Below, piece by piece: positions 1-64,000 of a DNA stretch of 64,000 nucleotides. How positions within the stretch are numbered: position 1 is the first letter of the stretch; the number at the start of each line of letters is the position of its first letter. The stretch spans positions 192,001-256,000 of the forward strand of contig CAWCDG010000004.1 of NCBI GenBank assembly GCA_963794325.1, written 5' to 3'. The stretch comes from an uncultured delta proteobacterium. Lineage in GTDB: Bacteria; Desulfobacterota; Binatia; Binatales; Binataceae. The position numbers and the translations under genes are program-made. The notes under the pieces were generated by a model. It ran no database searches. It had not been told where the DNA came from and saw nothing but the letters and a program-made list of their open reading frames with translations.

Positions 1-951
1 CTTGTCCATCCCGACCAGCGGCCGCATGACCGGAAACGATGCCGCCTTCTCGATCACCGCCATGTTCTCGAGCGTCTGCGACGCGACCTGCCCCAGGCTC
101 TCGCCCGTCACCAGCACCGTCGCCTGCGAACGTTCCGCAAGTGCGCTCGCGATTCGCAACATGAAGCGCCGGTAGAGCACCACGCGCAGCGGACGCAGAG
201 TGTTCGCGACGATCTCGCGCTGCAGGTTCCCGAACGGCACCAGCATCAGCGTTGATCGCACCTGCCATCGCGTCAAATGCGCAGCCAGCTCGGCCGCCTT
301 CTCGCGGCTCGCAGCAGACACCAGCGGATGCGCGTGAAAGTGCACGAAGTCCAACCGGAGCCCGCGACGCATCATGCGATACGCCGCGACCGGCGAGTCG
401 ATACCGCCCGACAGCAGCGCCATTCCACGTCCAGTGACTCCAACCGGCAATCCGCCCGCGCCCGGTAGCTTGCCGGCCGATACGTATGCGGCGTCGTTCA
501 TTATCTCGATCGAAATCGTCAGCTCGGGCGCGCTCAGATCGACTTCGAAGCCAAGCGCCTCCTGCACTTCGCCGCCGACCGCCCGATCAATCTCGACCGA
601 GTTCATCGCAAACCGTTTGTCCTCGCGCTTGGTCCGCACCGCAAACGTGCGCGCCTTGCTTCCGGTGGCGCGCTTGATCGCTTCACGCGAGATCGATTCG
701 ATATCGCGCGGCGTCGAATAGCTGAGCGAGAAATTCTGCAAGCCGAAAATTGTTGTCGCGCGCTCGGCCGCGGTTTCGTCGCTGAGTTCATCGGGAAGCG
801 GCACCAGCAGGCGCGGCCCGACGCTGCGCATGTTGCCGAGCCGGTAGTCGGCGAAAATGTCGCGCAGGTTTTGCTTGACCTGATCGACGAACCTCCACTG
901 ATTGCGCCCCTTGAGCGCGATCTCGTGGTACCTGCCAATCAAATATCTCAT
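1..951 (-). CDS. thiI: tRNA 4-thiouridine synthase ThiI (3' end runs off the window)
   Basis: Translated by hand: starts MRYLIGRYHEIALKGRNQ at ATG 951; PP-loop LLSGGIDSPVA; GESLGQVASQT and RPLVGMDK motifs. Confidence 0.93.
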   Translation of the reverse strand, partial: MRYLIGRYHEIALKGRNQWRFVDQVKQNLRDIFADYRLGNMRSVGPRLLVPLPDELSDETAAERATTIFGLQNFSLSYSTPRDIESISREAIKRATGSKARTFAVRTKREDKRFAMNSVEIDRAVGGEVQEALGFEVDLSAPELTISIEIMNDAAYVSAGKLPGAGGLPVGVTGRGMALLSGGIDSPVAAYRMMRRGLRLDFVHFHAHPLVSAASREKAAELAAHLTRWQVRSTLMLVPFGNLQREIVANTLRPLRVVLYRRFMLRIASALAERSQATVLVTGESLGQVASQTLENMAVIEKAASFPVMRPLVGMDK

Positions 952-980
952 CTCGTTCAATCGCCCGCGCGCGACGCTTA

Positions 981-1017
981 ACCCCTCTCCCTGTAAGGGA
1001 GAGGATTAAGGTGAGGG
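981..1017. repeat. REP-like palindrome, CCCT family
   Basis: CCTCTCCC-TGTAA-GGGAGAGG followed by TTAAGGTGAGGG. Confidence 0.7.
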
Positions 1018-1144
1018 TCCTTTTCAGCGCGCGTCCTCTGCGCGCGACTTAAGATTCTGCCTCTTCAATCTGTTATGCAAACTTCTCGCATCGAGAGACG
1101 CGCCGCGCTTGCGCCAATGCCCCTGCGCGCGATTATCTGTAGCG

Positions 1145-1753
1145 ATGAGCGACAGCACCGTGTTCGCCGCACACATTGAAAAAATCCGGCGCAAGCTCTC
1201 GACCGTCACTCCGCCGCCGCGCGAGGCGCTCGCCAACAAATCAAATGCCGCCGCGGTGCTGATTCCAATCTTCGAGCGCGATGGCGAGCTGAACATCGTC
1301 TATATCCGCCGATCCGATCACGTCGCCAGTCATCGCGGGCAAGTCGCGTTCCCCGGCGGCCGGGTCGATCCAATCGATGCGACCCTGCTCGACGCGGCGC
1401 TGCGTGAGGCGCACGAAGAAGTCGGCATCCATCCTTCGGCCGTCGAGGTAATCGGCGCGTTCGCCACGATGCAGACGACGACCAGCGGAATCGTAGTCGC
1501 GCCATTCGTCGGCGTCATTGCTTCGGACGCGCCGCTCAAGCCGCAACTCTCCGAGGTCGCACAAATCTTCGATGTGCCGCTGAGCGCGCTGCGCGATCCC
1601 AAGTTCCGCGGCGACTACGAATGGAAGAGCGAGGGGCCCGCTACCCGCTCATCGAAATTTCCGGCGATACTGTACGGCGGCCAGACAATCTGGGGCCTGA
1701 CCCTGCGCATCACGCTGAACCTTCTCGAACTGCTCGATCCCGCCAAGACATGA
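1145..1753 (+). CDS. Nudix hydrolase, CoA pyrophosphatase (NudL/PCD1-like)
   Basis: AAVLIP, HRGQVAFPGG, Nudix box ALREAHEEVG, IWGLT. Confidence 0.9.
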   Translation: MSDSTVFAAHIEKIRRKLSTVTPPPREALANKSNAAAVLIPIFERDGELNIVYIRRSDHVASHRGQVAFPGGRVDPIDATLLDAALREAHEEVGIHPSAVEVIGAFATMQTTTSGIVVAPFVGVIASDAPLKPQLSEVAQIFDVPLSALRDPKFRGDYEWKSEGPATRSSKFPAILYGGQTIWGLTLRITLNLLELLDPAKT

Positions 1754-1777
1754 GCGAGCATCGCGATTCGCGCATAC

Positions 1778-1886
1778 AACCTAACCCTGTCCCGAGCGGG
1801 AAGGGGGACCGGAATGAGGAAACCGAGTCTTCGCCCCTTCTGCGATTGTTCCCCTTCCCTCGAGGGAAGGGGTTAGGGGTTAGGTT
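1778..1886. repeat. Inverted pair of CCTAACC-type REP units
   Basis: AACCTAACCCTGTCCCGAGCGGGAAGGGG ... CCCCTTCCCTCGAGGGAAGGGGTTAGGGGTTAGGTT. Confidence 0.85.
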
Positions 1887-1935
1887 CCTGACGATCATAC
1901 ACTCCGCACCAGAATAGATTCGAAGGGAGTCGAAG

Positions 1936-3513
1936 ATGGGACGCAATATTCTTTTTATCACCACCGATCAGCAGCGCTACGACGCGCTCGGATGCAATGG
2001 CGGCAAGATCGCGCAGACGCCGGTGGCCGACCGCCTCGCCGCCAACGGCATCAACTACAATCGCGCGCACAACCAGAATGTCGTCTGCATGCCGGCGCGA
2101 TCGACGATGATTACCGGCCAGTACGTGCGCACGCATGGCGTGGTGGCCAACGGCGTCGCGCTCCCGCCCGATGCGCCGAGCGTCGCGTCATATCTCCACG
2201 AGAAGGCCGGCTACCGCACCGCGCTGCTCGGCAAGGCGCATTTCGAGCCCGCCTTCGATTTGCAGGGGCGATGGTTCGAGAACTCGATGGCGCGCAAGAA
2301 TTCGACCGGGCCGTATCGCGGGTTCGATCGGATGGAACTCGCGATGCATACGCCGGTCGGCGGCTGGCATTACTCACTGTGGTTGCAGAACAACCATCCC
2401 GACGAGATCGCAGGCTTCGCGCCGATTCTAAGCGCGCTTCCGGGCGGCGACACCGGCGCGCCCGAAGTGAAATACAATCCCGTGCCGCGCGAGCATTACC
2501 ATACTGACTGGGTCGCCGCCCGAACGATCGCGTACCTCGACTCGCTCGATCCCAACGACAACTGGTTCGTGTGGATGAGCTTCCCCGACCCGCATCATCC
2601 GTGGGATCCGCCGCAGGACGAGGCGCGCCGAATCAACTGGCGCGATCTAGATCTGCCCGCCAGCTATCCCGGCTCGCGTGAAAAGATCGAGAAGATACTC
2701 TCCGGCAAGCCGCGCCATTGGCTCGACTGGTACGAAGGCCGCTTCGGCAATTTCGAAGGCGGCCCTGGCAGCTTCGTGCCGTGTCAGATGACCGAGAATC
2801 AGGTTCGCGAAGTCAACGCGATGACTCATGTCGAGAACGAACTGATCGACCAGGCATGCGGGCGGGTGCTCGATCGAATCGCCGAGCGCGGATGGGAATC
2901 GCGCACCGATGTAATTTTCACCACCGACCACGGCGAGCTGCAAGGCGACTTCGGCCTGCTCTACAAAGGCCCGTATCACGTCGATGCGCTGATGCGACTG
3001 CCGATGATCTGGAGGCCAGCGCCGTCGGCAAACGTCGCGCACAACGAAATCGCGGAGCCGGTCGGCCAACTCGATCTCGCGCCGACGTTCTGCCAAATCG
3101 CCGGCGTGCCGGTTCCCGATTGGATGCAGGGAAAGCCGCTGCCGGTTGCGCCGGGCAGTGGCCGCGAACGCGTTATCACCGAATGGGACAGCCAGTTCGC
3201 CGCAATCGGGATGCATCTGCGGAGTATCTACCGCGACGGCTACACGCTGACGGTTTACGAGAAATCGACCCGCGACGTCGGCTTCGACCTCGCCAACATT
3301 CCGCCGATGGTCGCGCCTCGCGGCGGCATTTTAGATATCCGCTACGACGGCACCGAGGGCGAGCTTTACAACCTGCGCGAAGACCCGATGCAATGGCGCA
3401 ATCTGTGGAACGATCCCGCATACGCAAAGCTGAAGTCCGACCTGCGCGCGGACCTGTACGACAATCTTCCGCCAGAGCGGAATCCGAAGCTGCCGGTCGA
3501 GGCGCCGGCGTGA
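1936..3513 (+). CDS. Sulfatase-family hydrolase (Cys-type)
   Basis: NILFITTDQQR, CMPAR (CxPxR), GKAH, PHHP, TTDHGE, ELYNL motifs. Confidence 0.92.
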   Translation: MGRNILFITTDQQRYDALGCNGGKIAQTPVADRLAANGINYNRAHNQNVVCMPARSTMITGQYVRTHGVVANGVALPPDAPSVASYLHEKAGYRTALLGKAHFEPAFDLQGRWFENSMARKNSTGPYRGFDRMELAMHTPVGGWHYSLWLQNNHPDEIAGFAPILSALPGGDTGAPEVKYNPVPREHYHTDWVAARTIAYLDSLDPNDNWFVWMSFPDPHHPWDPPQDEARRINWRDLDLPASYPGSREKIEKILSGKPRHWLDWYEGRFGNFEGGPGSFVPCQMTENQVREVNAMTHVENELIDQACGRVLDRIAERGWESRTDVIFTTDHGELQGDFGLLYKGPYHVDALMRLPMIWRPAPSANVAHNEIAEPVGQLDLAPTFCQIAGVPVPDWMQGKPLPVAPGSGRERVITEWDSQFAAIGMHLRSIYRDGYTLTVYEKSTRDVGFDLANIPPMVAPRGGILDIRYDGTEGELYNLREDPMQWRNLWNDPAYAKLKSDLRADLYDNLPPERNPKLPVEAPA

Positions 3514-3522
3514 GCGGGGGAG

Positions 3523-3875
3523 TGGAAGGGGAAGTCACTTGATCAAACGCGGAACCCACCGTGGGTTCCGCACCTCCTTGGGCAGGGGTGACCCCTGCAC
3601 CCAGTGAGAAGGAGAAGATGCGGGGCTTCGCCCCTGTTAGAACTTTGTCGGGAAGAAGCTTTCCCCCACGTCCGGTTCCCCTTCCCGCGCGGGAAGGGGT
3701 TAGGGGTTAGGTTCTTCACGCCCGCGGCGCGGCCTCCGAATACCTCGCCCGTTATTTTACGGGAGAGGAGGCCGGCGGGCGCAGCCGCCGGTAGGTGAGG
3801 GTTCTGCGGTCAGGTCACAAAGTCAGGCTGCTCACTCTTTGTGTCATTCAGAGCGAAGCGAAGAATCCCGAATCC
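3523..3875. repeat. Mixed cluster of palindromic repeats (A-B hairpins, CCTAACC unit, CCCTCACC variant, TGTCATTC unit)
   Basis: GCGGAACCCACCGTGGGTTCCGC; GCAGGGGTGACCCCTGC; CCCTTCCCGCGCGGGAAGGGGTTAGGGGTTAGG; TGTCATTCAGAGCGAAGCGAAGAATCC. Confidence 0.85.
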
Positions 3876-3904
3876 GCGCAGGTCCGAAATGAAGAGGTAA
3901 GAGC

Positions 3905-4945
3905 ATGGAGATCACATCATTGAAACTGGTCGGCGCGTTTGGGTCGCCTTATTCGCGGAAGATGCGCGCGGTTTTGCGGTTTCGGCGAATTCCGTTCCGG
4001 TGGATCATGCGCGGATCGAGCGAGGATGTCGGGATTCCGGAGGTTCCGGTCGCGCTGATTCCGGTGATTGTCTTCCCCGGCGAGAATGGACGCGCTGACG
4101 AAGCGATGATCGATTCTACGTTTCAGATTCGGCGGCTCGAGAAGATGTTCCCCGCGCGATCGATTATCCCGGATGATCCGGCGATCGCGTTCCTTGATGC
4201 GCTCCTCGAAGACTACGCCGACGAATGGCTCACCAAGCCGATGTTCCATTACCGATGGAAGTACGCAGCCGATATTCACAAGGCGTCGCACGTGCTCGCA
4301 CTCGACCGCAATCCGTTGATGAGTCGTGACACGTTGGCCTCGATGTCCAGCTATATTGCCAAGCGGCAAATCGAAAGGCTGCGCGTAGTCGGCTCCAACG
4401 ACGTGACCACTCCCGTAATCGAGGCGAGCTACCGGCGTTTGCTCGGGTTGCTCGATTCGCATCTGGTCGCCGGCCGTCGATTCCTCATGGGCGCGCGGCC
4501 CGGTGCGAGCGACTTCGGGTTGTTCGGCCAGTTGAGCCAGTTGGCGCATTTCGATCCCACGCCCGCCGCGATCGCATCCGCCGAGACGCCGCGCGTGGTT
4601 TCCTGGGTGTCGCATCTCGACGATCTCTCGTCGAACGAGATCGAGAACGTCCCATGGCCGTCGCGGGAAGAGGCCGCTATCGCACTCCGACCGTTCTTCA
4701 TCGAAGTCGGCCGGGTCTATGCGCCGTTCCTGATCGCGAATGCGCGCGCGCTCGCCTCGGGTGCGACCGAAGTCCGATGCGAGATCGACGGTCTCCCATG
4801 GGTACAGCAGCCCTTCCCCTACCAGGGCAAATGCCTCAAATGGCTGCGCGAAGCTCGCGAGGCGCTAAGCACCGCCGATCGAAAATTTGCGGACGGCGCG
4901 CTTGAATCCACCGGCGCGGACAGAATCTTCGGAAAACTTGATTGA
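3905..4945 (+). CDS. Glutathione S-transferase-like protein
   Basis: GSPYSRKMRAVLR, IDST, LEDYADEW, FLMGARPGASDFGLFGQL. Confidence 0.82.
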   Translation: MEITSLKLVGAFGSPYSRKMRAVLRFRRIPFRWIMRGSSEDVGIPEVPVALIPVIVFPGENGRADEAMIDSTFQIRRLEKMFPARSIIPDDPAIAFLDALLEDYADEWLTKPMFHYRWKYAADIHKASHVLALDRNPLMSRDTLASMSSYIAKRQIERLRVVGSNDVTTPVIEASYRRLLGLLDSHLVAGRRFLMGARPGASDFGLFGQLSQLAHFDPTPAAIASAETPRVVSWVSHLDDLSSNEIENVPWPSREEAAIALRPFFIEVGRVYAPFLIANARALASGATEVRCEIDGLPWVQQPFPYQGKCLKWLREAREALSTADRKFADGALESTGADRIFGKLD

Positions 4946-5052
4946 ATGTGCAACCCGCGGTGGGTTCCACACCTCCTTCGGCAGGGCTAAGCCCTGCACC
5001 TTAGAACTAATCGCAAAATGGCGAGGACGCCGTTTTGCTCTCAGGGTCGGGG
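4931..5052 (+). repeat. Three-hairpin (A-B-C) repeat, overlapping the GST stop codon
   Basis: ACTTGATTGAAT, GTGCAACCCGCGGTGGGTTCCAC, GCAGGGCTAAGCCCTGC, GCAAAATGGCG-AGGA-CGCCGTTTTGC. Confidence 0.85.
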
Positions 5053-5111
5053 GGTAGGCCTAGCGGGGCGGGCTGCCGAGAGATGCCTCTTTGTAGGATT
5101 ATATACTCTAC

Positions 5112-5140
5112 TTGACACATTCGTGAGATATGTAGATACT
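5112..5140 (+). promoter_or_regulatory. Putative sigma70 promoter
   Basis: TTGACA-17 bp-GATACT in an AT-rich stretch. Confidence 0.4.
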
Positions 5141-5310
5141 CGGTGACGTTAATTTAGTAAAGATTTCACGCTTGGACATGACAAGACTGATAAAAGTGGA
5201 TCGAAACTTTCGAGACAGCAATGGTCCGTTGCCAGGAATTTTGCCACTACGCCAAGGGCTTTCAGGCAATGCTCAGCTCGTTGCAAAAATCCTGGCGGGG
5301 AGGATCACCG

Positions 5311-5775
5311 ATGACGGCGCTCGCAAACGTTAAAAAATCAGAGACCTCGGATTTTCCTGCGGGCGATCGATCGAACGCGGAAAGAATCTTCGACGAGTTT
5401 TGTGCCGACCTCGAGAGTATCGCCGCTCTCGGTGTGACCGCCGAGGAATTCCGGGAACTGTCGCGCGCCTCGCTGTTCGGAACATTGACCAGCAAGGACG
5501 ACCTGATGTTCATGCTGCGGCAGATTCGTGCCGCGATGAATCCAGCGGCATCGCGGGCAGACGGACAATCGATTCCGGACGTTAATCATCTGGCCGAGAC
5601 GATGCGCCTGGCGGCACTGGCGAAACTCGACGAACTGGATTTGAAGGCTGCCCGGCGGAGAGAGTCGGTCGTGGGCCGGATTGAGGCGGCGTTGGGGTTA
5701 GTCAACCTGATGCTCGGACGAGCGCAGTCCTTTGCCGCGCATCTGTCGCACAAACTTAGTCGCCGACTCGCTTAG
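5311..5775 (+). CDS. Hypothetical protein
   Basis: GGAGG RBS before ATG 5311; helical-looking sequence; no recognised motif. Confidence 0.65.
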   Translation: MTALANVKKSETSDFPAGDRSNAERIFDEFCADLESIAALGVTAEEFRELSRASLFGTLTSKDDLMFMLRQIRAAMNPAASRADGQSIPDVNHLAETMRLAALAKLDELDLKAARRRESVVGRIEAALGLVNLMLGRAQSFAAHLSHKLSRRLA

Positions 5776-6017
5776 TTGGCGACCAGTCTAAAGCGGCTAG
5801 CGCCTCACTAACCTACCGGCAGTTAACCGTTCGTTGTGCGTTCATGGCTTACCCGGTTAAGCTATTCGCGTTGCCGACATCTCCAGATACAACCGCCAGC
5901 AACCCGAAACGCGAGCTGCCGCGATCATGTTCAGCGACGTGGTCGGGTACACCGCGACGTGCTGCTGAAAAAAGTGCATCTCGACAAGTGAAATTCCCGA
6001 TGATTGGAGCCAAGCGA

Positions 6018-6530
6018 ATGAACCGTCCACGCCACGACTCGAGAACGTTCCTGGTGGTTGCCGTTTTGCTTCTGAGTGTCGCCGGCGGCGCATCGATTGC
6101 GCGGGCGGACCGCGAGGCTGCGCTGATGAACCAGGTGAACGCCGCGCTGCGCAGCAATCCCCGGCTCAACGGCGCGAAGGCGTACACGGCAGCGGAGGGC
6201 GTGGTCGTGCTTTACGGCACGGTGTTCGACGACAAGGATCGCGCGATGGCGGAGCAGATCGCGAATTCCGTCAACGGCGTCACGCAAGTCGTCGATAACC
6301 TGCGGACCAAGACCGGCAAATGGGCCGATGAAGAAGAGCGTATCAACACCCAGCTCCTGAGCAACGGGTTCAACGACGTGCAGGCGAAAGTGGTCGGTCC
6401 TTACATTTATCTGTCGGGCAACGTCACCGGGCCGGCCGACAAGAATCGCGCCGCCAACGTGGCGTCGTCGGTTTATCCGAACAAGCAAATCAACAACATG
6501 ATCTTTGTCCAGCCGGGATCGATGTTCTAG
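6018..6530 (+). CDS. Secreted protein with two BON domains
   Basis: Signal peptide; GVVVLYGTV...A..IA..VNGVTQVVDNL; second repeat IYLSGNV. Confidence 0.85.
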   Translation: MNRPRHDSRTFLVVAVLLLSVAGGASIARADREAALMNQVNAALRSNPRLNGAKAYTAAEGVVVLYGTVFDDKDRAMAEQIANSVNGVTQVVDNLRTKTGKWADEEERINTQLLSNGFNDVQAKVVGPYIYLSGNVTGPADKNRAANVASSVYPNKQINNMIFVQPGSMF

Positions 6531-7051
6531 GTGGGTTCGTGGCGCTTCTGATCCGCGAGCATCTCGAAGTAGGAGACGTCGAGCAGGCCGGCTTTTTCGA
6601 CATTGAGCGCCGCGAGGATTTCGTTCACTGCGCCGCGGCTCTGCTCGGGATCGTCGGCGTCGGCGATCACCGCCTCGATTTCGCCGAAGTCACCGAGGCG
6701 AGTGACCTGGTCGAGATGCAGGCGGACGTTGTCGCGCATCATGAGGGTCCGGACTTTTTCGACGACCGCAATCGGGCCGAGAGCGCTGGCCAGAATCCTT
6801 AGCGTGCGCGGCGGGTCGGCGACCTTCACAATCTCGTAGTTGCTCAGCATCAAGGGGGCGCTCTGGTCGCGATGGTAGTAGATTAGAACGGCGCTGCCGT
6901 TTTCCTCGCGCAATTTCAACTTGCCGTTGGCGACGCGAAAGAAGGTATCGCGCTGATGGAGTATCGCGCGGCGCGTGTATCCAATCGCGCTCGCGCGCGA
7001 TTCGGCTTCGGCGTGATTCGGCAGGCGGAACTTTGCTTCCAGGTTTTTCAC
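6527..7051 (-). CDS. CYTH domain / class IV adenylate cyclase-like protein
   Basis: NLEAKFR (ExExK-like), QRDTFF, LKLRE, VEKVR, HLDQV, GEIEAV, SY. Confidence 0.88.
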   Translation of the reverse strand: MKNLEAKFRLPNHAEAESRASAIGYTRRAILHQRDTFFRVANGKLKLREENGSAVLIYYHRDQSAPLMLSNYEIVKVADPPRTLRILASALGPIAVVEKVRTLMMRDNVRLHLDQVTRLGDFGEIEAVIADADDPEQSRGAVNEILAALNVEKAGLLDVSYFEMLADQKRHEPT

Positions 7052-7117
7052 GTGAGAAACTTGACAGTTCGGGAAGCGCGCGCATAGGCTTCCACGACCT
7101 CGCGCCGCGGCATTCAT

Positions 7118-8299
7118 TTGAGTAAGCCACCCGAAATAAATGCGCACGACACCAAGCTTGTTGAGGCAGGCTTCGATCCGGCGGCAGCGCCGGCCGATGC
7201 GATCGCCAAGCTTCGCGAGCTGCGGGGAAAGCCCGGAGTGACGGACCTCGCGATCGCGCGCGCGCTCGGATCAATTGCGGACCCGGGCGCATCCGCGATG
7301 CTCGTAGAGATGGAAGCGGGCGCATCGGGCGCGATGCGGCGCGAAGTCCGTCGCGCGCTGTACAAACTGAAGCAGCACGGTATCGACGCACCCGCGCCGA
7401 TTGCTCCCGCAGCCACCGCCGCGGTGCACGACAGCGACACTGAAAAGACCGCGATGCTGTCGCCGATCGATGGCGAAGGCGCGCGCATCGTGTGGATCGT
7501 CAAGCCTCGCGCGCAGGGCGGCCTGATCCGGATGTGGGCACTGATTTCCGAAGCCGAGGGCCTGGTGGGCGCGCAGAACACTCATCTGTCGCGGCGGGAG
7601 CTGAAGTCTGAGCGCGACGAGCTCGAGCGGCGCGCGCAGGTGAAGCTGGTCGAAGGCGATTGGCGGGTCGCCGATTTCATCGCATGCGAGGCATGGCGCA
7701 ATACGCCCGAGTCGCGGCGCGGCCACGTCGGGAACTTTCTGGCGCTGCGCGCGGAGCTGATCACGTCGCCGCCGCCGACCGGGCTGGCGCATCCGGTTTA
7801 TGCCGAGCTTGCCGCCGAAGCCGCCGCCGAGCCGTCAGTCGAGCTACTCAAGGAGCCTGAACTACTCGAATGGCGGCTGCCCGACGCGCAGCTGAAAGCA
7901 TACGTGGATGAAATGAATCAGGCGGGCGAGAGCGTGATTGTGTTGAGCCCGGTGCATAAGCAGGAGCGCGTGAATGCGGTGATCGATCGCGCGACCACGG
8001 AACTTCTGACAGGCGACAACGGCAAGCGCATCCAGCGGCGGCTCGAGGATATCGCGTACTACATGGTGCGCGCCGGACGCCGCGAGCAGGCGGGATGGGC
8101 CGCGGCGGCTGCGGCGCGGATGCGCGACGGAATCGACGTGACCAAGGTACTTTTCTTTCAGGCTTTCATCCGCACGCAGTTGGGAACGGTCGCGGCGGCT
8201 GAGCAGCAAAAGGCCGAAGAGGAGCCGCGCCTGATTATGACGCCGGCGGAGGCGATGCGGGCGCGCGAGGCTCGCGAGGCGAGAACGCGGCGCAGATAA
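7118..8299 (+). CDS. Hypothetical protein, mostly helical
   Basis: 393-aa ORF with genome-like codon usage; RRALYKLKQHGI segment. Confidence 0.75.
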   Translation: MSKPPEINAHDTKLVEAGFDPAAAPADAIAKLRELRGKPGVTDLAIARALGSIADPGASAMLVEMEAGASGAMRREVRRALYKLKQHGIDAPAPIAPAATAAVHDSDTEKTAMLSPIDGEGARIVWIVKPRAQGGLIRMWALISEAEGLVGAQNTHLSRRELKSERDELERRAQVKLVEGDWRVADFIACEAWRNTPESRRGHVGNFLALRAELITSPPPTGLAHPVYAELAAEAAAEPSVELLKEPELLEWRLPDAQLKAYVDEMNQAGESVIVLSPVHKQERVNAVIDRATTELLTGDNGKRIQRRLEDIAYYMVRAGRREQAGWAAAAAARMRDGIDVTKVLFFQAFIRTQLGTVAAAEQQKAEEEPRLIMTPAEAMRAREAREARTRRR

Positions 8300-8600
8300 T
8301 CGCCTGCGCGGCGGGCGGCAGGGGTGACCCCTGCACCCAGTGATAGGAAATCGCGAAATGTCGAGGACGACCTTTCGCTCTGGTTCTCACTTTTTGTGTC
8401 ATTCAGAGCGCAGCCAAATAGCTCCGCTTCCAACCAGCCGAAGCCCTGAGCGCAGCCGAAGGGGAATAATCCCGGCTCCCGAGCGAGAAGGGGAACTGGA
8501 TAAATGAGTGAGAAGGGTGTCCTTTTGTCATTCTGAAGGCCGAAGGCCGTAGAATCCCGGATCCGGATTCGGGACCCTACCGCTTCGCTTCAGGGTGACA
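8297..8600. repeat. Repeat cluster: B-C hairpins plus several TGTCATTC units
   Basis: GCAGGGGTGACCCCTGCACCCAG; GCGAAATGTCG-AGGA-CGACCTTTCGC; TGTCATTCTGAAGGCCGAAGGCC ... CTTCAGGGTGACA. Confidence 0.85.
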
Positions 8601-8717
8601 GGAAAATCAAATGTCAGACCTCAACAACAGATCGCAATTGTCGTTCTTCACCTCTCCCTTCGTAACGGCGCTGCGGATACGGTCATGGTCGTGAAATGAG
8701 GCAAAGGAGAAGTTGTT

Positions 8718-9614
8718 ATGCGAGTCTTCGTTACCGGGGCTACAGGGTTTATCGGTTCTGCGATTGTTCAGGAGCTAATTGATGCGGGGCATCAGGTGAT
8801 CGGACTGGCGCGCTCGGATGCGGGCGCCAAGTCTCTGGCAGCCGCCGGCGCGCAGGTGCATCGCGGCGATCTCGAAGACCTGGAAAGCCTGCGCAGTGGA
8901 GCATCGATGTCGGATGGCGTGATTCATTGCGCCTTTAATCACGACTTCTCGAAGTACGCGGCTAACTGTGAGGCGGACCGGCACGCTATCGAGGCTCTCG
9001 GATCCGCGCTGGTTGGATCTGACCGCCCCTTGATCATCACCTCGGGGACCGCGGTCGCCCTCACGCCGGGCCGCGTCGCGACCGAAAACGATGCGCCCAT
9101 TTCGAGTTCCGCCGGGATGCCACGCAGTGCGTCAGAGGAGGCGGCGGCTTCGGTCGCGCTTGGGGGCGTGCGCGTGTCGGTTGTGCGCCTCCCGCAGGTC
9201 CACGACCGGGTCAAACACGGACTCGTCAGCCCCGTGATCGACATAGCTCGCGAGAAGGGTGTGTCGGCGTACGTCGGCGACGGGCACTACCGCTGGCCCG
9301 CGGTGCATCTGATCGATACCGCGCGCCTCTACCGGCTGGCGCTTGAGAAGGGCGATGCGAACGCGAGGTACAACGCGATCGGCGAAGAAGGCGTCCCGTT
9401 TCGAGAGATCGCTGAGGTAATCGGCCGCGGCCTGAAGGTGCCGGTCATCGCGAAGCCCCTCGAGGAGGCATCCGAGCACTTTGGCTGGCTCGGGTTCTTC
9501 ATGGGCGTCGATGCCCCGGCTTCAAGCGCGCAAACGCAGGAACGGCTGGGATGGCATCCGACGCAGGTTGGGATGATTGACGATCTCGAACATGCGAAGG
9601 CCTTCGAAGTGTGA
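8718..9614 (+). CDS. NAD-dependent epimerase/dehydratase (atypical SDR)
   Basis: MRVFVTGATGFIGSA Rossmann motif; AAGGAG RBS. Confidence 0.92.
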   Translation: MRVFVTGATGFIGSAIVQELIDAGHQVIGLARSDAGAKSLAAAGAQVHRGDLEDLESLRSGASMSDGVIHCAFNHDFSKYAANCEADRHAIEALGSALVGSDRPLIITSGTAVALTPGRVATENDAPISSSAGMPRSASEEAAASVALGGVRVSVVRLPQVHDRVKHGLVSPVIDIAREKGVSAYVGDGHYRWPAVHLIDTARLYRLALEKGDANARYNAIGEEGVPFREIAEVIGRGLKVPVIAKPLEEASEHFGWLGFFMGVDAPASSAQTQERLGWHPTQVGMIDDLEHAKAFEV

Positions 9615-9621
9615 GGGAGTC

Positions 9622-10002
9622 CTAATCTGGCGGGTTAGCGACGGGCGTGACGGCGACCGAGACTGCATTCCAGGTTCCGTCGCGCTTGGCGAAGACCCGC
9701 AGGAAACGCTGGTCGATGACGATGCGGCCGTCGTCCGACTCCAATTGAAGGCGTCCGCGGCTTATGCCGGTGTCTCCGAAGACCCGCACGTGTTGCTCAC
9801 TGAATGTCGCCGATCCGGCCCGCGCCCCCGGCGGGTCAATCATCAGCAACGCCTTCGTGATGGGTTCGTTCAAGGCGGTCCAACCGGTGAAGTCATCGGC
9901 GAGGATGTGAGCCAGCGGCGCGCGGTCGGCGCGCCGATACGCCTCGTTCCACTCGTTATCCAGGCGCAATATCTGCGCTTCATCGTCTGCTTGTGTCTCC
10001 AT
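9622..10002 (-). CDS. NTF2-like (DUF4440-type) protein
   Basis: WNEAY..AD...LAHILADDF; VRVFGDT; FLRVFAKRDGTW. Confidence 0.8.
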   Translation of the reverse strand: METQADDEAQILRLDNEWNEAYRRADRAPLAHILADDFTGWTALNEPITKALLMIDPPGARAGSATFSEQHVRVFGDTGISRGRLQLESDDGRIVIDQRFLRVFAKRDGTWNAVSVAVTPVANPPD

Positions 10003-10022
10003 GATGCACCCAGCCTCGCTCA

Positions 10023-10412
10023 CTAGCCAGGTCGCCAGCCCTTTGGCGCTTCCATCATCAACGCCAAAATGTGCGCATCGGGGTCGCGGAAGAAGGTCAT
10101 CCAAAGGTCATGGTCCTCCATCTGTGTGATGCGATGGATTTGGTCCGCGAAGGTCAGTCCCCGTGCCTCCAGGGCGGCGCGCGCAACTACGATGTCCGCG
10201 ACCCGGAAGTAGAGGACGGCACCGTGTTCAATTGGTGCGTCGCCGCGCGACTGTTCCAACAATAAGCGCAGCCCGCCCATGTCGAAGAAGCTCAACGGCC
10301 CGAACCGGAAGAGCTTTCTCAGGCCCAGCACCTCTCCGTAGAATCGCTCGGACGCATCAACGTCCCGCACTTCAAGCGCAATCTGTCCAAGTCCATTGAG
10401 ATTGATCGCCAC
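10023..10412 (-). CDS. VOC/glyoxalase family protein
   Basis: LGQIALEVRDVDASERFYGEVLGL; FFRDPDAHILALM; AAGGAGG RBS before GTG. Confidence 0.88.
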   Translation of the reverse strand: MAINLNGLGQIALEVRDVDASERFYGEVLGLRKLFRFGPLSFFDMGGLRLLLEQSRGDAPIEHGAVLYFRVADIVVARAALEARGLTFADQIHRITQMEDHDLWMTFFRDPDAHILALMMEAPKGWRPG

Positions 10413-10603
10413 CGGTTCCTCCTTGGGGTACAAATGGGAGTGCTGACCGCTCCTTAGGCTCTGCATTCTTGACACGAATCTCCGGAAACCATCCACCCCA
10501 CGGGTTCGGGCACCGGACGCTTTTGTCGGCGCTTTGATTACAAGGGATCTCGTCGTCGTCATCCGAGATTCATAGCACTCCGCGCGGATTTCCAATAAGA
10601 AAA

Positions 10604-11410
10604 ATGACTGTGATTTCACGCGGGGAGACGCTGCAACACGGGGTTGCCGGTCTGGAACGGAGCCATGGCGGCCGCCTTGGCGTCGCGGTTCTCGATAGCG
10701 TCGGCGGGAGCGTGATCGCGCATCGCGGTGACGAGCGCTTTGCGCTGTGCAGCAAGTTCAAGTTTCTCGCCGCAGCGTTGGTCCTGGCGCGGGTCGATCG
10801 CCGCCAGTAAAGTCTGACGCGCCGGATGGTCTATGCGCGAGATTACCTGGTTCCCTATTCCCCGGTAACCGCGAAGCACGCCGGCGAGCGCGGCCTGACG
10901 GTCGGCGAAATCTGCGCAGCCGCGATGACGCTTAGCGATAATACGGCTGGGAATCTTCTGCTCGACAGTTTTGGCGGACCGGCGGAACTGACGGCTTTCG
11001 CGCGGTCGCTCGAAGACAACGTCACGCGGCTCGACCGCCGCGAACCGGAGCTGAACGAGGCCGAACCCGGGGATCCGCGCGACACCACCAGCCCGATCGC
11101 GATGATCGAAGTTCTGCGCAAAATCGTTTTGGGGACCGCGCTATCCACTTCGTCTCGCGCGCAACTGACGGCCTGGCTCGTCGCCAACCAGACCGGGGAC
11201 AAGCGGCTGCGGGCCGGCGTGCCGAAAGGTTGGCGGGTCGGGGACAAAACGGGCACCGGCGCGAACAACGCGACCAACGACATCGCGGTCATCTGGCCGC
11301 CGATGCGCGCGCCAATCGTCGTGGCGGCATATTACGCCGAGGCTCGCGAATCGGACGACCACTGCAATGCGGTTCTGTCAGAGGTCGGGCGCCTCGCGTC
11401 GGCGCTTTGA
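10604..11410 (+). pseudogene. Class A beta-lactamase interrupted by an in-frame TAA
   Basis: ORFs 10604-10810 and 10826-11410 share a frame; SxxK (CSKFK), SDN, EPELN, KTG present; TAA at 10808-10810; no intact signal peptide. Confidence 0.88.
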
Positions 11411-11509
11411 GGCGACGCGTGATGATGGAGGTGCGGGGTAATCAGTGCGCCTCCCGAAGCGGTCGCAGGTCTATGCCGTCACTCGCCTCGAAGGCGCGCG
11501 CGGGTGCGG

Positions 11510-11938
11510 CTACTTTACGCTGAGCAGATCGACATCGAAGATCAGCGTGGCGCCCGGGGGGATGACGCCGCCGGCGCCGCTCGCGCCATAGCCAAGGTCA
11601 GGCGGAATGATCAGCGTGCGCTTGCCGCCTACATGCATGGTGGCGACGCCTTCGTCCCATCCCTTGATGACCTGGCCCTGGCCGATCGTGAAGGAAAACG
11701 GCTGGTTCCTGTCGAGCGAGCTGTCGAATTTCTTGCCCTTCTTGCCGTCAACGTACAGCCATCCGGTGTAATTGACCGTCACGGTCTGGCCGGCCTGCGG
11801 CACGGGTCCGGTGCCGGTCTTGACGTCGATGATGCGCAGGCCACTGGGGGTGGTGACCTCTCCGGCGGCCTGGACTGCCAGGGGCACTGCGGCAAGCGCG
11901 AGGAGGATTGCGGACACGAATAGACGCGGGAAGATCAT
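11510..11938 (-). CDS. FKBP-type peptidyl-prolyl cis-trans isomerase (exported)
   Basis: YTGWL, FDSS, VIKGWDEG, IPPDLGYG, IPPGATLIFDVDL. Confidence 0.95.
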   Translation of the reverse strand: MIFPRLFVSAILLALAAVPLAVQAAGEVTTPSGLRIIDVKTGTGPVPQAGQTVTVNYTGWLYVDGKKGKKFDSSLDRNQPFSFTIGQGQVIKGWDEGVATMHVGGKRTLIIPPDLGYGASGAGGVIPPGATLIFDVDLLSVK

Positions 11939-12228
11939 AAGGCCTCGTTAACTGAATTATAGGGATTTGATCGCCGGAAACCGCCGGCTCGATTTCGGCA
12001 GACACTAGCATTCATCGAGGTCGGTGCGCGAGAGGATGCCAGGAATTGGTAGTGTCCCGGTTTCAATCGGACGGGCCGCCATGCCCGCCATCTCTCTCTG
12101 TAGAGCGGCAACTGTCTTAGGACTCAGAGACTCTCCACACTTACAGGGAGGGCGTAGGATAACCTCGATCTTGGTTCTGGGAAGAGGCAGAATCTTGAAT
12201 CGCGCGCGAAGCGCTCGGTGTATGAGGT

Positions 12229-12466
12229 CCCTCACCCTTCGGCAAGGCTCAGGGCAGGCTCTTTAATCCTCTCCCGACGGGATAGGGGAAGAAAGGATCC
12301 GGGATTCTTCGCTTCGGTCTGAATGACACAAAGAAAGAGGACACAAGAAATCGACGTTGCTCAGTTGTTGCTTGAATCCAGAACCCTGCCGGCTGCCACT
12401 CCCGTAAAGGAACGGGCGAGGTAAGATTCGCTGCGCTCAATTCCTTCACAGACTCTCTGAATGACA
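12229..12466. repeat. REP-like cluster (CCCTCACC and reversed TGTCATTC units)
   Basis: CCCTCACCC..CCTCTCCCGACGGGATAGGGG; GGGATTCTTCGCTTCGGTCTGAATGACAC; second CTGAATGACAC ending at 12466. Confidence 0.75.
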
Positions 12467-12542
12467 CGGGGCCAGGTCAGGGAACGAACGCCGAGCCGGA
12501 TTTACGTAGAGACTCTCCCATAGGCATAAAGGATAACTATCC

Positions 12543-13751
12543 ATGATCGATCAGCAGCCGCTGCGCGGGGTTCGGGTGCTCGACTTAACGCGGGTATTGG
12601 CGGGGCCGTTTTGTACTATGAATCTGGCGGACCTTGGCGCGGAGGTAATCAAGATTGAGGTGCCGGGGCGCGGGGATGATTCGCGCAGTTTTGCGCCGAT
12701 GATGCCGTCGGGGGACTCGGGGTACTTTTACAGCGTCAATCGTGGGAAGCGGAGCGTCACTATCGATTTGCGGATCGAGGATGGGGCCAAAGTATTTCTC
12801 GCGCTGGCGGCGAAGTCAGACGTAGTGGTCGAGAATTTCTCGCCGGGCACGATGGATCGCTTCAAGGTCGGCTACGCGCAGCTCAAGGCGGCCAATCAGA
12901 AGATCATTTTGTGCTCGATTTCGGGATTCGGGCAGACCGGGCCGATGACGTCGGCGCCCGCTTACGACATCGTGGCGCAGGCGCTTGGCGGCACGATGAG
13001 TATCACCGGCAGTCCCGGCGGCGAGCCGGTGCGATGCGGCGTGTCGGTCGGCGATTTGTCGGCGGCGCTGTACGGCGTGATCGCGATCATGTCGGCGCTT
13101 CGGGTGCGCGACCGCGACGGGGTCGGCAATCATGTCGATATCGCGATGCTCGATTGCCAGGTCGCGATGCTCGAGGACGCGCTCGCGCGCTACTCGGTGT
13201 CGGGGAAGATTCCCGGAAGGCTCGGCACGCGGCATCCGTCGATCACGCCGTTCCAGCAGTTTCGCGCCGCCGACGACTATTTCGTGATGGGCGCGGGCAA
13301 CGAGGCTATCTGGCTTCGCTTCTGCGACGCGATCGCGATGCCGCAACTTAAACACGATCCGCGATTTCTGACCAACGCCAATCGCACCGCGAACCATCCT
13401 GAACTCGAGGCGATTCTCGCGCGCGTTTTCGCGACGCATCCGCGCGACCATTGGCTTGCGCTGCTGACAGACGCGTCGGTGCCGTGCGCGCCAATTGCCA
13501 ACGTCGAGGAAGTTACCCGCGATCCCCATCTGGCGGCGCGCAACATGATTCTTCACGCGGAGCATCCCGAGTTTGACGGTCTGATCGTGCCGGGCTCGCC
13601 GCTCAAGAGCGTTTCCACTGGTGATGGTAGTGGGGATATCCCTTCGACCCGGTCGCCGCGGCTGGGTGAGAGTACCGACGAGGTGCTGTCGAGCGTGCTC
13701 GGCTACGATACTTTGCGCCTATCGGAATTGCGCAAGCGTAGTATCATATAG
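12543..13751 (+). CDS. Family III CoA transferase (CaiB/BaiF)
   Basis: PLRGVRVLDLTRVLAGPFCTMNLADLGAEVIKIE; NRGKRS; ISGFGQTGP; AYD. Confidence 0.95.
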   Translation: MIDQQPLRGVRVLDLTRVLAGPFCTMNLADLGAEVIKIEVPGRGDDSRSFAPMMPSGDSGYFYSVNRGKRSVTIDLRIEDGAKVFLALAAKSDVVVENFSPGTMDRFKVGYAQLKAANQKIILCSISGFGQTGPMTSAPAYDIVAQALGGTMSITGSPGGEPVRCGVSVGDLSAALYGVIAIMSALRVRDRDGVGNHVDIAMLDCQVAMLEDALARYSVSGKIPGRLGTRHPSITPFQQFRAADDYFVMGAGNEAIWLRFCDAIAMPQLKHDPRFLTNANRTANHPELEAILARVFATHPRDHWLALLTDASVPCAPIANVEEVTRDPHLAARNMILHAEHPEFDGLIVPGSPLKSVSTGDGSGDIPSTRSPRLGESTDEVLSSVLGYDTLRLSELRKRSII

Positions 13752-13808
13752 AGTTAAGGATTTGCAGCCGCGCGCTTCCATGACGCAACGCTGCCAAAGG
13801 AGAACACA

Positions 13809-14948
13809 GTGCGCGAAGTCGTTATCGTTGATGGAGTCAGGGTGCCGATTGGCAAAGCCGGCAAGGACAAGGGCTACTACAAGGACATCCGCGCCGACGA
13901 TTTGGGCGCGATGTGTATCCGCCGCCTGCTCGAAAAAAATCCGAAGCTCGACCCCAAGGAAATCGAAGACGTGGTCTGGGGATGCGCGAATCAGACCGGC
14001 GAGCAGGGCCTGAACGTCGGCCGAATGATCGGACTACTGTCGGGACTGCCGGTCGAGGTCGCGGGCACCACGATTGATCGTCAATGCGGATCGAGTCTGC
14101 AGGCGGTGAACTTCGCGGCGCAGGAAATCATGACGGGCGCGGGTGAAGTCGCAATTGCGGGCGGCGTCGAGCACATGACGCATGTCGCGATGGGATCGGG
14201 AATCCTGCCCAATCCCAAGCTGATGGATATGTTCCCGCGCGACATGTTTTTCATGGGGATGACGGCCGAGCGGCTGGCCGACATGTACAAGATCACGCGC
14301 GAGCAATCTGACGCGTTCTCGCTGCGATCGAACATGCGCGCGGTGGCGGCGCGCGAGCGCTTCAAAGAGGAAATTGTGCCGGTCAAATTGCCCGACGGCA
14401 CCGTGGTTGACGTGGACCAGGGCCCGCGCGCAGAAACCACGTTGGAAAAGCTCGCCGGGCTGAAGCCGTCGTTCAAGCCCGACGGCCAGGTGACGGCAGG
14501 CAACTCGTCGCAGTTAAGCGACGGCGCTGCCGCGGTGCTGCTGATGAGCGCGGAGCGGGCTCGTTCGCTCGGGGTGAAACCGTTCGCGAAGATTCGCGCG
14601 ACGGCGGTCGCGGGCGTGCGACCGGAAATCATGGGATGGGGCCCGGTGCCTTCGACGCATAAGGCGCTCGGGCGTGCGGGACTCAAAATCGGCGACATCG
14701 ACTTGTTCGAAATCAACGAAGCGTTCGGCGCGCAGGTCCTCGCCTGCAACACCGATCTCAAAATCGACGAAGAACGGCTCAACGTGAACGGCGGCGCGAT
14801 CGCACTGGGGCATCCGCTGGGATGCTCGGGCGCGCGGCTGGTGGTGACGCTGACCCATGAGATGCGCCGGCGCGGAGTCGCGCTCGGAGTCGCGACGATG
14901 TGTATCGGGATCGGCCAGGGAATCGCAACTGTAATCGAGCAGGTATGA
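13809..14948 (+). CDS. Thiolase (acetyl-CoA C-acyltransferase)
   Basis: RQCGSSLQA, NEAF, GGAIALGHPLG, CIGIGQG. Confidence 0.95.
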   Translation: MREVVIVDGVRVPIGKAGKDKGYYKDIRADDLGAMCIRRLLEKNPKLDPKEIEDVVWGCANQTGEQGLNVGRMIGLLSGLPVEVAGTTIDRQCGSSLQAVNFAAQEIMTGAGEVAIAGGVEHMTHVAMGSGILPNPKLMDMFPRDMFFMGMTAERLADMYKITREQSDAFSLRSNMRAVAARERFKEEIVPVKLPDGTVVDVDQGPRAETTLEKLAGLKPSFKPDGQVTAGNSSQLSDGAAAVLLMSAERARSLGVKPFAKIRATAVAGVRPEIMGWGPVPSTHKALGRAGLKIGDIDLFEINEAFGAQVLACNTDLKIDEERLNVNGGAIALGHPLGCSGARLVVTLTHEMRRRGVALGVATMCIGIGQGIATVIEQV

Positions 14949-15619
14949 ACGCCAAGCTGCTAGCAATGCGCGTGCTCGGCGCCGCGATCGCAGCGGCGCT
15001 GATCGCGGCCGCATACATCAGCTACATGCAGCCCGAGGCGCCCAAGCCGCTTTTCCGGCTCGACTCACCGAGTCCGCAGGCGTCGCCGGCGAATCAGGGA
15101 TCGCAACGAGAGACGCCGCCAACGGACGAGGGCCTCAACTTCAGCGCACCCACGCTTGACGGCAAGAATATCGACCTGAGCACTTACCGCGGGCATCCGG
15201 TGATTGTCGATTTCTGGGCGACTTGGTGCGGGCCGTGCCGCCGGCAAATTCCGGAACTGATTTCACTCTACAAGCGATACAACAAGTCGCGCGGGCTGGT
15301 GATAATCGGAATCTCGTGCGACCTGATCCAAGGCGACGGAGTGAAGGCGGTCGCGCCGTTCGTCGAGGAGTTCCAGATCAACTATCCGATCGCACTGGCC
15401 GATGAGCAGCTGGTCGATAAGATGGGAGTCGAGGCAATCCCGACGACGCTGTTCGTAGGCCCGAAGGGCGAGTTGGTATCGCGAATTGTGGGCGCGGGCC
15501 ACGCGGGCGAGATAAGCGAGAGCGCGATGGCGCTACTCGACGGCGTCAAAGGCCACACTTCACCGGGCAAGCCGGACGACATCAATGGCCACGTCGTGGA
15601 TATTTCGGTAGTGCATTAG
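14945..15619 (+). CDS. TlpA/ResA-like membrane-anchored thiol-disulfide oxidoreductase
   Basis: N-terminal TM; DFWATWCGPC; cis-Pro IPTT; ATGA overlap with thiolase. Confidence 0.9.
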   Translation: MNAKLLAMRVLGAAIAAALIAAAYISYMQPEAPKPLFRLDSPSPQASPANQGSQRETPPTDEGLNFSAPTLDGKNIDLSTYRGHPVIVDFWATWCGPCRRQIPELISLYKRYNKSRGLVIIGISCDLIQGDGVKAVAPFVEEFQINYPIALADEQLVDKMGVEAIPTTLFVGPKGELVSRIVGAGHAGEISESAMALLDGVKGHTSPGKPDDINGHVVDISVVH

Positions 15620-15630
15620 ATTCGCTGCGG

Positions 15631-18078
15631 CTATCTGGTTACTTTCACCTGCACCGAGGTCGTGTGGTGCAGCGGCCCGCTGTCACCCGCGATCGTAAGC
15701 GTAAAGATTTTGCCGGCTCCCTTCTTCGTGCGCAACTTCAACGTGCTGTTAGCAGTCGCCGGGTTTGGCGCAAACGTCGCCGTGCTCCCGGTCGGGGTAC
15801 CGCTGACGCTCAAAGTAACTGAACCCGCAAATCCGTTCAGAGAGGTCACTGTCACCGCATAGGTCGCGGTCTTTTTGCGGCGAACTTTCTCGGACGCCGG
15901 CGATGCCGATAGCGCGAAGTCGGGACTCGGGGTTGGGGTCGGTGTAGGCGTTGCCGTCTCGGTCGCGGTGGCCGTAGGGCTAGCGGTACTCGAGGCAGTC
16001 GCAGTTGGCGTGGCGGTCGCAGTCGGCGGCGAGGTAGCCGATGCGGTCGGTGTAGCTGTCGCAGTCTGCGTAGCGGTCGCGGTTTGAGTGACGGTGGCTG
16101 TCACCGTTGGCGTCGTCGTCGCGGTCTGAGTCGCCGTCGCAGTTGGTGTTGAGGTCGCCGTCCGAGTCGCGGTCGCTGTAGCAGTTGGGGTTGAGGTCGC
16201 CGTGGATGTTGCAGTTGGGGTTGCGGTGAGCGTCGCAGTTGGGGTCGCCGTGGCTGTTTGAGTCGCGGTCGAGGTCGGCGTCGCTGTCGTTGTGGCCGTT
16301 GAGGTCGCAGTGGAAGTTGCGGTTGGCGTCGCTGTACTCGTCCCGGTGGCCGTCGTAGTCGATGTCGCTGTAGCGGTTTGAGTCGCGGTGGCTGTTGGGG
16401 TCGCCGTTAGACTTGAGGTCGCCGTCACTGTCGGTGTTAACGTTGCTGTTTGAGTCGCGGTGGCTGTCGGCGTCTGCGTTGGCGTCGCGGTATTGGTCGC
16501 CGTTGCGGTCGCGGTTGGCGTCACGGTCGCGGTTAACGTGGCTGTGGCCGTCGCTGTTTGAGTCCCAGTGGCGGTCGCCGTCTGACTTGGCGTCGCGGTG
16601 GCGGTCGCAGTTGGAGTTAGCGTAGCGGTCGCGGTCAACGTGGCGGTCGCCGTCGCGGTATGAGTCGCAGTGGCTGTCGTCGTCGCTGTTGGTGTGGCCG
16701 TCGCTGTTTGGGTCGCAGTGGCGGTCGCCGTCTGAGTTGGCGTCGCGGTATTGGTCGCCGTTGCGGTCGCAGTTGGCGTAACGGTCTCGGTCAGCGTGGC
16801 GGTGGCCGTCGCTGTATGCGTCGCGGTGGCCGTCGCCGTCTGAGTTGGCGTCGCGGTATTGGTCGGGGTTGCGCTCGCGGTTGGCGTGACGGTCGCGGTC
16901 AGCGTGGCGGTGGCCGTTGCGGTATGCGTCGCAGTAGCCGTCGCCGTCCGAGTTGACGTCGCGGTATTGGTCGCCGTTGCGGTCGCAGTTGGAGTCCGGG
17001 TGGCGGTCGGTGTCGCGGTACGGGTCGCCGTATGCGTGGGAGTCGGGGTCGACGACGCGGTAACGATGCAAGCGTTGGCGTAGTTCGAGAACTCCTTTTG
17101 GACAGTGTAGGTCTGACCGTCTCCGCCGAGGATGCTGCCCTGCTGCGCGTTGCAGATATCGCCGATCTCGCCGTTGTTGTTGTCGTACCAGGCCAGTGGC
17201 GGCGCGAGGGCGCCCGCCAGCCCTACTTCGCAGTCAGTGATTGTCTCGGTCATCTCGTGCGAGGCGACCGAGGTGTAATTCCCGAAGACGGTACTGCCGC
17301 CGCATCCAGTGGCGCAGCCCGACCCGGTCTGCATGTCGGGATGGACGCCGTAATAAATCTCGCCGATTGAACCGCCGGCGTCGATCGTGCCGTGGTAGGC
17401 GCAGAAGCCGCCTGCAACGCAGGACTCCGATCCCCCCAAGGTGATAACCGTCCCGTGGGGGAAAAAGATCGCATAGTAGGTGTTATTGTTGCCGGCCGCG
17501 TCGGCCGTGGGGGCGGGTATGTGGCCGGCGTTAATCTGGTTCACCAACTCGGTCTGGATGGCGGTGTCGTCGATCGGGTTGGATTTGTCCGTAGGCGTGA
17601 TAGCGACTTGCACCGAGAAAGAGCCGTGGCCGATGGTCTGGTTGGTCCCCTCGCTGCCGCCGTGGTCGATAATGTCGGTGTTGTACTCGGTCAGCCAATC
17701 CACGTAGGCGCTGTTCAATACTTCTTCGTAAAAGGTCGCCATGCTCGGCGTGGAGGTGTTGACGACCTGCGATAGAAATTCGCCGTTGTTGCCGCCCGCG
17801 CCGCCAGTTCCCCACAGCACCTGAACCACTTGAAGGTTGGAGACGACCCGGCCGCCGTAGTAGGTGAGATGAGCGCCGCCCGGCGCCGCCGCTTTGAGAC
17901 TACCGACCCGCCGGATCGGCAGCGCGTTGGGACCTCCAACCAGCAGCGGATTGCTATTGGCGCCCGACGCCGCGGAGGCAATCGTCAGCATCGCCAGCAG
18001 GACCATCGCGCTGCGCAACGTCGAGAGCCATCGATGCTCTCGCGCAGACCGCGATCGGCTCACCCTCGCGTGTCTCAC
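15631..18078 (-). CDS. Secreted protein: Phi-1/EXORDIUM-like domain, long Thr/Ala linker, C-terminal Ig-like domain (start uncertain)
   Basis: Signal peptide; [33 protein letters not shown]; TATATPT repeats; [32 protein letters not shown]. Confidence 0.8.
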
Positions 18079-18288
18079 TACGGTATTTCCGGTCTATCTA
18101 AAATCAGGCTTTAACTCTCTGCCCCGCAACTGCGGCAATGATTTTCACATTTCCGTTGATGAGCGGTCCAGCCCATATGAGCTGATAACCTCAGAAATTC
18201 AGGCAGTGCCTGTCCCGAGTAGTTCCAAGGCGTTCGAGGAAGGCTAAGAACGTCGCGGATGCGTCGGATTCTCGCGCAATGGGCGGCG

Positions 18289-19050
18289 TCAGCCGATGCG
18301 GACGCTGGCGCCGATCAGACGGAGCCCCAGCCGGGCGGCGACGCGCTGCGATGATCGGTTGGATTGGCTGGTGCTGTAGAAAAGCGCGCGCTGATTGAGA
18401 GATCGCATCGATGACCAAGCGGCCGTGACCGCCGCCGCAAGTCCACGGCTTCGATATTTCGGAAATGTGTAGACGCCGACCTCTGCTCCTCTGACTCCAA
18501 GGCGAGCCGCGAACGCCATCGACGCGATGTCGGCGCCGACGAGCGCGACGCACCATGGCTCCCAGAAGTCCCCTACCCGCTTGAAGCCCGCGGTCCGCAT
18601 GTAATCCGGCATCCCGCGATCCGCGAGACGCGCCAACAATTGACGGCCTTGTTCGGAGTCGCCTCGGACGATCGCGGCGGGATGTTGGTATTTCAGTCCG
18701 TTCGGAATTTTATAGATGAGAGCCGACGAGGTTGCGGCGGGCTGGCCGTCAGACAGCAACTCGACCATCATTGCCAAGCACGCCGGCGGCGCGGCGGGAT
18801 CGCTCGATGGAGGCTCCTTTGCGGCGACCTCGACTATGCGCTCCGCGATGCGATCGTCAACGTCGTAGCGAACGCGGGTAAGGTTACCGAACGGGCATCC
18901 GGCGAAGAACGCGCGCGGCCCCGACGAGCGATCCGGATCGTTCTCGCGCTCGATGCGCCCCGACGCCGACATGACGAACATCGTGTCGATATCGACGTGG
19001 AGCAGCCGCAGGTCTTCAGCAATCACGGCGCTGGAAATGGGCTCCGTCAC
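18289..19050 (-). CDS. GNAT-family acetyltransferase (start uncertain)
   Basis: GVYTFPKYRSRGLAAA acetyl-CoA motif; NRSSQRVAARLGL. Confidence 0.82.
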   Translation of the reverse strand: MTEPISSAVIAEDLRLLHVDIDTMFVMSASGRIERENDPDRSSGPRAFFAGCPFGNLTRVRYDVDDRIAERIVEVAAKEPPSSDPAAPPACLAMMVELLSDGQPAATSSALIYKIPNGLKYQHPAAIVRGDSEQGRQLLARLADRGMPDYMRTAGFKRVGDFWEPWCVALVGADIASMAFAARLGVRGAEVGVYTFPKYRSRGLAAAVTAAWSSMRSLNQRALFYSTSQSNRSSQRVAARLGLRLIGASVRIG

Positions 19051-19153
19051 ATTCACAAGGTAAAGGCGGGCTGGTTTGACGATCAAGCTGACGGACGGCC
19101 CTCCCACTGTGTGGATTCGGGGTTGCGATGCGGGTTAAGATGCCCATTCAGTG

Positions 19154-19399
19154 ATGGATCCGAAGGAAATCGAGACGATGATTGCGCGCGGGATTCCCGA
19201 TGCGCAGGTCGAGGTGCGCGACTACACCGGCGGCGGAGACCATTTCGAAGCCGTGGTGGTCAGCGCGAGTTTCGAGGGCAAGGGTCTAATCGAACGGCAT
19301 CAACTGGTGTATAAGGCGCTGGGCGACGCGATGCGCGCGCAGGTGCATGCGCTGACTCTCAAGACCTTGACGCCGGCGCAAAATCAGAACCGCAGATAG
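19154..19399 (+). CDS. bolA: BolA/IbaG family protein
   Basis: GDHFEAVVVSASFEGKGLIERHQLVY..VHALTLKT. Confidence 0.93.
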   Translation: MDPKEIETMIARGIPDAQVEVRDYTGGGDHFEAVVVSASFEGKGLIERHQLVYKALGDAMRAQVHALTLKTLTPAQNQNRR

Positions 19400-19410
19400 A
19401 GGAAATAACA

Positions 19411-19743
19411 ATGGCGGACATAATCGAAAAGATCGAAGCGGCAGTCAAAGAAAACAAGATCATGATCTTCATGAAGGGTAACCGCAGCTTTCCGCAGTGC
19501 GGATTCTCGGCGGCGACCGTCGCGATTTTCGACGAGATCGGCGAGCCGTACGCGACCGCCGACGTGCTGAGCGATCCGGAACTGCGCGACGCGATCAAGC
19601 AATACAGCAACTGGCCGACGATTCCGCAGGTATATGTCGACGGCAAGTTCGTCGGCGGCTGCGACATCATTCGCGAGATGCACGAGTCGGGCGAGCTCGA
19701 GCCGCTGGTGAAAGCGGCGGTGGGAGCATCGGCGCAGCAGTAG
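19411..19743 (+). CDS. grxD: Monothiol glutaredoxin Grx4
   Basis: FMKG, PQCGFS, WPTIPQ, GGCDI. Confidence 0.96.
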   Translation: MADIIEKIEAAVKENKIMIFMKGNRSFPQCGFSAATVAIFDEIGEPYATADVLSDPELRDAIKQYSNWPTIPQVYVDGKFVGGCDIIREMHESGELEPLVKAAVGASAQQ

Positions 19744-19760
19744 ATCGCGGCGTTCCAGGC

Positions 19761-19840
19761 AACCTAACCCCTAACCCCTTCCCGAGCGGGAAGGGGAACC
19801 GGATAAAGGAAAGACCCTTCCCTCGTCGAGGGAAGGGGAA
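19761..19840 (+). repeat. CCTAACC-type REP unit plus a second hairpin
   Basis: AACCTAACCCCTAACCCCTTCCCGAGCGGGAAGGGGAACC; CCCTTCCCTCGTCGAGGGAAGGG. Confidence 0.88.
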
Positions 19841-19871
19841 TAATCGAGCGGATCGATCGCGGAGGATATCC

Positions 19872-20762
19872 ATGCTCACCGAACAGGAACGTTCGTTTCT
19901 CGAGGCGATGGCCAAGGCTCCGATGCCCACCGATGTCCAGGGGCTGCGAACGCTGATGGATACGTTCGCGCCGATGATGAATCAGAATCTTCCCGAGATT
20001 GGCGCGCTGCATGAGGCTGTGGAAATTCGGCCGAGTCTCACCGCCGATGTGGCGGTGCCGAAGGGGAAAGGGCCGTTTCCGGTAGTCGTGTATCTGCACG
20101 GCGGAGGATGGGTCGGCGGCAGTTCGAAATCGCATCGCAAACTCGGCATGCAATTCGCCGAGGCGGGTTATCTGACGATCAACGTCGATTATCGCCTCGC
20201 GCCCGAGCATCCGTTTCCCGCCGGCCTCGACGACTGCGTGCGTGCGGTGAAGTGGGCCGGGGAAAACGCAAAGCGATGGGACGGCGATGCGTCGCGGCTG
20301 GCGGTTGGCGGCGATTCTGCCGGCGGCAATCTCACTGCGGCGACAGTCACGTCGCTCGCATCGGAGAAATACGCGGGTCCGGGGAAGCCGAAGGCTGCGC
20401 TTTTGATCTACGGGTTGTTCGATTTTCCCGCGCAGATGAAACGCGACGGCGCCGCAGCGTTCGACGGAATGATCAAGGCGTACGCGGGCGCGGGATATCC
20501 CGCGATTCTGGAGGATCCGCGAGTCAGCCCGCTGCGCGGGGTGAAGCCGGGCGCGATGCCGCCGAGCTTCCTTATATGCGGCACCGCGGACACTCTGCTG
20601 CCGGAGACGCACTCGATGGCCGATGCGCTCAAGCGCGCCGACATCAGGCACGAAGTCGCGATCTTCGACGACATGCCGCACGGCTTCCTGCAGATGGACG
20701 TGCTGTCGGGATGCAAGCAGGGACTCGACAAGATGTTCGATTTTCTGCGTCGCACGATTTAG
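19872..20762 (+). CDS. HSL-family alpha/beta hydrolase (esterase/lipase)
   Basis: HGGGW, DYRLAPEHPFPA, GDSAGG, HGF; GGAGG RBS. Confidence 0.93.
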   Translation: MLTEQERSFLEAMAKAPMPTDVQGLRTLMDTFAPMMNQNLPEIGALHEAVEIRPSLTADVAVPKGKGPFPVVVYLHGGGWVGGSSKSHRKLGMQFAEAGYLTINVDYRLAPEHPFPAGLDDCVRAVKWAGENAKRWDGDASRLAVGGDSAGGNLTAATVTSLASEKYAGPGKPKAALLIYGLFDFPAQMKRDGAAAFDGMIKAYAGAGYPAILEDPRVSPLRGVKPGAMPPSFLICGTADTLLPETHSMADALKRADIRHEVAIFDDMPHGFLQMDVLSGCKQGLDKMFDFLRRTI

Positions 20763-20794
20763 CGCTCAAGCCCGTTCAGCCGGGGAGAACTGCG

Positions 20795-21409
20795 ATGGCC
20801 TGGATAAAGACTGTCGGCGAAGATCAGGCGGTCGGGCGGCTCGCGGAAATCTACCAGAAGTATCGCGGGCGCAACGGCATGGTGCCCAACATCATGCAGG
20901 CGTTCAGTCTCAAGCCTGAGCTGGTCGGCGCGGTGGCGCACACTTTCCAGGTCGCGACGTTCGGCGGATCGAAGCTGACGCGGGTGCAGGAAGAGATGAT
21001 CGCGACGGTCGTCTCGTCGATCAACCGCTGCCACTACTGAACCAACGCGCACGCGGAGGTTCTCCGCGTCCATAGTAACGGCGATAACGACTTGGTTGCG
21101 CACGTCAAGCACGACTGGCGCACGGCTCCGCTGTCGGAGGCGGACAAAGCGATGCTCGCCTACGCGGAAAAGATCACGATGAATCCGTCGTCGATGACGC
21201 TGGACGACCTGAACTGCCTGCGCGCGCATTTCAGCGAAGAGCAGACGCTGGATATCGTGGTGATCGCGAGCCTGTTCAACTTTATCGATCGAATCGCGGA
21301 CGGTCTCGGCGTCGAGCTCGATTCGGTGCTGAAGGAGATGGCGGCGAGGTCGCCGGATGGCGAGGCGCTGACGGAGGTTGCTGCATCGATGCGGGGGAAG
21401 AAGAAGTAG
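20795..21409 (+). CDS. AhpD/CMD-like peroxidase, probable selenoprotein (Sec at codon 82)
   Basis: MAWIKTV..EMIATVVSSINRCHY-TGA-TNAH reads through in frame into DWRTAPLS..AYAEKIT..FNFIDRIADGLG; CxxUxxxH matches the AhpD CxxCxxxH motif; hairpin follows the TGA. Confidence 0.88.
21041..21069 (+). promoter_or_regulatory. Bacterial SECIS-like element
   Basis: 10 nt after TGA 21038-21040: perfect stem ACGCGGAG / loop GTT / CTCCGCGT, with G first in the loop. Confidence 0.78.
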
Positions 21410-21601
21410 GAAGGCTGCTCATCATCCTGACGAAGCGAGGAGACGAGCCTCATGTGTCATCCTGACAGAGCGAGCACCGCGAGCGGCAGGAAATGGCTGC
21501 TGGCCTCCGGACAGCTTCGCGCAAGCGAAGCCGGTTCCGGTTTCTGAGATCGCGCAGCGCCCCTTGTTTATGACGGCGCGGACGTCGCGAACAATGCAAG
21601 C

Positions 21602-21642
21602 AACCTAACCCCTAACCCCTTCCCGAGCGGGAAGGGGAACCG
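21602..21642 (+). repeat. CCTAACC-type REP unit
   Basis: Identical to 19761-19801. Confidence 0.9.
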
Positions 21643-21662
21643 AAAAAAATTGAAAGGGGAAT

Positions 21663-22256
21663 TTACCAGAAGCGGATGCGGCCGGTATCTACGTGGACGA
21701 AGTCGCTCTTGGGATAGTAGCCGACGCCGCCGGAACGTTGCGCTAGCGCGGCGCCGCGGAGCTGTTCGAGGCTTCGTCCTTTCAGCGTGATGTCGATAGC
21801 CTTGCCCTCGAGGTGGAGACTGTGGACCGCGACGCCTTCGCTGTTCGCATGGAGCATCGCATTGGTCACGGGCGAGCGGTATCCGGAAATCACCTGGAAC
21901 GGCTCGTTGACGCCTAGCCGGTGCTGGATGCGGGTCAGCAAATCGAGCAGCGCGGGATCGATCGGTTTTACTTCGTTGGCGCGGAAGTCGCGCAGGATGT
22001 AGTTGACCCGATCGAGTTCGCCGGGAATGTAGCGGCCATTCTCCCAGTACGTCGTGGTCAGGCTTTCGCCGGTATGCAGAGCGTAGAACTTGAGCGAGCG
22101 GCGTCGAAGCTGGACTGTCGTGCGGGCCATCGCGATCGCGGGCACAACCAGTTGTGCCGCGGCAATCGCGCTAATGCGGAGGAACCGCCGCCGCGATAAG
22201 TCCGCGGGACGCGTGGATTGCGACTGTGACTGCTCCCTCAACTTTCGTCGCCGCAA
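21663..22256 (-). CDS. YcbK/MepK-like M15 peptidoglycan endopeptidase, Tat-exported (start uncertain)
   Basis: SRRRFLR Tat motif; HTGE, LRDFR, SGYRSP, SLHLEGKAID, GGVGYYP..FVHVDTG. Confidence 0.92.
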   Translation of the reverse strand: MRRRKLREQSQSQSTRPADLSRRRFLRISAIAAAQLVVPAIAMARTTVQLRRRSLKFYALHTGESLTTTYWENGRYIPGELDRVNYILRDFRANEVKPIDPALLDLLTRIQHRLGVNEPFQVISGYRSPVTNAMLHANSEGVAVHSLHLEGKAIDITLKGRSLEQLRGAALAQRSGGVGYYPKSDFVHVDTGRIRFW

Positions 22257-23199
22257 TATTGCTTGCTGGCGTTCCCCCTGCGCGCTCGGTCATGGCCGTC
22301 ACGTCGCGCGCGATGCCTTCCTGAGCGTCTAAAACTTCTCCGGCCCGAGGCCAGTTGATCAGAGTATCAATCCCACCGGTCCGCGCAAGAGCCCTTACCG
22401 CGTCGATGCCGCCGGTACCTTTCCGGTAAATGTCCTTGTCGCTCTCGAGAAAGACGTGGCCATCGTCGAGTTTCGCCAGCATCACAGGGTAATAGGCGAT
22501 TATGCCGGGGTCATTCAGATCGACATCATCGAACAGCGCCTCGATGTCGTCGGGATGCAGCCGCACGCATCCGTGGGTTCGGTAGCTGTACACACTCCAG
22601 GGGTGATTGGTTCCGTGAATCCCGATAATCGGGAAGCTCAGCCCGATCCAGAATTTGCCGAGCGGATTGTCGGGACCGGGTTCGATTTCGTCGACGACAT
22701 CCTTGCCCGCTTCTTCTTCCTCGCGCTGAATCGACGCGGGCACACGCCAGGTCGGATCCTCGCGCATCTGGATCACACTGAAGGGACCGGTGGGTGTCTG
22801 CCACTGTCGGGACGGTTGTCCAATCGCGACCGGATACGCACCGACGAGCCGGCCGTCCTCGAAATGAAACAGCATCCGCTGGGGCAGGTTGACCTCGATC
22901 AAGTCGGCGCCCTCGATTGGAACGATATGGCGATTATCGACGTGAATCGTTTCGCCTGGAGTCAGCCGGTCGTTAACCTGTTTGCCATTCTCGGCGGCCA
23001 GAACTTTCGGACTCTCGCCAAATCGCGAGCCGATCCTCGTAATAGTGGTGTCCCAGGCGATGAAATCGAATTGGCCGCCTGCGATCCGATGCGAAATCGG
23101 CGGGAGCGACGCGATCGGATCGGCGGCGCTGGCGGCGGGTGCGACTGAGAGAAATACCAAAACAATCACGCTACTCAGTTTTGGAATCCAACTCGTCAC
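22171..23199 (-). CDS. L,D-transpeptidase (ErfK/YbiS/YcfS-like) with LysM-like N-terminus
   Basis: YPVAIG, TPTG, PGPDNPLG, IHGT..THGCVRL. Confidence 0.92.
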   Translation of the reverse strand: MTSWIPKLSSVIVLVFLSVAPAASAADPIASLPPISHRIAGGQFDFIAWDTTITRIGSRFGESPKVLAAENGKQVNDRLTPGETIHVDNRHIVPIEGADLIEVNLPQRMLFHFEDGRLVGAYPVAIGQPSRQWQTPTGPFSVIQMREDPTWRVPASIQREEEEAGKDVVDEIEPGPDNPLGKFWIGLSFPIIGIHGTNHPWSVYSYRTHGCVRLHPDDIEALFDDVDLNDPGIIAYYPVMLAKLDDGHVFLESDKDIYRKGTGGIDAVRALARTGGIDTLINWPRAGEVLDAQEGIARDVTAMTERAGGTPASNIAATKVEGAVTVAIHASRGLIAAAVPPH

Positions 23200-23301
23200 A
23201 CTTCAATTGTGACGAATTTTAGAAATCGGCACTAATCGGTTTCGTGCCGAAGCGGTCTTACCGGGACGCTAATGTCGGATATATGTTGCGAGCGACGATT
23301 T

Positions 23302-23377
23302 GTGGCACAGGCTTTAGCCTGTGATTCTTTCCTGGATTTGCATGGACCAGAAAATCACAGGCTGAAGCCTGTGCCAC
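23302..23377. repeat. Inverted REP doublet (REPIN-like), GTGG-tagged
   Basis: GTGGCACAGGCTTTAGCCTGTG ... CACAGGCTGAAGCCTGTGCCAC. Confidence 0.85.
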
Positions 23378-23381
23378 CACC

Positions 23382-24188
23382 CTACTTCCCGATTTTCTTG
23401 AGCGCCTGCTCGACGCCGGGCATCCGCTTGGGCAGCTCCTTGCCCTGCATCCTCTGCAGAATGCCGCCCATGCCGAGCACCATGTGATGCGAATGGGCGT
23501 TGCGAATCGAGGTGCTGAAGCCCATCGCGTCCTGCGCGGAATTGACCGCCCATTTGACCATCCGCAGCGTAAAGCGGTCGCTCTCGGCGATTCGATTCGC
23601 GAGCGCCATCGTTTCGGTTTCGAGATCGGCGCGTGGCACGACCAGGTTGACGAAGCCGAGGCGGGCGGCCTCGTCGGCATCGATGAAGCGGCTCTGGAAC
23701 AGAATTTCCTTGGCCTTGCGCGGCGGCATGTCCCACGGAATCGAAAAGTACTGCAAGAGCGAGGGCAGGAACTTGGCGTCGTCAGACGCGACGACCAGAT
23801 CCATCGCGGCCGCGAACATCCAGCCGCCGAAGATGCATAGCCCCTGGACTTGCGCGATCGTCGGCTTGTCGAGATCGCGCCATCGCAGCGTGTTGTCGAG
23901 GAACATCTCGCGCGAGCGGGCGTATTCACCGCGGACGCCCTTGGGAAACGGGCGGAGCTGCTGGTCCTCTTTTTCCTCGGGCGTGCCGAGGTCGTGACCT
24001 GAACAGAAATTCTCGCCGGCGCCGGAAAGAATGATCACGCGGACGTCGTCGTCGGCGTTGGCCTCGGCGAAGGCGGCGTCCATTTCCTCGAGCAGGCGGC
24101 GCGATTGCGCGTTCTTGTAGCGCGGCCGGTTGAGGATGACCTTGGCGATGCGGTCGTGCTTTTCGTAGAGAACTGGTTTTTCTTCCAT
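23382..24188 (-). CDS. Enoyl-CoA hydratase/isomerase family protein
   Basis: LNRPRYKNA, FCSGHDL, KPTIAQVQG, ADEAARLGFVN. Confidence 0.92.
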   Translation of the reverse strand: MEEKPVLYEKHDRIAKVILNRPRYKNAQSRRLLEEMDAAFAEANADDDVRVIILSGAGENFCSGHDLGTPEEKEDQQLRPFPKGVRGEYARSREMFLDNTLRWRDLDKPTIAQVQGLCIFGGWMFAAAMDLVVASDDAKFLPSLLQYFSIPWDMPPRKAKEILFQSRFIDADEAARLGFVNLVVPRADLETETMALANRIAESDRFTLRMVKWAVNSAQDAMGFSTSIRNAHSHHMVLGMGGILQRMQGKELPKRMPGVEQALKKIGK

Positions 24189-24228
24189 GGTGGTTGCGTC
24201 CTGACGGAGAGTGTCGAGATTGATTGCG

Positions 24229-24266
24229 ACCTGACCCCTAACCCATTCCCATAGTGGGAAGGGGGA
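24229..24266 (+). repeat. CCTAACC-type REP unit (variant)
   Basis: CCTGACCCCTAACCCATTCCCATAGTGGGAAGGGGG. Confidence 0.8.
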
Positions 24267-24366
24267 CAAAAGTAAAAGCGATTGTTGCTGCCGCACGGCG
24301 GGGGTTGCCTGACATTCGGCGGGTTGGGTACGGTCGGGATTATCCTGGCCAAGGCGGTGCGAAATC

Positions 24367-25758
24367 ATGGCGCTGTGGAAACCTGATCAAACCTTTTACC
24401 CGTCGGCGCGGATGGCGATGCAGGCGCCGCGCGAGCAGCTCGGCTACGTCGTCGCGTTCAATCCGACGCCGGCGAACAACAAGCATGACGCGCTGTGCGT
24501 GATCGACCTCGATCCGAAATCGACGACCTACTCGCAGGTCGTCGGCCGCGCCGCAGTGCCGAATGCCGGCGACGAGCTGCATCACTTTGGATGGAACGCG
24601 TGCAGCGCCGCGCTGTGCCCCTACGCGCCGCATCCCCATGTCGAGCGGCGCTATCTGCTGGTGCCGGGATTGCGATCGTCGCGGATCTATATTTTCGACA
24701 CGAAACCCGACCCGAGGAATCCGAAGCTGGTGAAGACGATCGAGGCCGACGAAATAGCGTCGCGCACGGGATACAGCCGGCCGCATACGATTCATTGCGG
24801 GCCCGATGCGATTTACGTCAGCGCGCTTGGCGATCCAAAGGGTGATGGGCCGGGCGGAATCTTCCTGCTCGATCATGAAAGCTTCGACGTGCTGGGGCGA
24901 TGGGAAGTCGATCGCGGGCCGCAGAAGCTTGCGTACGATTTCTGGTGGCATCTCGGCTGGGACGTGGCGATTACCAGCGAATGGGGCACGCCGAACATGA
25001 TCGAAAACGGCGTGGTGCCCGAGTTGCTGCTGGGAAATAAATACGGACACGCGATTCACATCTGGAATCTGCGCAACCGGCGCCATCTGAAGTCACTCGA
25101 CCTGGGCGCCGAGAATCAAATGGCGCTCGAGCTGCGTCCGTCGCACGACCCGACCAAGACGTTTGGTTTCGTCGGCGTCGTGATCTCGACCAAGGATTTG
25201 TCGGCGTCGATCTGGCTGTGGCATCGCGATGGCGGCGACTGGAAAGTTCGCAAGGTGATCGAAATTCCCGCCGAGCCCGCCGACGAAAGCCTGCTGCCGC
25301 CGGCGCTTAAGCCGTTCAAGGCAGTGCCGCCGTTGATTACCGACATCAACCTGAGTCTCGACGATAAATTTCTATACGTCGCGTGCTTCGGCACCGGCGA
25401 CCTGAAGCAATACGATGTGAGCGATCCGTTCAAACCGAAGGAGACGGGCAGCGTGCGGCTGGGCGGGATCGTGTCGCACGGGAAGCATCCGAAGAGCGGG
25501 CCGCTCAACGGCGGGTCGCAGATGATCGAGCTGAGCCGCGACGGGCGGCGCGCGTACATGTCGAACTCGCTGTACGGCGCGTGGGATGCGCAATTCTATC
25601 CCGAGGGCATCCGCGGCTGGATCGCGAAGATCGATTGTGCGCCGGCGGGCGGGATGACGATCGATCCTGATTTCTTCACGACCTTCGACGGCGAACGGCC
25701 GCATCAGATTCGCCTCGAAGGCGGCGACTCGTCGTCCGATTCGTTCTGCTATCCGTGA
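24367..25758 (+). CDS. Selenium-binding protein SBP56 family (methanethiol oxidase-like)
   Basis: TFYPS, GDELHHFGWNACS, PHTIHC, YDFWW, SEWG, ELRPSH, LSLDDKFLY, WDAQFYP, HQIRLEGGD..SD. Confidence 0.93.
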   Translation: MALWKPDQTFYPSARMAMQAPREQLGYVVAFNPTPANNKHDALCVIDLDPKSTTYSQVVGRAAVPNAGDELHHFGWNACSAALCPYAPHPHVERRYLLVPGLRSSRIYIFDTKPDPRNPKLVKTIEADEIASRTGYSRPHTIHCGPDAIYVSALGDPKGDGPGGIFLLDHESFDVLGRWEVDRGPQKLAYDFWWHLGWDVAITSEWGTPNMIENGVVPELLLGNKYGHAIHIWNLRNRRHLKSLDLGAENQMALELRPSHDPTKTFGFVGVVISTKDLSASIWLWHRDGGDWKVRKVIEIPAEPADESLLPPALKPFKAVPPLITDINLSLDDKFLYVACFGTGDLKQYDVSDPFKPKETGSVRLGGIVSHGKHPKSGPLNGGSQMIELSRDGRRAYMSNSLYGAWDAQFYPEGIRGWIAKIDCAPAGGMTIDPDFFTTFDGERPHQIRLEGGDSSSDSFCYP

Positions 25759-26390
25759 GCTCGGCGTGGCCGTGGATAGCGGTCGCGGCGCTCGGCGCAT
25801 ATCACGGAATCGATCCGTCGATGGGCTGGCTGTTCGCGGTCGCGCTCGGGCTCCAGGAGCGGCGGCGCTCGAAAGTGATTTGGGCGCTCGGTCCAATTGC
25901 TGTGGGACACCTGGTGTCGATTGCGGCGGTCGTCGCGATCATCGGCGGACTGCGCCTGTTCTTTGCGATCGATCTGCTTCGCCCGATCGGCGCCGCGGCG
26001 CTGATCCTGTTCGGGCTGTTCCGCTTCATCTGGCCGCGCGCGCATCCGCGATGGGTTGCGATGCGCGTGAATGCGCCCGAGCTGGCGCTGTGGTCCTTCC
26101 TGATGGCGTCGGCGCACGGCGCAGGCTTGATGCTGTTCCCGATACTGATCGGAATGACGCCGACTTCGCCGCATGCGCATCACATGGCCGCAACCCACGC
26201 GCACACCGTCGCGCAGGCGATAGCAGTAGTGCTGGTGCACACGGGCGCGATGATCGCAGTAACGGCGGCAATCGCGATTTTAGTCTATGAGTGGGTGGGC
26301 CTCGCGATCCTGCGCAGCGCGTGGATCAACCTCGACACAATCTGGGCCGGCGCGCTGGTAGCCGCGGGAGTCCTATCGCTGGCGATTTGA
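25755..26390 (+). CDS. His-containing membrane protein coupled to SBP56
   Basis: GAYHGIDPSMGWLFAVA, GH, WSFLMASAHGAG; about 6 TM segments; GTGA overlap. Confidence 0.82.
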   Translation: MSSAWPWIAVAALGAYHGIDPSMGWLFAVALGLQERRRSKVIWALGPIAVGHLVSIAAVVAIIGGLRLFFAIDLLRPIGAAALILFGLFRFIWPRAHPRWVAMRVNAPELALWSFLMASAHGAGLMLFPILIGMTPTSPHAHHMAATHAHTVAQAIAVVLVHTGAMIAVTAAIAILVYEWVGLAILRSAWINLDTIWAGALVAAGVLSLAI

Positions 26391-26443
26391 GGGCGCGCCA
26401 TGCCGCTTTTTTTGCGGGCGGCGGCGTGGCAGCATCGGGGGGT

Positions 26444-27124
26444 ATGAACGCGTTGCGGATTCTGCTGATCGAGGATGAGGCCCGGCTGGCTGATTCTATC
26501 AAGCAGGGACTGGTCGAGGACGGCTTTGCGGTCGAAATCGCCGGGAGTGCCGAGGCGGCGGAGCCGATAATCGCGCGCGGCGCGCTCGACTTGATCGTGC
26601 TCGACATCGGGCTGCCGGGGAAAAGCGGGCTCGACCTGCTGCGCGAGATGCGCGCGGCGGGCAATCAGACGCCGGTGTTGATTCTGACCGCGCGGGGGAC
26701 GCTCGAGGAGCGCGTCGCGGGTCTCGACAGCGGCAGCGACGATTACCTCGCCAAGCCGTTCGCGTTTGCCGAGCTGGTCGCGCGGATCAAGGCGCTGGCG
26801 CGGCGTCCGCGCACGCCGGCATCGCCGGTCATCAAAGTGGGTGACCTGGAATTCGACACCGTCAAGCGGCGCGCGAAAATCGGCGAGCACAATCTGAACC
26901 TGTCGCCAAAAGAAAAGATGCTGCTCGAGTTGCTGATGCGCAACGCCGGGCAAGTGGTGACGCGCGACATGATTGCGGAGACGGTCTGGGACTCGAACTA
27001 CAGCTCGCTGACCAACCTGATCGAAGTCTTCGTGAATCGGCTGCGGCAGAAGATCGATCCGCGCGCCGACCGATCGCTGATAGTCACCGTGCGCGGAGTC
27101 GGATACACGATGCGCGCGGAGTGA
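26444..27124 (+). CDS. OmpR-family response regulator (CusR/CzcR-like)
   Basis: RILLIEDE, LDIGLPG, LTAR, DDYLAKPF, RLRQKID, TVRGVGY. Confidence 0.95.
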   Translation: MNALRILLIEDEARLADSIKQGLVEDGFAVEIAGSAEAAEPIIARGALDLIVLDIGLPGKSGLDLLREMRAAGNQTPVLILTARGTLEERVAGLDSGSDDYLAKPFAFAELVARIKALARRPRTPASPVIKVGDLEFDTVKRRAKIGEHNLNLSPKEKMLLELLMRNAGQVVTRDMIAETVWDSNYSSLTNLIEVFVNRLRQKIDPRADRSLIVTVRGVGYTMRAE

Positions 27125-27146
27125 CCGCACCGCGCGATCGCCGCCC

Positions 27147-28523
27147 ATGACGATCAGACTCAGGCTAACGATTTACTGGGCCGCGGTGCTGGCGGCTATT
27201 CTGCTGGTCGCGGCGATCGCGGCGATAAAGCTGTTCGAGCGCCAGCAATACAGCGCGCTGGACGCGGCGCTGCTCGAGGAGGCCGAGAACACCGCCGATC
27301 AAATCGAGCGCGGCGGCACGGGGAGCGCGCCCGGAATCCTGCAGCGGCTGACCCTCGAAACCGATATCGGGCCAGGCCGGCGAGCGCGAATCGTCACGGC
27401 GCACGGCGAGGTCGGAAACTTCGGCGACGTACACACGACACCGCCGCCGTTCGATCCGAGCCTGCCCACCCATGCGGCAGTTGTCGGCAACCGCGAGTTC
27501 AGGTTCGCAGTAGTTCCTATGATGTACAACGGCGAGATCGCGTACCTGCAGAGCGGTGTACAGGCGGGCCTCGTCGAGGAATCGGCGAGCGGCCTGCGCA
27601 ACCTGCTGATCCTGATGGTGCCGATCGTGCTGATACTTTGCGTCGGCGGCGGATACTTGCTGGCGGGTCGCGCTTTGCGGCCGATTGAATCGGTGAGCGC
27701 GGAGCTCGAGGCAATCGGTCCGACGAATCTGAGCTCGCGGCTGACGGTCCCGCCGGTGGCCGATGAAGTCGCGCGGCTGACGGCGGAAATCAACTCGTTG
27801 CTCGAACGCCTCGAGCGTTCATCGGCGACCGAGCGCAGATTCGCGTCCGACGCGGCGCACGAACTGCGGACTCCGCTGGCGGTGCTGCGCACCGGGCTCG
27901 AAGTGGCGCTGGCGCGCGATCGCTCGGCCGAGGAGAATCGCGCGGCACTTGGCGCGGCGCATCGCGAGGCGCTGTCGCTGTGCAGGATTGCCGACGAGTT
28001 GCTGATGCTGTCGCGGCTCAATGGCGAGGTGATGGTCGATCGGCAGAAGCTGAATCTTCGGGCGCTGCTGAGCGAGATCGCGGCGACCGTCGGCCCGCTG
28101 GCGCATGCGCGGGAGATAAAGCTGACGGTGAATGCGCCCGAGGACGTGTTCGTCAACGGCAACACTGGGCATCTGCGGCGCCTGATCGTCAATCTGCTCG
28201 ACAACGCGCTGAAATTCACGCCGCCCGGAGGATCGATCGAGGTCGGCCTGAAAGCTGATGCGAATCGCGCGATACTGCGCGTCGCTGACACCGGTGAGGG
28301 AATCCATCCGGGGGAACTGCCGCATATTTTCGATCGATTTTTTCGCGGCGCGGGGTCGCCAGGCGAAGGCAGCGGACTGGGCCTGAGCCTATGCCGGGAA
28401 ATTGCGCGCGCTCACGGTGGCGAGATCGCAGCCGCGAATCTTCCGTCGGGCGGCAGCGCATTCGTCGTTACGCTTGCGCTCTACAAAGAGGATCCACACC
28501 GAGCGACTGTGCCACTCCGATAG
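27147..28523 (+). CDS. Sensor histidine kinase (HAMP, HisKA, HATPase)
   Basis: Two TMs; DAAHELRTPL; NLLDNALKF; DTGEGI; GSGLGLS. Confidence 0.95.
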   Translation: MTIRLRLTIYWAAVLAAILLVAAIAAIKLFERQQYSALDAALLEEAENTADQIERGGTGSAPGILQRLTLETDIGPGRRARIVTAHGEVGNFGDVHTTPPPFDPSLPTHAAVVGNREFRFAVVPMMYNGEIAYLQSGVQAGLVEESASGLRNLLILMVPIVLILCVGGGYLLAGRALRPIESVSAELEAIGPTNLSSRLTVPPVADEVARLTAEINSLLERLERSSATERRFASDAAHELRTPLAVLRTGLEVALARDRSAEENRAALGAAHREALSLCRIADELLMLSRLNGEVMVDRQKLNLRALLSEIAATVGPLAHAREIKLTVNAPEDVFVNGNTGHLRRLIVNLLDNALKFTPPGGSIEVGLKADANRAILRVADTGEGIHPGELPHIFDRFFRGAGSPGEGSGLGLSLCREIARAHGGEIAAANLPSGGSAFVVTLALYKEDPHRATVPLR

Positions 28524-28596
28524 CTGCCTCGCCCCTAAAATCACCTTAACTTCCATTAATTTGGCGAGTTGACGGGCCGCTGTTAGAATTTTCAGC

Positions 28597-29853
28597 ATGG
28601 AGCCATCTCGCCGCCACCTATCTGCGGCCGTGCTTAGCGCGATCCTGTGCTGGACGCCGATAGCATCCGCCGCGAGCATTACTCTGTCCGACGCGATCGA
28701 TCGCGCGCTGCATGTCGCGCCTTCGGTGGACGTTGCCGCGGCGGCGAGCGATATGACCGTCGCTCACGTGCGCGAGCAGCGCGCTCCACTGTTTCCAACC
28801 GTCGCGGCAGGCGGGGAGTACTACCAGGCGCCGGGCTATGACGAGGTCGTCACGAACCGCGGTCTTTCGGCCGGGATGCTGACGCTGGACTACACGGCGT
28901 GGGATTGGGGACGGCGGCAGGCACGCTTGCGCGCGGCAGAATACGTGAACGAAGCGTCGCGGCTCGGAGTGGCCGCCGCTCGTGCACAAATTGTTTTCGA
29001 TACGACGATCGCCTACTTCGATCTGCTTCGCGCGCGCGGAACGCAGCACGCATTGCAGGACAGCCTCGAGCGCATGACGCGCTACGTAACTACTATCCAG
29101 GCGCTCGAAAAAAGCGGACGCATGATCACGAATGACGTACTGAAGTTCCGCACCGCGCGCGACAGCGCCGAGCTGGCGCTCGACGTGGCTCAGAGTAACA
29201 GCGAACGCGCGGCGGCAACCTTGGGCATTTTGATCGGCGAGCCGAATCAGCAGGACCTCGACATCGCGAGCATCCCGGGAATTCCGCCGAAACCGACGGG
29301 GGACCTCGCGCAGAGTCCGGTGATGCAAGCGGCGCAGCGCGCGATCGCGTCGGCCGACTCGCAAATCGTCGCGGCGAAGGCCGAGCGCCTGCCCACTTTT
29401 CAAGTTGCGTTCACGACCGGATTCGTCGGAATCGATCCGCCCAAGACCATCTCGCACAATTTCGGCGGATCGTACGACGGTGTCGTGTCACTGCCGGTGT
29501 TCGACGGCGGACTGATCGCATCACATATCGATCAGGCCAAAGCGAAACAGCATTCGGCCACCGCGCAGGCGCGCGAGACCGAATATATTCTGAAACGGCG
29601 GGTGGCGGACGCGGCGCTTCGGTACGACGAAGCTAATCGGCAGCTCGGCATCCTGTCGCGCGCGCAGCCGACCGCGGACGACAACTTCAGGCTGACGTGG
29701 TCGCGCTTCCTTGGCGGAGGATCCGCCACAATACTCGAAGTGCTGGACTCTTATCAGCAGGCCGAGCAGTTGCGGCTCCAGCACTTCGACCAGGAATTCA
29801 ACGCGCGCGAAGCGGTGGCGGAAACCAGCTTGCTGTTCGGCCGCATCCAGTGA
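28597..29853 (+). CDS. TolC-family outer membrane efflux protein
   Basis: Signal peptide; LSDAIDRAL; AYFDLL; AKAERLP; SLPVFDGG. Confidence 0.9.
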   Translation: MEPSRRHLSAAVLSAILCWTPIASAASITLSDAIDRALHVAPSVDVAAAASDMTVAHVREQRAPLFPTVAAGGEYYQAPGYDEVVTNRGLSAGMLTLDYTAWDWGRRQARLRAAEYVNEASRLGVAAARAQIVFDTTIAYFDLLRARGTQHALQDSLERMTRYVTTIQALEKSGRMITNDVLKFRTARDSAELALDVAQSNSERAAATLGILIGEPNQQDLDIASIPGIPPKPTGDLAQSPVMQAAQRAIASADSQIVAAKAERLPTFQVAFTTGFVGIDPPKTISHNFGGSYDGVVSLPVFDGGLIASHIDQAKAKQHSATAQARETEYILKRRVADAALRYDEANRQLGILSRAQPTADDNFRLTWSRFLGGGSATILEVLDSYQQAEQLRLQHFDQEFNAREAVAETSLLFGRIQ

Positions 29854-30854
29854 AGAAACGCGCAAGTTCGAATATCCACGCCGCAATCTTTGCCGCAGCA
29901 ATGGCGACAGTGCTGCTGGCGGGATGCGGCGGCGGAAAACAAGCTGACGAGGAAGACTCGAAGCCGGCCAATCCGACGCTGCTGGTGAGTGCGGCCCGCG
30001 CCGAAGTGCATCCGATGACGGCTGAGCTTCGCCTGCTCGGCAAAACTGTGGCGATGCGTCACGTAATAATCCGCGCGCCCACTGCGGGACGGGTGATCGG
30101 AATCAAGCTGGCCGTGGGCGATTCGGTGCGCAAGGGCCAGATCGTCGCGCACGTCATCAATCGCGAAATTGAAGCGGCGGAAGCCGGCCTCGCCGTCGCG
30201 CGCAAGATCGATCCGCAGGACGCGCCGGCCCTCAGTGAATCCGTCGGACGCTACAATCACACTGGGGGAATACCGGTGCCTGCGCCGGAAGCGGGAGTCG
30301 TCTCGGCGCCGCCGGTCACCAGCGGCCAGATGGTCGCCGACCTCGACACGATTGTCGATCTGATCGATCCGGCGAGCCTCTATATCGATACCTCGGTGCC
30401 GGTAGCCAAGCTCTCGCTGGTGAAGGTCGGGATGATGGCGACCGTGACGACGCCATTTCGTCCGGGCGTCCAGTTTCCCGCGCGCATCGCGGCGATCCTC
30501 CCGAGCTTCGACGCGACCAGCGCGACCTCGTCGGTGCGGACGGACTTTACGGGCGCGGATCGAATCGCACAGGCTGACGCGCCGGTCGAGGTGCGGGTCG
30601 AGACGGCCAGCGTGCCCGACGCGATCGTAGTTCCGGCCGCCGCGTTGTTTCAGGATCAGGGCGTCGATAAGTATCACGTGTTTGTAATCGGGAGCGACGG
30701 CCGCGCGCATCGCAGAGACATCAAGGTAGGACTGCGCGATCACGATTTCGTGCAGGCGACCGACGGCATCAAGGTGGGCGACCTCGTCGTCACTTCGGGC
30801 GGCTATGCGCTGTCCGACGGCCTCGGCGTGCGGGTCGCGCAGAAGACTCAATGA
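29850..30854 (+). CDS. RND periplasmic adaptor (MFP), lipoprotein
   Basis: LLAGC lipobox; GDSVRKGQ; VVPAAAL; IKVG; GIKVGDLVVTSG. Confidence 0.9.
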   Translation: MKKRASSNIHAAIFAAAMATVLLAGCGGGKQADEEDSKPANPTLLVSAARAEVHPMTAELRLLGKTVAMRHVIIRAPTAGRVIGIKLAVGDSVRKGQIVAHVINREIEAAEAGLAVARKIDPQDAPALSESVGRYNHTGGIPVPAPEAGVVSAPPVTSGQMVADLDTIVDLIDPASLYIDTSVPVAKLSLVKVGMMATVTTPFRPGVQFPARIAAILPSFDATSATSSVRTDFTGADRIAQADAPVEVRVETASVPDAIVVPAAALFQDQGVDKYHVFVIGSDGRAHRRDIKVGLRDHDFVQATDGIKVGDLVVTSGGYALSDGLGVRVAQKTQ

Positions 30855-33800
30855 CGCGCAGCAGCTCAACGCTGGCGGTGCTGTCGGTATTGGCGGCAAG
30901 CGTGCTCGGGGTGATCCTGGCGCGGACGATTCCGAGCGCGGTATTTCCCGAAATTGTTTTTCGGCGCGCGACGATTCTCGCCGACAGCGGCGACTTGCCT
31001 GTCGAACAAATGCTCGCGTCGGTCACGCGGCCGCTCGAGGAGAGCGCGTACAGCGTCCCCGGCGTCTCGCTGGTGCGGTCGACGACGACCCGCGGCAGCG
31101 CCGAGATAGACGTTACGTTCGGCGAAGACGCCGATCCGCAGGTCGGTTTCCAGATGCTCAGCGCCTCGGTCGCGCACACCCGTGCGCAGTTGCCGAGCGA
31201 TACCTCGGTCGACGCGGTGCTGCTGACGACCGGCACGTTTCCGATTGTCGATCTCAGCCTGAGTTCAAAGACGCGCAGCTTGCCCGAGATTACCGACGTG
31301 GTGAATTACGATCTGGTGCCGAGCCTGCATCGAATCGACGGGACTTACCAGGTCGGCGTGATCGGCGGCAAGTATCGCGAGTTCGTGGTGCGGATCGATC
31401 CGGCGCGGATGCTGCAACATGACCTGTCGCCGACCGACGTGGTGACGGGGCTGAAGAATAATAACGTCGTCGCGTCCGCGGGCCGGATGAACGAATCGCA
31501 TCGCATGCTGTTGACGGTGGTGACGACCGACCTCCATCAAGCCGATCAGATTGCGTCGGTACCGCTGACCTCGGCGGGCGGTCAACCGGTGCGGGTCAGC
31601 GATATTGGATCGGTCGAGCTTGGTATCCGGGAAGATTACGTGCGGGCCGCGTCCGAGAATGGCGCCGCGGTGCTGGTGGGAATATCGCGACGGCCCAGCG
31701 GCAGCACGGAGAAAATCGCGGCCCAGGCGCAGCAAATTCTCGCGGACTTTCGGCAGCGCTATCCCGACATCAAGTTCTCGGTCTCTTACGATCAGTCCGA
31801 CCTGGTCGCCGATTCGGTCAAGAGCGTGCGCGACGCGATAGTGCTCGGCCTGGTGCTGTCGGTGCTGGTGGTGCTCGGGTTCACGATGAGCCCGCTCAGC
31901 GCGCTGGTCGCGGCGGTGGTGGTGCCGTGCACCGTCGCGATCACGTTCATCGTGATGAAGGCGGTCGGGCTGACATTCAACATGATGACTTTGGGCGGAC
32001 TGGCTGCGGGAATCGGACTTTTCATCGACGACGCGATCGTGATGATCGAGGCGATACATCGCGAGCTCGCGGCGAACAGCTCCGCTGCTGATGCGGTGGC
32101 CGGAGCGCTCAAGAGGCTTCAGCGTCCGTTGATTGCCTCGACCATGACGGTGATCGTGGTCTTCGGCCCGCTGGTTTTCACCTCGGGCGTGACTGGAATC
32201 TTCTTCAGGTCGCTGGCCGCGACGCTCGGCGGAGGACTGGCGATTTCACTGATCCTCGCAATTTACTTCACGCCCGCAGTTGAACTCGCGATCGCGCGAT
32301 TTCGCGGGCGCGCGCGCGAAGCGGGTCGAATCTATCACGGCGTTCAGAGCGCATTTCTGACCGAGGTCCGGCCCTTCATCCGTATTCCGGCGCTGGCGAT
32401 TCCGGTCGCGATCGTTTCCATCGTGGTTGCGTACCTGGTGTACAACAATATCGGTACCGACTATCTGCCGCCGCTCGACGAAGGCGCGTTCATCCTCGAC
32501 TACATCACGCCGCCGCAGAGCACGATGGCCGATACGACCGCGCTGCTCGACTCGATTCAGTCGATTCTGAAATCGACGCCCGAAGTCGCTTCGTTCAGCC
32601 GCCGGACCGGCACCCAGCTCGGATTTTTTCTGACCGAATCGAACACCGGAGACATGTCCGTGCGGCTCAAGCCTGACCGTAAACGTGATATCGACGACGT
32701 CACCAATGGTATCCGCGAGCGCATCCTGAATACGGTGCCGGGAGTGCAGGTCGAGTTCTCGCAAGTGTTGCAGGATTTGATCGGCGACCTTTCGGGCGTT
32801 CCGGAACCGATCGAAGTGAAGGTTTTCGGCACCGATCAGAAAGTTATCGAAGCTACCGCGCGGCAGGTGGCCGACAAGATACGCTCAATCCACGGCCTGG
32901 TCGACGTCAAAAACGGAATTATCGAAAGCATCCCGGAGGAGGCGGTGGTGGTCGATAACACTTCGGCGGCGCATTACGGATTGAGCGCCGACGACGTTCG
33001 CGCAGCGCTCGATTCGGTGATTCAGGGGACCGTCGCCACCAGCGTGTTGTCGGGCGATCGGCTGGTCGACGTTCGCGTGCGCTACCCGGATGCATTCCAC
33101 GAAGATCTGGGGACGCTGTCGGAGGTGATCCTCAAGTCGAGCTCGAATGCGCGCGTCCCGCTGGCCTCGGTCACGAAGCTCAACTTTCTCGGCGCGACCA
33201 ACGAAATCGATCGCGAGCGTCAGCGTCCCGTCGTCCATGTCACCGCGCGGCTCGAAGGTATCGACCTCGGCACCGGGATAAACGCGGTGAAAGAGAGTCT
33301 GGCGAAGATGGCTCTGCCAGCGGGAGTATCACTCGAATATGGCGGCCTCTACGCTCAGCAACAACAGGCGTTCCACGAGCTCGCACTGGTGCTGGTGGCC
33401 GGGACGGTGATGATGTTCCTGATATTGGTTTGGGAGTTCGCGCGACTCGCCCCGGCGCTTGCGTGCCTGATTGCCGCGATGTCGTGTCTGGCGGGCAGTT
33501 TCATCGCGCTCGACGTGACCGGCATGACGCTCAACATCTCATCGTTCATGGGAATCATCATGGTCGCGGGAATCACCGCAAAGAACGGCATCCTGCTGCT
33601 CGACCATGCCGAGCGAGAAGTCGGTTCGGGCACCAAACCTGGCGCGGCGTTACTGGACGCCGCAACGGTGCGGCTGCGGCCGATCATGATGACGACGCTG
33701 GCAACCGCGGCGGGCTTGTTCCCGCTCGCACTCGGCTACGGCGCCGGCGCCAAGGTTCAGCAGCCGTTGGCGATCGCGGTGATCGGCGGACTCGCGTTCG

Positions 33801-33898
33801 CGATGTTTCTGTCAACTCCGCTGGCCGGCGGAATCTACCTGATGGGCACGCGCGGAAAAGGCCGCGGTGAAACCAGCCCGTCGCAGCCGGCCGTTTAG
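30851..33898 (+). CDS. RND efflux permease (AcrB/CusA/CzcA family)
   Basis: 1015 aa; NMMTLGGL..IDDAIVMIE; LPPLDEG; KNGILL; RLRPIMMT; PLAIAVIGG. Confidence 0.95.
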   Translation: MTRSSSTLAVLSVLAASVLGVILARTIPSAVFPEIVFRRATILADSGDLPVEQMLASVTRPLEESAYSVPGVSLVRSTTTRGSAEIDVTFGEDADPQVGFQMLSASVAHTRAQLPSDTSVDAVLLTTGTFPIVDLSLSSKTRSLPEITDVVNYDLVPSLHRIDGTYQVGVIGGKYREFVVRIDPARMLQHDLSPTDVVTGLKNNNVVASAGRMNESHRMLLTVVTTDLHQADQIASVPLTSAGGQPVRVSDIGSVELGIREDYVRAASENGAAVLVGISRRPSGSTEKIAAQAQQILADFRQRYPDIKFSVSYDQSDLVADSVKSVRDAIVLGLVLSVLVVLGFTMSPLSALVAAVVVPCTVAITFIVMKAVGLTFNMMTLGGLAAGIGLFIDDAIVMIEAIHRELAANSSAADAVAGALKRLQRPLIASTMTVIVVFGPLVFTSGVTGIFFRSLAATLGGGLAISLILAIYFTPAVELAIARFRGRAREAGRIYHGVQSAFLTEVRPFIRIPALAIPVAIVSIVVAYLVYNNIGTDYLPPLDEGAFILDYITPPQSTMADTTALLDSIQSILKSTPEVASFSRRTGTQLGFFLTESNTGDMSVRLKPDRKRDIDDVTNGIRERILNTVPGVQVEFSQVLQDLIGDLSGVPEPIEVKVFGTDQKVIEATARQVADKIRSIHGLVDVKNGIIESIPEEAVVVDNTSAAHYGLSADDVRAALDSVIQGTVATSVLSGDRLVDVRVRYPDAFHEDLGTLSEVILKSSSNARVPLASVTKLNFLGATNEIDRERQRPVVHVTARLEGIDLGTGINAVKESLAKMALPAGVSLEYGGLYAQQQQAFHELALVLVAGTVMMFLILVWEFARLAPALACLIAAMSCLAGSFIALDVTGMTLNISSFMGIIMVAGITAKNGILLLDHAEREVGSGTKPGAALLDAATVRLRPIMMTTLATAAGLFPLALGYGAGAKVQQPLAIAVIGGLAFAMFLSTPLAGGIYLMGTRGKGRGETSPSQPAV

Positions 33899-34563
33899 GC
33901 AATGCCCGGCCACAGACGATATCGGACTCGATCCATATATTGGCGGTACTCAGGATCGGCGGCTAGATGTTTTTCCTCCTGGCTGATTCTCCAGACCATG
34001 AAGGGAAGCGTCATCGCGATCAAAACGACATTGCGTTTGCTCGCAAATGACATCGCGTAGCCAATCGAAAGTATCAGCCATCCGAAATATATCGGATGGC
34101 GAACCCATCGAAACGGCCCCTTCGATACGATTCCACGATTGGCGGGCAATATGCCGAAGCTCCGGCCCATGTATATGCGGGAGACCTGGGTCAGGCCTAT
34201 GCCAAACAATTCAAAAATGAGACCGGCGGTCGCGAGCGCACCAGTGGATGCATGGGTCGGACGCATGAACCACGGAAGAAGCAACATGCCGCCGGACGCG
34301 GCGATCGTCCGCAGATTCACGGTCGTGCTGCGCGGCGCAAATCGTGCGAACGACATGACGGCCATGACCGCCGCGCCGACGAGCCAGACGATGTTTGCAG
34401 CGCCCGCCAGAGAAAATGTGAGATCTCGCCCGGCCGGCAACATCGCAATCAAGAAGGATGCCGCGAGCACGCAGTCGCCCAGCGCGCGTCTCAATCCAGA
34501 GATAGTTACCTGCGATCGAGGAACTTCGGCGGACGCTGGAATGCGAGCGGCGACTGCTTCCAT
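33895..34563 (-). CDS. Isoprenylcysteine carboxyl / phospholipid methyltransferase-like membrane protein
   Basis: GPFRWVRHPIY, RISQEE..L, Y..Y..RVRYRL.PG. Confidence 0.85.
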   Translation of the reverse strand: MEAVAARIPASAEVPRSQVTISGLRRALGDCVLAASFLIAMLPAGRDLTFSLAGAANIVWLVGAAVMAVMSFARFAPRSTTVNLRTIAASGGMLLLPWFMRPTHASTGALATAGLIFELFGIGLTQVSRIYMGRSFGILPANRGIVSKGPFRWVRHPIYFGWLILSIGYAMSFASKRNVVLIAMTLPFMVWRISQEEKHLAADPEYRQYMDRVRYRLWPGIA

Positions 34564-34818
34564 GAATACATAGTGCACGCGTCATAGTATATTAAGCAAG
34601 CAATCGAGAAATATAAGTGAGTATTGGATTGAGTATTCACTTCTATAGTAACTTGTAGCCATCATGCTACTGCGACTGTCGTCGTCGACTGGCTACTTCA
34701 TGCGCAGCGTCGCGCGCGCTCTTGAGCGATTCGGCGGGCGGCTGATGCATCCCGGCGCCATTGCTGACCGCGATACCTTTGCTAAGATGAGCGGCTGAGT
34801 CTGCAAGCCTGGTCGAGT

Positions 34819-34904
34819 GCCGAGGTGGCGGAATGGCAGACGCAGAGGACTCAAAATCCTCCGTGGGCAACCACGTGCGGGTTCAAGTCCCGCCCTCGGC
34901 ACCA
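34819..34904 (+). tRNA. tRNA-Leu (anticodon CAA)
   Basis: Acceptor GCCGAGG/CCTCGGC-A-CCA; anticodon arm GAGGA-CTCAAAA-TCCTC; long variable arm; GGTTCAAGTCC T-arm. Confidence 0.97.
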
Positions 34905-34971
34905 AATATTCGCCTCGCTGCCGAGCGCGTCGCACGGTACGTGAGCCAAAGCTCGAACGATTCGACAACTG

Positions 34972-36519
34972 ATGCATCCTGGAATTCACGCCAAAAGCAA
35001 TCCTGACAAGGCCGCCTACATCATGACGGCGACCGGCAAGGTTGTCACCTACCGCGAGCTCGACGATGAGTCGAATCGCGCCGCGAATCTATTGCGCTCG
35101 ATCGGACTCAAGCCGGGCGACACAATCGCATTGTTCGCCGAGAATCATCACCGCTATCATCAGGTTCTGTGGGCGGCGCAGCGTTCCGGACTCTATTACA
35201 CCGCGATCAGTTCACGCCTGACGGCGGAGGAAGTCGCCTACATCGTAAATGACTCCGGCGCGAAAGTTTTCATCACAACGCACGCGATGGCCGCCGTCGC
35301 GGTCCAGATGGACGCCAATATGATTCCGGGCCCCATCAAGCGCTACATGATGGACGGCGCAGTCGCGACTTATGAATCCTGGGAGGATGCAGTTGGCTCG
35401 CAACCAACGACTCCGATTGCCGACGAGACCGAAGGCGCCGCGATGCTCTACTCGTCGGGCACTACCGGCAAGCCCAAAGGCGTGAAGCATCGGCTGAGCG
35501 GACAGCCGCTGGGCGCACCAAATCCTATCGGCATGCTGCTGGCCGGGCTATACCAAGCGTCTCCCGAGATGATCTACCTGTCGCCAGCGCCGCTTTATCA
35601 TTCGGCGCCGCTGCAGTTCACGATGGCGATTCATCGGATTGGCGGCACCGTGATCGTCATGGAGCACTTCGACGCGGAACAATCGCTCGCGCTTATCGAG
35701 AAGTACCGGGTCACGCACACACAGATGGTGCCGACGATGTTCATCCGGATGCTGAAGCTGCCGGAGCCGATGCGCCGTAAGTACAATCATTCGAGCTTGA
35801 AGGTGGTAATCCACGCGTCCGCGCCGTGTCCAATCCCGATCAAGGAACAGATGATTGAATGGTGGGGGCCGAAAATTTACGAATATTATGCGGGGACCGA
35901 GGGCAACGGGTTTTGCGCGATCGACAGCAGTGAATGGCTGCTGCACAAGGGCTCGGTCGGCAAGCCCCTGGTCGGCAAGGTACACATCGTTGACGATGAA
36001 GGAGCTGAGCTTGCGACTGGGGAAGCGGGGACGATCTTTTTCGAAGGCGGCGCGACGTTCGAGTACCACAACGATCCCGAAAAAACGAAAAGCTCGCGCA
36101 ACGACAAGGGATGGTCGACGCTCGGCGATATCGGCTATCTCGATCGCGACGGCTGTCTCTACCTGACCGATCGCAAGGCAAACATGATCATCAGCGGCGG
36201 CGTGAACATCTACCCGCAAGAGGCGGAGAACCTGCTCGCGACTCATCCGAAGGTCGAGGACGTCGCCGTGTTCGGCGTGCCGAACGAGGATTTCGGCGAG
36301 GAAGTCAAAGCTGTCGTGCAACCGGTGGATATCAAGCAGGCCGGGCCGGCTCTCGAAGCGGAGCTGATCGATTTCTGCCGCGCGCACATGTCTGCAATCA
36401 AGTGTCCGCGGACAATTGATTTCGATGCCGAGCTGCCGCGCCATCCGACCGGCAAGCTCTATAAGCGGCTAATCAAGGATCGCTACTGGATCGGACACTC
36501 GAAGCGAATCGCCGAGTAA
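34972..36519 (+). CDS. Acyl-CoA synthetase (AMP-binding)
   Basis: YSSGTTGKPKG, YAGTE, GDIGYLD, DRKANMIISGGVNIYP, TGKL. Confidence 0.95.
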   Translation: MHPGIHAKSNPDKAAYIMTATGKVVTYRELDDESNRAANLLRSIGLKPGDTIALFAENHHRYHQVLWAAQRSGLYYTAISSRLTAEEVAYIVNDSGAKVFITTHAMAAVAVQMDANMIPGPIKRYMMDGAVATYESWEDAVGSQPTTPIADETEGAAMLYSSGTTGKPKGVKHRLSGQPLGAPNPIGMLLAGLYQASPEMIYLSPAPLYHSAPLQFTMAIHRIGGTVIVMEHFDAEQSLALIEKYRVTHTQMVPTMFIRMLKLPEPMRRKYNHSSLKVVIHASAPCPIPIKEQMIEWWGPKIYEYYAGTEGNGFCAIDSSEWLLHKGSVGKPLVGKVHIVDDEGAELATGEAGTIFFEGGATFEYHNDPEKTKSSRNDKGWSTLGDIGYLDRDGCLYLTDRKANMIISGGVNIYPQEAENLLATHPKVEDVAVFGVPNEDFGEEVKAVVQPVDIKQAGPALEAELIDFCRAHMSAIKCPRTIDFDAELPRHPTGKLYKRLIKDRYWIGHSKRIAE

Positions 36520-36657
36520 GCGTCCTGTCACAGCGCGCGTCGGAGCCAGAATCGAGCGGCTTGCGAGCGGAACCGCAACCGAAGATCAGCCACGCGCAAT
36601 TCCTGGTCCAGTTGCGGCGGGCGATTCAGCTTCGCTTCACCCCGCTGACGTCTCCTG

Positions 36658-37272
36658 TCAGGACGTGGTGGCAAGCTGAAAGCTGTTGACCAATTCTTGC
36701 AGGCGCTGCTTTGCGTTCGCGAATACCGATACGCCGTCGCCTACCAGGATTGTGTCGAACTCGAGTGCAAGCAATTGCTGGACGCTGCGCCGCAGACGCG
36801 CCGGATCGTCCATCACGCGTTCCCGTAGCAGGCTCAACTGCCCTGGCGGATTCCCGACGACGGCGTCACCGACGATCAAGATTTTCCGCGCGGGCCAAAG
36901 GAATGCCACCTCGCCGGGACTCTTACCACTGACACCTATCACTTCGAGCGGGCCGATCTTTTCACCCTCGTGAAGCTCGCCGTCGATGACGGCCCCCTGC
37001 GCCTTCGCGTATGCGGCGTCCTCGGGATGTATGTAGCAACGGGCGCCGGTGCGCTCGCGAATCTTATTTGCGGCCCGCACATGATTTCGGTTGGTGAGGA
37101 GAATTCGGCTCACTCCCCTCCGGACGAGTTCGCTCAGGACTGCTTCATTCGGCTCGACTGGATCGATGCAGATATTGTTGTCCGGGCCGGGAATCAGCAG
37201 GCCGTTGAAGTTGTAGCCATGCGGCTCGGAAAACCACGACCAAGTGAGAACGTCGCCGAGAATCGTTTCCAT
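36658..37272 (-). CDS. Metallo-beta-lactamase-fold protein with degenerate motif
   Basis: IDP, ILLTNRNHVR, GKSPGE, LIVGDA, ILVGDG. Confidence 0.78.
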   Translation of the reverse strand: METILGDVLTWSWFSEPHGYNFNGLLIPGPDNNICIDPVEPNEAVLSELVRRGVSRILLTNRNHVRAANKIRERTGARCYIHPEDAAYAKAQGAVIDGELHEGEKIGPLEVIGVSGKSPGEVAFLWPARKILIVGDAVVGNPPGQLSLLRERVMDDPARLRRSVQQLLALEFDTILVGDGVSVFANAKQRLQELVNSFQLATTS

Positions 37273-37435
37273 CGCAAGACTCCTCGCCACTGAAATCGCG
37301 CTCCAGATCTTAATCCAGAGCGAGCGTCCGATTCCAACGCCGCCTCGATAGTTGGCAGCGCGGCCCTCACCCGACTATTGATAAAGAGGCCTGCCTGCGT
37401 CGTGCAGGTAAACTTCAGATCACTTGGGAGATATC

Positions 37436-38293
37436 ATGGGTAAACTCGAAAAGAAGGTTGCAGTCATAACTGGGGCATCGAGCGGGATCGGCCGCGCGAC
37501 CGCAATTCGATTCGCGGGCGAAGGGGCGGCGGTCGTGATCGCCGATCTCAATCGTGAAGGCGGCGAAGCAGCGGTGCGGGACTGCAAGGAGAACGGCGGC
37601 AGCGCGGTCTTCCAGCTCACCGACGTGTCGAGCGAGGAGAATATCAAGGGCGCAGTCGATCGCGCGGTGAAGGAATTCGGACACCTCGACATCATCTATA
37701 ACAACGCTGGTCTTGGTGGTGCGGTCGGACCGCTCGAGAAGACCAGCGCGGAGAACTGGGACCGCAGTTTCTCGATCCTGCTGCGCGCGGTATTTCTCGG
37801 CATCAAGTACGCGGTGCCCGAGATGCGAAAGGCCGGCGGCGGTTCGATTATCTCGACCGCGTCGATCGCCGGACTGCGCGGCGCGCCCGGATTGCACGCA
37901 TACTGCGCGGCCAAGGCTGGCGTGATCAGCCTGAGCCGATCTGCCTCGATCGAATTGGCCAAGGACAAGATTCGCGTCAATTGCATCTGCCCCGGACTGA
38001 TCGCGACGCCGCTGACGTACAATCGCATCCCGGGCGGCGAACAGACCGCGACGCAACTCTTTGCGGCCTTCCAACCCTGGCCGCGCACTGGACGTCCAGA
38101 AGATATTGCGGCGATGGCGCTGTTCCTGGCCAGCGACGACTCTGAGTTTGTCAGCGGCCAGGCGATGGTGGTCGATGGAGCGGCAACATCCGGAATGGGC
38201 GCGGGCAACCTGGCCCGAGGCTCTCAACCAGCGCCGTCGATCCTCGATGACGAGTTTTCGGGGCCGTCGTTCCAGATGAAGCGTCCAGCCTGA
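37436..38293 (+). CDS. Classical short-chain dehydrogenase/reductase
   Basis: TGASSGIG, NNAG, YCAAK, IRVNCICPG. Confidence 0.95.
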   Translation: MGKLEKKVAVITGASSGIGRATAIRFAGEGAAVVIADLNREGGEAAVRDCKENGGSAVFQLTDVSSEENIKGAVDRAVKEFGHLDIIYNNAGLGGAVGPLEKTSAENWDRSFSILLRAVFLGIKYAVPEMRKAGGGSIISTASIAGLRGAPGLHAYCAAKAGVISLSRSASIELAKDKIRVNCICPGLIATPLTYNRIPGGEQTATQLFAAFQPWPRTGRPEDIAAMALFLASDDSEFVSGQAMVVDGAATSGMGAGNLARGSQPAPSILDDEFSGPSFQMKRPA

Positions 38294-38304
38294 AGGATGA
38301 AATC

Positions 38305-38757
38305 ATGAAAACGACTGATGAACTGGTAATCGAGCTCGCCGATCGCGAAGCGATTCGTGAACTGCCCGTGCGTTACTGCGATTGCGTCTGGCAAAACGAT
38401 CTCAAGACGATGGTCGAGCTTTTCGTCGAGGACGGGATATTTGTGATCAAAGGGCGCGAGCGAGAGGCGACGACCAAAGGCCGCGCCGAGCTTCGCAAGA
38501 TGTACGAGCAGGCGCTCGGCGAGATGTCGCCGCGTCCTTACATCCACAATCATGTTGTAAATCTGCAGAGCAAAACCAAGGCGACAGGCAGATGCTACGT
38601 GGAACTGCGCAGCGCGGCGCGGGATATGGAGTGGATTGGAACCGGCTTCTACGACGATGAGTATATAAAGGTCGGCGACCAGTGGAAGTTCGCCTCGCGA
38701 CGCTTCACGAGTATCAGGCTTCCGACCGCGCCTGCTGAGAGCGGACGCAAGTCGTAG
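38305..38757 (+). CDS. SnoaL/NTF2-like protein
   Basis: LADREAIREL..RYC..D; HNH; GFYDDEY..WKFASR. Confidence 0.85.
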   Translation: MKTTDELVIELADREAIRELPVRYCDCVWQNDLKTMVELFVEDGIFVIKGREREATTKGRAELRKMYEQALGEMSPRPYIHNHVVNLQSKTKATGRCYVELRSAARDMEWIGTGFYDDEYIKVGDQWKFASRRFTSIRLPTAPAESGRKS

Positions 38758-38799
38758 GTCAGCGATAGAGCATCGCAGGATCGCGCTCGTCACGTCGCG

Positions 38800-39801
38800 C
38801 TATCTGCGGATTCCCGGCAGATCTTCGCGGATGCGCGCAGAAAAATCGGGAGAGTCATCGGCGGCTTTTGCTTTTTCGGTGATGTTGCTGCGCGCGCGGA
38901 GTTCTGAGAGCGGCATGCTCGTATCGATCTGGCCGCGTTCGTACAGGAGTTCATCGAGGTGGCCGTTGGCGAGCATCCTCCAGTCGAGAGTGCCGCCGAC
39001 GCCAATGTTTTGCACATGGCCTCGGATGGTCGTCGTGCAGTTCTGGGTCAACGCGTTGTACCATTCAGGATGGTCCGCAAGGCGATTCACTTGCTCGAGG
39101 TAGTCAACCAGCAGCGCGCGGGCTTCCGGGGCGGGAACGCGGAGTCGATACAGATAGACCTGCTCGCCGCGGTGGTTGGTGCGCAGTCCGACCAGGTCGC
39201 GCTCGTCGGCTACCACATAGTAGAGCTCGTACTGGTGAAAGAAGCCGCGAAGGGCTGAGTACGATTCGCCTTTCTGCTTGCGCGTTTCGATCGAGATGGC
39301 GAGATGCTGGCCGTCATCGAATTCCCAGCTCACGATGGTGTGCGCGATTTCAGTCGGTCCCCAAAATGACAGGAACAGATCAACGCCCTTGATCCGATCG
39401 AGATCGTAGGTCCGCGTTTCCCAGCGCTGATCGTAATCGGTCTCGGATCGGTAGTTGAAATTTCGGAGGTTGTCGATCGTCACGCGGCTGCCGTTGAAGG
39501 TCGCGCGCGCCGTGCGGGCAACGTCGAACGTCCAGTCGCGGGTGTTGCTCGGCGGCATCGACGTCCACCACAGCGCCACGACGATCACCGGAAACAGCGC
39601 GACCACAAGGCCTCTCAGCAGCGGGCGAACGATCGCCGCAAGAACTAGGCTGACGATCGCCAGTCCGGCGGCCATCGGCGCGGCAAGAATGCGCGAATGC
39701 GGACCGTCGATCCAAATCGCCATCACGGCCCATGCGACGGCGGCGGCGACGATCACCGACAGCATCAGCGTCGCGACGAAGCGGACTGCGCGCCCGAGCA
39801 T
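38800..39801 (-). CDS. DUF4105 (Lnb N-terminal-like) membrane-anchored protein
   Basis: 3 TMs; PSNTRDW; IAHTIVS; ISIETR; QYEL.Y.VADERD; YNALTQNCTT. Confidence 0.85.
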   Translation of the reverse strand: MLGRAVRFVATLMLSVIVAAAVAWAVMAIWIDGPHSRILAAPMAAGLAIVSLVLAAIVRPLLRGLVVALFPVIVVALWWTSMPPSNTRDWTFDVARTARATFNGSRVTIDNLRNFNYRSETDYDQRWETRTYDLDRIKGVDLFLSFWGPTEIAHTIVSWEFDDGQHLAISIETRKQKGESYSALRGFFHQYELYYVVADERDLVGLRTNHRGEQVYLYRLRVPAPEARALLVDYLEQVNRLADHPEWYNALTQNCTTTIRGHVQNIGVGGTLDWRMLANGHLDELLYERGQIDTSMPLSELRARSNITEKAKAADDSPDFSARIREDLPGIRR

Positions 39802-41648
39802 CAGTGGATTCCGGCGTGTTCGTAGAGGATGCGGCGGACCTCTTCGATCGTCTCGGGCGTCGCTTGGGTCGAGTGTCCCGAACGGACGACCAGCTCCGAT
39901 TCGACACCGTCGATATGCGCGCTCTTGTACTCGACGACTCCGTCGTTGCCGTCCTCAACCGGCCCGCTGCCTTTCACCGGAATTATCGAATGCGCATGCA
40001 CGCCGGGAGCGATCGGCAGCGACGAGAGGACCTTGATGAACCGGTTAGACGAATCCATGTTGTCCAGCGCGGTCGGAATCACAGGCGAAGCGCCCATCAT
40101 GTTGTTCTCGCGAAGCTTCGCGAGCTGGACCGCGGTCTTCGCAAGACCGCCCGGCAAGTTGATGAATTTGTTTGCCAACTTAACGATAGGATTGCTGGCC
40201 ATGTAGCTGCCGCGATGCGGCGTCGCGATGAAGATCACGCGCGTCACGAACGGCAGCGGTTTGAAGAACATCGCGCGCGTGGCAAGGTCGCGGGTCTCGG
40301 GATCGAGTTGCGCCTGGTCAAACGGGACAGATGTGATGTTGTTCCAGAAGCGATTTCCACTATCGACGACCATCATCTTGGTCAGCAGCCCGCCTTGGCT
40401 GTGACCGATCACCACCATCTTGTTGAGCGACGGGTCCTTGCCCTCGGGATCGACGGCCTTGCGCACATTGATCAGTGATTCACGCAATCGCATCGCAGAC
40501 AGCACGATCGGATTTCCGCTGTTATAGATGAAGAACCAAAGCTGATAGCGCGATGCGATCGCGGGATCGCCAAGCAACTCGTTGGTCATTTCAGCCCATC
40601 GGGCGGGACTCGACGCCGTGCCATGAACGAACACCACCGGAATCATGTTCGGGTGGTATGGATGCAACATGAAGAGGCCGTTGACGTCGCTGGCCTTCGC
40701 GCCCGGAATGGAAAAGTCTCCCTTGCGAAAGCCCGCGAGCTCGAAATCCCAGATCGGCGCACCCTCCAGGCGATAGGCGAGCGCCGCGCTGGGATCGGAT
40801 TCGAGAGGCACGGACTGACCGCCGACCTGCACGTAGCCAGCCCGGTCCTCGTCGTAAAGTTCAACCGTGCCGCGCAGACGCCCATTACTCATCGCGAGTC
40901 GAGGATCGTCGAAGCGCACGAACGCGGTGATTGGCACCTTCGCATTCGCGGGAATCCATTGGCTCCCAGGACTGCCCGGCGTCGGCTCGGCTCGGGCCGA
41001 TAGCGCCGCGCCGATACCCGGTCTGCGGTAGGTATTCCGGAGCCCGCGCACCTCGAGGTCCGCGAGCGAGACAAATTTCGTCAGATGACTGCCGCCGTAA
41101 TTGAATCCCTCCGGCTCGACTCCGAGGCTGAGGGATCCAAACGGCAAGCTCAGTTGACGCGCGCTGAGATCAACTTCCTTTCCGTCTTTGGTCGCGAGGC
41201 CCAACGCGATGCCTCGATTGTAAAGATCAACAGTGAGGGTGAGGCGCGGATCGTACTGTCCGGGCGCGTCGGCCGGATTAGCCGGAAACAGGAAGGCGTA
41301 CGCATAGGCGGCGGACGCGAGGTAGTAGGATTGATTCCCCGATTCTTCCGCATATTCAAACGAGAGCTCGGATAGTGCAAACAGCCGATCGCGCTCGTCA
41401 GGCTTACCGAGCCCCGAGTTCAATTCGGCCAGGACTGTTTGGGGATCGCTTTTGAAACGATCCGTGAGCGCGGAACGTTCCAGAATCTGCGTCGAGTAAT
41501 CGCTCGGCTTGCCGGTTGAAAGGACGTTCGCATTGAGCTCGCGATGCGCCGCTTGCTCGTTGAGGCGCGTCACCCCTACCGGCGTCGCGCAACCGCCCGC
41601 AAACAGAGCGATGAGCGCAAAGACAAGTAATCGACGTCGAAAAGACAA
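39801..41648 (-). CDS. Alpha/beta hydrolase lipoprotein
   Basis: AGGC lipobox; VHGTASS; GHSQGG; TPHRGS; DGVV; SGHS. Confidence 0.88.
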   Translation of the reverse strand: MSFRRRLLVFALIALFAGGCATPVGVTRLNEQAAHRELNANVLSTGKPSDYSTQILERSALTDRFKSDPQTVLAELNSGLGKPDERDRLFALSELSFEYAEESGNQSYYLASAAYAYAFLFPANPADAPGQYDPRLTLTVDLYNRGIALGLATKDGKEVDLSARQLSLPFGSLSLGVEPEGFNYGGSHLTKFVSLADLEVRGLRNTYRRPGIGAALSARAEPTPGSPGSQWIPANAKVPITAFVRFDDPRLAMSNGRLRGTVELYDEDRAGYVQVGGQSVPLESDPSAALAYRLEGAPIWDFELAGFRKGDFSIPGAKASDVNGLFMLHPYHPNMIPVVFVHGTASSPARWAEMTNELLGDPAIASRYQLWFFIYNSGNPIVLSAMRLRESLINVRKAVDPEGKDPSLNKMVVIGHSQGGLLTKMMVVDSGNRFWNNITSVPFDQAQLDPETRDLATRAMFFKPLPFVTRVIFIATPHRGSYMASNPIVKLANKFINLPGGLAKTAVQLAKLRENNMMGASPVIPTALDNMDSSNRFIKVLSSLPIAPGVHAHSIIPVKGSGPVEDGNDGVVEYKSAHIDGVESELVVRSGHSTQATPETIEEVRRILYEHAGIH

Positions 41649-41761
41649 ACTATTCGTTCACTTCCTGCCAGTCTTGCCGCGATTGTATTCGGTTATCGCA
41701 TGCTTGGCAGTATCGGGCCCATGTGGAATCTGTCAGCCCTTCGCCGCCTTGTCGAAATTCG

Positions 41762-42266
41762 TCACTTTACGCTGTACCCGCGACCATCCAGACAGGCGGC
41801 CATCGCGCGTTGATACGCGGCACCCGCTTGAGAGGTCTGGGAGTTTGCCTGCTGTTTTTGCGAGTTCGCCTGGTCCAGGCGTTCATCTCTGCGTTTAAAT
41901 CCGCCGGCCATTCCACCCATCGCAGCTCCGGCGGCAGCTCCTTTGCCGGCGTTTCCTGCAATCGCGCCACCGACCGCGCCCATCGCAGCCCCACGCCCAG
42001 CTCCCTTCAGAACGTGCGGTTGCGACGGCCGATACGGCTGCGGATCAAGTGCGTTGGGGTTGCTCGGGTAGGACACGCTCGGGTCGAAACCAGTTTGCTG
42101 AACGGACCATGTGTGGCACTCGTAGCGATCCTTATCCTGCTGCGCCTGACTCTGATTGTTTTTGGGGTATATGAACATTTGTCCGCTTTGCGCAGCGGCG
42201 ATTGCTGGAATCAGAAGGACTAGCGGCAAAGATCAAAATCCGCGACCACATGCCTGCCTTTGCCAT
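41762..42266 (-). CDS. Exported glycine-zipper (YMGG-like) protein with an apparent frameshift in the signal peptide
   Basis: IYPKNNQS..QQ.KD.YEC, GAAMGAVGGAIAG, ACLDGRGYSVK; removing one base at 42228-42230 joins MAKAGMWSRILI to LPLVLLIPAIAAA. Confidence 0.75.
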
Positions 42267-42448
42267 CCGGAAATTTCCTGCTGTGCGAGTCATCTCGTAC
42301 TCCTGTTTTTTCAATTCAGACTAGACTGTGCCTTTCGCATTCGCGGTTAGCAAACCGCTTGTCTGACGTGGATTTTGAGTTCTCCAGATAACTCCGGCGT
42401 CCAGCGAATTCGTGGTCTCGCCGGGCGGCGTCTGTTCATACTCGGGGG

Positions 42449-43791
42449 ATGAACGGCGAACGAATCGCGGCCGCGATGCGTCAGCCTGCGATGCTGGCAG
42501 TAGTCTGGATCTGCGCGGTGTTGTGCTGATCGGCACTCTGACTAAGATGCCCGGCCAGTGGCATCGTCGCGATTTCTCGAACTACTACGAATCGGCGTGG
42601 GCGATACGGCACGGAATCGATCCATATTCCACCAATCTCACGCCGATCGGCACGCAGCTTGGCCTCGAGACGAACTGGCTGGTTCATGCCTCCGAGACGC
42701 CACCGTTTCTGCTCTGCTTCGAGCCCCTAACCCGGATGCGGCCGCGCACCGCATTCTGGATCTGGACCGCAATCAATTTTTTGTCACTGGCGATTGCGAT
42801 GTACCTGTTGCTCGCGCATCGACGCGATCTGTCGGGTCGCACCGCATTGCTGCTGGCGGCGCTGATGCTGATGTCGGCACCGGTGAATCTGAATTTTTAC
42901 TGGGGACAATCGCAGTTGATCGTCCTGGCTCTGATGGTAGCTGCGATGCGTGCGATGGAACGCGATCACGACGGCACGGCAGGCTTGCTGATCGCGGCAT
43001 CAGCGCTGTTGCGGGCCTATCCGCTTCTGCTCGTCGGCTATTTTGTATTTCGTCGAAAGTGGCGAGCGGTCCGTTTCGCGACGATCGGAATCGCAGCAGG
43101 AGGATTTGCGACGATCGCGATTTTGGGCTTACCGCAGACTCTCAGCTTCGTGCACGGCGCATTGTGGCTAACTGACTACAGAGTAGTTAGTCGCGTCGAT
43201 AATCTTTCACTTGGACCATTCGTATCCCGAATGTTCTGGTCGCTTGCCGGTACCGCGCCAGGCTCATCGGCCGATTGGATCAGACGTGCCGCTATAGCCA
43301 TTGCGGACGTAGTAGTACTCGGACTGACTATTCGCGCGACGCTCGCCCACGCCAACGGCGAGGATCCAGACTGGAGAATCTACTCACTTTGGATCGTCAC
43401 CGCGATCATGCTGACCCCCGTCGGATGGCATCACTACCTGGTGTTACTGGCTATTCCATTCGTGCAAATGGTCGCGTCGGCTGCGGGCAGTCGGTCAAGC
43501 TCGCGAGCCATCTGGATGGCGGCGTTGTCCTACATGCTCAGCGCGATTTCGCTCCGCGCCTTCAGCCGCTTCATGGTGCCGCCGCCAACCGCGTTTCAAC
43601 TCACCTTCCCAGTGCTGACGCGCGCGCTCGAGGAGACGAGCTTCATCGCATTGCTCACCGGATACATTGCAGCGTATTGGTTCGCGACCGATTACGTCCG
43701 GGTTCCAGTGACCGAAGTGGCACCGGCTTCAGGTGATTCCCGGTTGCATGCGCAAGAAAATTTTAGAGACCGAGCATTCTCCTCAACTTAA
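42449..43791 (+). CDS. GT87/DUF2029-like multi-pass glycosyltransferase with an apparent frameshift near the N-terminus
   Basis: DFSNYY, PP, WGQ, PVGWHHY; ATG 42449 frame stops at TGA 42527; one added base near 42523 restores VWICAVLVLIGTL. Confidence 0.78.
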
Positions 43792-43990
43792 CTGCGCTGA
43801 AGCCCAGCATCGTTTCATCGCCGATGCGAATGACTGGCACTGCGCGAAAGCCCATGCCGGCCAGCTCGTTGATGAGTGAAGGATCCTTCGCGATGCTCTT
43901 TTCGACGAAGCTGACGTTGTGTTGGATGAGAAATTCTTTCGCCTGATGGCAGGCCGAGCATCCGGTGTTGGTGTAAATTACGACTTCCAT
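43763..43990 (-). CDS. NrdH-like glutaredoxin
   Basis: VIYTNTGCSACHQAKEFL, AVPV, LGFS; AAGGAG RBS. Confidence 0.88.
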   Translation of the reverse strand: MEVVIYTNTGCSACHQAKEFLIQHNVSFVEKSIAKDPSLINELAGMGFRAVPVIRIGDETMLGFSAVKLRRMLGL

Positions 43991-44379
43991 GCGATCTCCT
44001 TTTTTTGCCGGCGCGACGCTTGCACCGGCATGCACTCGCCGCCGCAAGCCTCGACCATCTTGCGCAAGGTCACGCGGAGCCGCTGCAGGCGGGCGATCTC
44101 GTCATTCATTTTGGCCAACTTCGCTTCAGCTTTTCGCGTGACCGGCCCGCATTCCGCGGTCGATTTGACGCCTAGCGAAAGCAGTTCCTTGATTTCCTTC
44201 AGCGTGAATCCGAGCCGCTTCGCATCGACGATGAAACGCAATCGATCGAGCACGTCGTCAGAATAATTCCGGTAGCCCGAGAAGCTTCGCCGCGGCGCCA
44301 CGATCAATCCTTGCCGCTCATAGAAGCGAATAGTGTCAATACTCACTCCCGCCACATTAGCTACTCGGCCAATCGTCAT
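43978..44379 (-). CDS. MerR-family metal-responsive regulator (ZntR/MerR-like)
   Basis: MTIGRVA..TIRFYERQGL, GYRNY, LGFTLKEIKELL; Cys in EC and C-terminal ACGGEC. Confidence 0.92.
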   Translation of the reverse strand: MTIGRVANVAGVSIDTIRFYERQGLIVAPRRSFSGYRNYSDDVLDRLRFIVDAKRLGFTLKEIKELLSLGVKSTAECGPVTRKAEAKLAKMNDEIARLQRLRVTLRKMVEACGGECMPVQASRRQKKEIAWKS

Positions 44380-44388
44380 CTGAACCTC

Positions 44389-44420
44389 ACGATAGACCCT
44401 TGACTATAGTCCAGAGTCAA
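44389..44420 (-). promoter_or_regulatory. MerR-type promoter/operator with 20-bp spacer
   Basis: Minus strand TTGACT-CTGGACTATAGTCAAGGGTC-TATCGT; dyad ACTCTGGAC-TATA-GTCAAGGGT. Confidence 0.82.
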
Positions 44421-44429
44421 GCACGTCGA

Positions 44430-45854
44430 TTAATTCGCGGGAATCGCAGTCACGTAATCGAAATCCAGCGCTTGATGGTTGATTCCGCGCACCGGCGGCG
44501 CGATCCAGTTCGCGAACTTACCCGGTACGGTGACGGGCTTCATCAATGATGCGACGAATTCACGATCGGCTTGCGTCGGCAGCCATTCCGATTGGTGCCG
44601 TTGCCACTCCTCTTCGCTGACGATCTGCCCGGCCGGCGTTACGTTCACACTCGCGAATTCGCCGATCGATCGTCGAAACCCGCGATGCGGCAGTTTGAGC
44701 TCAAAGCCTACCCCGGCTTCACGAATAATCTTGTTCCATCGCGCCAGCGCGCGCTCGCAATCGGCAATATAGGAATCGCGTAGAGTCTCGTTCAACGCAT
44801 TCAGCGCCGGCTGCTCAGTCTGAATGATTTTTTCAGTACCAGGTTTCAGGACTGGGTAGCTGGCACCTTTCAGCTGATGGTCGTCGTCTCGGTCGGTCTC
44901 CTTGAAGCGTCCCTTGAGGCCTGCGCTGTAGTAAGTCGCCGCATTCGTGGATAGCTCGGACCCGAACAGATCGAGCGACACTGAGTAATGAAAGTTTATA
45001 TACTTCTGAATGATACTCAGATCGACGCCGCCATACTCACTGACTATTTCAGTATTGTGCTCCTTCATCAGTTGGCAGGTGCGGGCGATGACGCGGCCGA
45101 CTCCCGACTCGCCGACGAACAGATGATGCGCCTCTTCGGTCAGCATGAAGCGGCAGGTGCGCGCGAGCGGATCGAATCCCGATTCGGCCAGGCTCGCGAG
45201 CTGATACTTGCCGTCGCGGTCGGTGAAATGCGCGAACATGAAGTACGACAGCCAGTCGGGCGTCTTCTCGTTGAACGCACCGAGGATGCGCGGGTTGTCC
45301 GCGTTGCCCGATCGGCGTTGCAACAGCGCATCAGCCTCTTCGCGGCCGTCGCGTCCGAAGTAAGCGTGGAGCAGATAGACCATCGCCCACAGATGACGCC
45401 CTTCTTCGACGTTGACCTGAAAAAGATTGCGCAGGTCGTAGAGCGACGGACAGGTCCTGCCGAGATGCCGCTGCTGCTCGACCGACGCCGGCTCAGTGTC
45501 GCCCTGCGTCACAATCAGCCGGCGCAGGACTCCGCGATGCTCACCCGGCACGTCGCGCCAGACCGGTTCGCCCTTATGCTCTCCGAACGGAATGCGGCGA
45601 TCGAGCTCGGGGTCGGCCAGGAAAATCCCCCATCGATAATCCGGCATCTTGACGTAGCCGAAAGTCGCCCAACCCTGCGCATCAGTCGAGATCGCGGTCC
45701 GCAAATATACATCGCAGCCCTGAAAAGTTTCGGGGCCCATTTCATTCCACCATTGCAGGAATCCCGGCTGCCACGCCTCGAGCGCGCGCTGCAGGCGGCG
45801 GTCGTCGGTAAGATTCACGTTGTTGGGAATCCGCTCGGAATAGTTGATCGCCAT
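44430..45854 (-). CDS. boxB: Benzoyl-CoA 2,3-epoxidase subunit B
   Basis: INYSERIPNNV, QGDTEPASVEQQ, EEGRH and EEAHH di-iron motifs, DRDGKYQL. Confidence 0.96.
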   Translation of the reverse strand: MAINYSERIPNNVNLTDDRRLQRALEAWQPGFLQWWNEMGPETFQGCDVYLRTAISTDAQGWATFGYVKMPDYRWGIFLADPELDRRIPFGEHKGEPVWRDVPGEHRGVLRRLIVTQGDTEPASVEQQRHLGRTCPSLYDLRNLFQVNVEEGRHLWAMVYLLHAYFGRDGREEADALLQRRSGNADNPRILGAFNEKTPDWLSYFMFAHFTDRDGKYQLASLAESGFDPLARTCRFMLTEEAHHLFVGESGVGRVIARTCQLMKEHNTEIVSEYGGVDLSIIQKYINFHYSVSLDLFGSELSTNAATYYSAGLKGRFKETDRDDDHQLKGASYPVLKPGTEKIIQTEQPALNALNETLRDSYIADCERALARWNKIIREAGVGFELKLPHRGFRRSIGEFASVNVTPAGQIVSEEEWQRHQSEWLPTQADREFVASLMKPVTVPGKFANWIAPPVRGINHQALDFDYVTAIPAN

Positions 45855-47503
45855 CAGACTCTCCTCGGATCGAATTCCGGCCGCGCTCCGGTGCCGTAAA
45901 GTTTCAGCGCGCCTTTTTCTCCGACCGCGTTGGGCCGCTGAAAGATCCAGTTCTGCCACGCCGACAGACGGGCAAATATTTTCGATTCAATCGTCTCCGG
46001 CCCGCCAAATCGCAACGACGCCTCCATCCCGGTGAGCGCGTCCGACGAAAATGCCGCGCGTTCCTCGAGCGCAAGGCGCACCTCGTCGTCCCAGTCGATC
46101 TCGTCGGGCGTGAACGTCACGAGGCCTTCTTCATCGGCCTGAGATGCATCAAGCTGCTCGCCAATCTTCGCGCGCAAATGCTCGACGCGCTGCGGCTCTC
46201 CCAGAAACCTGCTCTCCAGCCGCGTCAATCCGTTGCACATCGGCATCGCGCCAAAATTTATTTCCGTGAAGCTGATATTCGCCGGCATCGATTCGTCGCC
46301 CTCGCGCAGTCCGCGCAGCATGTAGGTGCGATCCGACGCCAGCGCAAGCTCCAACAGCGTCCCGCAAAAACATGACCCCGGTTCGATCAATGCGAAAATC
46401 GATCGCGAGCTGACGTCGAGTCGTTTCAACATGCGTTTCAAGTAGAGCCGGATTTCTCGCACCAGCCAGTCGTCTGCGTTTGCGGCGAGGAATACGTCGT
46501 GCGATTTCACCAGCGCCGCATCGCCCAGCGTGCGAAAGATCCACGTCCGCACCGTGTCCTCGTTGAAGCGCAGATGCAGGATCGCATCTTCGAGTTCGCG
46601 TGCAATCGCCAACGGCCAGAAGTCCGCGCCGATCGAATGAGCGTCCTCGACGTTGCGCGGCGCCGGATTCTTCGGACCCTCGACAGTGAAGGTCGCGGTG
46701 GAATTGTCACGATCGATATCGATCGTCAGGTACTGATACTTGATCCGTCGCTCTTCGATGTCGCGCTGGAGCCGGCCGAAGGATATTCCGCGAGGATTAG
46801 CGGTTCCATTCGCACGCGCGGCAAACTCGAGCGCTCTTCGCGATGCCGACTCGATAAGCTGCGACCGCGGAACGACCTCGTCCACCAGTTGCCATTCGAC
46901 AGCGCGCTTGCCCCTGACTCCTTCCTCGGTGGTGCAAAAAAAATCCGCGCGGTCGCGTCGGACGCGGCGCTTATCAACCAGCCGGGTCAGCCCGCCCGTC
47001 CCCGGCAGCACGCCGAGCAGCGCGACCTCCGGCAGGGAAACGCTGGTCGAGCCATCGTCCGCCATCATTATATAGTCGGTCGCGAGTGCGAGCTCGTAAC
47101 CACCGCCGGCACACGCCCCGCCAATCGCCGTCATGTAGTACTGGCCCGAGTTGAGCGTCGCGTCCTCAATCGCATTGCGCGTCTCGTTGGTGAACTTGCA
47201 GAAATTCACCTTGAACGGATGGCTCGACAGGCCGAGCATCCTGATGTTCGCGCCCGCGCAGAAGACGCGCTCCTTGCCCGACGTGACGATCACGCATTTC
47301 ACTTCGGGATGCTCGAAGCGCATCCGATTCACGGCATCGTTGAGCTCGATATCGACCCCGAGATCGTACGAATTGAGCTTGAGCTCGTAGCCCGGCGCGA
47401 GGCCGCCGTTTTCATCCACGTCCATCGCGAGCGTCGCGACCGGCCCGGCGAAACTCAAACGCCAATGCCGATATGCGGACGGCTCGATTCGAAAGTCGAT
47501 CAT
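45854..47503 (-). CDS. boxC: 2,3-epoxybenzoyl-CoA dihydrolase
   Basis: YELKLNSYDLGVDIEL, KVNFCKFTNETRN, GGGYELALA, WQNWIFQRPNA. Confidence 0.96.
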   Translation of the reverse strand: MIDFRIEPSAYRHWRLSFAGPVATLAMDVDENGGLAPGYELKLNSYDLGVDIELNDAVNRMRFEHPEVKCVIVTSGKERVFCAGANIRMLGLSSHPFKVNFCKFTNETRNAIEDATLNSGQYYMTAIGGACAGGGYELALATDYIMMADDGSTSVSLPEVALLGVLPGTGGLTRLVDKRRVRRDRADFFCTTEEGVRGKRAVEWQLVDEVVPRSQLIESASRRALEFAARANGTANPRGISFGRLQRDIEERRIKYQYLTIDIDRDNSTATFTVEGPKNPAPRNVEDAHSIGADFWPLAIARELEDAILHLRFNEDTVRTWIFRTLGDAALVKSHDVFLAANADDWLVREIRLYLKRMLKRLDVSSRSIFALIEPGSCFCGTLLELALASDRTYMLRGLREGDESMPANISFTEINFGAMPMCNGLTRLESRFLGEPQRVEHLRAKIGEQLDASQADEEGLVTFTPDEIDWDDEVRLALEERAAFSSDALTGMEASLRFGGPETIESKIFARLSAWQNWIFQRPNAVGEKGALKLYGTGARPEFDPRRV

Positions 47504-47588
47504 CAGGAAGTCTCCCGCTTGGAACAAGCGTTCAGCTTAATATAGACCGCAAAATACCTGTCGATTCAACAACGGTGGTTGTCGCGAT

Positions 47589-49724
47589 TCACGCGATGCG
47601 CCTGACCACGACCATCGCGTGCCCCGCGACGTGCACCCGCTCTTCGAATAGATGTGATCGCGAGTCGCTCAGCGTGGCCGGATCGGCTGTGTCAAAGACG
47701 ATGGTCCACTTCCGTCCCCATTTTTTCGGCGGCAGCTTGAATTCCATCGGCTCGCTGTACGAGTTGAACATCAGAAAGAAGCTCTCATCGGTAATTCGCT
47801 CGCCCATGCGATCGCGTTCGGTCATCGCGTTGCCGTTAATGAACGCCCCCAGCGTCTTCGCGTATCCGACTCCCCAATCGCTTGCGATCATCACGCCGCC
47901 GTCGGGCCGGAACCATTCGAGATCCTTCAGCCGGTTGCGCTTGGGCGGGATGCCGGTGAACCATCCGCGGCGTCGAAAGATCGGATGATCGCGACGGAGC
48001 TGGATCAGCCGCCGGGTAAACTCGATCAGCGCCTGATCGGCGCTCTGCCAATCGATCCACGAAATCGGATTGTCCTGACAGTAGGCGTTGTTGTTGCCGC
48101 GCTGCGTACGTCCGAGTTCGTCGCCGTGGAGGATCATCGGCACGCCCTGTGACAGCATCAGGGTCGCGAGAAAGTTGCGCTTCTGCTGCTCGCGAATCGC
48201 GCGAGTCGCGGGATCGCCGGTCGGTCCTTCGATGCCGCAATTCCACGATCGATTCTGACTGTCGCCGTCGCGATTGTCCTCGCCGTTCGCCTCGTTGTGC
48301 TTGTCGTTGTACGAGACGAGGTCGGCAAGCGTGAAGCCGTCGTGCGAGGTGACAAAGTTGATGCTCGCGAGCGGCGCGCGGCCGACGGCGCGATACAGAT
48401 CTGAACTGCCGGTGACGCGCGACGCCAACTCGCCCATCGAACCGTCCGCGCCGCGCCAGAAATCCCGCACGCCATCGCGATACTTGCCGTTCCACTCTTT
48501 CCAGTTGACCGGAAAATATCCGACGCGATAGCCGCCATCGCCGATGTCCCACGGCTCCGCTATCAGCTTGGCCGCCGATATCACCGGGTCCTGCATAATT
48601 GCCGCAAAAAACGGGCTGGTGCCAAACTCGCCGCGAGGACCGCGGGCCAGCGTGGTCGCCAGGTCGAAGCGGAAACCGTCGACATGCATCTCGTCCAGCC
48701 AGTAGCGCAGGCTGTCCATCACCATTTGCAGAACCCGCGAATGCGTCATGTCGAGCGCGTTCCCGGTGCCGGTAAAATCCTCGCAGCGACCGCTGCCATC
48801 GTTTCGCAGCCGGTAGTAACTCGCATTGTCGATCCCGCGAAAACAAATCGTCGGCCCGGTCTCATCGCCCTCGCCCGTATGGTTGTAAACGACGTCGAGA
48901 ATCACCTCGATTCCCGCGCGATGGAACGCCTTCACCATCGATTTGAATTCCGCGACCGAGCCGCCGACGGCGCTGCCTGACGCGAAGCGCACATCAGGCG
49001 CGAAATAACCAATTGAATTGTATCCCCAGTAATTGGTCAGCCCGAGTTTTTCCAGGCGATGTTCAGGAGCTACCTGATGCACCGGCATCAATTCGATCGC
49101 GTTGACCCCCAGCCGGGTCAAATGTTTGATCACCGGCGGCGACGCGAGCGCCGCATAGGTTCCTCGCATCCTGCGCGGCACCTCAGGATGCGCCGCCGTC
49201 ATGCCCTTCACGTGCGCCTCATAGACGATGAGATTCTCGAGCGGAACTTCGGGCTTGCGATCGCCCTCCCAGTCGTACACCGAATCGACCACTACGCACT
49301 TGGGCATCGCGGGCGCGCTGTCGCGCAAATCGAGACGCGGCGGATTGCCCGCGGTAATCGAGCGATAACCCATCATCGAGTCGTTCCATCGAGCAACGCG
49401 ATCGAGCGCTCGCGCGTACGGATCGATCACCAGCTTGGCGGAGTTGAAACGATGCCCCGCGGGAGGATCGTAGGGACCACTCACGCGATATCCATAACGC
49501 TGACCGATCCGGACGCCCGGAACATAAGCGTGCCAGATATGTTCCGTGCGTTCGGCCATCGGTATCCGCGCGATCTCTTCGTTGCCCGCCGCGCCGCCGA
49601 ACAGGCACAAGGTCGCACCGGTCGCATGCTCGGAAAAAATCGAAAAATTCACTCCCGTGAGGTCACAGGTCGCGCCCAGCGGATACGGCATGCCGGGAAG
49701 AGCTGCAAATCTGGATTTCGGCAT
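47589..49724 (-). CDS. glgX: Glycogen debranching enzyme
   Basis: NYWGYN, DVVYNH, DGFRFDLA, IAEPWD, HDGFTL, GNNNAYCQDN. Confidence 0.96.
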   Translation of the reverse strand: MPKSRFAALPGMPYPLGATCDLTGVNFSIFSEHATGATLCLFGGAAGNEEIARIPMAERTEHIWHAYVPGVRIGQRYGYRVSGPYDPPAGHRFNSAKLVIDPYARALDRVARWNDSMMGYRSITAGNPPRLDLRDSAPAMPKCVVVDSVYDWEGDRKPEVPLENLIVYEAHVKGMTAAHPEVPRRMRGTYAALASPPVIKHLTRLGVNAIELMPVHQVAPEHRLEKLGLTNYWGYNSIGYFAPDVRFASGSAVGGSVAEFKSMVKAFHRAGIEVILDVVYNHTGEGDETGPTICFRGIDNASYYRLRNDGSGRCEDFTGTGNALDMTHSRVLQMVMDSLRYWLDEMHVDGFRFDLATTLARGPRGEFGTSPFFAAIMQDPVISAAKLIAEPWDIGDGGYRVGYFPVNWKEWNGKYRDGVRDFWRGADGSMGELASRVTGSSDLYRAVGRAPLASINFVTSHDGFTLADLVSYNDKHNEANGEDNRDGDSQNRSWNCGIEGPTGDPATRAIREQQKRNFLATLMLSQGVPMILHGDELGRTQRGNNNAYCQDNPISWIDWQSADQALIEFTRRLIQLRRDHPIFRRRGWFTGIPPKRNRLKDLEWFRPDGGVMIASDWGVGYAKTLGAFINGNAMTERDRMGERITDESFFLMFNSYSEPMEFKLPPKKWGRKWTIVFDTADPATLSDSRSHLFEERVHVAGHAMVVVRRIA

Positions 49725-49842
49725 TTTGACCGTGACACTAATGGCAAGCCGCGCTCATAGTCGCAACCATCCAGTTCCTCTCCAAAATGGAGAGGAGTTA
49801 GGGCATAGGTAGATCACGCGCTACTATTGTGCCGGCTGACAA

Positions 49843-50466
49843 ATGCGATCCGTAGATTTCTATTTCGATTTCTCCAGCACCAACAGCTACTTCGCCGCGT
49901 TCATGCTGCCGGAGATTTGCGCCCGAATCGACGCGCGCGTGAACTGGATACCGACCCATTCAGCAGCGCTGTTTCGCGGCACCGGCTTCGACGTGATGGC
50001 GATGACGCCGCGCAAGACGCGCTACCTGTGGCGCGATCACGCGCGTTACGCCGAACTGACCGGGTTGCCATTCAAAAAGCCCAGCCGTTTTCCAATCAAG
50101 ACGTCGTCAGCCTTGCGCGCAGTGGTGGCCGCCGCGAGCGTAACTCAGGCCGGCGATGCCGACGCGTCGCGCGAACCGGCGCAGCGCGCGATCTCGCAGG
50201 CAATCATGCGCGCATACTGGGAGCGCGACGAGGACATCAGCGACCGCGACGTGATCGCATCGATTGCGACGAGCGCCGGCTTCGACGGCCGTGCACTAAT
50301 GGAAATCGCGGATGCAAAATCCGCACGTGACGAGCTCGCCGCTTTGACCGATCGCGCGATCGCGCGCGGCGTCTTCGGCGTCCCCGCATTTTTCGTCGAC
50401 AATGAAATGTTCTGGGGCAAAGACCGCCTCGACTTCGTCGAGCGATGGCTCAAACGCCCGGAATGA
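49843..50466 (+). CDS. 2-hydroxychromene-2-carboxylate isomerase-like (DsbA / kappa-GST) protein
   Basis: VDFYFDFSS..SY; RGVFGVPAF..FWGKDRL. Confidence 0.88.
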   Translation: MRSVDFYFDFSSTNSYFAAFMLPEICARIDARVNWIPTHSAALFRGTGFDVMAMTPRKTRYLWRDHARYAELTGLPFKKPSRFPIKTSSALRAVVAAASVTQAGDADASREPAQRAISQAIMRAYWERDEDISDRDVIASIATSAGFDGRALMEIADAKSARDELAALTDRAIARGVFGVPAFFVDNEMFWGKDRLDFVERWLKRPE

Positions 50467-50535
50467 CTCTCTCCTTTCTTCGTCGAGCGTGCTTAAAAGA
50501 GCGTGAAAGCAACCGTACAATCGGTAACTAAAGGC

Positions 50536-50564
50536 TTGACACATTGTAGGCCAGGTTAAACAAT
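50536..50564 (+). promoter_or_regulatory. Putative sigma70 promoter
   Basis: TTGACA-17 bp-AACAAT. Confidence 0.6.
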
Positions 50565-50570
50565 AGGGCC

Positions 50571-50930
50571 CGTGTCAGCGCCGAGAATCGTAATATTGCG
50601 CAACAAGACCCAACAGGCCTCGTTGCGAATCGATCCTCGAAGCTGACTGAACCTGGGAGGGGAGAAATCCATCACTTCGACGAGGCCGGATTGGACCACG
50701 GCATCGTCCCGGTATGCTTCGGTGTGGCAATCGAAGCCGACCTATGGCAGCGTAAGCGGCCGTCCGGGATCGTCTCCTCGGCTGGTTTGGCGTGTGCGTT
50801 TGGTTCAGAAATGCCCTCGATACGTTGCAGGAACGCCCTTTAGCGAGATAGCAAACACTATCTGTAGTGCTCCAGGGTAATTTCGCTCACTATGGGTAGC
50901 ATGGCATTCGATTTGCTGGTTTAGGGCGAC
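50571..50930 (+). ncRNA. Candidate structured RNA / long 5' leader of unknown class
   Basis: Nested helices CTGAACC/GGTTCAG, CGAGG/CCTCG, TCCCGG/CCGGGA; GNRA loops GAAA and GTAA; second domain CGCCCT/AGGGCG; no long ORF. Confidence 0.4.
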
Positions 50931-50978
50931 ATAGATGGTTATTGAAGAGCATCGCGAGCCACTTAGCGTAGTACCTCT

Positions 50979-51851
50979 ATGAGTGCAGCCATGACCTCAT
51001 CGCCTGCGATGGCGAAGCGAATCACCCCGCGCCCACCGGACGCACTGGCGGCTCGCGAGGTCGATCATCTCGTTTCCAAGCTGCTCAGCGAAATCAAGGT
51101 CCCGTTCGGCTCGCTCGGGACTCGAGTCCTCACTCAGCTCGCCGACCTCAAGCGCATCCTCTCTACTGACTATATGGACGTGCCCGCGCTTCCGCAAAAG
51201 CCTCTGCTCAAGGAATTGGCGCAGGTCGTCGAGAACGACATCAAGCAGCATATCCCGACTTACGGGAGCCTGTCGGATCTCGGCAGCCCGCAGTTGCTCG
51301 GTCATCTCGGCAAATTGTTCGGCCCGCGCGAACTCGAATTGCGTGCCGAGCCCTATCGCACCGGCGCCGGGCTGTCGCTGCGCGGCTTTTACTGCCGCGC
51401 CGACCTCGGCGACAAAAGCAAGTTCGTGATCTTCGTCAACACCGCGCATCATCCCGGCGCAGTTGGCGCGACGCTCGGCCATGAACTCGGCCACTTCATT
51501 TACGGCTCGTTAGTCGGCGAGAAAGCCGCTCACACCGCCTTCATGGAAGGTGCGTTCGCCAATCACCTGGCGGAAGAAGACGAGCTGTTCGCCGACAGCC
51601 TGGTCGCGCTGGCGGCCTACAGCCCGGAATTGATCAAAAAGATCGGCGGCAGCGGCATCACGCAAATGAAGCCGGGCTCGTCGGACGATTTATTCCATCG
51701 GATTAAAGGCGCTTACGACATGATCGGAACCGAGTACAATCTCGATCTGGCCAAGGGCAAGATGGCGGCGGCATGGCGCGTCCGCTACCTCACGTCGATG
51801 GCGCATTTCTTCAAGCTGCGCTGCGCGCTCTACAAATCCGCGGGAGTCTAA
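50979..51851 (+). CDS. ImmA/IrrE-like HExxH metallopeptidase-domain protein
   Basis: LRGFY, IFVN, TLGHELGHF, downstream EDELFADSL. Confidence 0.72.
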   Translation: MSAAMTSSPAMAKRITPRPPDALAAREVDHLVSKLLSEIKVPFGSLGTRVLTQLADLKRILSTDYMDVPALPQKPLLKELAQVVENDIKQHIPTYGSLSDLGSPQLLGHLGKLFGPRELELRAEPYRTGAGLSLRGFYCRADLGDKSKFVIFVNTAHHPGAVGATLGHELGHFIYGSLVGEKAAHTAFMEGAFANHLAEEDELFADSLVALAAYSPELIKKIGGSGITQMKPGSSDDLFHRIKGAYDMIGTEYNLDLAKGKMAAAWRVRYLTSMAHFFKLRCALYKSAGV

Positions 51852-51875
51852 GCTTCAAGAGAGAGGGACAAAACG

Positions 51876-51905
51876 GCCGCCCGCCGACGGGCGGCATCGT
51901 TTTTT
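51876..51905 (+). terminator. Rho-independent terminator
   Basis: GCCGCCCG-CCGA-CGGGCGGC followed by a T run. Confidence 0.8.
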
Positions 51906-51907
51906 CT

Positions 51908-52205
51908 GGAAGGGCGAATCACTTGATTAGAATGTGAAACCCTCCGCGGGTTTCACGCTTCCGCGGCAGGGGTGACCCCTGCACCCAGCGAGAAGCGCGA
52001 AATGTTGAGGACAACCTTTCGCTCTCAGGGTCGGAGGCAGGTCACCTCCTCTCCCGTAAAGTAACGGGCGAGGTAAATTCCCGCCGCCCACTCCCAAAAG
52101 AACCTGAGAGCAAAATGGCGTCCTCGCCATTTTGCGATTTCTTATTACTGGGTGCAGGGGTCACCCTTGCCCAGGAAGTCTGAAACCACGGTGGTTTCAG
52201 ACTAA
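51908..52205. repeat. Two convergent A-B-C elements around a CCTCTCCC unit
   Basis: A-B-C on + (51908-52036), central CCTCTCCCGTAAAGTAACGGGCGAGG, A-B-C on - (52100-52205). Confidence 0.88.
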
Positions 52206-52250
52206 AATGACGTGGATTTATTCTCCGGCGCGAACGCGCCGGAGAATGTT

Positions 52251-53411
52251 CTACAGCGCCGCGAACATGGCGTTGAACAGCGCCGACGCGCGCCCATCGA
52301 TCAGCGCATCCGACCCCATCTGATTCATCGTGTATCCAAATCCTACGCGCGCATCCGGATCGGCAAATCCAATCGAGCCGCCAGCCCCCGGATGCCCAAA
52401 CGTGCGCGGGTTCGGTCCGAGCGGCGCCGCCGGCTGATTCAGAGCAAATCCCAGTCCCCATCGCGAATTCACTCCGAGCACAAGATCGGGTCCGTTGGCC
52501 TGCTCGGTATACGCCCGCTTGATACTCGCCGGCGTCAGCACCCGATAACCGTTCAGCTCGCCGCCAGTCGCGAGCGCACCATATAAGGTCGCCAGCGCGC
52601 GCGCATTGGTATGCCCATTTGCCGCGGGAACCTCGGCGCCGCGCCACGCCCGGCTGTTGGTCAACGCGGGATCGACCACCGGCCGCGGATTCGCGATCGC
52701 CTTGAACGTCATCGATTCCGGATCGACGCTCATTCTCGCGAGTTGGTCCGGCTGGTCCGGCGGTGGCGGCGGCGCACCAATCAGCTCCGCGATTCGCGGA
52801 TCGAAACTCGCATCGACGCCGATATGAACATCGAGCTTGAGCGGCCCCGCGATTTCCTCGCGCAGATAAGTGCCGGGGGTCTTGCCCGTGATCCGCCGAA
52901 TCACCTCGCCGACCAGGTAGCCGAATGTGATCGCGTGATACCCATGCTTCGTCCCCGACTCCCACCACGGCTCCTGCGCCGCGAGCGCCGCGCACATCAC
53001 AGGCCAGTTCGTATAAGCGTCAGCGGGCAATTGCTTGCGCACGGCAGGCAGCCCCGCGCGATGACTCAACAGATAATTTACCGGAATCTTGTCTTTCCCG
53101 GCCTGCGCAAACTCCGGCCAGTACTTGGATATCGGCGCGTTAAGATCAAGCTTCCCCTGATCGACCAATCGATGCGCACAAATCGACGTAATCCCCTTGG
53201 TCGTCGACCAGACATTGACGAGCGTGTCGCGCGTCCACGGCCTGGTCCTGGCCTTATCGGCATGGCCGCCCCAAAGATCGAAAATAGTCTTACCGTCGAC
53301 GACGGCGGCAACCGCTGCCCCAACCTCGATGCCATTGTCAAAGCTATCCGCAAAAATTTCTTTGACGCGCTTGAACTGCGGCTCGCAGGTACCTTCGATC
53401 TTCACCGTCAT
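52251..53411 (-). CDS. Serine hydrolase (family VIII esterase, beta-lactamase-like fold), paralog 1
   Basis: WSTTK (SxxK), LLSHRAGL, GYHA, FGHPGAGGS. Confidence 0.93.
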   Translation of the reverse strand: MTVKIEGTCEPQFKRVKEIFADSFDNGIEVGAAVAAVVDGKTIFDLWGGHADKARTRPWTRDTLVNVWSTTKGITSICAHRLVDQGKLDLNAPISKYWPEFAQAGKDKIPVNYLLSHRAGLPAVRKQLPADAYTNWPVMCAALAAQEPWWESGTKHGYHAITFGYLVGEVIRRITGKTPGTYLREEIAGPLKLDVHIGVDASFDPRIAELIGAPPPPPDQPDQLARMSVDPESMTFKAIANPRPVVDPALTNSRAWRGAEVPAANGHTNARALATLYGALATGGELNGYRVLTPASIKRAYTEQANGPDLVLGVNSRWGLGFALNQPAAPLGPNPRTFGHPGAGGSIGFADPDARVGFGYTMNQMGSDALIDGRASALFNAMFAAL

Positions 53412-53576
53412 ATCAACTCTCCTGACGTAGCAATCGTCCTCCCATAACACGCAATCTCGATCGCTCCAAGTCTCACTCTGCGGGTGAAATCTGGCCGGCA
53501 GAAAGAAGTCGAAATTCTCGACCAGCTGCAATTCCAATCAGAAGTGCCAGCCAATATACTCCCGAGCGCGTAAGCG

Positions 53577-54800
53577 ATGGCATCATCGACCACCTTTGCC
53601 CGCGTTAGCCGTGTCGCCAGCCGGATGTACGGGCGGCTCTTCTCGGCGAATCCTTATCCGCTCTACAAGTTCCTGCGCACGCGCTATCCGCTATTGCGGA
53701 CGCCGATTGGGTTCTGGATTTCTACCCGCTATGCCGACTGTCATAGCGTGCTGCGCGACAAGCGGTTTCTCGCCTTCGATCTCAACGCGCTCGACGCGTT
53801 TCCGCCCGACGACGGGCTCAAGTCGATGCGCGAGGCGCTGCAGCATGCGATCGTTTTTCGCAATCCGCCCGACCACACACGCCTGCGCCGGCTGATGACG
53901 ACATTTTTTTCGCCGGCGGTCGTCAATGGACTGGAACCCCGGATTCAGCACATCGTCGATTACCTGCTCGACGCGGTCCAGGCGCGCGGCTCGATGGATC
54001 TGATCAAGGACGTCGCGTTTCCATTTCCAATCGACGTGCTGGCCGAGGTGATGGGCGCCGACGACAGTGACAAGCCGATGTTCCGCGACTGGATGCGCAC
54101 GCTCGGCGTCCCACTCGACCCGGTCATCAGCGCCAACGATCCCGGCGTCGAGGTGCGCCAGGCGATCGCCGACGTGCGCCGCTACTTCTCGGATCTGGCC
54201 GCCGACCGCCGCAAACATCCCCGCGAAGATCTAATCAGCATCATGGTGGCGGCTGAGAATCGCGGCGACCTGCAGACCGAGGAGGAACTCGTTTTCAGCG
54301 CGATGTTCACGCTGCTGGCCGGCCATGAAACCACGATGAATATGATCGGCAACGGGATGCTCGCGCTGTTCCGCAATCCGGACGCGCTCGCGCGCCTGAA
54401 ATCAGATCCGTCGCTAATCGAATCAGCGCTCGACGAGTTCCTGCGCTTCGACAGTCCCGTGCAGGTGACGTTCCGCACCGCGAGCGAAGATATCGAACTT
54501 GCAGGCCGGACGATTCCGCGGCGCGAGCACGTCGTCGTGTTTTTAGGGGCGGCAAATCGGGATCCTGCGCGGTTTGCAAATCCCGACCAGCTCGACATCA
54601 CGCGCGCCGACAACCATCATCTGTCGTTCGGCGCAGGACCGCATCGATGCATCGGCGAAGTGCTGGCCAAGGTCGAGGGCCGCATCGCATTCGAAACAAT
54701 CCTGCGGCGGATGCCGAATCTGTCGCTGGCAGACCCGCATCCGATGTGGCGCCCCGCCATGAGCCTCAGAGGATTGCAGTCGTTGCCGATGACGTTCTGA
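53577..54800 (+). CDS. Cytochrome P450
   Basis: PPDHTRLR, AGHETT, EFLR (ExxR), FGAGPHRCIG heme motif. Confidence 0.95.
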   Translation: MASSTTFARVSRVASRMYGRLFSANPYPLYKFLRTRYPLLRTPIGFWISTRYADCHSVLRDKRFLAFDLNALDAFPPDDGLKSMREALQHAIVFRNPPDHTRLRRLMTTFFSPAVVNGLEPRIQHIVDYLLDAVQARGSMDLIKDVAFPFPIDVLAEVMGADDSDKPMFRDWMRTLGVPLDPVISANDPGVEVRQAIADVRRYFSDLAADRRKHPREDLISIMVAAENRGDLQTEEELVFSAMFTLLAGHETTMNMIGNGMLALFRNPDALARLKSDPSLIESALDEFLRFDSPVQVTFRTASEDIELAGRTIPRREHVVVFLGAANRDPARFANPDQLDITRADNHHLSFGAGPHRCIGEVLAKVEGRIAFETILRRMPNLSLADPHPMWRPAMSLRGLQSLPMTF

Positions 54801-54810
54801 CGATGCTCGG

Positions 54811-55038
54811 AACCTAACCCCTAACCCCTTCCCTCGAGGGAAGGGGGACCGGAGGTTCGGCGTTAATCGCGTCGTCCTATCCCCCTCACCCCCTTTCCGA
54901 TGCGGAAAGGGGGAACAGAGGCGGAGGGTGGCGTGGTCCTATCTTTCAACTCTTGTCACTGGGTGCAGGGGTCACCCCTGCCGCGGAAGCGTGAAACCCG
55001 CGAAGGGTTTCACATTCAATCAAGTGATTTCCCCTTCC
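54811..55038. repeat. CCTAACC units plus a reversed A-B element
   Basis: AACCTAACCCCTAACCCCTTCCCTCGAGGGAAGGGG; 54959-55038 is a near-identical inverted copy of 51908-51988. Confidence 0.88.
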
Positions 55039-56199
55039 CTAGATCGACGCGTACACCGCGTCGATCAGCGCGGTCGCGCGCGGATCGATCAGCAAGCTCG
55101 CGTGCATCTTGTTCATCGTGTAGCCGAATCCGATCTTCGCTTCGGGGTCGGCGCATCCAAGCGAGCCGCCGGCGCCTGGATGCCCAAATGATTTCGCGTT
55201 CGGGCCGAGCGACGCGCCCGGCTGCGACATCATGAAGCCGAGCGAGAAGCGCGTGTTGATCATCAGCAACGCGTCCGGTCCGTTCGATTGTTCGATCGAA
55301 CACTGCGCGACCTGCTCCTTCGACATCACGCGCACGCCGTCCAGCTCGCCGCCGCGCGCCATCACGCCGTACAATTTCGCGAGCGAGCGCGCTGTCGTAT
55401 GTCCGTTGGCCGCGGGAATTTCGGCCGCCCGCCACTCGCGCGTGTTGACCAGCCCCGGCCTCATCCCGCCAGGCGGATTCATGAACGCCTTGAAGGTGAC
55501 CGATTCCGGATTCTTCATGATCTCGGCAAACAGATTCGGCTCGCCGGGCCCCGGCGGCGGCATCGCGATCATGTCGCCGGTGCGCGCATCGTCCTTCGCG
55601 TCGAGACCGATATGAAGATCTAGTCCCAGCGGACCGGCGATCTCATCGCGCAAATACGTGCCCGGCGTCTTGCCCGTGATACGACGGATCACTTCGCCGA
55701 CCAGATAGCCGAAGGTGAGCGCGTGATAGCCATGCTTCGTGCCGGGCTCCCACCACGGCTCCTGCTCGGCGAGCGCCGTCGTCATTTTGTTCCAGTTGAA
55801 GAGCGCGTCGTCGTCGAGCGGTTTGCGCACCGCGGCAAGCCCCGCCTTATGACTCAGCAGATAACGCACCGGAATCTTGTCCTTGCCCGCCTGCGCAAAC
55901 TCGGGCCAGTAACGCGCGACGGGGGCGTCGATATCGAGGAGACCCTTGTCGGCCAATCGATGCGCGCAAATCGCGGTGACACCCTTGGTCGTCGAGTAAA
56001 CATTGACGAGCGTGTCGCGCGTCCACGGCTTCGTCTTCTCCCGGTTGGCATGCCCCGCCCAGATATCCACGACGCTCTTGCCGTCGAGCATGACTGCGGC
56101 GGCAGCGCCGACCTCGTTGCGCTTTTCAAAATTCTCGACGAACGCGTCCTTGACGCGATTGAACTTAGGATCGCAAGTACCTTCGACTTTCACCGCCAT
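55039..56199 (-). CDS. Serine hydrolase (family VIII esterase), paralog 2
   Basis: YSTTK, LLSHKAGL, GYHA, FGHPGAGGS; colinear with paralog 1. Confidence 0.93.
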   Translation of the reverse strand: MAVKVEGTCDPKFNRVKDAFVENFEKRNEVGAAAAVMLDGKSVVDIWAGHANREKTKPWTRDTLVNVYSTTKGVTAICAHRLADKGLLDIDAPVARYWPEFAQAGKDKIPVRYLLSHKAGLAAVRKPLDDDALFNWNKMTTALAEQEPWWEPGTKHGYHALTFGYLVGEVIRRITGKTPGTYLRDEIAGPLGLDLHIGLDAKDDARTGDMIAMPPPGPGEPNLFAEIMKNPESVTFKAFMNPPGGMRPGLVNTREWRAAEIPAANGHTTARSLAKLYGVMARGGELDGVRVMSKEQVAQCSIEQSNGPDALLMINTRFSLGFMMSQPGASLGPNAKSFGHPGAGGSLGCADPEAKIGFGYTMNKMHASLLIDPRATALIDAVYASI

Positions 56200-56292
56200 G
56201 ACAATCTCCTTTCGTCTCGCGTGCCGATTCGCAGACGCAGCGTCCGTTTCTCATACCACTTAAATGAAAGCAGAACCAAAAGGCGGGAGGTC

Positions 56293-57273
<981 letters not shown>

Positions 57274-57347
57274 AGCGTGAGTCTAACACGCACAGCGCGC
57301 GACGGTCACGGCAATACGTCCGCTCGTTTCAATAATTTCTTTTCCCC

Positions 57348-57386
57348 AAAAAAAGCAGGAGACCGGGGGGAGGTCCGGTCTCCTGC
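57348..57386 (-). terminator. Rho-independent terminator
   Basis: Minus strand GCAGGAGACCGG ... CCGGTCTCCTGC-TTTTTTT. Confidence 0.85.
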
Positions 57387-57413
57387 GCTAGTGGGGGGAC
57401 TGGTCGCGACGGT

Positions 57414-57725
57414 TCAGCTGTGATGCTTGTTGTAAACCTCTTCGCGATGCATGAAACGGTGCGGGTGCCGCTTGAAGTCTTTGCGCACCTTGGGATGGTC
57501 GTGCAGATATTCGTGAAGGCCCGGATGGCTGTCCACGAACTGCTGATTGTCGATCAGCGTCGGATCTTTCGCGAGCGCGTGCGCGACGTCCGGATGCGAA
57601 TCGAAATAGTTTGTGTCTGCGCTCGCAGCTGCCGGACGCATCGGCATCGGCATCTGTGCCATCACCGGACCCGCCATCGCCAACGTCAGCGCCGCTGCCG
57701 AAAAAATCATCATTCCTCTTTTCAT
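57414..57725 (-). CDS. Small secreted His-rich hypothetical protein
   Basis: Signal peptide ending VMA; repeats DSHP, DSHP, HDHP, KRHP; GGAGG RBS. Confidence 0.78.
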   Translation of the reverse strand: MKRGMMIFSAAALTLAMAGPVMAQMPMPMRPAAASADTNYFDSHPDVAHALAKDPTLIDNQQFVDSHPGLHEYLHDHPKVRKDFKRHPHRFMHREEVYNKHHS

Positions 57726-57803
57726 TTCCGTGGACCTCCGCCCGCTAACTTAGTACGACATTAGTCGTCGCTGGTTTCAGCAACCTTCCGCATCGTAAGC
57801 AGG

Positions 57804-57819
57804 AGCGATTTGCATGCCA
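57804..57819 (-). promoter_or_regulatory. Putative sigma54 (-24/-12) promoter
   Basis: TGGCATGCAAATCGCT (GG-N10-GC) with an AT-rich tract upstream. Confidence 0.55.
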
Positions 57820-57976
57820 TACCGAAACATCTATTATCCTTTGAAAATCCACGGTTTTTTGGTTATTCAAAAAACTATATCGTGTTAAATTTACGTGTTC
57901 AGAATCGTCGATACGACAAATTTAATTTCGCGCCTGGCAGGATTTTTTTGCGAATCTGCTAGTAAAAAGAGCGGCC

Positions 57977-58381
57977 ATGAAAAAGAACCCTAGCGAACGA
58001 ACCTACCGCGGCGGATGCCATTGCGGACGCGTCCGCTTCGAAGTCCGCGGCAATCTCGAGCGCGTCTCGGAATGCAACTGCTCGATTTGCACCAAGAAGG
58101 GCTACGTCCACTGGATCGTTCCGCGCAGCGCGTTCCGGCTGCTGACGAAGTCTGACGATATCGCGTCCTATGCTTTCAATACGAAGACGGCCCGGCATCT
58201 TTTCTGCCCGAATTGCGGCGTCGCGCCGTTCTACATTCCGCGCTCCGATCCTGAGGGGCTAGACATCAATGTGCGATGCCTCGAAGGGGTGAACCTCGCC
58301 AAGCTCGAGCACGATCATTTCGACGGGCGTCATTGGGAGCAGGCTTTTCAAGAGCGCGAGAGCGCCCGAGTCGCAAAGTGA
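57977..58381 (+). CDS. GFA / CENP-V family protein
   Basis: GGCHCGRV, CNCSIC, FCPNCG, INVRCL. Confidence 0.93.
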   Translation: MKKNPSERTYRGGCHCGRVRFEVRGNLERVSECNCSICTKKGYVHWIVPRSAFRLLTKSDDIASYAFNTKTARHLFCPNCGVAPFYIPRSDPEGLDINVRCLEGVNLAKLEHDHFDGRHWEQAFQERESARVAK

Positions 58382-58391
58382 CATCCGACGG

Positions 58392-59015
58392 ATGGCGACA
58401 CTGGGTTTCATCCGGCGCGACTTCGAGGTGTTCGCGATCGAAGGCTTCAGCGCGCGGATGGCGAAGCTCGACGAGCTTATCAACCCGCGGCTGATCCGGC
58501 TGGCAAACGAGCTGACGCCGGAACTCTCGCGAACATTTCACATGCAGTTCTTTCCGCACGTCGCCAAACATATGCGCCGCAGCGCGAACCCTCCCGACGA
58601 AACATTTGCGGCGTTCGGGCCGTCGCGCGCCGGGTACAAGCGCTACGGATATCTCGCTCTGTGCGTCTCGGGCGTGGGCATCCACGCGCGTGCGGCCGTG
58701 AAGTCCGATGCCGACAATCATCCCGAGATCGCGCGAGCGATCAAATCAAAATCCGCCGACCTGCAGAAATCTTTTCGCGGCACCAGGATTCAGCAATACC
58801 AAAATTGGAACTGCCGCGAGATGCCGAGGTCGATCACAGCGGGCGCCGATTTCTTCGACGGGCTCGCTGATGCACTCGCGAAAAAATCGGGCGCCATCGA
58901 TATCGGCTTCGGATGGCCCGTGCGCGACGCTCTGACCGTCGATCGCGACGAGGTACTCGATGCATTCCGCGAGCTCGAACCGCTCTACCGTGTAATCCGT
59001 TCGATCGCATCATGA
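58392..59015 (+). CDS. DUF1054 (YktB-like) protein
   Basis: GF...DFEVF.IEGF..RM; PHVAKHMRRSANPPDET; RAGYK. Confidence 0.8.
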   Translation: MATLGFIRRDFEVFAIEGFSARMAKLDELINPRLIRLANELTPELSRTFHMQFFPHVAKHMRRSANPPDETFAAFGPSRAGYKRYGYLALCVSGVGIHARAAVKSDADNHPEIARAIKSKSADLQKSFRGTRIQQYQNWNCREMPRSITAGADFFDGLADALAKKSGAIDIGFGWPVRDALTVDRDEVLDAFRELEPLYRVIRSIAS

Positions 59016-60202
59016 CTCTTCGTGTTGCGACATTGGATGCCGGCCAATCATCGGCTCGCGAGGGCACGATCACGCGGCTGGTGTATTCATGCATGCTGAT
59101 GGTGGGTATCAACAGCGGCTGGCTCGGCCCCTTTTTGCCGCAGATTTCTCATTCCAGCCATCTGCCGATCGAGCGCGCCGGATTGATCGTCAGCTCCTCG
59201 GCCGCCGGCTATTTCGCCTCGGTGCTAATAGCGGGCGAAATCAATCAATCGCTGAGTGCCCAGAAGATCCTTGTCGGCGCGATGGTGCTCTTCACACTCG
59301 GTCTCGCGGGACTCGCCGCCGCCACCGGACTCGCAGGACTGCTGTTCGCCGGAATTGTGATCGGCCTCGCCAATGGCGGTATCGACATCGGCGCCAATGC
59401 GCTCATCGTCGAGCTCAACCGCGAGCGGCTCGCGTCGGCGCTCAACTACCTGCACGTGCTGTTCGGCGTTGGCGCGTTGCTCGGACCGTTGATCGTGAGC
59501 GCCGCGTTCGCGAGTCGCGTGCCGTACTGGTGGGTCTTCGGCGGAGGCGCATTGGTATGTGCCGCGATCGGATTTCGTTTGGGCGTCACTCCAGCGCACG
59601 AAATTCGAACCGCACAAGAGGCCGGCAACGGATTTCTCCCGATGCTCGCGCGCCCGGTAATTTGGGTTATCAGCGCAGTGATGTTCCTGTACGTCGGCGC
59701 CGAAATCGGAATTGGCACCTGGCTATTCCTCTACCTGCGGACGGCGGGCGCGCTTGGCCCGATGCTCGCGTCGTCGGGCGTCTCATTATATTGGATGGGA
59801 TTGGTATGCGGTCGCGGATTCGGCGGACGCCTGGGACATCGCATCGCATTGCCGCAATTCACGATGCTCACGTCCACACTATCCGCCATCGCGCTGCTGA
59901 TACTGATCGCGGCGCCGACGGCAAGCGCCCTCGCGGCGTTGGCAATATTCCTGATCGGCTTCGGCTACGGCCCGGTGTTCCCCAACATGATCGCAATCGG
60001 CGCGGCGCGGTTCCCGAACGAGGTCGGCCGGATGACCTCGATCGTAGTAGCAGGCGGCGCGCTCGGCGCAATCATCGCCCCCTGGATAATGGGCCACGCG
60101 ATCGCCGGAATCAGCGCCCGCGCAAGCATGGAAGTCGCGCTAGCCTTCACCCTCGCGATGTCAGCCTTGGCGCTTTCACTGCGCGCTCATCCTGATGGAT
60201 GA
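59012..60202 (+). CDS. MFS transporter (FucP/TsgA-like)
   Basis: About 12 TM segments; LHVLFGVGALLGP; FLYVGAEIG; GPVFP. Confidence 0.9.
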   Translation: MTLRVATLDAGQSSAREGTITRLVYSCMLMVGINSGWLGPFLPQISHSSHLPIERAGLIVSSSAAGYFASVLIAGEINQSLSAQKILVGAMVLFTLGLAGLAAATGLAGLLFAGIVIGLANGGIDIGANALIVELNRERLASALNYLHVLFGVGALLGPLIVSAAFASRVPYWWVFGGGALVCAAIGFRLGVTPAHEIRTAQEAGNGFLPMLARPVIWVISAVMFLYVGAEIGIGTWLFLYLRTAGALGPMLASSGVSLYWMGLVCGRGFGGRLGHRIALPQFTMLTSTLSAIALLILIAAPTASALAALAIFLIGFGYGPVFPNMIAIGAARFPNEVGRMTSIVVAGGALGAIIAPWIMGHAIAGISARASMEVALAFTLAMSALALSLRAHPDG

Positions 60203-60244
60203 AAGCCGAACAGCACAGCTGCCCACGCCGCGCCGCGCCACAAT

Positions 60245-60310
60245 TTTGCGCTTCTCACTTTTCACCGGGTGCAGGGGTCACCCCTGCCGCCCGCCGCGCA
60301 GGCGATTACT
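60245..60310 (-). repeat. B-hairpin element matching the 8297 copy
   Basis: Minus strand TAATCGCCTGCGCGGCGGGCGGCAGGGGTGACCCCTGCACCC is identical to the start of the 8297 cluster. Confidence 0.85.
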
Positions 60311-60423
60311 TCTCCCGCGAATCTCACCTCTATGAACCGTCCACGCCAAACACTATTGTAGATGGATTGCTCAGCTGCGATTTCGGCGCATGCGTCGGGA
60401 AAGCGGCCTCCAAGAAGGGATTC

Positions 60424-60693
60424 ATGGCGAATAAAGGAAATTGCAAAGCGAAAGATTGCGCGCGCGAGGTGGTCGGCAAAGGTTATTGCCGGCAGCATTT
60501 TCGTCTCTGGAAGGCCGGCGAGATGCCGAAGGCGCGCTACAAAACCTGCACCTTCGAGAAATGCCGTAAGCATCGCCACGGCACTTCGAGCCTGTGCGAT
60601 GAACACTTCAAGGCCAAGCACGGCAAGCCCGCCGAAGCGGCGGCCGCAGCGCCCGCGGCCGAAGCGGCGCCCGCCGAGGCTCCGGCTTCCTGA
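60424..60693 (+). CDS. Small basic protein with two Cys3His zinc-finger-like repeats
   Basis: CKAKDC..KGYCRQH and CTFEKC..LCDEH; Ala/Pro tail; AAGGGA RBS. Confidence 0.75.
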   Translation: MANKGNCKAKDCAREVVGKGYCRQHFRLWKAGEMPKARYKTCTFEKCRKHRHGTSSLCDEHFKAKHGKPAEAAAAAPAAEAAPAEAPAS

Positions 60694-60752
60694 TACTGCG
60701 ATAGCGTCGAATCGCGCTCGCGTCACGCGGGCAGCGTGAAAAGAGAACTCCG

Positions 60753-61550
60753 ATGGCTAATCTAATCGTGGCTGGAGCGGCGGGCCGGATGGGCCGACTG
60801 CTGGTCGCGCTTGCCTCGCGCGATCCGCAGCATAAAGTTGTCGGCGCGCTCGAAGTGCACGGCAACAGTGCGATTGGTTCCGACGCGGGCGAGTTGGCCG
60901 GCGTCGGCCGGCTCGGCGTGAAAATCAGCGACGACTATGCGTCGATCGCAAAGCCCGACACCGTCACGCTGGATTTTACCAACGCGGCCGCTTCGCTTGA
61001 GCATCTCGAAGTCGCGTCGAAAGCGGGAGCGGCTATCGTAATCGGCTCGACCGGCTTCACACCCCAGATGGAAACGCGTGCGCGCGAGCTCGCGCAGAAG
61101 ACGCGCACCGTGATCGCGCCCAACATGAGTATCGGGGTTAACGTGCTCGCCAAGATTGTCGCCGAGGTCGCCGCGATCCTTCCCGACTTCGACGCCGAAG
61201 TCCTCGAGATTCACCATCGCACCAAAATCGACGCGCCCAGCGGCACCGCGCTCTCACTTGGCAAGGCGATCGCGTCGGCGCGCGGCGTCGACTTCGCGTC
61301 CAACGCTACCTACGGCCGCGAAGGAATCACCGGAGTCAGGCCCGACGGCAAGATTGCGGTGCTCGCGATGCGTGCGGGTGACGCGGTCGGCGACCACACC
61401 GTGATTTTCGGCGGGCAAGGCGAGCGCCTCGAGCTGATCCATCGCGCGCAGAGCCGCGACTCGCTCGCACGCGGCGCACTCCGCGCGGCCGGCTGGCTGG
61501 TGAGCCGCAAGCCGGGCCTCTACACGATGCGCGACGTGCTGGGAATTTAA
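60753..61550 (+). CDS. dapB: 4-hydroxy-tetrahydrodipicolinate reductase
   Basis: GAAGRMG, DFT, GSTG, APNMSIG, EIHHRTKIDAPSGTA. Confidence 0.97.
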   Translation: MANLIVAGAAGRMGRLLVALASRDPQHKVVGALEVHGNSAIGSDAGELAGVGRLGVKISDDYASIAKPDTVTLDFTNAAASLEHLEVASKAGAAIVIGSTGFTPQMETRARELAQKTRTVIAPNMSIGVNVLAKIVAEVAAILPDFDAEVLEIHHRTKIDAPSGTALSLGKAIASARGVDFASNATYGREGITGVRPDGKIAVLAMRAGDAVGDHTVIFGGQGERLELIHRAQSRDSLARGALRAAGWLVSRKPGLYTMRDVLGI

Positions 61551-61559
61551 TCTTCTTAT

Positions 61560-61602
61560 CCGGTTCCCCTTCCCACTATGGGAAGGGGTTAGGGGTTAGG
61601 TT
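61560..61602 (-). repeat. CCTAACC-type REP unit
   Basis: CCCCTTCCCACTATGGGAAGGGGTTAGGGGTTAGGTT. Confidence 0.88.
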
Positions 61603-61626
61603 GCTCGCCTTGATCAAGATGACAGA

Positions 61627-62669
61627 TTAAAGATGTGACGGATGCGTCGGCTCGTGATCGTGCGGCGGGTGCGGCGGCGGTTCGCCCATCTCGGCGCCTT
61701 CGTGATCTAGCATCGCCCAGCGCTCGACCAGTTTGACGCCGAGTCCGCGATGACTTCGGATGAAGTACGTCGCCATCGCGATCAGCGCCAGGATGTTTCC
61801 GGCGACGATCTTCCACCATCCAAGTGCTTCGAGCGCCGACTGATCGATCAGAGAAACGAATCCGACAAAGAAAACCTCGAACACTGCCAGTAGCAACAGC
61901 GCGCCGAGGACCATGAACGGTTCCCACTCCGACGCCGCCAGCAAAACCGCCAGCGCCAGCCCGAACATGACGAACGCGAAGAAGTGCAGAATCGAGTAGC
62001 CGAGCACCAGCGCCAGCGTCGGCTGGATACCGTCGTCTAACGCTCGCGTTTGCGAAATACCATCGCGCCGAGAATCGCCGGAGTGTGAAATGAATTGCCC
62101 GACGCGAGGTCGTAAGCCATGAACCAGATAGCGACGACGATGCCACCGATCAGTCCCGCCGTAATTCCCTCGCGCGCAACTGCGATCCATCCGCCGAGCA
62201 GATCGAACGCAAGGATGGGATGCCGCCAGAAAAAATATGTAAGCATCGCGGCCGTGGCGAGCAAATTGCCGACGATGATCCCCCACCAGGTCAACTCCAC
62301 CATCACGTTCGGCCCAAGGAACAGCACGACTGCGATGAAGAAGACCTCGAACGCGACGAAAAAAATCACCAGCGAGAAAAGCAGCGACGATTCGGTCTCG
62401 CACGCTTCGAGCAGCAATCCTCCGGCGATGCCGAACGTGATGAACGCGCCGAAATGGAGCAGCGAATACTCCAACGCCAGCACCGCCAACCCGTGCTGAA
62501 CTTCGTGACTATGGGACCCGTGCAGAATCGTCGCGGCGAGCAGCGCGGGAGTTTGGAGTGCGTGGCCGCGAATCAGATCGAAGAGCAGGAACCAGACGGC
62601 GACCACGACGGCGCCGATGATTCCGGCGACTGCGCCGTCGATGATGATCCGCGTCCTCGAATGCTCCAT
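61627..62669 (-). pseudogene. Internally duplicated membrane protein split by a frameshift (or an assembly error)
   Basis: Repeat 1 AGIIGAVVVAVWF..TPALL..YSLLHF; repeat 2 AGLIGGIVVAIWF..TPAIL changes frame near 62050 and continues YSILHF. Confidence 0.72.
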
Positions 62670-62750
62670 GCCCCAACTTCTAACGCACAAGATCAGCGCC
62701 CGGCAAGCGAGTGATTTTGCTCGAAACCTGCGGCATCACGAGACCGAATT

Positions 62751-63173
62751 TCACCGGGTGAAACTGGAAACGTCCGATCGGTTTGCACCCGGCCACTGCA
62801 TCGGGACGAACCAGAAAGACAGGAGCACCAGCGCGCCGAAGGTCAGGTAGACGATCGTGAACACCCAGGGCGGGGCCTGGTAGAAGATCATCGAATCGAG
62901 CCAGTATCCGACGAAATCGCGCGAGTAGCCCGACTCGCCTCCTTTTACTCGCAGGAGATTCTCCCAGATCGTGAGCGGACAGGTTACGCCGGCGAGCGCC
63001 TCGGCGCAGACCAACCCGATCATTGCCAGGTGCACTACGCGAAAATAGAAGTTTCGGACCCAATGCCATCCTGCCGCCCCGCCGACCAGAATCGCCACGA
63101 ATCCGACGACCACGAACGCGACGTAACCGGCGTGAATCACGGTTACGAGGTCGGCTGCCACCAGCCATAACAT
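62751..63173 (-). CDS. DUF2784 family membrane protein
   Basis: ADLV..IH.GYVAFVV.G; HL; CPLTIWENLLR. Confidence 0.85.
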   Translation of the reverse strand: MLWLVAADLVTVIHAGYVAFVVVGFVAILVGGAAGWHWVRNFYFRVVHLAMIGLVCAEALAGVTCPLTIWENLLRVKGGESGYSRDFVGYWLDSMIFYQAPPWVFTIVYLTFGALVLLSFWFVPMQWPGANRSDVSSFTR

Positions 63174-63177
63174 TGTC

Positions 63178-63996
63178 TTACGAGGATGCGATGCTTCGCG
63201 TCCGCACGACGCGCAGCTCCGGCATCGCCGACGCGGGCATCACCGGTATGTCGCTGTCTTCGCGCTGCTGCCATCGGTAGAAGATGAACGTGAAAATGAA
63301 CATCAGGTAGGTGCCCTGCCCGACCCACATGATCAGCCCGCCCAGCACCTGGTCGTCCATCGGGTTGAGGCCCCATCCATGCGCGCCCTCGCTGTACCAC
63401 GGATAGATGACGCGGGTCGCGAGCGTGATCGGCGCGGCCACCGCGGTCATCGGGATCATCAGGAGGAACAGGTAGAGGATTTGCGCCGGATACGAGAGCC
63501 GCGGCATCTCGGGTAGCGGACTGAGGATCGGCCACCACAACAGAATGCCGGCGGCCATGAAGAGTAGATGCACGAAGATGTGAAAATCTTCGTCGCGGCA
63601 CATCCGGTCGAAGATTGGTGGAAAATGCGCGGTGACAAACACCGCCGAGAAAATCAGGAACGCGACTACCGGCGTCGTGAGTATGCGCGCGACGGGCTTG
63701 ATCGGCCGGCTCAGAATGAACGGCCTCAGCATCCAGCCCGGCGTCCCCAGCAGCAACAGCGGCGGAATCAGGAGGGTCTGCATCAGATGCTGCAGCATGT
63801 GCATCGAGAAGATCCGCGCGTCGGCGAGTTCATCCAGCTCGGTATGCGTGAACAGGATTACGCCCATCGCCATCGCGAACCACATCGCCTGACGCCGGGT
63901 CGGTCTGCGGCCAGTCAGGCGGCACGCGCCAACGTAAATCGCGATCAGAACCGCGACTCCAATCGGGATGCTCGGATGTTCGCCGAAGATGTCCAT
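63178..63996 (-). CDS. ctaG: Cytochrome c oxidase assembly factor (Caa3_CtaG family)
   Basis: FSMHMLQHL, PPLLLLG, DQVLGGLIMW. Confidence 0.88.
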   Translation of the reverse strand: MDIFGEHPSIPIGVAVLIAIYVGACRLTGRRPTRRQAMWFAMAMGVILFTHTELDELADARIFSMHMLQHLMQTLLIPPLLLLGTPGWMLRPFILSRPIKPVARILTTPVVAFLIFSAVFVTAHFPPIFDRMCRDEDFHIFVHLLFMAAGILLWWPILSPLPEMPRLSYPAQILYLFLLMIPMTAVAAPITLATRVIYPWYSEGAHGWGLNPMDDQVLGGLIMWVGQGTYLMFIFTFIFYRWQQREDSDIPVMPASAMPELRVVRTRSIASS

Positions 63997-64000
63997 CGTC

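Follow-up and report, generated by a model that had tools for sequence, protein, structure and literature searches.

The gene at 20795-21409 of the window (the whole 64-kb stretch of DNA that was analysed) is, in our assessment, very probably a single selenoprotein gene. Its sequence points to a 204-aa thiol/selenol oxidoreductase of the AhpD-like TIGR01926 family that carries a C79-x-x-U82 motif and in which an in-frame UGA would be read as selenocysteine (Sec). A 204-aa AhpD-like CxxU selenoprotein had been proposed here in a sequence-only reading of the window, and the family score, the alternation of Sec and Cys codons in relatives, a covarying hairpin behind the UGA and the purifying selection on the gene all agree with that proposal. 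The coordinates of the gene, its hairpin and its upstream neighbours are collected in Table 1.

Table 1. Positions in the window of the AhpD-like gene, its recoding features and the genes upstream
Feature	Position	Strand	Remarks
BolA-like	19151-19399	+	NCBIfam match below cut-off
Monothiol glutaredoxin Grx4	19411-19743	+	TIGR00365, 141.1 bits against a cut-off of 117.1
Esterase, alpha/beta-hydrolase (Abhydrolase_3, hormone-sensitive-lipase type)	19872-20762	+	Pfam PF07859, E 8e-47
Putative ribosome-binding site GGGGAG	20782-20787	+	7 nt before ATG 20795; read from the sequence, with a presumed function
Proposed AhpD-like selenoprotein CDS	20795-21409	+	204 aa; U = residue 82; stop TAG 21407-21409
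In-frame UGA, proposed to be read as selenocysteine U82	21038-21040	+	Stands for the second Cys of the redox motif CxxC
SECIS-type hairpin	21051-21069	+	8-bp stem 21051-21058/21062-21069, loop GUU 21059-21061

With translation table 11, the region appears as two open reading frames (20108-21040 and 21092-21409), which share one frame. From ATG 20795 to the TAG that ends at 21409, this frame is interrupted solely by TGA 21038-21040, and translation of the TGA as U gives 204 aa with the sequence R-C79-H-Y-U82-T-N-A-H86. That the two ORFs are one gene in one frame had already been claimed, and all of the coordinates given for it held on re-reading. The alignment places the M-A-W-I-K-T of the window protein at the N-terminal start of homologues too. 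When the window was compared pairwise with L001-L004, dN/dS was 0.04-0.11 before the TGA (codons 1-81) and 0.07-0.18 after it (codons 83-204); the two halves of the gene are both under purifying selection. The protein sequence is also conserved from the TGA to the earliest possible internal start, where synonymous differences occur.

TGA terminates 24 of the 52 coding-like ORFs in the window, and TGA 21038-21040 is the only TGA in the window, across all six frames, with coding-like G+C by codon position on both sides, which together argue for the standard genetic code. By the same test of coding potential, no further hidden selenoprotein was found in the window. As a separate observation, an ArsS-family ORF in the window carries Cys at a position where that family can have Sec.

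The window protein matches the NCBIfam profile TIGR01926 ("peroxidase-related enzyme") with 120.7 bits against a curated cut-off of 81.8, and the match, which runs from residue 2 to 173 and covers profile positions 1-173 of 178, spans the TGA. It also scores above the cut-offs of the Pfam family PF02627 (carboxymuconolactone decarboxylase, CMD; 33.4 bits against 23) and of the AhpD core domain TIGR00778 (34.4 bits against 27.8). The term "peroxidase" should be taken as a family label for the protein, drawn from the name of TIGR01926. The score with the canonical AhpD profile TIGR00777 was 16.9 bits, below its cut-off of 191.95, and that with AhpD_rel_CFYUT (NF041238), a "(seleno)protein" profile, was 94.9 bits, below its cut-off of 175, with only profile positions 151-344 of 357 aligned. 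Judging by these scores, NF041238 is a relative, and the window protein is no member of it.

Among solved structures, the best relative is PDB 6k40_A ("Alkyl hydroperoxide reductase AhpD"; E 5e-26, residues 6-173), and five solved "peroxidase-related" structures match by sequence at E <= 1e-13. Since the N-R-C-V-Y-C of 6k40_A aligns with the N-R-C-H-Y-U of the window protein, U82 replaces the second Cys of the CxxC, which is where the TGA had been placed within the AhpD motif before any alignment was available. The signature of the AhpD family is E-x11-C-x2-C-x3-H, with C or U at the second Cys, and the window protein has C79-H-Y-U82 together with E67 and H86. Across the window and 79 loci from the best 80 of 297, E at -15, C at -3 and H at +4 of the Sec/Cys column are kept in 79/80, 80/80 and 80/80 sequences, respectively, a pattern of conservation that fits this signature.

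These loci come from a genome scan with one genome per species, which gave 297 related stretches; the best 80 were retained, and 79 of them span residue 82, L053 being a partial gene. In these 79 of the best 80 of 297, the codon at the Sec column is TGA in 73 and a Cys codon in six (TGC in L036, L037, L042 and L059, TGT in L040 and L076), and TGG was found in none (0/79). This is in agreement with the expectation, stated from the sequence alone, that homologues would have Cys or TGA here. The TGA stands directly at the column in 70 loci; in L045, L047 and L052 it lies one codon earlier, owing to a one-codon offset in the alignment. Each of the six relatives with a Cys codon is one uninterrupted gene. 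Alternation of Sec and Cys at a catalytic Cys is a classical mark of a selenoprotein family. The closest of the best 80 of 297 loci are L001-L004, with 89-92% identity, on MAG contigs titled "uncultured delta proteobacterium"; L007, L008, L010 and L012 are titled Candidatus Binataceae, and the closest loci in general belong to MAGs titled Candidatus Binataceae/Binatia or "uncultured delta proteobacterium."

The hairpin behind the UGA is formed by ACGCGGAG, the loop GTT and CTCCGCGT, with 8 perfect pairs. Its stem begins 10 nt past the TGA and its loop, with G first, 18 nt past the UGA; an 8-bp perfect hairpin with this spacing and this loop base had been described earlier and was confirmed in the sequence. 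Taken by itself, the hairpin of the window is not above chance. When 21030-21090 (61 nt) was folded and compared with dinucleotide-shuffled sequences, z was -1.58, which is not significant, and 13 of the 200 shuffles folded equally well. In 16% of synonymous-codon permutations of the window gene, a local hairpin as good as the real one arose (p = 0.16), because H-A-E-V-L-R-V written in G+C-rich codons is prone to pairing. The window has 54 perfect hairpins with a stem of 8 bp or more and a loop of 3-8 nt, compared with about 15 in Markov-1 simulations. A search of 20700-21500 with Rfam at E <= 10 returned no SECIS family and two chance-level matches to archaeal snoRNAs (E about 4). It is the comparative data across relatives, namely the alternation, the permutation test and the covariation, that place the hairpin well above chance.

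For this comparison, 74 TGA sequences were used (73 loci from the best 80 of 297, and the window). Because the test of whole-region MFE against synonymous permutation was weak (mean z of -0.58 over the 74 sequences, 7/74 at p <= 0.05), we adopted a position-restricted statistic, in which, for each gene, the best hairpin with an uninterrupted stem and a loop start 10-31 nt past the UGA is set against 300 permutations of that gene's synonymous codons. The mean energy of the best hairpin in the TGA sequences was -10.5 kcal/mol, compared with -5.8 kcal/mol after permutation, and 64 of the 74 had a hairpin of -7.5 kcal/mol or lower. Individually, 26/74 reached p <= 0.05, although these per-locus p-values are not independent, as the sequences are related by descent. 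The six Cys sequences had a mean of -2.25 kcal/mol against -2.24 kcal/mol when permuted, with none significant, so that by the same permutation test the hairpin at the matching place was absent from 6/6 Cys forms. The MFE structure predicted by RNAfold favours other pairings in some of the loci.

The position of the hairpin is conserved while its sequence is not. The loop starts 16, 17, 18, 19 and 20 nt past the UGA in 5, 29, 33, 1 and 1 sequences, respectively (69/74 in total), and 25 nt past it in the other 5. G is the first base of the loop in 63/74 sequences and lies within the first two loop bases in 72/74, the exceptions being L008 and L014 (loop UUC). There are 40 distinct combinations of arm and loop among the 74 TGA sequences, and the peptides encoded under the hairpin vary by clade (H-A-E-V-L-R-V, H-G-E-F-L-C-E, H-R-R-G-L-R-R, H-G-R-A-A-R-E and H-A-G-S-L-V-R-R). 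Between clades, the pairing register shifts relative to the codons, and the hairpin persists at a similar distance. As clades do not share one register, the pairs were tallied separately for groups of sequences with a common register rather than under a single covariance model, and the counting covered two groups other than that of the window (the window and L001-L017). In the first group (n = 25), 87.5% of the cells were paired, compared with 33-67% when the register was slid, and 5/8 pairs changed on both sides, a number reached in 0/500 shuffles. In the second (n = 16, with a GGUCU loop), 83.8% were paired, compared with 23-60% when slid, and 4/7 pairs changed on both sides (22/500 shuffles). 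The group of the window itself has one double-sided change, from C-G to U-A in L005, L007 and L015, and the two outer stem pairs are lost in L016 and L017. With the same measure, the fdhF gene of E. coli (NC_000913.3), used as a control, has a loop that starts with GG 18 nt past the Sec UGA. In geometry, in covariation and in its absence from the Cys forms, the window hairpin thus has the properties expected of a SECIS element, as far as sequence comparison can tell, and the earlier claim that a hairpin of the SECIS type directly follows the Sec UGA on its 3' side stands, the hairpin covarying in the TGA forms and being absent from 6/6 Cys forms.

Several other explanations of the in-frame TGA have to be considered. 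It could be a nonsense mutation in a pseudogene, or an error of sequencing or assembly, by which the TGC or TGT of a CxxC gene became TGA and an 81-aa fragment would be the product. A TGA is only one base away from TGC or TGT, table-11 ORF calling splits the gene, and the Sec machinery was not found in the 64-kb window. However, a TGA is present at this place in 73 of the 79 independent assemblies from the best 80 of 297, which belong to several phyla, the part behind the TGA is under purifying selection (dN/dS of 0.07-0.18) and the hairpin covaries, and we therefore regard a damaged or misread gene as extremely unlikely. It might also be proposed that the TGA encodes a standard amino acid without Sec, either Trp or Gly by a variant code, or Cys or Trp by near-cognate read-through. 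Public proteins give this proposal some appearance: a protein search yielded 16 matches at E <= 1e-10, and when the query was aligned with 14 of these 16 (P0016 and P0017, which cover only a quarter to a third of the query, were omitted), full-length proteins showed W at the Sec column in P0002, P0004, P0011 and P0012 and G in P0014. Considering that the code of the window is standard, with 24/52 ORFs ending in TGA and one coding-flanked in-frame TGA, and that TGG is absent from the column (0/79, from the best 80 of 297), we infer that these W and G residues are best explained by gene callers that used tables 4 and 25. The column is moreover that of the catalytic Cys of the family, and plain read-through needs no conserved hairpin of the SECIS type; a standard amino acid at residue 82 is accordingly given only a small chance.

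A division into two small genes, the first for an N-terminal protein of 81 aa up to the TGA and the second, from TTG 21092, for a C-terminal one of about 105 aa, is what the database entries would suggest at face value, as 7-8 of them (P0003, P0005-P0010) have 113-119 aa and begin just past the TGA and another (P0015) terminates at C-H-Y. This division is contradicted by one family profile and one solved single-chain fold that span both parts, by the six relatives with a Cys codon, in which the gene is uninterrupted, and by the conservation as protein of T-N-A-H-A-E-V-L-R-V and what follows before the first start, where the H at +4 is invariant in 80/80 sequences. There is also no ribosome-binding context, and the starts of the fragments vary among entries. 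We consider the chance of two genes to be close to nil; the fragments, the C-H-Y end and the W and G residues probably all reflect the behaviour of gene callers at an in-frame TGA. The last alternative accepts the selenoprotein and concerns its signal: the hairpin at 21051-21069 could be a by-product of encoding H-A-E-V-L-R-V, with the element for SelB lying elsewhere or having another shape. The 16% of synonymous permutations that equal the window hairpin, the weak MFE tests and the other pairings preferred by RNAfold in some loci are what one would expect of a by-product. They are outweighed, in our view, by clades with different peptides, which keep the hairpin at a matching distance while its register shifts against the codons, by the double-sided changes in 5/8 and 4/7 pairs, and by the Cys forms, which have similar H-x-E/D-A-L peptides and yet no hairpin (0/6). 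That the hairpin is a mere consequence of the peptide is therefore highly improbable.

The genes upstream bear on the possible partners of the selenoprotein. BolA and Grx4 lie upstream on the same strand as the AhpD-like gene in all ten syntenic relatives (L001-L008, L014 and L015, from the best 80 of 297 loci). The esterase, which also has a LipP1-type match in NCBIfam below the cut-off, is less regular: in 4/10 (L004, L005, L007 and L015) the esterase is intact and its end lies no more than about 60 nt from the AhpD-like gene, L006 matches in pieces at that place, L008 and L014 lack the gene, and L001-L003 have 1.5-3.5 kb between esterase and AhpD-like gene, which in L001 is occupied by an ORF for a 499-aa membrane protein. 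Downstream, MepK, L,D-transpeptidase and enoyl-CoA hydratase lie on the other strand in 8/10, and none of them is found in L005 and L007. A scan for promoters and terminators over 19000-21800 gave nothing on the + strand. The sequence-only reading had the esterase end 32 nt upstream, which is correct (stop TAG 20760-20762, ATG 20795), and had suggested that the two genes are co-transcribed. Within the window, co-transcription is plausible from the shared strand, the 32-nt gap and the lack of a terminator-like site on the + strand between them; however, going by gene order in the ten syntenic relatives, conservation extends to the upstream BolA-Grx4 pair and not to the linkage with the esterase.

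The sequence-only reading had also supposed a genome that encodes SelA/B/C/D, and the machinery for Sec was sought in the window and around the related loci. ARAGORN and Rfam detected no tRNA-Sec in the 64-kb window, where tRNA-Leu was the only tRNA and, at the gathering score, the only Rfam match of the whole window, and no tRNA-Sec was detected in the flanks of the best 80 of 297 loci. An NCBIfam scan of 53 window ORFs (51 of the 52 that pass a filter on G+C by codon position, 21092-21409 being omitted, together with the esterase and the Ldt ORF) found no selA, selB or selD. A tblastn search of the window and the best 80 of 297 loci (1,314,645 bases), with SelA, SelB and SelD of E. coli as queries, gave no match in the window, and the flanks of the closest relatives, L001-L015 among the best 80 of 297, contained no selA, selB, selD or tRNA-Sec. 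The only match of this search was a selA homologue in L070 (48% identity to E. coli SelA, E 9e-84), which starts 74 nt after the AhpD-like Sec gene of that locus. Because 64 kb is a small part of a genome, a window without sel genes is no evidence that the genome lacks them.

Based on the arrangement of the UGA, the hairpin and the conserved residues, we suggest the following course of events. Starting 10 nt past the UGA, the hairpin of the mRNA (21051-21069) would recruit SelB with Sec-tRNA(Sec), UGA 21038-21040 would be decoded as selenocysteine, and the ribosome would continue to the TAG at 21407. In the protein, the selenolate of U82 would be the attacking nucleophile and C79 would resolve the intermediate as a selenenylsulfide, with E67 and H86 serving as the acid/base pair of the family. 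A peroxide or an oxidised partner of the peroxiredoxin type is the probable substrate. We infer the binding of SelB, the insertion of Sec, the roles of the catalytic residues and the substrate from the sequence and its relatives.

If the UGA is read as Sec, a G+C-rich uncultured lineage relies on selenium for at least one redox enzyme. A full-text literature search for Binatia/Binatota and selenocysteine found nothing on Sec in this lineage. It is possible, though we put it forward only tentatively, that the gene is the first documented sign of selenocysteine use in Binataceae/Binatia, a lineage assigned here by the record titles of the closest loci, and that the conserved string of BolA, Grx4, a variable insert and AhpD(Sec) hints at a partnership with Grx4/BolA and not with a peroxiredoxin. 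The case is also of value for annotation, as standard ORF calling splits the gene and relatives in public sets are present as fragments or with W or G at the catalytic position; such entries lead to selenoprotein content being understated and to distorted family alignments. In addition, the gene illustrates cleanly how a SECIS hairpin can be retained while codons and pairing register drift. What is known of Sec decoding and of the AhpD-like family is unchanged by it.

Compared with well-described systems, the gene has clear counterparts. The SECIS of E. coli fdhF and the hairpin of the window have in common that they lie inside the CDS directly 3' of the UGA, that the loop starts at 18 nt and that G comes first in it. 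However, fdhF has a longer stem, which is bulged, and a loop of 4 nt, whereas the stem of the window has 8 perfect pairs and its loop 3 nt. Binding of SelB to the window hairpin is a prediction. With the canonical AhpD of Mycobacterium tuberculosis (TIGR00777), a lipoamide-dependent AhpC reductase, the window protein shares the CMD/AhpD core and an active site of the CxxC type, but it falls below the TIGR00777 cut-off and has no adjoining ahpC or lipoamide-enzyme gene. On these grounds, the window protein should not carry the name AhpD proper.

The Cys-type AhpD-like structures 6k40_A, 2oyo, 2pfx and 3c1l are closer, and their E-x11-C-x-x-C-x3-H lines up residue for residue with the window protein. 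Proteins of the 6k40_A type differ from it in having Cys where the window has UGA/Sec, and they need no recoding element. We take 6k40 to be DR_1765 of Deinococcus radiodurans. For the AhpD-like DR_1765 of that bacterium, protection against H2O2 has been reported to depend on the cysteines of the CxxC (review, PMC8945050).

The nearest counterpart is the AhpD-like selenoprotein family itself. AhpD-like CxxU proteins were first recognised as a family of selenoproteins in 2005, in the Sargasso Sea metagenome, with 27 sequences assigned to COG2128 and with SECIS-like hairpins that have a G in the loop (PMC1088965). In the GOS metagenomes, analysed in 2008, AhpD-like proteins were among the most abundant selenoprotein families, and in the group AhpD-like 1 there were 299 forms with Sec beside 902 homologues with Cys (PMC2398784). 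The prokaryotic selenoproteins listed in a 2026 review include "AhpD-like protein | TIGR01926 | CxxU" (PMC13188914), and a database paper of the same year uses the family as a browsing example (PMC13326102). The consulted portions of the family descriptions make no mention of a BolA-Grx4 neighbourhood such as that of the window gene. The domain, the CxxU with Sec at the second Cys, the existence of Cys homologues and the small hairpin with G in its loop are common to the described family and the window gene, and nothing essential differs except that the host lineage is another. The window gene is an ordinary further member of a selenoprotein family known since 2005.

The BolA-like gene and the monothiol glutaredoxin gene Grx4 lie upstream of the AhpD-like selenocysteine (Sec) gene in all ten of the syntenic loci among the related genomes (L001-L008, L014, and L015), and the esterase gene found between Grx4 and the AhpD-like Sec gene is variable across these loci. 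Beyond the other end of the gene there is another perfect hairpin, in the gap between the selenoprotein stop codon, at 21409, and the convergently oriented MepK gene, which ends at 21663. This hairpin is a candidate terminator that could be shared with MepK; it was not flagged in the terminator scan of 19000-21800.

Features of the window discussed in this part
Feature	Position	Strand	Remarks
ORF matching class A beta-lactamase, 194 aa	10826-11410	+	NF033103
Putative repeat-protein ORF, 363 aa	15980-17071	-	MSCRAMM adhesin models
AAC(2')-IIa-like ORF, 272 aa	18289-19107	-	Profile match, below cut-off
BolA-like gene and monothiol glutaredoxin Grx4	19151-19743	+	Conserved upstream of the AhpD-like Sec gene
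Further perfect hairpin, at least 8 bp	21616-21640	+	Can be read in two nested ways, from 21616 or from 21617
MtoX-related ORF, 463 aa	24367-25758	+	Methanethiol oxidase MtoX profile, below cut-off
BoxB and BoxC	44430-47527	-	Both far above profile cut-off
ArsS-family ORF	56293-57273	-	TIGR04167 match, full-length

In the alignment of database relatives of the selenoprotein, the column of the Sec residue is occupied by W or G in P0002, P0004, P0011, P0012, and P0014, and the predicted proteins P0003, P0005-P0010, and P0015 begin just past this column or stop at it. Judged from the protein records alone, these entries are probably the result of TGA being mishandled by gene callers, either through translation tables 4 and 25 or through truncation. 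A Sec synthesis gene directly adjoins the selenoprotein gene in one related locus, an Actinomycetota MAG contig (L070), where the AhpD-like Sec gene (667-1212) is separated by 74 nt from the start of a selA homologue (1286-2308, plus strand) whose product is 48% identical to SelA of E. coli across 349 aa.

The MtoX-related ORF, which scored 118.4 bits against a model cut-off of 650, is syntenic in L001-L004, L006, L015, and L053; MtoX belongs to the selenium-binding-protein family. BoxB (benzoyl-CoA 2,3-epoxidase subunit) and BoxC (2,3-epoxybenzoyl-CoA dihydrolase), identified in the profile scan, represent the aerobic benzoyl-CoA pathway. The beta-lactamase ORF reached 251 bits (cut-off 200) but covers only positions 65-253 of the 257 in the model, the N-terminal part being absent from the ORF as delimited. 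The AAC(2')-IIa-like ORF scored 222.8 bits with the kasugamycin acetyltransferase model, below the cut-off of 510, and probably encodes a GNAT related to AAC(2')-IIa. The putative repeat-protein ORF has the highest third-position G+C of the window (0.90). It matches the MSCRAMM adhesin models in their repeat regions only, and its predicted product is therefore probably a low-complexity repeat protein.

The ArsS-family ORF scored 426.6 bits (cut-off 300) with the model for the arsenosugar biosynthesis radical SAM (seleno)protein. The C-terminal residues of the ORF are ...A-G-S-S-C-G-G-A-I-A, followed by a TAA stop codon. Compared with the Sec motif GxxU that a recent review gives for the ArsS family (PMC13188914), the ORF of the window is the Cys form, with Cys at the place of Sec.
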